Source: Erysipelothrix larvae
Lineage (GTDB): Bacteria; Bacillota_I; Bacilli_A; Erysipelotrichales; Erysipelotrichaceae
NCBI RefSeq assembly: GCF_001545095.1
Contig: NZ_CP013213.1
Span: 2,130,001-2,162,000, forward strand
Direction of reading: 5' to 3'
Length of the DNA: 32,000 nt
Within the stretch, counting starts at the first letter, position 1; every line of letters starts with the position of its first letter. Shown here piece by piece: positions 1-32,000 of this stretch. A program made the translations under genes and the position numbers. A model generated the notes under the pieces. That model did no database searches. It saw only the letters and a program-made list of their open reading frames with translations, and was not told the DNA's origin.

Positions 1-537
1 TATCTGATCCACTAAGATCAGTTCATAGGGTTCAAAGATATAGCTCTTGGTTTGACGTGGGTTCTTTTGATAGGTAATGGATACCCGTTGATGATGTTCA
101 ATCGCTTGTTCTAATGTTTTAATATGGGTTTGATATTGAACGCCATCCACATTCAGACGAACACTTTTAAATGCAGAAACGGACACATGATTTCCGGATA
201 GATCAAACTGATGATAGAGCTTAGAAATTGCACGCACAAAATCACTTCCAAAGGAAGTGTCTTGTTGCGACAACAGCGTCTCTAAGCCCTGTCTCACATG
301 ATTTATTTCCTCAGTGGTAAAGGCTAGTGGATGAATCTGTGATGAATTCATGAGCCTATATCCCCCACCTGGGCCCATAATCGTTTCGATGCGATAACCG
401 ATATACTCCAAATCATCACGCATGCGCTGTACAGTTCGTGGTGTCACATTGAATTCTTGGGCCAATTCTTGAATGGACACAATTGATCGCGTTGAAAGCA
501 TATCAAGCATCAGTAAGGTATCAGTAAGTCGACTCAT
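1..537 (-). CDS. WYL-domain transcriptional regulator (N-terminal HTH plus WYL; YafY/DriD/PafBC-like). Only the first 179 codons are present; the C-terminus lies beyond the left edge.
   Basis: My own reverse-strand translation from the ATG at 537 gives MSRLTDTLLMLDMLSTRSIVSIQELAQEFNVTPRTVQRMRDDLEYIGYRIETIMGPGGGYRL (DeoR/HTH_11-like). It continues to ...HHQRVSITYQKNPRQTKSYIFEPYELILVDQI, the start of a WYL domain. The frame is open to position 1 (checked codon by codon). It is absent from the ORF track because it has no stop in the window. Its ATG overlaps the TGA of the upstream gene (ATGA at 534-537). Confidence 0.8.
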   Translation of the reverse strand, partial: MSRLTDTLLMLDMLSTRSIVSIQELAQEFNVTPRTVQRMRDDLEYIGYRIETIMGPGGGYRLMNSSQIHPLAFTTEEINHVRQGLETLLSQQDTSFGSDFVRAISKLYHQFDLSGNHVSVSAFKSVRLNVDGVQYQTHIKTLEQAIEHHQRVSITYQKNPRQTKSYIFEPYELILVDQI

Positions 538-1085
538 AATAACGCTTCACTTCTCACAGTATAGATTCGTGTTAAGAGTAAATCAAACTCTTCAAACGAA
601 CCAGCAATCTGACATAACCCGCCCAATGTTAACTCAGGAAGTACACTACTTACCTCAACGATACATTGTCGTGCAAGCAATTCACCATTCATCACACTGC
701 CCTTAAAGGTCGATCCAGTATAATCTTGGACAAAATCAATGGTAAACTGTAGCCCTAAGTCACGACTTGCGGTTAATAGATTGGGTTCATTGGTTCCAAA
801 GTAATCAAATAAAGTTGCTTGACCACTCACAATCAAACTGTTCGCTTTAGACGTATTGAACGCAACGCGATATAACATACTGTAGGCTTTATTGAAGCGA
901 ATTTCATTATAAAAATCATTCGCATCATAACTCGTTTCAAACACCAATGTTACCGATATATCCTTGGAGAACTCTAAACCAAAACGCTTCGTAAACTGAA
1001 GTTTAGATTGTCTCATCAGTTCTTGAATATCATCCATCTGCATTTCCTGGGTAAACTCTTTAATTGAATAGCTGCTTTTTTTCAT
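534..1085 (-). CDS. Hypothetical protein, 183 aa, no family recognised; first gene of the WYL-regulator operon
   Basis: ORF track 534..1106. I prefer the ATG at 1085 (MKKSSYSIKEF...) because AAGAGGTGG lies 5 nt upstream. The protein is soluble, with no TM segment or motif I recognise. Its stop overlaps the regulator start. Confidence 0.7.
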   Translation of the reverse strand: MKKSSYSIKEFTQEMQMDDIQELMRQSKLQFTKRFGLEFSKDISVTLVFETSYDANDFYNEIRFNKAYSMLYRVAFNTSKANSLIVSGQATLFDYFGTNEPNLLTASRDLGLQFTIDFVQDYTGSTFKGSVMNGELLARQCIVEVSSVLPELTLGGLCQIAGSFEEFDLLLTRIYTVRSEALL

Positions 1086-1105
1086 ATCTGCCACCTCTTG
1101 ATTCA

Positions 1106-1141
1106 ATTATAGTATAAGTATACGACAGTTTCAGTCGTATA
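1106..1141 (-). promoter_or_regulatory. Promoter with palindromic operator: TATACGAC-TGAAACT-GTCGTATA (1119-1141), 5 nt, then -10 TATAAT (1106-1111)
   Basis: Reverse strand reads TATACGACTGAAACTGTCGTATACTTATACTATAAT, with perfect 8-bp inverted arms and a 7-nt spacer. CTGAAA inside the spacer can serve as the -35. The same 22-nt core recurs at 28058-28079 with identical spacing to a -10 element. Confidence 0.55.
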
Positions 1142-1531
1142 TTAAAAACTTTTCAAAAAAAATTTTTTAAACCTTAAATTCCACCTTTTCTTAAGGTAAG
1201 AGGCATAACTCCATCAAGACAAACTTCATAATCACTTCAATCAAACAATCACGTGAGCCGATAATTTACACTTTGACACTATCTTTGAAAGAAACCAATG
1301 AAACAATTGAACCGATTAGTAGAATGCGCTGGGAAAGCATATCAGAGTATTACCACATCATGTGCGAAACCGTATATCAAACTTGCGATGGATTGTGTTT
1401 CGTCTAGATTCTTTTATATAGTGTGGACATTAATCTCATCAAAGCCCCTCAACGCGATATCTTTAAAGTGCTTTATTTAGGAATCCTTTCACCACGATCA
1501 AAAACACAAACCCTTATGCCTTTGTTTATCT

Positions 1532-1560
1532 AAAAAAAAGAACCCTCAAAGTGAAGGTCC
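1532..1560 (-). terminator. Intrinsic terminator of rRNA operon 1
   Basis: Reverse strand reads GGACCUUCA-CUU-UGAGGGUUC (9-bp stem including G-U pairs) followed by U8, immediately 3' of the 5S gene. Confidence 0.7.
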
Positions 1561-1567
1561 TTGATTA

Positions 1568-1681
<114 letters not shown>

Positions 1682-1779
1682 CAAATTGAGAGAATCTCTC
1701 AAAACTAAATAATAGAAAGTCGATTGATAAGTTGACGTTGTATCCTTTCGGATGTGTTGTTGTTTATAAGACGTTTGTG

Positions 1780-4683
<2,904 letters not shown>

Positions 4684-4954
4684 ACGTCATTACAACCTCA
4701 GCCTGCATAAGACTGGATTGCGCTTTGTTTTTTTTATGTGTTCGCTTTGTTTGTTTGCTTAAGTTACTGTTAAATTGCTTTTTAACTTTGACTTTGTGTT
4801 CTTAGTTTTTCAACTATCCAAAAAGATCCATTTTTTTACCTATCTGAATCTCTTCTATTATTCAGTTTTCAAAGATCCTGAGATGATCGCTTCGATCTCT
4901 CAAAACTAAACAAGAAACGTGTGTACCAATTTCGACGTCTTTCTAATACTCCTT

Positions 4955-6497
<1,543 letters not shown>

Positions 6498-6641
6498 TGA
6501 TTCTTTCTCTTTTATTGTTTACTTTCATAAACACAAACTCTGACAGTTTGTTTTTGTTTTAATTTCTATTTTCGAAATTGACGTTTCTTGTTCAGTTTTC
6601 AAAGACCAATTCGTTGCCGTTCTTACCGAACCGGCTTGATA

Positions 6642-6670
6642 ATAATACCATTACACCTACCACAAGTCAA
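6642..6670 (-). promoter_or_regulatory. rRNA operon 1 promoter: TTGACT-17-TATTAT with an A/T-rich UP-like tract upstream
   Basis: Reverse strand reads TTGACTtgtggtaggtgtaatggTATTAT. The element is duplicated in copy 2. Confidence 0.55.
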
Positions 6671-6757
6671 CACTATTCTTCATCTTTTTTCACTTAATTT
6701 TTAAAAAAAATTATCACCCCTAAATAAGGTGCTTTAATGAGCCCAAGAACAATAGTA

Positions 6758-6780
6758 ATTGAGCGCTTTGAGCGCTCAAT
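6758..6780 (-). terminator. Perfect GC-cored hairpin ATTGAGCGC-N5-GCGCTCAAT; possible terminator or insulator between the insert genes and the rRNA operon 1 promoter
   Basis: 9-bp perfect inverted repeat with a 5-nt loop. On the minus strand it is followed by UACUAUUGUUCUU (only moderately U-rich), and there is no U-run on the plus strand. Confidence 0.35.
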
Positions 6781-6897
6781 TTGCAATCCATCACTCACCC
6801 TTGGCCAGAGTTTTCTCTCTTCAGTTTCCTCCGCACCAGAAAAGCATGTGCCTATGAATATAAAAACAATGCCAATAGGCGTATTGCCAACACAAGT

Positions 6898-7077
6898 TTA
6901 ATTTCGAATCAAAGCATCACGAATAACCCAATCAAGTATGTGATTCGCGCAAAGGATTACAATTCCAGACACAATCAAAGAGACTGCAATTTTCAATTGT
7001 CTTTCTTGAATTAGCACGCCCACAAGAACAAGGACCGATACAACCGACAATCTTAAGGTTTTACCAAAATACAACAT
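6898..7077 (-). CDS. Possible small membrane protein, 59 aa, two hydrophobic helices (below the ORF-track cutoff)
   Basis: My translation: MLYFGKTLRLSVVSVLVLVGVLIQERQLKIAVSLIVSGIVILCANHILDWVIRDALIRN, ending in TAA. The RBS is weak and too close (AAGTGGG abuts the ATG). Same strand as, and 170 nt downstream of, the 187-aa gene. Confidence 0.3.
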   Translation of the reverse strand: MLYFGKTLRLSVVSVLVLVGVLIQERQLKIAVSLIVSGIVILCANHILDWVIRDALIRN

Positions 7078-7248
7078 CCCACTTCATATCAGGAACTAAG
7101 ACTAATATTAAATTGATCCTGGCGAAATCTATCGCACGTTAATTCTTTCATTTCAAAGTCAGAAGAGTCAAACTCTCATCTTCTAACTATAATATACGAA
7201 AAAACTCTAAAAATCCATTAAGTATTTCTTATTGTTTGCATATAAATC

Positions 7249-7812
7249 TTAAATAAACAATCCGAATGTTAGGCAGATAAAAAACAATGCAAAGCCTACC
7301 AAAGAGCATCTCATCCCTATTGTATATTTCCGATATTTCTTGGAACAGATGATGGAATTGATATAAATTTGTGAGACGATATGATTCATATACTCCTCTT
7401 CTGTCATGTGCAATAAAGAATCCTTATATTTATCGTACGATTCAAACATTACAATGCCACCAAAAAAAATCTTTGATTTTTGTTCAAATTCTAACCCTTT
7501 AATATCCTTCCCTTCTACTTTTGGAATCAATACAAAGATCAAAGTAATAATCCCAACCATAATGAAGAGAACTGATAATAATCCTAAAATAAAAAATATA
7601 AAGTGCATGACAGAATTAAGTTTAAGTGATTCTATAGTAATTTCTTGGATTATTGAAGGGCATTCTGTCGAGAATACTATGGTAAAAAGTCCCGCGAAGA
7701 CAGCGAGTAATATTGATGTCTTATTATCACAGTTTTGCACAAACCCAATTGTACGATCAAGAATATCGACTGCTTCTTCCTTTGTTATTGCATGCTTCGA
7801 AGACTCCATCAT
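7249..7812 (-). CDS. 3-TM membrane protein, 187 aa, resembling Pycsar TM effectors (PycTM / DUF5706-like); no cyclase partner in the window
   Basis: ORF track. RBS GAAAGGTGA lies 4 nt before the ATG. Architecture: N-terminal helix with ..NCDNKTSILLAVFAGLF.. (TM1), then TM2 MHFIFFILGLLSVLFIMVGIITLIFVLIP, then KSKIFFGGIVMFESYDKYKDSLLHMTEEEYMNHIVSQIYINSIICSKKYRKY, then a C-terminal TM. I matched this to the DUF5706/PycTM pattern (DxKxS-ILLA...IFFGxI...EEY...QIYxxSxIxxxKY) from memory only. CDS confidence is high; family assignment is about 0.45. Confidence 0.8.
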   Translation of the reverse strand: MMESSKHAITKEEAVDILDRTIGFVQNCDNKTSILLAVFAGLFTIVFSTECPSIIQEITIESLKLNSVMHFIFFILGLLSVLFIMVGIITLIFVLIPKVEGKDIKGLEFEQKSKIFFGGIVMFESYDKYKDSLLHMTEEEYMNHIVSQIYINSIICSKKYRKYTIGMRCSLVGFALFFICLTFGLFI

Positions 7813-7848
7813 GGTGTCACCTTTCTATATTTAAGATAAATCTTATTT

Positions 7849-7877
7849 ATTGTTATAAATTATATCATAGCTGCACA
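7849..7877 (-). promoter_or_regulatory. Candidate promoter TTGTTT-17-TATAAT for the 187-aa gene
   Basis: Reverse strand reads TTGTTTagcatgtgcagctatgaTATAAT. It abuts the terminator of rRNA operon 2. Confidence 0.4.
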
Positions 7878-7895
7878 TGCTAAACAAAGATATCT

Positions 7896-7924
7896 AAAAA
7901 AAAGAACCCTCAAAGTGAAGGTCC
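7896..7924 (-). terminator. Intrinsic terminator of rRNA operon 2
   Basis: Identical to 1532-1560. Confidence 0.7.
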
Positions 7925-7931
7925 TTGATTA

Positions 7932-8045
<114 letters not shown>

Positions 8046-8143
8046 CAAATTGAGAGAATCTCTCAAAACTAAATAATAGAAAGTCGATTGATAAGTTGAC
8101 GTTGTATCCTTTCGGATGTGTTGTTGTTTATAAGACGTTTGTG

Positions 8144-11047
<2,904 letters not shown>

Positions 11048-11318
11048 ACGTCATTACAACCTCAGCCTGCATAAGACTGGATTGCGCTTTGTTTTTTTTA
11101 TGTGTTCGCTTTGTTTGTTTGCTTAAGTTACTGTTAAATTGCTTTTTAACTTTGACTTTGTGTTCTTAGTTTTTCAACTATCCAAAAAGATCCATTTTTT
11201 TACCTATCTGAATCTCTTCTATTATTCAGTTTTCAAAGATCCTGAGATGATCGCTTCGATCTCTCAAAACTAAACAAGAAACGTGTGTACCAATTTCGAC
11301 GTCTTTCTAATACTCCTT

Positions 11319-12861
<1,543 letters not shown>

Positions 12862-13006
12862 TGATTCTTTCTCTTTTTTTGTTTATCTTATATAAACACA
12901 AACTCTGACAGTTTGTTTTTGTTTTAATTTCTATTTTCGAAATTGACGTTTCTTGTTCAGTTTTCAAAGACCAATTCGTTGCCGTTCTTACCGAACCGGC
13001 TTGATA

Positions 13007-13035
13007 ATAATACCATTACACCTACCACAAGTCAA
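13007..13035 (-). promoter_or_regulatory. rRNA operon 2 promoter: TTGACT-17-TATTAT
   Basis: Same sequence as 6642-6670, with an A/T-rich tract upstream (13036-13080). Confidence 0.55.
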
Positions 13036-13171
13036 CACTATTCTTCATCTTTTTTACTTTATTTTTATTTTATTCATTTTAGGTGATATTACGTGGCTAT
13101 TTACTGTGTTTTGCGCTTGTTTGATATCGATTTATCCGCTAAGGTCACCGGGTAATTATCGAATCTTCTTC

Positions 13172-13215
13172 AAAAAAAAGAACCCTTTTTTATGCATCAT
13201 CATAAATCAGGGTTC
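13172..13215 (-). terminator. Terminator of the V-ATPase operon
   Basis: Reverse strand reads GGAACCCUGA-UUUAUG-augaug-CAUAAA-AA-AGGGUUC followed by U8, starting 7 nt after the ntpD stop. Confidence 0.6.
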
Positions 13216-13221
13216 CTAGGA

Positions 13222-13830
13222 TTACTTCACTTTCATGACCCGTGCCTTTTGGCTTCGTTCATGATCGTCTATTTTCATTTTAATGTACGCAATTGTTTCT
13301 TTTGTATCTGGAATCGTACGGTGTTCCAAAGCATTCACACGACGGCGTGTTTCTTTGATCTCACTCGCAAGAACCATACATCTTTTTTCAAGCTCAGCAA
13401 GTTTTACCAATTCCGGTAACATTTGCGCATACATCGCTTCAATTTGCAAGACTTCATGCGATATTGTAAAGACACTGCGTGAAGATACTTCTTGGTCTTC
13501 GATGTTTAAGTCATACTTCAAGACTCGAACCCCCAGTTCATGTTCACGATGCGCATCCACATGGGCATCCAAGGTTTTCTTACTGAGGTGTTTTTCAATG
13601 TGTGAGGCATCAGAGTTTAAAGATGCAACGTGATATAATCCGTACATCTTTTCAAACTCATAGTCAACACGACGGCGTTGGTTCTTCGTTTCCTCACTTA
13701 AATGAAGGAATCGTTGGACCAGTGAATCTTGTTTCTCTTTTAAAAGTTTATGACCTCGACTGGCAATTTGGAGTTTGCGCTCTAGATTGCGCATTTCCAT
13801 CCGTGTTGGATTCACCCGAAGGCGTGTCAT
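13222..13830 (-). CDS. ntpD: V-type ATPase subunit D
   Basis: [37 protein letters not shown]... is the typical subunit D N-terminus. ATGA overlap with the ntpB stop. Last gene of the operon. Confidence 0.9.
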
Positions 13831-15203
13831 GATGTCTCTCCATGATAATAGGTAATTAAGAATTCATCACGCACACGTTTGAGTTCTGTTTTCGGCAACA
13901 TCCCTAAGAGCTTCCATGCAATATCTAATGATTCAGTAACCGATCTGTTTTCATAAAACCCTTGATCTAGGAAATCTTTTTCAAAGGCACGGGCAAAGGA
14001 TGCATATTGCAAGTCTAGATCCGATAAAGCACTTTCTCCAAGGATACTTGCAAGTTCAATGGTTTCTTTACCTTTAGCATAGCTTGCGAACAGTTGGTTC
14101 ATTACATCGGAGTGGTCCTTGCGGGTTTTCCCATCACCGATTCCCTTGTCTTTAAGTCGACTTAGGCTGGGTAAAACATCCACTGGCGGTTCAATACCAC
14201 TGCGTTTTAAATCACGCGATAGAATAATTTGTCCTTCGGTGATATAGCCGGTTAAGTCTGGAATTGGGTGTGTTTTGTCATCTTCAGGCATGGATAGAAT
14301 TGGGATCAATGTCACTGAACCCTCTCGATCTTGAAGCCGTCCTGCACGTTCATACAGCGTTGCAAGGTCGGTGTACATATACCCTGGATAGCCTCTTCGT
14401 CCTGGAATCTCTTTGCGTGATGCAGAGATTTCACGCAATGCTTCACAGTAATAGTTCATATCACTCATAATTACAATGACATGCATGCCTTTTTCAAAGG
14501 CAAGGTATTCTGCCGTTGTGAGTGCCATTCGTGGTGTCGAGATGCGTTCAATGGCTGGATCATTTGCAAGATTCATAAAGAGCACTGAGCGTTCAAGTGC
14601 ACCTGTACGCTTGAATTCGTCTTCAAAAAACCGTGCTTCTTCATAAGAGATTCCCATCGCACAAAAGACAACCGCAAAGTCGATGGATTCATCCAAGACT
14701 TTTGCTTGACGTGCGATTTGTGTCGCCAATTCATTATGTGGTAACCCCGCACCAGAGAATATTGGAAGTTTTTGTCCTACAACCAAGGTGTTTAAAACAT
14801 CGATTGCGGAAATGCCGGTTTGTAAGAATTGATTGGGAAACATCCGTAATACAGGGTTCATAACCTTCCCGTTGATATCGCGTCGTTCATAGGACAACAG
14901 TTCTGGACCCCCATCGATGATGCGTCCTTTACCATCAAAAATCCGCCCCATCATTTCATCGGAAACTTTCAGTTTCATGGGTTCCCCTTTAAATCGAATG
15001 CGCGTACTTTCGGGGCGAATTCCCATGTTTGATTCATACAGTTGCACGACTGCAGAGGTTCCATCAACTTCAAGGACTTTTCCAATACGGACATCATCTT
15101 CATCTACAAAGATTTCGACTTCTTCATCATATTGGATGTTTTCAACTCCATCCACAATTAACAAAGGTCCGACAACTTCTCGGATTGTTTTATACTCACG
15201 CAT
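13827..15203 (-). CDS. ntpB: V-type ATPase subunit B (458 aa)
   Basis: [21 protein letters not shown]... plus conserved B-subunit blocks. I chose the ATG at 15203 (GGAGGTG 9 nt upstream) rather than the ORF-track GTG at 15215, which lies inside the RBS. Confidence 0.93.
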
Positions 15204-16965
15204 GATGATCGACACCTCCCTTCAATGCTTCAAATTCTTGTTTTGCTTCGTTCACAAGGCCTTCAATGTTTCCAAGATCTTGTGATGGTATGTATTTCAT
15301 TCGTGATATTTTGTAGACCACATCCATATTGATAATATCTGCAATATAAATATGATCGTGCACTAAGTAATTGCGTGCCATTGCGTAAAACTCCATGATT
15401 ACATGAAGCATTGTTGCTTGTTTTTCATAACTTGTGAAGGTATCTTCTTCTTGGAATGCATTTTGTTGGAGGAAATCCTCACGAATCATGCGGGCAATTT
15501 CTAACTTGAGCACTTCTTGATCGGATAAGGCATCGCGTCCAATCAACTGAACAATCTCCAACAAGCGTTTTTCATCTTTCAATAAAAACATGGCTTCTTG
15601 ACGTAACTTTGAAAAATTCTTGTGGACGTTACGGCGCATATACCGGTCTAAAGACTCATCATAAAGCGAATAACTTTCAAGCCAATCAATCGCTGGGAAG
15701 TGACGTTGGTATGCAAGTTGTGAATCAAGAGCCCAAAAGACTTTCACAATCCGTAGGGTGGCTTGTGTTACCGGTTCGGATAAATCACCACCCGCTGGGG
15801 AAACCGCACCAATCATTGTGATGGATCCTTTTTCTTGGTTTTCACCCAATACATCCACAACACCTGCACGCTCATACACTTCTGCAAGTCGAGAACCCAA
15901 GTAGGCTGGATACCCTTCATCACCTGGCATCTCTTCCAGACGACCACTCATCTCACGCAGTGCTTCTGCCCATCGTGATGTTGAGTCTGCCATCATCGCA
16001 ACATCATACCCCATGTCTCTAAAGTATTCCGCGATTGTGATTCCCGTATAGATTGACGCTTCACGGGCTGCAACTGGCATGTTGGATGTGTTTGCGATGA
16101 GTACAGTTTTATCCATTAATGGGCGTCCGGTTTGGGGATCTTTAATCTCAGGAAACTCATTGAGTACATCGGTCATCTCATTACCCCGTTCACCACATCC
16201 AATATAAACAATCACTTCTGCATTGGAGTGTTTTGCGAGTTGGTGTTGGACCACAGTCTTGCCAGAACCAAACGGTCCTGGAACACAAGCCGTCCCTCCT
16301 TTCGCAACTGGGAAGAAGGTGTCAATTACACGTTGTCCTGTTACTAAAGGTTCGTAGGGCAAATGTTTTCGAACATAAGGTCTACCACGGCGGATTGGCC
16401 ATGATTGTACCATTGTCATTTCATATTTCCCTTTATCTGTATCAAGAATGCATACAATATCTTCGATTGTATATTCACCCTTCACAAGGTGGTGACACAC
16501 ACCATGAACTTGTGGTGGTACCATGATGTAATGTTTCAGACCACGTTCCATGACATATCCGATGCGATCACCGGGTTCTACATGATCTCCTTCATGGACA
16601 AGGGGTTCAAACGCCCATTTATTTTGGGTGTTCAGTGGATCAACATGGGTTCCACGTGATAGAAAATTTCCGGTCGCAAGGGCATACGCATTTAAATCAC
16701 GCCCAATCCCATCAAACATCGAAGACAACAATCCAGGTCCTAAACGCACACTTAAGGGTTGGTACAACGATTCAACCGGTTCACCCACACTAATACCAGA
16801 TGTTTCTTCATATACTTGAATGGATGCATAGGAGTCACGTATTTCAATGATTTCACCCAATAGTTTTTCATGTGACACAAGTACTGTATCAAACAGTCGT
16901 GCCCCAGGGATATCCTTAGCAACCACTAAGGGTCCTGATATTTTTTCAATAAATCCTTGGCTCAT
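15196..16965 (-). CDS. ntpA: V-type ATPase catalytic subunit A (589 aa)
   Basis: Walker A motif GPFGSGKTV, and N-terminus [17 protein letters not shown] chose the ATG at 16965 with AGGAGG 6 nt upstream. 8-nt overlap with ntpB. Confidence 0.95.
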
Positions 16966-16979
16966 ATCATTCCTCCTAC

Positions 16980-17285
16980 TCACTTATGAAATCCAACAGC
17001 ATCTTCAGACAGATGCTTCAAACGTTTTTGTCCCACACCCTGGTGTTCTTGACGATTCGCAAGGACATGTATGGATATGGATAAATCAGTGTTTGCGCCA
17101 TCGATTATCTTGGCATAGTGTGTATAAATTGTCTCACTGATAAAGACAATCTGATAGTGTTTATATTTAAGTTCACGAATAAAGGAGTCAAAGGGAATGC
17201 TTCCATCATAATAGATGTGTTCCATTCCTAAACTGGTCATAACCCCTTCTTCTTTTTGGGTTGAAACATAGGCAACATTACTCAT
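16980..17285 (-). CDS. ntpG: V-type ATPase subunit F (101 aa; ntpG in E. hirae nomenclature)
   Basis: Size, its position between C and A, and a C-terminal ...HQGVGQKRLKHLSEDAVG block resembling subunit F. Start ATG at 17285 with GAGGTGG 9 nt upstream; overlaps the ntpC stop. Confidence 0.75.
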   Translation of the reverse strand: MSNVAYVSTQKEEGVMTSLGMEHIYYDGSIPFDSFIRELKYKHYQIVFISETIYTHYAKIIDGANTDLSISIHVLANRQEHQGVGQKRLKHLSEDAVGFHK

Positions 17286-17964
17286 ATGCAAGCACCACCT
17301 CACTGAGTTCAATATTGAACAGTTCTGCTTTCATGCGTCCTCTGAGTTCTATCAGTTCATTCATATTAAAATAAAGCTTACTGAAAAGACCATTGTCTGA
17401 GGTTCCATCCATGCGGTGGGCTTCCATCGCATCTCTGATGATTCGTTTTTCTAAAAGTTCCACATTTTTTATATCAAGGCCTTCCAATGGTTCATGATAG
17501 ATGGAATTGCGAACAAGTCCCTTAACATCACTGGCATAGGTTTCAAGGGAAACGCGATCAATAAATCCAGTCGCAACCACATTCATTTCACGTTTAAACA
17601 TCAACAACCGTTTGAGATTGTAGAAGTCGATCTTGATCTTAGCATAAGTAATTCCTAAAGGAATCTGTTGGTACGCCGTTAAACTGTTTAAGATCGCAGT
17701 GTCCGTTTCCCAATCCAAGGTCTCTGCTTTTTTTACCAAGTCTCTTTCTATATATAATGGTTCAAAAAGTGAACAATCCACATCAAAGGATTCAACCGTT
17801 TCAAACAACCGGTCCCATTGTCTATCAAACCATTGGTCCGCATCTAAAGATGTCACAATCGATTGGCTATGCATGAGCTTTTGAAGTTGTTCACGCGTTG
17901 TATTGTTTAGATATAAATCACTGGGTGCTCTGAGGATATGATGCAACATAATGGATTGGGTCAT
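17278..17964 (-). CDS. ntpC: V-type ATPase subunit C (d-type), unusually short at 228 aa
   Basis: Operon position (E-C-F-A-B-D order) and AC39-like helical repeats (KIDFYNLKRLLMFK). ATGA overlap with the ntpE stop. Confidence 0.7.
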   Translation of the reverse strand: MTQSIMLHHILRAPSDLYLNNTTREQLQKLMHSQSIVTSLDADQWFDRQWDRLFETVESFDVDCSLFEPLYIERDLVKKAETLDWETDTAILNSLTAYQQIPLGITYAKIKIDFYNLKRLLMFKREMNVVATGFIDRVSLETYASDVKGLVRNSIYHEPLEGLDIKNVELLEKRIIRDAMEAHRMDGTSDNGLFSKLYFNMNELIELRGRMKAELFNIELSEVVLAYE

Positions 17965-18533
17965 TCATCATCACCACCATACAAAATATCCATCGCTTTA
18001 TTGGTCAGATTATCCCGTTTATGGCGCATAATCTGTTTAAGTTCCATATTCACATTAAAATGTGTGTAGTTTAAGATAAATCCATTCCCAATCGATTCAT
18101 CTTTAATAATCTGATAGGTCTGACCCAACGCTTCCACCACTAAGTCAAAGTGCTTTGAAGCAACATGAATCCGTGGTTTTTCATCGGTTTTTTGTTTATT
18201 TAGGCTTCGATACAACAAATCAATATACGCCTCATTATCAAGACTTTCGAGTTCATTGTATACCTCATCAAGCAACGCATTGATGTGACGGATTTTATGT
18301 TCATTCACACTAAGGGCTGCTTGGTTTTTATACCGTGCCATTTCACGACTTTTCAAGAATGCCGTTTCTTCTTGATTCTTTTGATCACGAATGGCACCTC
18401 TTTTTTGTGCATCTTGAAGCATGGTGTCATACACCAATTTCCCTGCATTATGTGCAGCGTCTAGAAACGCTTCACGTTCACGCTTCCCAACTTCTTCAAG
18501 CGCATCCAGAATTACTGAATGTTCAAGACTCAC
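17961..18533 (-). CDS. ntpE: V-type ATPase subunit E (190 aa)
   Basis: Charged N-terminal coiled coil plus a globular C-terminal part, with matching size and position. GTG start overlaps the ntpK TAG by 1 nt. Confidence 0.8.
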   Translation of the reverse strand: MSLEHSVILDALEEVGKREREAFLDAAHNAGKLVYDTMLQDAQKRGAIRDQKNQEETAFLKSREMARYKNQAALSVNEHKIRHINALLDEVYNELESLDNEAYIDLLYRSLNKQKTDEKPRIHVASKHFDLVVEALGQTYQIIKDESIGNGFILNYTHFNVNMELKQIMRHKRDNLTNKAMDILYGGDDE

Positions 18534-19006
18534 TAAAAGGTCACCGAGTTTAGGATAATGATTGAAGTAACAAACGCAAGCAAGGCGTAGGTTTCAACCA
18601 TAACGGCATAGATAATATTCTTTGTCATTTCATTTTCATTACGTGCAAGTAAGTGAACACCATTCACCGCAACTTTAGCTTGTGAGATTGCAGTAGGTCC
18701 ACCAACGATTGCCATGGGTAAGCATGCCATCAAGATGAACAGCCCTTCTTGAAGTCCCATTCCAACGTGTAAGCGTCCCAATGTCATAATCGCCACAACA
18801 AATCCATACAACCCTTGTGATGCCGGCATCATTTGTAAGAGCAAACTCTTCCCAAACTTTTCAGACTGATCGACCATCAACCCTGTGGTTGCTTCACCAA
18901 CCATACCAACACCTTTACCACTGCTCAGTCCAGGAATCGCGACAACCAGTGCCATTCCTAATACCGCAAATACTAACCCACCATATTCCAAAATAAATTG
19001 TTCCAT
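18533..19006 (-). CDS. ntpK: V-type ATPase proteolipid subunit K (157 aa, 4 TM)
   Basis: Duplicated c-subunit hairpins. Motifs PASQGLYGFVVA, ISQAKVA and VETYALLAFV align with the E. hirae NtpK ion-site motifs. RBS AAAGGAG. Confidence 0.9.
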   Translation of the reverse strand: MEQFILEYGGLVFAVLGMALVVAIPGLSSGKGVGMVGEATTGLMVDQSEKFGKSLLLQMMPASQGLYGFVVAIMTLGRLHVGMGLQEGLFILMACLPMAIVGGPTAISQAKVAVNGVHLLARNENEMTKNIIYAVMVETYALLAFVTSIIILNSVTF

Positions 19007-19021
19007 TAATCAAATCTCCTT

Positions 19022-20944
19022 TTATTCAACATTAATATATTCTGCGGATGATCGAAACGCCTTAAACGCTTGTCCACCACCAACGAAAAACTTACCGAAA
19101 AACTCTACATATGTGAGTCGTGCTGAGTGTACATACGAACTTAATCCACTAATTAAAAGGTTAAAGGTATGTCCAATCATAAAGATGACGATGCCTGCAA
19201 GTGTTCCCATAAATCCAAACCCTTGAACCATTCCCATCATCGTATTAAATGCCATCCCGATGGATGCACCTGCAAGCCCTAAGGCCATAAGTCGTGAGTA
19301 GGATACGATATCCCCCACATAATTTGTCAGTCCATATAAACTATATAATCCTGAGACTGCTTTCCCTGGAATTGTTTTCGCAGAGCGTCCATTGGTTAAG
19401 ACTATCCCAACCATCCCAATAATCATCGTCCACATGGCGATTGTTTGATAGGGTGCTAAGAAGTCAGTAAACATCATGGATACCAAGACGATGGCACCTA
19501 ATAGTGTCATATACCAAAACAGGACATCGTAGATGACATATCTAAATTTATAATCGCGAATGTGCAGGTATGCTTTCACTGCCATTCCCGCAAAAAGATG
19601 GAATACGCCAAATCCTAAAGCTAAAATAAGCACCATTGTAAAGTCATAATTGATATCTATCAAGGCTTTCATCGGAACTAATCCACCAAAAAATGAGCCG
19701 TAGATTAATCCCCATAACATTGTTGGGAAACTTACATAAAATAACAGTTTCAACATATCTTTGGTTTGTGGTTTGAAATTAATGAATTTCAATGCCAAGC
19801 CTAATCCAATCGCCATAACCAATCCATACCCTAAATCCGCCAACATCATGCCAAAGAAAAATGCATAAAATGGGGCGAAAATGGGTGTTGGATCCAACTC
19901 ATCATAGCGGGGTTGTGAGTACATGTTTGTAATGGGTTCAAAGGCTTTATTGAAGCCATTGTTTTTAAGTTTAATCGGCACTTCCATTGAATGAAGGGGA
20001 GCGGGTGTGATTTCTAGATCCACCTTCCCCAATACACTGTCTGAAACGACCGTTCTAAATTCATCTTCAAATTCTGTTTCAATCCACCCTCGCATAATCG
20101 TTACGTGTTTTGATTGTATAAATTGAGATTTCACGGATTCTTTGAGTGCTTCATTATTTAAGTATTCATAATGAATCTTCAAGACATCTTCAAAGGGTCC
20201 AATTGACTGAATGCGATTTCTCATATTCAAACGCTTCTCTAAGGTTCGATTTAATAATGAGATCATTTCATCCACTTGTTTAGTAATTTCCAAAGAAACT
20301 GCTGAACGATAGGATAAGTCATATTTCTCTGCTGTGATTGACAGTGTTTCTTCAGATCCCTTAGGGGGTAGAATTACGAAGATGACTTGATTTTTGTCAG
20401 GCACTTCTTTCGTCATATAAAACACAGAATCAACACGATGTAGTTCAGCATCAAATTGTTTCGCATCATCACATGCGACTGTCCCAATCATCGGTTTTTG
20501 ATGCACAAGCAGTTTCATAACATCAATAGGAAGCCCTTTATGTTCCCATGGAACATAACATTGAAATCCATTGATAAGACCTGTCTTACGTTCATACATT
20601 TCGGAATAGGTTTCTAGGATTTCATCCAGATCTGTATTGTGTACCACTGATTCAATTTCTTCAAAGGACATGTTTTTCACATTCAATGAACCAAACAACC
20701 CCTTTGATTCTTTTTTCTTTCGATTCGCATCTTGTACACGTTTAATGACAAGCTGAATCATGGATCGTTTGATTTCGTTATTCTCAAAATCATAGGTTGA
20801 TTTTACAGGATGAAATCCTGGATGTTCTTGCGATACAGACTGTGCAAAGTTGACATTTTTATACCGTTGCAAGGCTTGTAAGACAGTCTCTAAATCATCA
20901 TTCATGACAAATAACTTGAATTCGCTCATTTTAACGATCGCCAT
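19022..20944 (-). CDS. ntpI: V-type ATPase subunit I (a-type stator/proton channel, 640 aa)
   Basis: Soluble N-terminal half plus a polytopic C-terminal half containing ...YSRLMALGLAG... (the conserved Arg region). ATG at 20944 with AGGAGGTG 7 nt upstream. Confidence 0.9.
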   Translation of the reverse strand: MAIVKMSEFKLFVMNDDLETVLQALQRYKNVNFAQSVSQEHPGFHPVKSTYDFENNEIKRSMIQLVIKRVQDANRKKKESKGLFGSLNVKNMSFEEIESVVHNTDLDEILETYSEMYERKTGLINGFQCYVPWEHKGLPIDVMKLLVHQKPMIGTVACDDAKQFDAELHRVDSVFYMTKEVPDKNQVIFVILPPKGSEETLSITAEKYDLSYRSAVSLEITKQVDEMISLLNRTLEKRLNMRNRIQSIGPFEDVLKIHYEYLNNEALKESVKSQFIQSKHVTIMRGWIETEFEDEFRTVVSDSVLGKVDLEITPAPLHSMEVPIKLKNNGFNKAFEPITNMYSQPRYDELDPTPIFAPFYAFFFGMMLADLGYGLVMAIGLGLALKFINFKPQTKDMLKLLFYVSFPTMLWGLIYGSFFGGLVPMKALIDINYDFTMVLILALGFGVFHLFAGMAVKAYLHIRDYKFRYVIYDVLFWYMTLLGAIVLVSMMFTDFLAPYQTIAMWTMIIGMVGIVLTNGRSAKTIPGKAVSGLYSLYGLTNYVGDIVSYSRLMALGLAGASIGMAFNTMMGMVQGFGFMGTLAGIVIFMIGHTFNLLISGLSSYVHSARLTYVEFFGKFFVGGGQAFKAFRSSAEYINVE

Positions 20945-21266
20945 CAAACAACACCTCCTTAATCAATAACTGTTTCGCTTGTTGTTTGTGCTTTTCAAAT
21001 TGTGCATCAACACGCATCTTCTCATTTTGTGTTTGTGCATCCACTTGAGACTTAAATGATCTCAGGTCATCATTCATCACTTCAAGCATTTCTTTCTTAC
21101 GCTGTTCTGACTCAGATTTCATCTTCCCAATTTCTTGAAATGCTTTGTCACGATATTGACCCACAATCACTTCTTTTTCTTTTTCTGATTTTTCAAATTG
21201 AGCTTGGATTTCGCGTTCCTTCGCTTCAATTCTACTGAGTAAGTCACTCAACTGCATCACCTCCAT
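20931..21266 (-). CDS. ntpF: V-type ATPase peripheral-stalk subunit G/H-like coiled-coil protein (about 105-111 aa; ntpF in E. hirae nomenclature)
   Basis: Entirely charged heptad-like sequence, and the first structural gene before ntpI, as in E. hirae ntpFIKECGABD. The start is ambiguous (ATG 21266, ATG 21257, or TTG after GGAGGTG). Confidence 0.65.
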   Translation of the reverse strand: MEVMQLSDLLSRIEAKEREIQAQFEKSEKEKEVIVGQYRDKAFQEIGKMKSESEQRKKEMLEVMNDDLRSFKSQVDAQTQNEKMRVDAQFEKHKQQAKQLLIKEVLFDGDR

Positions 21267-21873
21267 TAATTACTTTTTCATGTCTAAGCCTTAAAACCGC
21301 CTGCATTAACTCACCTTGATTGAGGTGCAGTGCTGTTTCAATAAGCCCCAGCTTTTCTTCAAGTGGTATCTTTTCAAAGAACTCCAACCGATAGGCACCT
21401 TCCAAAACCATGATTACCATCTCTAAGGGATATTTCACCACCAGTTTTGCCTCTTGGATTCCCATTGCCACAACTTTTTCAATAACATCATGCAACTTAA
21501 CAAGATATTGCCGATGATATTCCGCAAACAATCGTGATTCGTGTTGAAGTACTTTTCGATACGTCGAAATCGTTTTTTGTTTAAAACTCGAATACTCCGC
21601 AATCAATAATACCAACGATTCATTAAAATTTGCGTCCACACTATCCATTTTATCAATCAACATCGATAATTGAAGTTCACATTTTCGCTCGATTACAGCA
21701 TTTAAAATGTCTTCTTTCGTGTCAAAATAATAATAGATTAATCCCTTTGCAATATTCAGCGTCTTTGCGATATGCGCAATCGACGTCTCATCGTAACCGT
21801 GCTCTAAAAACAACGCTTGCGCGCGTTCTAGAATGGCTTCTCTACGGATTTTTTCTGAATTTGAACATACCAT
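21244..21873 (-). CDS. TetR/AcrR-family transcriptional regulator (209 aa) heading the ntp operon
   Basis: N-terminal HTH: IRREAILERAQALFLEHGYDETSIAHIAKTLNIAKGLIYYYFDTKEDIL. I chose the ATG at 21873 (MVCSNSEK...) because the promoter lies inside the longer ORF-track extension. The 3' end overlaps the next gene. Confidence 0.85.
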   Translation of the reverse strand: MVCSNSEKIRREAILERAQALFLEHGYDETSIAHIAKTLNIAKGLIYYYFDTKEDILNAVIERKCELQLSMLIDKMDSVDANFNESLVLLIAEYSSFKQKTISTYRKVLQHESRLFAEYHRQYLVKLHDVIEKVVAMGIQEAKLVVKYPLEMVIMVLEGAYRLEFFEKIPLEEKLGLIETALHLNQGELMQAVLRLRHEKVINGGDAVE

Positions 21874-21891
21874 TTTCTTATCACCACGAAT

Positions 21892-21920
21892 ATAATAACG
21901 CATTTTTGACCAGCGGTCAA
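21892..21920 (-). promoter_or_regulatory. Promoter TTGACC-17-TATTAT with palindromic operator TTGACC-GCT-GGTCAA (21906-21920) covering the -35
   Basis: Reverse strand reads TTGACCgctGGTCAAaaatgcgtTATTAT. Perfect 6-bp arms, a typical TetR-type operator geometry. Confidence 0.6.
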
Positions 21921-21932
21921 ATTTTTTTGATA

Positions 21933-21955
21933 CAAAAAAAAGGGCCAAAGCCCAA
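21933..21955 (-). terminator. Terminator of the ABC transporter operon
   Basis: Reverse strand reads GGGC-UUUG-GCCC followed by U8, directly after the ATPase stop. The stem is short. Confidence 0.45.
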
Positions 21956-21957
21956 TT

Positions 21958-22737
21958 TTAGATTGTCGAGAGTATGGAAGGTTCATGTTGTCTGAAGAGT
22001 TCGATGATTCTTTCTTGAGTGAGATTTTGTTTTTCTTCACCCCTGACATCACAGACAATTTCTCCTTCATGAAACATGATGAGGCGCGTACCATAAGTAA
22101 GCGCATGGTTAATATTATGGGTCACCATGAGTGTTGTGATATGACGTTTTGTAACCATATCATTTGTGATTTGCATAATCCGTTCACTGCTTTTTGGATC
22201 CAATGCAGCCGTATGTTCATCCAACAGTAAGACTTCGGGTTCATTAATCAGTGACATCAAGAGCGAGAGTGCTTGGCGTTGTCCACCCGATAGATGGCCG
22301 ACTTTGATATCCATTTTATGTTCAAGACCCATGCCAAGTTCGCTCAACCCCTCAACAAACTCAGAACTGTCTGCGTGTTTTTTCAATCCTTTAAGGTTTA
22401 AAAGATTTCCCTTTTGAACCGCCATTGCGAGGTTTTCAAACACTGTTAATGATGGGGATGTTCCCATGCTTGGATCTTGAAAGACACGAGAAAAAACGCG
22501 GAATCGTTTATAGGGTTTGATTTTCATAATGTTTTCATCTTTAAATTGGATGGTACCTTGATCGGGTAAAACATTTCCCCCTATCATGTTGAGCAATGTG
22601 GATTTCCCACTTCCGTTTGAGCCAACAATAACAATGAACTCGCCTTCATCAACGTTTAAGTTAAGGCCACGATAAACACAGTTACGGGCTTCAGTATTAG
22701 GATTGAATGTTTTGTGAATATTGTTGAACTGTAACAT
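21958..22737 (-). CDS. ABC transporter ATP-binding protein (COG1101-type)
   Basis: Walker A GSNGSGKSTLLN, signature LSGGQRQ, Walker B LLLDEHTAALD. RBS AGGAG 7 nt upstream. Confidence 0.93.
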   Translation of the reverse strand: MLQFNNIHKTFNPNTEARNCVYRGLNLNVDEGEFIVIVGSNGSGKSTLLNMIGGNVLPDQGTIQFKDENIMKIKPYKRFRVFSRVFQDPSMGTSPSLTVFENLAMAVQKGNLLNLKGLKKHADSSEFVEGLSELGMGLEHKMDIKVGHLSGGQRQALSLLMSLINEPEVLLLDEHTAALDPKSSERIMQITNDMVTKRHITTLMVTHNINHALTYGTRLIMFHEGEIVCDVRGEEKQNLTQERIIELFRQHEPSILSTI

Positions 22738-23635
22738 TATCGTTCTCCTTTTTTCTTACAAACTTTGACAGTGGGTTATTGGTAAAGATGATTGTTGTAA
22801 TGAAGATTCCTACGGTAATTAGTTTGAGGTGAATTGGATTGAGTCCCCATTTAATCGCAATCGCAACAATCAGACGGTAAATCATTGCACCGATAATGAC
22901 TTGTGTTGTCATTTTTAAGCGTGTTTTTGATAATAACAAAGTTCCCAGCAATACCGAGGATAGTGCCATCACGACCATCCCAGCACCCAGCGAAATATCA
23001 AAGTATCTTCCTAAGGAAGCACCCATTCCACCACTCAATGCCACAAGGCCATTTGAGAGTGCAAGTCCTAAGACTTTCACAACATCACTGTTTTCACCCA
23101 GTGTTAACACTAAGCCTTCATTATCACCCGTTACTTTGAGTAAGTATCCAGCACGTGTTGATAAAATCCAATCAACCCCCACTTTCGCAATCATCGCAAT
23201 CACAAAAAGCACCAGAACAGGGTAGAAATTTACCACCCAAGCAGGTAGGTTCATAGCAGAAAGCCAGGTTGTATCAAGCAAGGTCTTTTCGCCAAAGAGC
23301 GGGATGTTAGAAACACCCCCCGCGATCATTAAATTGACTGAATAGAGTCCCGTCATCACTAAGATACCACTCAATAAACTGGTAATCTTTAACTTAACAT
23401 GGAGCAATCCTGTCAGTGAGCCAGCGATTGCGCCTGCGAGAAATGAAACCACAAGGGCAATCCAAGGATTAACACCATTCACAATCAGTACAGCACTGAC
23501 TACTACACCTAATGGATAAGAACCGTCGACACTTAAGTCGGCGATTCCCATAATGTTGTAGGTCATCATTGCACCCATTGCAAGGACGCCATAGAGGAAT
23601 CCTTCTTGTAATACGGTTAATAATAAATTTGTCAT
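22697..23635 (-). CDS. ABC transporter permease (COG4120-type, polytopic)
   Basis: 312 aa with about 8-9 hydrophobic helices. Lies between the binding protein and the ATPase, and its 3' end overlaps the ATPase gene by 41 nt. Confidence 0.88.
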   Translation of the reverse strand: MTNLLLTVLQEGFLYGVLAMGAMMTYNIMGIADLSVDGSYPLGVVVSAVLIVNGVNPWIALVVSFLAGAIAGSLTGLLHVKLKITSLLSGILVMTGLYSVNLMIAGGVSNIPLFGEKTLLDTTWLSAMNLPAWVVNFYPVLVLFVIAMIAKVGVDWILSTRAGYLLKVTGDNEGLVLTLGENSDVVKVLGLALSNGLVALSGGMGASLGRYFDISLGAGMVVMALSSVLLGTLLLSKTRLKMTTQVIIGAMIYRLIVAIAIKWGLNPIHLKLITVGIFITTIIFTNNPLSKFVRKKENDNVTVQQYSQNIQS

Positions 23636-23636
23636 G

Positions 23637-24605
23637 TTATTTTAGGGTCGCTCTTTCAAGGACTGTATTTGGAATTTCAATTCCAAGTTGTTTCGCCACT
23701 GATTCACTCACTAATAATTCAGTTTCATTAGCACCTTGAACTGCCAATGATTCAGGCTTCTTACCATCAATCAAGATTTCTTTTACCATCTTCCCTGCAA
23801 CATGTCCCAAGTCATTGTAGCTGATTGAATCTGAAGCCAACAATCCTTTATCGAATTGTCCTGCTTCTGCAGCGAATACGGGTACGTTTGCTTTGTTTGT
23901 TTGGTCAATTAATGTCGATATTCCTGATACAACCATGTTATCGGTAATAACATACATTGCATCTACTTTTTCAGCCAAGGTTCCCGATGCAAGTTGTAGA
24001 TCGCTTGCTTGTGAAATTCCCGACTCAATCACGTTTAACCCAATTTTTGAAGCTGCTTGTTTCGTTTGTTCTACTTGGATCAATGAATTTGCTTCACCCA
24101 CGTTGTACACAACCCCAATATTTTGTGCATTTGGCATAACTTCCTTGATTAACGCCATTTGCTTATCAATCGGTGCGGCATCACTCACTCCAGTTACATT
24201 ACCACCTGGCGCTTCAAGTGTCGCAACCAACCCTGCATCCACTGGATCAGTTACTGCATTGAAGACTACTGGAATCTCTGTGTTTTTTGTTGCATTTAAG
24301 ACTGCTTGTGCTGCGATTGTTGCAATTGCGTAAATCAAATCAACATCTTCTTCCACAAGTTGTGCTGCAATGGTATTGGCATCCACTGGACTTCCTTGTG
24401 CATTTTTGTAAATGATTTCATATTTATCACTGCCTAATAGGGTATCAAGTTCTTCCTTTAATCCCGTTAAGGTTGCATCCAGTGAAGGATGGTCTACCAG
24501 TTGCAAGACGCCAATCTTTAAGACCTTATCATCACTCGCTCCCTTTCCACTTCCACATCCTACTAATATTAATAGTGCGCAAATCATAACTCCTAATCGT
24601 TTCAT
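23637..24605 (-). CDS. ABC transporter substrate-binding lipoprotein (ABC_sub_bind / COG2984 family)
   Basis: I chose the start MKRLGVMICALLILVGCGS (lipobox LVGC), with AAAAGGAGAGAG upstream. Family pattern: IGVLQLVDHPSLDA...AQG...DLIYAIATIAAQA...PVVFNAVTDPVDAGLV...GGNVTGVSD. Confidence 0.88.
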   Translation of the reverse strand: MKRLGVMICALLILVGCGSGKGASDDKVLKIGVLQLVDHPSLDATLTGLKEELDTLLGSDKYEIIYKNAQGSPVDANTIAAQLVEEDVDLIYAIATIAAQAVLNATKNTEIPVVFNAVTDPVDAGLVATLEAPGGNVTGVSDAAPIDKQMALIKEVMPNAQNIGVVYNVGEANSLIQVEQTKQAASKIGLNVIESGISQASDLQLASGTLAEKVDAMYVITDNMVVSGISTLIDQTNKANVPVFAAEAGQFDKGLLASDSISYNDLGHVAGKMVKEILIDGKKPESLAVQGANETELLVSESVAKQLGIEIPNTVLERATLK

Positions 24606-24634
24606 ACTCTCTCTCCTTTTGTAAACGAAACTAT

Positions 24635-24690
24635 AAAAAAGACCACATAACATGTGGCCGCGTCGTTTACTTTATGTATCTTAGCCACAT
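24635..24690 (-). promoter_or_regulatory. Leader terminator/antiterminator (attenuator or riboswitch expression platform, class unknown) in front of the ABC importer
   Basis: Reverse strand reads AUGUGGC(24690-24684)...GCCACAU-guu-AUGUGGUC-U6. The middle segment can pair either upstream (antiterminator) or downstream (8-bp terminator at 24641-24659). The U-run ends 30 nt before the start codon. Confidence 0.5.
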
Positions 24691-24888
24691 GAACCTTTAA
24701 CCAATGCAAAACGGTCAATGTCCAGTATGGCATTAACCTAATTAAGGATAGTAGCTAAAGAAGTAGCCAGAATTGTGAATGCTGTGTTTAATTTGTGTAC
24801 ATTTCATGATTACTTCCACCTTTCTTGAAAACAATATACCACTTCTCAGAAACATTTTCAAGCTTTATTGAAAAATTTTTGCATTTTC

Positions 24889-24916
24889 TTGAAACACAAA
24901 GGTTTCATGCTATAAT
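24889..24916 (+). promoter_or_regulatory. pepF promoter TTGAAA-16-TATAAT (TGC immediately before the -10)
   Basis: Sequence cTTGAAAcacaaaggtttcatgcTATAAT, 28 nt before the pepF ATG. Confidence 0.55.
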
Positions 24917-24944
24917 TAATGAGTCTAATATCAGGAGGAAATAT

Positions 24945-26693
24945 ATGTATACATGGTCACTTGATGAACTCTATCGTGCATACGATGAAACATTCGATGC
25001 GGATATAGAATTGATCGAATCAAAAATTGAAGCGCTTGACGCTTTATCTCAGGATTTAAAAGACTGCGACAGTCTTGTTTCATGGCTTGAAACCTTATCA
25101 GACCTTGAAACATTAGGGGGACGTATCGCATCATTTGTACACCTTAACATGGCAACAAATACAACCGATACACAAAGTGCAGGTTATGCAGGGAAGATCA
25201 GTCTTATTTTTAGTAAACTATCTGCACCAACTGCACGATTTAAAACATGGTTTATCAGTCAAAAGGATCACTTCGATGAGTGGGCAAGCACTCATGAATT
25301 GGTAAATGAGCACCGCTTCATCCTTCAAGAAATCATTGATAAAGCAGCGTATAACTTATCCGAAGATGTTGAAAACGCAATCAGCTTGATGAACATCAAC
25401 GCTGCAAGTGCATGGAGCACACTTCAAAGTCACTTAACCTCAGTTACAACCATTGAAAAAGAAGGTGAAACATACACACTCTCATCAATTCGTAACTTGG
25501 CGTATGACGAAGACAGTGAAACCCGTAAAAAGGCTTACCAAACTGAACTTGAGCTGTATCCAAAGATTGAAGACAGTGTTGCTTTTGCCTTAAACAGCAT
25601 TAAAGGACAAGTTAACCTCACCAGTGATTTAAGAGGGTATGACAGTCCAATTCAAAAGACACTTTTCGATTCACGCATGTCTCAAAAGACATTGGATGCT
25701 TTATTGAATTCCATTGAATCCTACTTCGGTGAATTCAGACGCTACTTAAAACATAAAGCAACACTACTGGGTCATGAAAACGGATTGCCTTGGTATGATT
25801 TATTTGCACCGTATAAGCTTGAGAACCCAAAAACATATTCTGTTGAAGACTCCCATAAAATCATTGTGGAAAGCTTTGCGGATTTCTCAGAAGATCTCAG
25901 CCACATGGCAGATCGTGCTTACAAAGAAAATTGGATTGACTTTCTACCTCGCAAAGGAAAACGCGATGGTGCATTTTGTTCAAACCTTTCCTTTATTAAA
26001 CAAAGCCGCGTGCTGACTAATTATGGTGGAACAATGTCAGACATTGTGACCATTGCACACGAACTTGGTCATGCTTACCATGGGATGATGATTGAAGACA
26101 ATGCCATTCTCAATACGGACTATACGATGCCTGTTGCGGAAACAGCATCCACATTCTGTGAGAACATCGTCTTAAACGCTGCATTAAAAACTGCCAGCGA
26201 CGAAGAAAAAATTCTACTCTTAGAAAACTCACTTCAAGACTTAACACAAATTACTGTCGACATTCTTTCTCGCTTTAAGTTTGAATACAATGTCTTAGAA
26301 AGACGTAAAGATCAGTTCCTCTTTGCAGATGATCTTAAAGCAATCATGGTTCAAGCACAAAAGGATACCTATGGTGATGGGGTTGACCCTGATACCTACC
26401 ACCCTTATATGTGGTTATGTAAAGGACACTACTACAGTGCTGGACTCAACTTCTACAACTTCCCATACGCATTTGGGGGTCTATTTGCACTGGGTCTTTA
26501 TGCTCAATTTGAAAAAGAAGGCGAAGCATTTGTACCAAAATACCGTAACCTTCTTAAGAGCACACCTACAGCAACTTGTGAAGATGTTGCCCTTCTTGCA
26601 GACATCGATGTCAGTGATGAAGCATTCTGGAAACAAAGCCTTGAGCTTGTGAAACAACGCATTGACCTCTACATTGAACTGACCAGTAAGTAA
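24945..26693 (+). CDS. pepF: Oligoendopeptidase F family (M3B zinc metallopeptidase), 582 aa
   Basis: HEXXH motif in TIAHELGHAYHG with a downstream Glu (PVAETAS). I chose the ATG at 24945 (MYTWSLDELY), with AGGAGG 6 nt upstream. The ORF-track start at 24825 would include the promoter. Confidence 0.88.
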   Translation: MYTWSLDELYRAYDETFDADIELIESKIEALDALSQDLKDCDSLVSWLETLSDLETLGGRIASFVHLNMATNTTDTQSAGYAGKISLIFSKLSAPTARFKTWFISQKDHFDEWASTHELVNEHRFILQEIIDKAAYNLSEDVENAISLMNINAASAWSTLQSHLTSVTTIEKEGETYTLSSIRNLAYDEDSETRKKAYQTELELYPKIEDSVAFALNSIKGQVNLTSDLRGYDSPIQKTLFDSRMSQKTLDALLNSIESYFGEFRRYLKHKATLLGHENGLPWYDLFAPYKLENPKTYSVEDSHKIIVESFADFSEDLSHMADRAYKENWIDFLPRKGKRDGAFCSNLSFIKQSRVLTNYGGTMSDIVTIAHELGHAYHGMMIEDNAILNTDYTMPVAETASTFCENIVLNAALKTASDEEKILLLENSLQDLTQITVDILSRFKFEYNVLERRKDQFLFADDLKAIMVQAQKDTYGDGVDPDTYHPYMWLCKGHYYSAGLNFYNFPYAFGGLFALGLYAQFEKEGEAFVPKYRNLLKSTPTATCEDVALLADIDVSDEAFWKQSLELVKQRIDLYIELTSK

Positions 26694-26698
26694 TTGTT

Positions 26699-27226
26699 AT
26701 GCAAAAAATAAAAACACAAAAAGTCTATGAAGGGGTGATTGTGGATGTATCGATGGATACCTTCGATATAGGCGATCATCAAACATTTACTGCTGAAGTT
26801 GTGAATCATCCAGGGGGTGTTTGTATTGCGGCATCACCCGATGACAACACATCGTTCTTAATGGTTAAACAATTTCGCTTTGGCGCAAACAAAGAACTCC
26901 TAGAATTTCCTGCAGGATTGATTGATCCTCATGAACCCCATGAACAATCAGCACTTCGTGAACTTGAAGAGGAAACCGGCTACAAAGCACACGCATTGGT
27001 CTACCTCGGTCAGCTTTATTTATCACCAGGTGGTTCTGATGAAGTGATTCATATGTACTATGCATATGACCTTGAGAAAACACAACAAAACCTTGATGAA
27101 ACGGAATCATTAAGTGTTGAACTTGTATCACTAGACCATTTAATTCAAGACATCCACAAAGGATATATTGAAGATGGGAAAACAGTGGCACTTGCATTAA
27201 AAGTAAAAGCATATATTGAGCAATAA
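26699..27226 (+). CDS. NUDIX hydrolase (ADP-ribose pyrophosphatase-like)
   Basis: Nudix box GLIDPHEPHEQSALRELEEETGY (GX5EX7REUXEEXGU). Starts 5 nt after the pepF stop. Confidence 0.85.
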   Translation: MQKIKTQKVYEGVIVDVSMDTFDIGDHQTFTAEVVNHPGGVCIAASPDDNTSFLMVKQFRFGANKELLEFPAGLIDPHEPHEQSALRELEEETGYKAHALVYLGQLYLSPGGSDEVIHMYYAYDLEKTQQNLDETESLSVELVSLDHLIQDIHKGYIEDGKTVALALKVKAYIEQ

Positions 27227-27247
27227 AAATTAGAATTAACACAAGAT

Positions 27248-27278
27248 AGGGTGCTGTTTTATACACAAACAGCACCCT
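27248..27278 (+). terminator. Strong hairpin terminating pepF-nudix
   Basis: AGGGTGCTGTTT-tatacac-AAACAGCACCCT, a 12-bp perfect stem. The trailing U tract is weak (TCAATTT). Confidence 0.6.
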
Positions 27279-27368
27279 TCAATTTAGATGAATTCACTTA
27301 ACGAAACTCCAATTTTGATTTCCTTTGATTTCTACGACCGTACTGTTCAGATATTTATACAAAAAGGT

Positions 27369-27397
27369 TTGTCATCGTTCGGGGATTTTGCTATAAT
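27369..27397 (+). promoter_or_regulatory. tRNA-Ser promoter TTGTCA-17-TATAAT
   Basis: Sequence TTGTCAtcgttcggggattttgcTATAAT, 12 nt before the tRNA 5' end. Confidence 0.6.
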
Positions 27398-27409
27398 AAA
27401 TGAGCACTT

Positions 27410-27497
27410 GGAGAATTGGCCGAGCGGCTTAAGGCACCATCTTGGAAAGGTGGCGAAGTGTATGCTTCCGTGGGTTCGAATCCCATGTTCTCCGCCA
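27410..27497 (+). tRNA. tRNA-Ser (anticodon GGA), class II with long variable arm, CCA encoded
   Basis: Folded by hand. Acceptor GGAGAAT pairs with GTTCTCC. Anticodon stem CCATC/GGTGG has loop TTGGAAA. Variable arm is CGAAGTGTATGCTTCCG. T-arm is GGGTTCGAATCCC. Discriminator G plus CCA. Confidence 0.9.
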
Positions 27498-27507
27498 TAT
27501 TGCGTTT

Positions 27508-27532
27508 AACCCACTGTTTAGTGGGTTTTTTA
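27508..27532 (+). terminator. tRNA-Ser terminator
   Basis: AACCCACT-gttt-AGTGGGTT followed by TTTT. Confidence 0.75.
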
Positions 27533-27745
27533 ATACTTTTTTATCGAGTGAGAAGATTTTGAGAAGATTAATTCTATCGTTATACAACAATAAATGTACA
27601 AGACTACTCCTTTATATATTAAGAATAGATGCGCTGCTTGAACTAACATAAGTGACGGATACGCTTAATTATCCAAATCAATCCTTAAACAGTATCTTGC
27701 TATCCGTTCTAATAATATACACTTTTCAGCTCGTAAATCTTAAAT

Positions 27746-27946
27746 TTAAAAATCACCCTTTGCCCGCGCATAATGTTCTTTTATTTCTTTGAAACTTGTC
27801 TGTTTTGGTTTCTCCGATTGTTTATAACTAATAACATCCTTGAAACTCTTAAAGGTACGTCCTGCATAGATAATCGTCTTTACACCTTTTTCATCAACCT
27901 CTACAAGCGCTTCTGTATGATGCTTGTATGTATTAATCACACTCAT
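27746..27946 (-). CDS. Small hydrophilic protein, 66 aa, unknown function
   Basis: ORF track. Strong RBS GGAGG 7 nt before the ATG. About 94-nt 5' UTR downstream of the operator-bearing promoter at 28047-28079. Confidence 0.65.
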   Translation of the reverse strand: MSVINTYKHHTEALVEVDEKGVKTIIYAGRTFKSFKDVISYKQSEKPKQTSFKEIKEHYARAKGDF

Positions 27947-27983
27947 ATAATCGCCTCCATATTTTACGCGTCCAGAATACAGG

Positions 27984-28006
27984 TGTTCATGATGTCATCT
28001 TGAACA
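27984..28006 (-). promoter_or_regulatory. 23-nt near-perfect palindrome or 5' UTR hairpin: TGTTCAaGATG-a-CATCaTGAACA
   Basis: Arms of 11 nt with one A-A mismatch. Located in the leader between the predicted -10 and the RBS of the 66-aa gene. Confidence 0.4.
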
Positions 28007-28046
28007 TCTCTACCGTAAGTCTTTGGACTTTTGTGTCTATATGGTG

Positions 28047-28079
28047 ATCATACCAAGAGTATACGACAGTTATAGTCGT
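28047..28079 (-). promoter_or_regulatory. Second copy of the WYL-operon promoter-operator module: ACGACTATAACTGTCGTATACT, 5 nt, then TATGAT (TGG precedes it, extended -10)
   Basis: The reverse strand ACGACTATAACTGTCGTATACTCTTGGTATGAT aligns with ACGACTGAAACTGTCGTATACTTATACTATAAT at 1106-1138. 20/22 positions are identical in the core, and the 5-nt gap to the -10 is the same. Confidence 0.55.
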
Positions 28080-28221
28080 CAACTTCAATTAGTCCCTCGT
28101 TTTTATCATCTTCTTTCAATATGTCAGGAATGTTCTGTATCTTGTTTATATTTAGCTCGATACGTTTTAGGAAAGTGTTGAGACTGGTTGTTTTTGGTTT
28201 GGAGTTACCAAAACGTCCCAT
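28048..28221 (-). CDS. Questionable 57-aa ORF (below ORF-track cutoff) whose 3' end contains the operator
   Basis: My translation: MGRFGNSKPKTTSLNTFLKRIELNINKIQNIPDILKEDDKNEGLIEVDDYNCRILLV. GGTGA lies 4 nt before the ATG. No recognisable family; it may be non-coding or a gene remnant. Confidence 0.2.
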   Translation of the reverse strand: MGRFGNSKPKTTSLNTFLKRIELNINKIQNIPDILKEDDKNEGLIEVDDYNCRILLV

Positions 28222-28338
28222 TTGTTCACCAAGGATTGATTAATCATGATCCATTATCATAGATTGTATGATCCTCTGGCTATTTTTTTAACAAGTCTCT
28301 CAATAAATAATGTATAATATGCCTAGAGGTGATTTACT

Positions 28339-29178
28339 GTGATTTTACTAACCGACCGCTTAAAGGAAGCTGAAGCTTTTTCTGATTCTGAAAAAGTCAT
28401 TGCTGCCTATATCTTAGAAAACCCCCATAAGACAACAAATATGACAATCCACGATCTTGCGGAGGCAACTTATTCAAGTGCCGCAACCATTACACGTTTT
28501 TGCAGGAAAGTGAAAACCGATGGATTTTCAGAATTTAAGATTTTACTAGCAAGTGAGTTAAGTACATCAAACTTAACGCGAACACGTATCCACGATAATG
28601 TTCCTTTTGCCCCCAATGATTCTTCAAACACAGTTGTGAAAAACATTCTTAATTTGAACATTCAAGCAATGATGGACACCTATAATAAACTTGATATTCA
28701 TGAGCTTGAAGAAGTTGCGAAGCTCTTAGTTGAAACAGAGCGTATCCATGTATATGGGAGCGGTCAATCACTGTTAATTGCTCAAGACTTTCAGTATAAA
28801 CTGTTACGCATTGGTGTAAGTGTTACGGTTGAAACTCAAAATGGATTCCAATTGATGAGTTCATTAACACAATCACCAGATAGTGTTGCATTCGTTGTTT
28901 CATACTATGGTTCAAGTGGTGAAAATATCCGAATTATGCAGGCACTTAAAAAGAATGGCGTCAAAACCATCCTTCTTACAGGGCCGCAAGAAAACCCACT
29001 ATCAAAATTGGCAGATAAAGTCATCCACGTTCCACCCCAAGAAGAACTCATCCATAAAATGGCGGCATTCTCTTCTCGTGCAGCAATGCAACTGGTTATC
29101 GACTTATTGTTTGCGCTGATGTTCTCATTGAATTATGATAAGTATCAACAACTCCTAAAATTTGCATCAAACTACTAA
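28339..29178 (+). CDS. RpiR/MurR-family transcriptional regulator (HTH_6 + SIS domain)
   Basis: N-terminal SDSEKVIAAYILENPHKTTNMTIHDLAEATYSSAATITRFCRKVKTDGFSEFK, and a SIS region RIHVYGSGQSLLIAQDF. GTG start with AGAGGTGA 6 nt upstream. Confidence 0.88.
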   Translation: MILLTDRLKEAEAFSDSEKVIAAYILENPHKTTNMTIHDLAEATYSSAATITRFCRKVKTDGFSEFKILLASELSTSNLTRTRIHDNVPFAPNDSSNTVVKNILNLNIQAMMDTYNKLDIHELEEVAKLLVETERIHVYGSGQSLLIAQDFQYKLLRIGVSVTVETQNGFQLMSSLTQSPDSVAFVVSYYGSSGENIRIMQALKKNGVKTILLTGPQENPLSKLADKVIHVPPQEELIHKMAAFSSRAAMQLVIDLLFALMFSLNYDKYQQLLKFASNY

Positions 29179-29205
29179 ACAAAGACGAAAGTTTTTGTTT
29201 TTTTT
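29178..29205 (+). terminator. rpiR terminator
   Basis: AACAAAGAC-GAAA-GTTTTTGTT (9 bp including one G-U, GAAA tetraloop) followed by T6. Confidence 0.6.
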
Positions 29206-29215
29206 ATCAACACAT

Positions 29216-29241
29216 AAGAAAACCCCATCAAGAAGATGAGG
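29216..29241 (-). terminator. Terminator of the GH4 gene
   Basis: Reverse strand reads CCUCAUC-uucuu-GAUGGGG followed by UUUUCUU, 10 nt after the stop. Confidence 0.6.
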
Positions 29242-29251
29242 TCTACGTTTA

Positions 29252-30610
29252 TTATTTGCTTTCTAAAGCTTCAATTGTTTCTTTGAATTGTGGTAAGTAA
29301 TCTTTGTTTTCAATCAACATTTCATTCAACATTTCAAGTGCTTTTTCACCTGAACGAATTAATGGATTAATTGTGAATGCTTGGATTGCTTTTGCATAGC
29401 TTCCACTTACTGCAGCTTCAATAACAACTTCTTCCATTGCTTTCATAAGTTGAAGTTGACCGCGCGCAGCTGAAGGGAATGATCCCCAGTTGTATGGTTC
29501 TGCTCCGTGTGCTGTAATTACACTGGACACTTCCACAATACAGTCATATGGTAAGTCTGTGATTGTTCCATTGTTTTGTGTTGAAACAACCATTACAGTG
29601 CGTGAATCATTCGCAATCGATGCAATTAATTCACATGCAGCATCTGAGTAGTGTGCACCACCACGTTTTGATAATTGTTCTGGTTTGTAGTTAAGCTTAG
29701 GATCTTTGTAAAGTTCAAAGAGTTCTGCTTCAGTTTTCTTAACAACTTGTGCACGTGTTTCGCCTTTTTCATATGCTTCAAGTGCTTCTTCAAGCATCCC
29801 TTCTTCAATATAGTAATAACGGTGGTATCCACATGGAATCATACCAAGGTCTTTTACTTGTTCCATTGAGAAGTTAAGTGCTTTGATGTTCTTAACCATA
29901 TGTTTCTTCGTGATTTCACTTTCAGGATCCATCAATACATCAATGATGTCTTGTGTTACTTCACGACCATCAACATCCCATACACGATGCCAGTGGAAGT
30001 GGTTCAACCCTGCATACTTATGGAATAGTTTTTCATCATCTTTGTCATAACCCATTGCTTCATGGTTCATCTTATAAGAACCAATTGGTACATTACAAAG
30101 TCCAACAGTGCGTTTCCATCCACCTACTTTGATTGCAGCTTCTGTCACCATACCTGCTGGGTTTGTAAAGTTAACAAGCCATGCATCAGGACAAAGTTCT
30201 TTCATATCTTTAATAATATCTAAAATTACAGGAATTGTTCTAAATGCTTTGAAGATTCCGCCAGCACCATTTGTTTCTTGCCCTAACATACCATACTTAG
30301 CTGGAATTCTTTCATCGCGAATTCGCGCATCAAGGAGCCCTACACGGAATTGTGTTGTCACGAAATCCGCATCTTTTAATGCTTCACGACGGTTTAGTGT
30401 CAAATGAACATCCCAATCAAGACCTGCAGCTTCAACCATACGTTTCGCCATTGCGCCAACGATTTCAAGTTTTTCACGCCCGTCTTCAATATCAACCAAC
30501 CAAATTTCGCGAATGTTCAAGCGATCTTGACGATTAATAAGTCCTTCAAATAATTCTGGTGTATAACTGCTTCCACCACCGATAGTAACAATCTTTAGTT
30601 TCTTACTCAT
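29252..30610 (-). CDS. celF: Glycoside hydrolase family 4 6-phospho-beta-glucosidase (ChbF/CelF/LicH-like, NAD+/Mn2+-dependent)
   Basis: MSKKLKIVTIGGGSSYTPELFEGLI...REALKDADFVTTQFRVG...GQETNGAGG...NFTNPAGMVTEA...RGGAHYSDAACELI matches E. coli ChbF, as I remember it, block for block. Confidence 0.9.
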   Translation of the reverse strand: MSKKLKIVTIGGGSSYTPELFEGLINRQDRLNIREIWLVDIEDGREKLEIVGAMAKRMVEAAGLDWDVHLTLNRREALKDADFVTTQFRVGLLDARIRDERIPAKYGMLGQETNGAGGIFKAFRTIPVILDIIKDMKELCPDAWLVNFTNPAGMVTEAAIKVGGWKRTVGLCNVPIGSYKMNHEAMGYDKDDEKLFHKYAGLNHFHWHRVWDVDGREVTQDIIDVLMDPESEITKKHMVKNIKALNFSMEQVKDLGMIPCGYHRYYYIEEGMLEEALEAYEKGETRAQVVKKTEAELFELYKDPKLNYKPEQLSKRGGAHYSDAACELIASIANDSRTVMVVSTQNNGTITDLPYDCIVEVSSVITAHGAEPYNWGSFPSAARGQLQLMKAMEEVVIEAAVSGSYAKAIQAFTINPLIRSGEKALEMLNEMLIENKDYLPQFKETIEALESK

Positions 30611-30751
30611 AGTGTTCCTCCTGGTTTTTCATAAACTCATTGTAACGGTTGAATCCACTGTAAATCAATTAAATCCGCTAATTTGCACCATGATTTCACA
30701 ATTTACTTCTTAGTGCTAAGAGTCATGAAATTTATTTCCACAAGGGTGTGC

Positions 30752-30757
30752 TATAAT
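30752..30757 (+). promoter_or_regulatory. Extended -10 (TGC-TATAAT) for the lactonase gene
   Basis: Sequence gtgTGCTATAAT, 24 nt before the ATG. The -35 is poor. Confidence 0.4.
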
Positions 30758-30781
30758 AATCTCAAAAGGGAGGCTTTACTA

Positions 30782-31750
30782 ATGCACAAAGTATTTATTG
30801 GTACCTATACAAAGAAAGACAGTAAGGGTATATATACCGCAGATTTTGATTCAAACACCGGGACACTTGGCAATCTTTCATTGCTTGTGGAAACAAATAA
30901 CCCTACATATCTGGACACACATAAACCAACAAACCGTTTGTTTAGTGTTGCGGATGTGAATGGACAAGGGGGAATTCATGTATTTGATTTAAACACAACA
31001 CCACCAACACAGGTAGCTACATATGCTCAAGATGGAAATCCACCATGTTATGTACATTATGATGAAGCTACAGACACTACCTTTGACGCAAACTATCACA
31101 TGGGACTCGTTCATGCGTATGAAAAAGGTCTTTTAGATAAAACGTTGCATTATGGTGAAGGGTCTCATGCTCACTATGTAAGAACCCATCCACATACAAA
31201 AGATTTGTATGTGTGTGATTTAGGTCTTGATATGGTTCATAAGTATCGTTTACTCAATGAGATTTCAACCTATATTACACCTAAAGGATTTGGACCGCGT
31301 CACATCGCATTCCATCCAACTCAACCTGTAATCTATGTGTTTGGTGAACTTTCAAGTGAAATCATTGTATTAAAAGATGATGAGTTTGAATTCACTCACA
31401 TCCAAACACTCTCCACACTCCCTGCATCACAACAAGACGTGAAAAGTGGGGCAGCAATTCGCATTTCTGATGATGGAAGATTTGTGTATGCATCAAATCG
31501 TGGTCATGATTCAATCAGTGTCTTTGAAGTCAATGATGATGCTTCATTAACAATGATTCAAAACATTACTGCTGGGGGAAAACACCCGCGTGATTTCGAC
31601 ATCACACCTGATCAAGGTTACTTACTTGTTGCGAATAAAGACACCGATAACATCAGTGTCCTAAAACGTGATAAAGAAAGCGGACTTCTTGAAGTTGTTT
31701 CAACCGATTTCAACGCTCCTGAAGCAGTGTGTGTACATTTCATACGATAA
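30782..31750 (+). CDS. pgl: Lactonase family protein (7-bladed beta-propeller, 6-phosphogluconolactonase-like), 322 aa
   Basis: MHKVFIGTYTKKDSKGIY... and ...GPRHIAFHP..., ...RFVYASNRGHDSISVF..., ...GKHPRDFDITPDQGYLLVANKDTDNISV are typical of YbhE/YkgB-type lactonases. I chose the ATG at 30782, with AAGGGAGG upstream. Confidence 0.85.
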   Translation: MHKVFIGTYTKKDSKGIYTADFDSNTGTLGNLSLLVETNNPTYLDTHKPTNRLFSVADVNGQGGIHVFDLNTTPPTQVATYAQDGNPPCYVHYDEATDTTFDANYHMGLVHAYEKGLLDKTLHYGEGSHAHYVRTHPHTKDLYVCDLGLDMVHKYRLLNEISTYITPKGFGPRHIAFHPTQPVIYVFGELSSEIIVLKDDEFEFTHIQTLSTLPASQQDVKSGAAIRISDDGRFVYASNRGHDSISVFEVNDDASLTMIQNITAGGKHPRDFDITPDQGYLLVANKDTDNISVLKRDKESGLLEVVSTDFNAPEAVCVHFIR

Positions 31751-31755
31751 CACTA

Positions 31756-31780
31756 AGAACCCACTTGGGTTCTTTTATTT
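31756..31780 (+). terminator. Terminator of the lactonase gene
   Basis: AGAACCC-actt-GGGTTCT followed by TTTTATTTTT. Confidence 0.75.
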
Positions 31781-31833
31781 TTATACGGTTCAATTTAGGT
31801 TATAATATTCTTATTATAAATTAGGAGGATTTT

Positions 31834-32000
31834 ATGTTCATCATCGGTTGTCATCAATCATTTTCTAAAGGCTATGCTCACCTTGCAACAGAAGCCAAGT
31901 CAATCAACGCCAATACATTTCAGTTTTTCACACGGAGCCCACGGGGTGGTAAAGCAAAACCTCTAAACATTGAGGATATCCATCAATTCAATACACTTGC
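31834..32000 (+). CDS. nfo: Endonuclease IV (deoxyribonuclease IV), N-terminal 55 codons; continues past the right edge
   Basis: My translation: MFIIGCHQSFSKGYAHLATEAKSINANTFQFFTRSPRGGKAKPLNIEDIHQFNTL. It fits the IGxHxS...A..fQiFt..Pr pattern of Nfo. RBS AGGAGG 6 nt upstream. Confidence 0.7.
   Translation, partial: MFIIGCHQSFSKGYAHLATEAKSINANTFQFFTRSPRGGKAKPLNIEDIHQFNTL

What the first reader, a model, noticed from the sequence alone, without database searches (positions are those of the whole stretch)
1106..1141. One promoter-operator module (TATACGAC-N7-GTCGTATA, 5 nt, -10) heads the WYL-regulator operon and recurs 27 kb away: a putative DriD-like WYL regulon
**Seen in the sequence.** The reverse strand at 1106-1141 reads TATACGACTGAAACTGTCGTATACTTATACTATAAT, and the reverse strand at 28047-28079 reads ACGACTATAACTGTCGTATACTCTTGGTATGAT.
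- The 22-nt core is 20/22 identical.
- In both loci it sits exactly 5 nt upstream of a -10 hexamer.
- In both it lies upstream of a minus-strand gene with a good RBS.
- Copy A is a perfect 8-bp inverted repeat with a 7-nt spacer. This is the geometry expected for a dimeric winged-helix regulator, and it directly precedes an operon whose second gene is an HTH-WYL regulator.

**From recollection, not verifiable here.** I recall that the Caulobacter WYL activator DriD recognises ATACGAC-N7-GTCGTAT. DriD senses ssDNA and controls the SOS-independent damage response. If that is right, the box here is essentially the same.

**Inference.** This would imply a DriD-type, nucleic-acid-sensing regulon in a Firmicute. 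Its targets would be an unknown 183-aa protein and a 66-aa small protein, loosely analogous to the small DriD target DidA.
Basis: partly seen in the sequence, partly recalled or inferred. Interest (0 to 1): 0.75.

Follow-up and report, generated by a model that had tools for sequence, protein, structure and literature searches.

The report
DriD-type WYL operator-promoter module in Erysipelothrix
A Gram-positive bacterium (Erysipelothrix larvae) carries almost the same DNA switch, and the same type of WYL sensor-regulator, that Caulobacter and Acinetobacter use for their SOS-independent DNA-damage response. Here it controls the regulator's own operon and one orphan small gene, and neither target has a known function.

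Summary
Box A (1119-1141, TATACGAC-N7-GTCGTATA) and box B (28060-28082, 2 mismatches) are the only matches in the window. A PWM built only from other species scores them 28.0 and 23.1, and 0 of 500 shuffles reach 23.1.

The published DriD consensus is ATACGAC-N7-GTCGTAT, and box A matches the Caulobacter driD-promoter site at 19 of 21 positions.

The window is from Erysipelothrix larvae. [quoted passage not shown] Its closest solved folds are DriD and PafBC, and DriD's two base-reading arginines are invariant in it.

In about 19 of 22 Erysipelothrix loci, a GAC-N7-GTC palindrome lies exactly 7 nt upstream of the -10 of the operon "183-aa gene, then regulator". It covers the -35 position, as in DriD-activated promoters.

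An operator variant (GGAC) occurs with a Q-to-R change in the recognition helix in two separate lineages.

The same module next to WYL regulators also turned up in marine and gut metagenomes.

Not established: whether the regulator activates or represses, what ligand it senses, and what the two targets do. The 183-aa family is genus-restricted with no fold match. The 66-aa gene is an orphan. The DidA analogy fails because that protein has no membrane segment.

Verdict: a new member of a known kind.

The parts
1119..1141 (.). Box A: perfect palindrome TATACGAC-N7-GTCGTATA. Proposed operator of the WYL regulator; it covers the -35 position of the operon promoter.
   Evidence: 19/21 identical to the Caulobacter driD-promoter site. 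Orthologous boxes in about 19 of 22 Erysipelothrix loci.
1106..1111 (-). -10 hexamer TATAAT of the operon promoter, 7 nt downstream of box A.
   Evidence: CTGAAA-17-TATAAT, 10/12; the -35-like hexamer lies inside the box spacer. TATACT or TATAAT sits at the same 7-nt distance in all 22 loci.
534..1085 (-). First gene of the operon: 183-aa protein AOC36_09855. The family is restricted to the genus, has no known domain and no solved fold match.
1..537 (-). Second gene: wHTH-3 helices-WYL-WCX regulator AOC36_09850. Only the first 179 of 309 aa lie in the window. Its start overlaps the stop of the 183-aa gene (ATGA).
28060..28082 (.). Box B: TTGACGAC-N7-GTCGTATA on the minus strand; second operator copy with 2 mismatches.
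28047..28055 (-). Extended -10 (TGgTATGAT) 7 nt downstream of box B, with no -35 consensus.
   Evidence: Same register as box A. The sigma-70 consensus scan does not call this promoter because the -35 is absent.
27746..27946 (-). 66-aa orphan ORF AOC36_09980, the presumed second target. It has a GGAGG RBS and a 5' leader of about 95 nt. The protein is soluble and lysine-rich.

Best explanation
[quoted passage not shown] Its two recognition helices read the GAC/GTC cores of the 8-N7-8 palindrome. The reading residues are R34 and R38, the equivalents of DriD R37 and R41.

**Where it binds.** One site sits over the -35 position of its own operon promoter (183-aa gene, then regulator). A second site sits in the same register, 7 nt upstream of the -10, at the promoter of the orphan 66-aa gene 27 kb away. 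Together these form a small regulon.

**How it most likely works (inferred).** A nucleic-acid ligand, probably ssDNA, binds the WYL domain and frees the wHTH domains. The dimer bound at this register then recruits sigma-A RNA polymerase to promoters that lack a -35, as DriD does. This gives damage-inducible expression, with positive feedback on the regulator.

**Shown:** the sites, their conservation, their register, and the protein's family resemblance.

**Inferred:** binding, the ligand, the sign of regulation, and the physiological role.
For: **Specificity of the sites**
- The two boxes are highly specific.
- The box matches the published DriD consensus and the driD site at 19/21. It also matches the DdaA motif core CGAC-N7-GTCG.

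**The regulator**
- Pfam finds HTH_11, WYL and WCX.
- The AF2 secondary structure runs wHTH, three helices, beta-rich WYL, then WCX.
- The profile aligns end to end only with DriD. R34 and R38 are invariant and align with DriD R37 and R41.
- Foldseek puts PafBC and DriD at E 2.5e-11, and BrxR and CapW at about 1e-5.

**Conservation in the genus**
- In 22 Erysipelothrix loci the operon is conserved.
- The palindrome core GAC-N7-GTC is followed by a gap that varies in sequence but is always 7 nt long, then TATACT or TATAAT.
- The hexamer at the -35 position matches TTGACA at only about 2 of 6 positions on average.

**Co-variation**
- GGAC..GTCC operators occur with Q37-to-R in two regulator lineages only 34-37% identical to each other.
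- No R37 regulator has a CGAC or TGAC operator.

**Register**
- DriD-activated promoters have the box over the -35 position, at a fixed distance from the -10, and lack a -35.
- The 'optimised -35' oligo puts TTGACA at box positions 7-12. With a 17-bp spacer this is the Erysipelothrix register.
- Box B, in a promoter unrelated to A, keeps the same register.

**Other lineages**
- The module pattern retrieved at least 18 metagenome loci with an adjacent WYL/WCX regulator, most of them with a perfect TATAAT.
Against: - **No experiment.** Nothing here has been tested at the bench.
- **Weak sequence similarity to DriD.** Profile E is about 0.01 and identity 16-17%.
- **RNAP-contact residues not conserved.** In the alignment, DriD's G18/A20 and R121/R122/P125/E128 are not conserved. 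A20 aligns with a conserved Arg.
- **ssDNA-contact residues only partly conserved.** Y168, Y192 and K202 are conserved; R204 and W206 are not.
- **Features that also fit a repressor:**
  - The regulator is co-transcribed and translationally coupled behind the box, the usual design of negatively autoregulated repressors. DriD itself is not autoregulated.
  - Promoter A has a perfect -10 and a 4/6 -35. About half of the orthologous promoters have a TGn extended -10. These promoters may therefore be active without help.
- **The Caulobacter register is my inference** from oligo sequences, not read from their figure.
- **The metagenome pattern itself imposed** the 7-nt gap and TATNNT.
- **Limited scope.** Only two sites are visible in 32 kb. 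Both targets have unknown function, and no DNA-repair gene is involved.
Confidence: 0.6

Rival explanations
1. Same protein and same sites, but it acts as a repressor, as CapW and BrxR do. The apo dimer sits over the -35 and spacer region and blocks sigma-A RNAP. ssDNA binding to the WYL domain releases it, giving negative autoregulation and damage-induced de-repression of both units.
For: - The box spans about -42 to -20, a classical occlusion position.
- The regulator is inside the controlled operon and translationally coupled. No conserved internal promoter exists.
- Promoter A scores 10/12 against the sigma-70 consensus. Many orthologues and box B carry a TGn extended -10, so basal activity without an activator is plausible.
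- DriD's RNAP-contact residues are not conserved.
- CapW is a WYL repressor released by ssDNA (PMC11662680 abstract).
Against: - The fold and profile are closer to the activators DriD and PafBC than to BrxR and CapW, by about six orders of magnitude in E-value.
- The three-helix region that DriD uses for autoinhibition and RNAP contact is present.
- The strictly fixed register, shared by the unrelated promoter B, is the DriD activation register. In that register sigma-4 and DriD bind opposite DNA faces without clashing.
- No -35 is conserved.
- No defence system is adjacent.
Confidence: 0.3
2. The regulator binds these boxes, but its WYL domain senses something other than ssDNA, such as c-di-GMP or another nucleotide. 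On this reading the regulon is unrelated to DNA damage.
For: - The only characterised Bacillota WYL transcription factor, MbpR of L. plantarum, senses c-di-GMP.
- Two of DriD's ssDNA-contact residues (R204, W206) are not conserved.
- Neither target is a recognisable repair gene.
Against: - MbpR is monomeric and binds an unrelated, non-palindromic motif.
- All regulators known to use the CGAC-N7-GTCG operator (DriD, DdaA) respond to DNA damage.
- Y156 and Y181, the equivalents of DriD Y168 and Y192, are invariant.
- A deoxynucleoside kinase gene lies immediately downstream in every locus whose gene table was retrieved (3 distinct loci).
Confidence: 0.15
3. Only box A is functional, as an autoregulatory site. 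Box B is a fortuitous or decaying copy and the 66-aa ORF is not a real target or gene.
For: - The 66-aa ORF is an orphan with no homologue in 5.8 billion proteins.
- Box B has two mismatches in its distal half.
- No second site was found in about 200 kb of flanks from other species.
- A weak alternative promoter lies nearer the ORF.
Against: - Box B scores 23.1, and 0 of 500 shuffles reach that.
- It is intergenic and correctly oriented.
- It is exactly 7 nt from an extended -10 (TGgTATGAT), and an ORF with a GGAGG RBS follows.
- The alternative promoter would start transcription inside the RBS.
Confidence: 0.08

Closest known systems
DriD of Caulobacter crescentus (WYL activator of the SOS-independent damage response; PDB 8TP8, 9PFQ, 9PFV)
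   Same: - The operator matches: ATACGAC-N7-GTCGTAT with an AT-rich spacer, 19/21 identical to the driD-promoter site.
- Both base-reading arginines are conserved.
- The domain order is the same: wHTH, 3 helices, WYL, WCX.
- The box lies over the -35 position at a fixed distance from the -10, in promoters without a -35 consensus.
   Different: - Different phylum (Bacillota versus Alphaproteobacteria), with only about 16-17% identity.
- Here the regulator gene lies inside the controlled operon. DriD is not autoregulated and activates the divergent CCNA_03891/01149 operon.
- DriD's RNAP-contact residues are not conserved.
- The targets are a genus-restricted 183-aa protein and an orphan 66-aa protein. 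They are not didA, recA, recJ, dnaG or bapE.
DdaA of Acinetobacter and other Moraxellaceae (WYL activator that replaces SOS)
   Same: - A palindromic CGAC-N7-GTCG-type motif (CGWCA-N5-TGWCG).
- Two conserved arginines in helix alpha-3.
- A wHTH-WYL-WCX homodimer.
- A damage-responsive regulon that includes a small effector (aciT).
   Different: - DdaA controls a large regulon of recognisable repair genes (recA, ssb, uvrA/C, ruvAB, dgt) and defence systems. Only two units of unknown function are visible here.
- Different phylum.
CapW / BrxR (WYL repressors of CBASS and BREX defence islands)
   Same: - wHTH-WYL-WCX dimers that bind palindromes in their own promoters.
- The regulator is co-transcribed with the genes it controls.
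- CapW senses ssDNA.
   Different: - Weaker fold match (E about 1e-5 versus 1e-11).
- No defence system is adjacent.
- The operator is the DriD type.
- The locus sits in a conserved chromosomal context, not on an island.
PafBC of mycobacteria
   Same: - Among the top fold matches.
- Activated by ssDNA.
- Acts at promoters that lack a -35, from a site just upstream of the -10.
   Different: - PafBC is a heterodimer of two paralogues.
- Its motif is non-palindromic.
- It cannot bind DNA without RNAP.
- Here there is a single gene and a perfect palindrome.
MbpR of Lactiplantibacillus plantarum (the only characterised Bacillota WYL transcription factor found in the literature search)
   Same: An HTH plus WYL transcription factor in a Firmicute.
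   Different: - MbpR is monomeric and senses c-di-GMP.
- It binds YAATGGTGCCA inside coding regions.
- Its operator and logic are unrelated.

Membership tests
DriD/DdaA-type WYL regulators | Domain order: wHTH, three-helix bundle, WYL, WCX | tested here: met
   - Pfam finds HTH_11, WYL and WCX on P0036.
- The AF2 secondary structure is H3-45 plus a wing, then three helices (75-147), then a beta-rich region (150-208), then WCX (231-308).
DriD/DdaA-type WYL regulators | Operator is a CGAC-N7-GTCG palindrome with an AT-rich spacer | tested here: met
   - Boxes A and B.
- Literature consensus.
- 19/21 identity to the driD-promoter site.
DriD/DdaA-type WYL regulators | Two base-reading arginines in the recognition helix (DriD R37/R41; DdaA R47/R51) | tested here: met
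   R34 and R38 are invariant in the family. They align with DriD R37 and R41 in the profile alignment. T35 and R40 align with T38 and R43.
DriD/DdaA-type WYL regulators | Box overlaps the -35 position at a fixed distance from the -10, in promoters lacking a -35 consensus | tested here: met
   - A 7-nt gap in all 22 loci and at box B.
- The -35 position matches TTGACA at about 2 of 6.
- The DriD rule comes from PMC13004042. The equality of register with Caulobacter is inferred from oligo sequences.
DriD/DdaA-type WYL regulators | Closest relatives by sequence or fold are DriD/DdaA, not other WYL classes | tested here: inconclusive
   - DriD is the only end-to-end profile match, but E is only about 0.01.
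- Foldseek ranks DriD level with PafBC (2.5e-11) and above BrxR and CapW (1e-5). The model has pLDDT 69 and the TM-scores are low.
- No phylogeny was made.
DriD/DdaA-type WYL regulators | ssDNA binds the WYL domain and switches on operator binding | not testable with these tools
   The contact residues are only partly conserved. Y156, Y181 and R/H190 align with DriD Y168, Y192 and K202. R204 and W206 are replaced by Leu, Val or Phe.
DriD/DdaA-type WYL regulators | Activates transcription through DriD's RNAP contacts (G18/A20; R121/R122/P125/E128) | tested here: not met
   These residues are not conserved in the alignment. A20 aligns with a conserved Arg17, and the 3HB contact patch falls in a poorly aligned stretch. 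The partner RNAP belongs to another phylum, so this does not exclude activation by other contacts.
DriD/DdaA-type WYL regulators | Regulon of DNA-damage-response genes induced by damage independently of LexA | not testable with these tools
   - Only 32 kb of the genome is available.
- Both targets are of unknown function.
- A dNK gene is a conserved downstream neighbour but probably has its own promoter.
CapW/BrxR-type WYL repressors | Adjacent to, and controlling, an anti-phage defence system | tested here: not met
   - PADLOC gives no hit for the 183-aa or 66-aa proteins.
- The neighbours are rRNA, dNK, an acetyltransferase and ABC transporters.
CapW/BrxR-type WYL repressors | Regulator co-transcribed with its target genes and binding its own promoter | tested here: met
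   The box lies upstream of the operon that contains the regulator. A stop/start overlap links the two genes.
PafBC | Heterodimer of two paralogous subunits that recognises a non-palindromic motif | tested here: not met
   There is a single regulator gene per locus and a perfect palindrome.

The most novel reading that the evidence does not exclude
The box plus -10 module is an ancient 'ssDNA-responsive promoter' whose register is conserved across phyla, from Bacillota to Pseudomonadota. In Erysipelothrix it drives a positive-feedback circuit. The circuit's output is a genus-specific 183-aa protein with a fold not seen in solved structures: a new kind of damage-response or anti-phage effector. 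The orphan 66-aa protein is a second effector. This circuit could be the main or only SOS-independent damage response in this Mollicutes-related lineage.
Probability: 0.2. Interest if true: 0.75.

Novelty: new member of a known kind. Interest (0 to 1): 0.55.

Why it matters
DriD/DdaA-type ssDNA-sensing activators have so far been characterised only in Proteobacteria. The literature search here found no example from Firmicutes.

**What this locus shows**
- The operator, the base-reading residues and the operator-to-(-10) register survive almost unchanged in a Gram-positive genus. This argues for an ancient regulatory module.
- It gives a ready-made system for testing how such a regulator works with a sigma-A RNA polymerase.
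- It offers a natural specificity swap (CGAC with Gln versus GGAC with Arg) that can be tested directly.
- It attaches a regulatory context to two proteins that otherwise have none. One is a well-folded, genus-restricted 183-aa family with no solved structural relative.

**The limits are real.** The targets are not recognisable repair genes. The sign of regulation and the ligand are unknown. The kind of system is already described.

Tried and rejected
**Searches that found nothing or could not run**
- An exact-sequence look-up of the 183-aa protein for its source contig found nothing on record.
- phmmer of the truncated regulator against PDB found nothing. A family profile was needed.
- The 183-aa protein has no hit in Pfam, NCBIfam or PADLOC.
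- It has no convincing PDB fold match. The best TM-scores are 0.2-0.3, with Api92/DUF1281 at rank 2.
- In BFVD there are only weak matches to 'YubB ferredoxin-like domain' proteins, TM 0.33-0.39. I treat these as a lead, not an assignment.
- The 66-aa protein has no homologue but itself, and neither target has a phage match.
- The module pattern gave 0 hits in viral contigs.

**Ideas rejected**
- *The marine box-driven ~207-aa protein is related to the 183-aa family.* Rejected: hmmsearch gave no hit and hhalign gave probability 0.1.
- *An internal constitutive promoter serves the regulator (TTGATT-17-TATACT at 586-558).* Rejected as a family feature, because it is not conserved.
- *The TATACT inside the right half-site is the real -10.* Rejected: it is absent from GGAC-class and other variant boxes, while the downstream hexamer is present in all loci.
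- *dNK is part of the operon.* Unresolved. There is no terminator, but each gap holds a promoter-like sequence.
- *The 66-aa protein is a DidA analogue.* Rejected.

**Not verified**
- My recollection is that the mycobacterial PafBC motif (TGTCRgtg-N8-TAnnnT) resembles the proximal half-site plus the -10. I could not confirm this in the papers read, so it is not used.
- A literature search for Erysipelothrix together with LexA, SOS or WYL found nothing relevant.

Full report
**1. The observation**

Read on the minus strand, 1141-1106 is TATACGAC-TGAAACT-GTCGTATA, then CTTATAC, then TATAAT. 28082-28047 is TTGACGAC-TATAACT-GTCGTATA, then CTCTTGG, then TATGAT.

Box A is a perfect 8-N7-8 palindrome. 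Box B differs at two outer positions of its distal half. Counted from the 23-nt palindrome, the gap is 7 nt in both.

Allowing 3 mismatches, the palindrome pattern hits only these two places, against 0.07 expected. A position weight matrix built only from orthologous sites of other species scores A at 28.0 and B at 23.1. The next best hit is 10.7, and 0 of 500 dinucleotide shuffles reach 23.1.

**2. Context**

The window is chromosomal DNA of Erysipelothrix larvae (Bacillota, Erysipelotrichia). The three proteins of interest are 100% identical to AOC36_09855, AOC36_09850 and AOC36_09980. The window also holds:
- two tandem rRNA operons;
- a V-type ATPase operon, an ABC transporter, PepF, a Nudix hydrolase, tRNA-Ser, an RpiR regulator and sugar-phosphate genes.

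Box A lies just downstream of a 5S rRNA terminator. It heads a two-gene operon:
- a 183-aa protein (1085-534);
- overlapping its stop codon (ATGA), a regulator cut by the window edge. Its full length is 309 aa, with HTH_11, WYL and WCX domains.

Box B lies between the divergent rpiR gene and a 66-aa ORF (27946-27746). That ORF has a GGAGG ribosome-binding site and a leader of about 95 nt. The -10 next to box B carries an extended TG (TGgTATGAT) and there is no -35.

**3.

PMC10853764 gives the DriD consensus as ATACGAC(X)7GTCGTAT. It gives the driD-promoter site used for the crystal structure as ATACGACAGTTACTGTCGTAT. Box A on the plus strand reads ATACGACAGTTTCAGTCGTAT, identical at 19 of 21 positions, spacer included.

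The same core, CGAC-N7-GTCG, is used by DdaA of Acinetobacter and other Moraxellaceae. The recollection was correct.

**4. The regulator**

- A profile of the Erysipelothrix regulators aligns end to end only with DriD (profile positions 16-303 against chain residues 23-324, the chain being numbered 4 above native DriD), although E is only about 0.01.
- In that alignment DriD R37 and R41 fall on R34 and R38. The structure paper shows those two DriD residues read the two guanines of each half-site. R34 and R38 are invariant in the family.
- T38 and R43 align with T35 and R40.
- An AlphaFold model has mean pLDDT 69 and was built from a shallow alignment. [quoted passage not shown]
- Its best PDB matches are PafBC and DriD at E 2.5e-11. 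The repressors BrxR and CapW score about 1e-5.
- DriD's ssDNA-contact residues are partly conserved. Y168, Y192 and K202 are kept. R204 and W206 are not.
- DriD's RNA-polymerase contact residues are not conserved.

**5. Conservation**

The 183-aa family is tiny. A word-indexed search found 34 clusters. An exhaustive HMM search of 1.8 billion proteins found 19 representatives. All 19 genome loci are from Erysipelothrix.

In the three distinct loci whose gene tables were retrieved, the order is 183-aa gene, then regulator (306-318 aa), then a deoxynucleoside kinase. In the other loci the regulator ORF follows the 183-aa gene directly.

Upstream of the first gene, about 19 of 22 loci carry a palindrome with an invariant GAC-N7-GTC core. 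After it comes a gap that varies in sequence but is always 7 nt long, then TATACT or TATAAT, then about 7 nt, then the ribosome-binding site and the ATG. E. urinaevulpis and one MAG have a decayed distal half-site.

The hexamer at the -35 position lies inside the box and matches TTGACA at about 2 of 6 positions on average. About half of the promoters have a TGn extended -10.

**6. Co-variation**

Four loci have GGAC...GTCC operators in place of CGAC or TGAC...GTCG. Three of these four regulators carry Arg in place of Gln37, the residue next to the base-reading R38. They belong to two lineages only 34-37% identical to each other. No Arg37 regulator has a CGAC or TGAC operator. One GGAC locus keeps Gln.

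This is modest evidence, from two independent events. It is what one expects if the regulator encoded in the operon reads the box.

**7. Register and mechanism**

The 2026 cryo-EM study (PMC13004042) shows four things:
- The DriD site overlaps the -35 position.
- Those promoters lack a -35 consensus.
- Sigma-4 binds the opposite DNA face, so DriD recruits RNAP through the beta subunit and the alpha-CTD.

Their 'optimised -35' oligonucleotide places TTGACA at positions 7-12 of the 21-mer box. With a 17-bp spacer the -10 then starts 8 nt after the 21-mer. That equals 7 nt after the 23-mer, which is the Erysipelothrix register. This equality is my inference from the oligo sequences.

Box B sits in a promoter otherwise unrelated to A and has the same register.

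A search of metagenome contigs for the module (ACGAC-N7-GTCGTATA-N7-TATNNT) returned 77 hits, roughly the number I estimated for chance. At least 18 of them, however, have a WYL/WCX regulator next to the box. These are mostly AT-rich marine contigs. In most of them, the full palindrome and a perfect TATAAT drive a divergent ~207-aa protein with MORN-like repeats. In two human-gut contigs and one other contig, the box sits directly upstream of the regulator gene. One of these regulators has the DriD helix RRTAERMRD.

The pattern imposed the spacing, so these hits do not test it independently. They do show that the module accompanies this class of regulator in other lineages.

**8. Activator or repressor?**

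For the activator reading:
- The register is the DriD register.
- No -35 is conserved.
- The three-helix domain is present.
- The protein is closer to DriD and PafBC than to BrxR and CapW.

For the repressor reading:
- The regulator is co-transcribed and translationally coupled behind the box, with no conserved promoter of its own.
- Promoter A is close to consensus.
- Extended -10 elements are frequent.
- DriD's RNAP contacts are not conserved.
- DriD itself is not autoregulated.

I put activation at roughly 55-60% and ssDNA-released repression at about 30%. Both models predict induction when the ligand appears.

The ligand is inferred to be ssDNA. The only characterised Bacillota WYL factor, MbpR, senses c-di-GMP, but it is monomeric and binds an unrelated motif.

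**9. The targets**

*The 183-aa protein*
- It has no domain hit in any library.
- Its model is confident (pLDDT 93.6): an alpha/beta fold with ferredoxin-like elements.
- It has no convincing solved structural relative. There are weak matches to Api92/YubB-like ferredoxin domains.

*The 66-aa protein*
- It is an orphan.
- It is soluble: the maximum Kyte-Doolittle hydropathy over a 15-residue window is 0.43.
- It is unlike DidA, which is a 71-aa single-pass membrane protein.

No recognisable repair gene is involved.

**10. Verdict**

The shared promoter-operator module is real, and the DriD analogy is correct down to the base-contacting residues and the promoter register. The kind of system is already described in Alpha- and Gammaproteobacteria. 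This is therefore a new member of a known kind. What is new:
- It occurs in Bacillota.
- The regulator lies inside the controlled operon.
- There is a natural operator/helix specificity variant.
- Both targets are uncharacterised.

Binding, the ligand, the sign of regulation and the physiological role remain to be shown.

Noticed in passing
window 7249-7812 (-): A lone 187-aa ORF sits between the two rRNA operons. It matches the Pycsar effector family PycTM (Pfam 3.4e-11; PADLOC PycTM 2e-29 and 2TM effectors). No cyclase gene is visible in the 1.4-kb inter-operon gap.
   Followed up: partly
window 1567-6499 and 7931-12863 (-): There are two tandem rRNA operons (16S-23S-5S) with near-identical scores. 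The WYL operon starts right after the 5S terminator of the first. E. urinaevulpis has the same 5S-then-operon arrangement (L001).
   Followed up: partly
L004, L017, L020, L023 (upstream of the 183-aa gene): An operator variant, GGAC-N7-GTCC, has the same geometry and the same 7-nt gap to the -10. In three of the four loci (two separate lineages) the recognition helix carries Arg in place of Gln37. This is a candidate natural specificity switch.
   Followed up: yes
L001/L005 (E. urinaevulpis) and L006: The distal half-site of the box has decayed (TAGGTGCT, TACATGCT), while the proximal half, the 7-nt gap and the -10 are kept. This may reflect binding through one half-site or loss of regulation.
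   Followed up: no
L030, L036, L040, L042, L046, L049, L050, L053, L054, L056, L057, L060, L067, L074, L076, L085, L088, L090: These are AT-rich, mostly marine metagenome contigs. In most of them (L030, L036, L040, L049, L054, L056, L067, L074, L076, L088, L090) the matched box (often the full TATACGAC-N7-GTCGTATA palindrome) is followed by 7 nt, then a perfect TATAAT, then a nearly leaderless, conserved ~207-aa protein with MORN_2-like repeats. Where the contig extends far enough (12 of the 18), a 330-345-aa WCX-containing regulator with the helix DRTIQRDL is transcribed divergently from that gene. In L042, L046, L050, L053, L057, L060, L074 and L085 a second box lies about 80 nt upstream in tandem.
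   Followed up: partly
L059 5770-5802 and L075 1270-1302 (human gut metagenome): The box is followed, on the same strand, by a gene whose product starts MAYEKTHELLDLAIWMQSNREGISLTDIVNYFKVSRRTAERMRD. Its recognition helix is identical to DriD's RRTAERMRD. The contig has 32-36% GC, and the organism was not identified.
   Followed up: no
L091 315-1386: This 54%-GC metagenome contig has the box plus TATAAT directly upstream of an HTH_11-WYL-WCX regulator. That regulator is the closest non-Erysipelothrix match to the Erysipelothrix regulator HMM (E 1.6e-29).
   Followed up: no
L001, L003, L004 (downstream of the regulator): A deoxynucleoside kinase (dNK) gene always follows the regulator after a 60-80-nt gap. 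The gap has no terminator, but each holds a promoter-like sequence. In L004 the upstream neighbour is cinA, which usually precedes recA in Firmicutes.
   Followed up: partly
window 534-1085 (-), model mc923457eee5e: The 183-aa protein folds confidently (pLDDT 93.6), yet its only structural echoes are weak: Api92/DUF1281 (PDB 2ijr) and viral 'YubB ferredoxin-like domain' proteins, at TM about 0.2-0.4. It may be a new fold or a very divergent ferredoxin-like tandem.
   Followed up: partly
window 27410-27946: The orphan 66-aa gene sits next to tRNA-Ser(GGA), in a stretch with slightly lower GC (0.355-0.367). This would fit a remnant of an integrated element.
   Followed up: no
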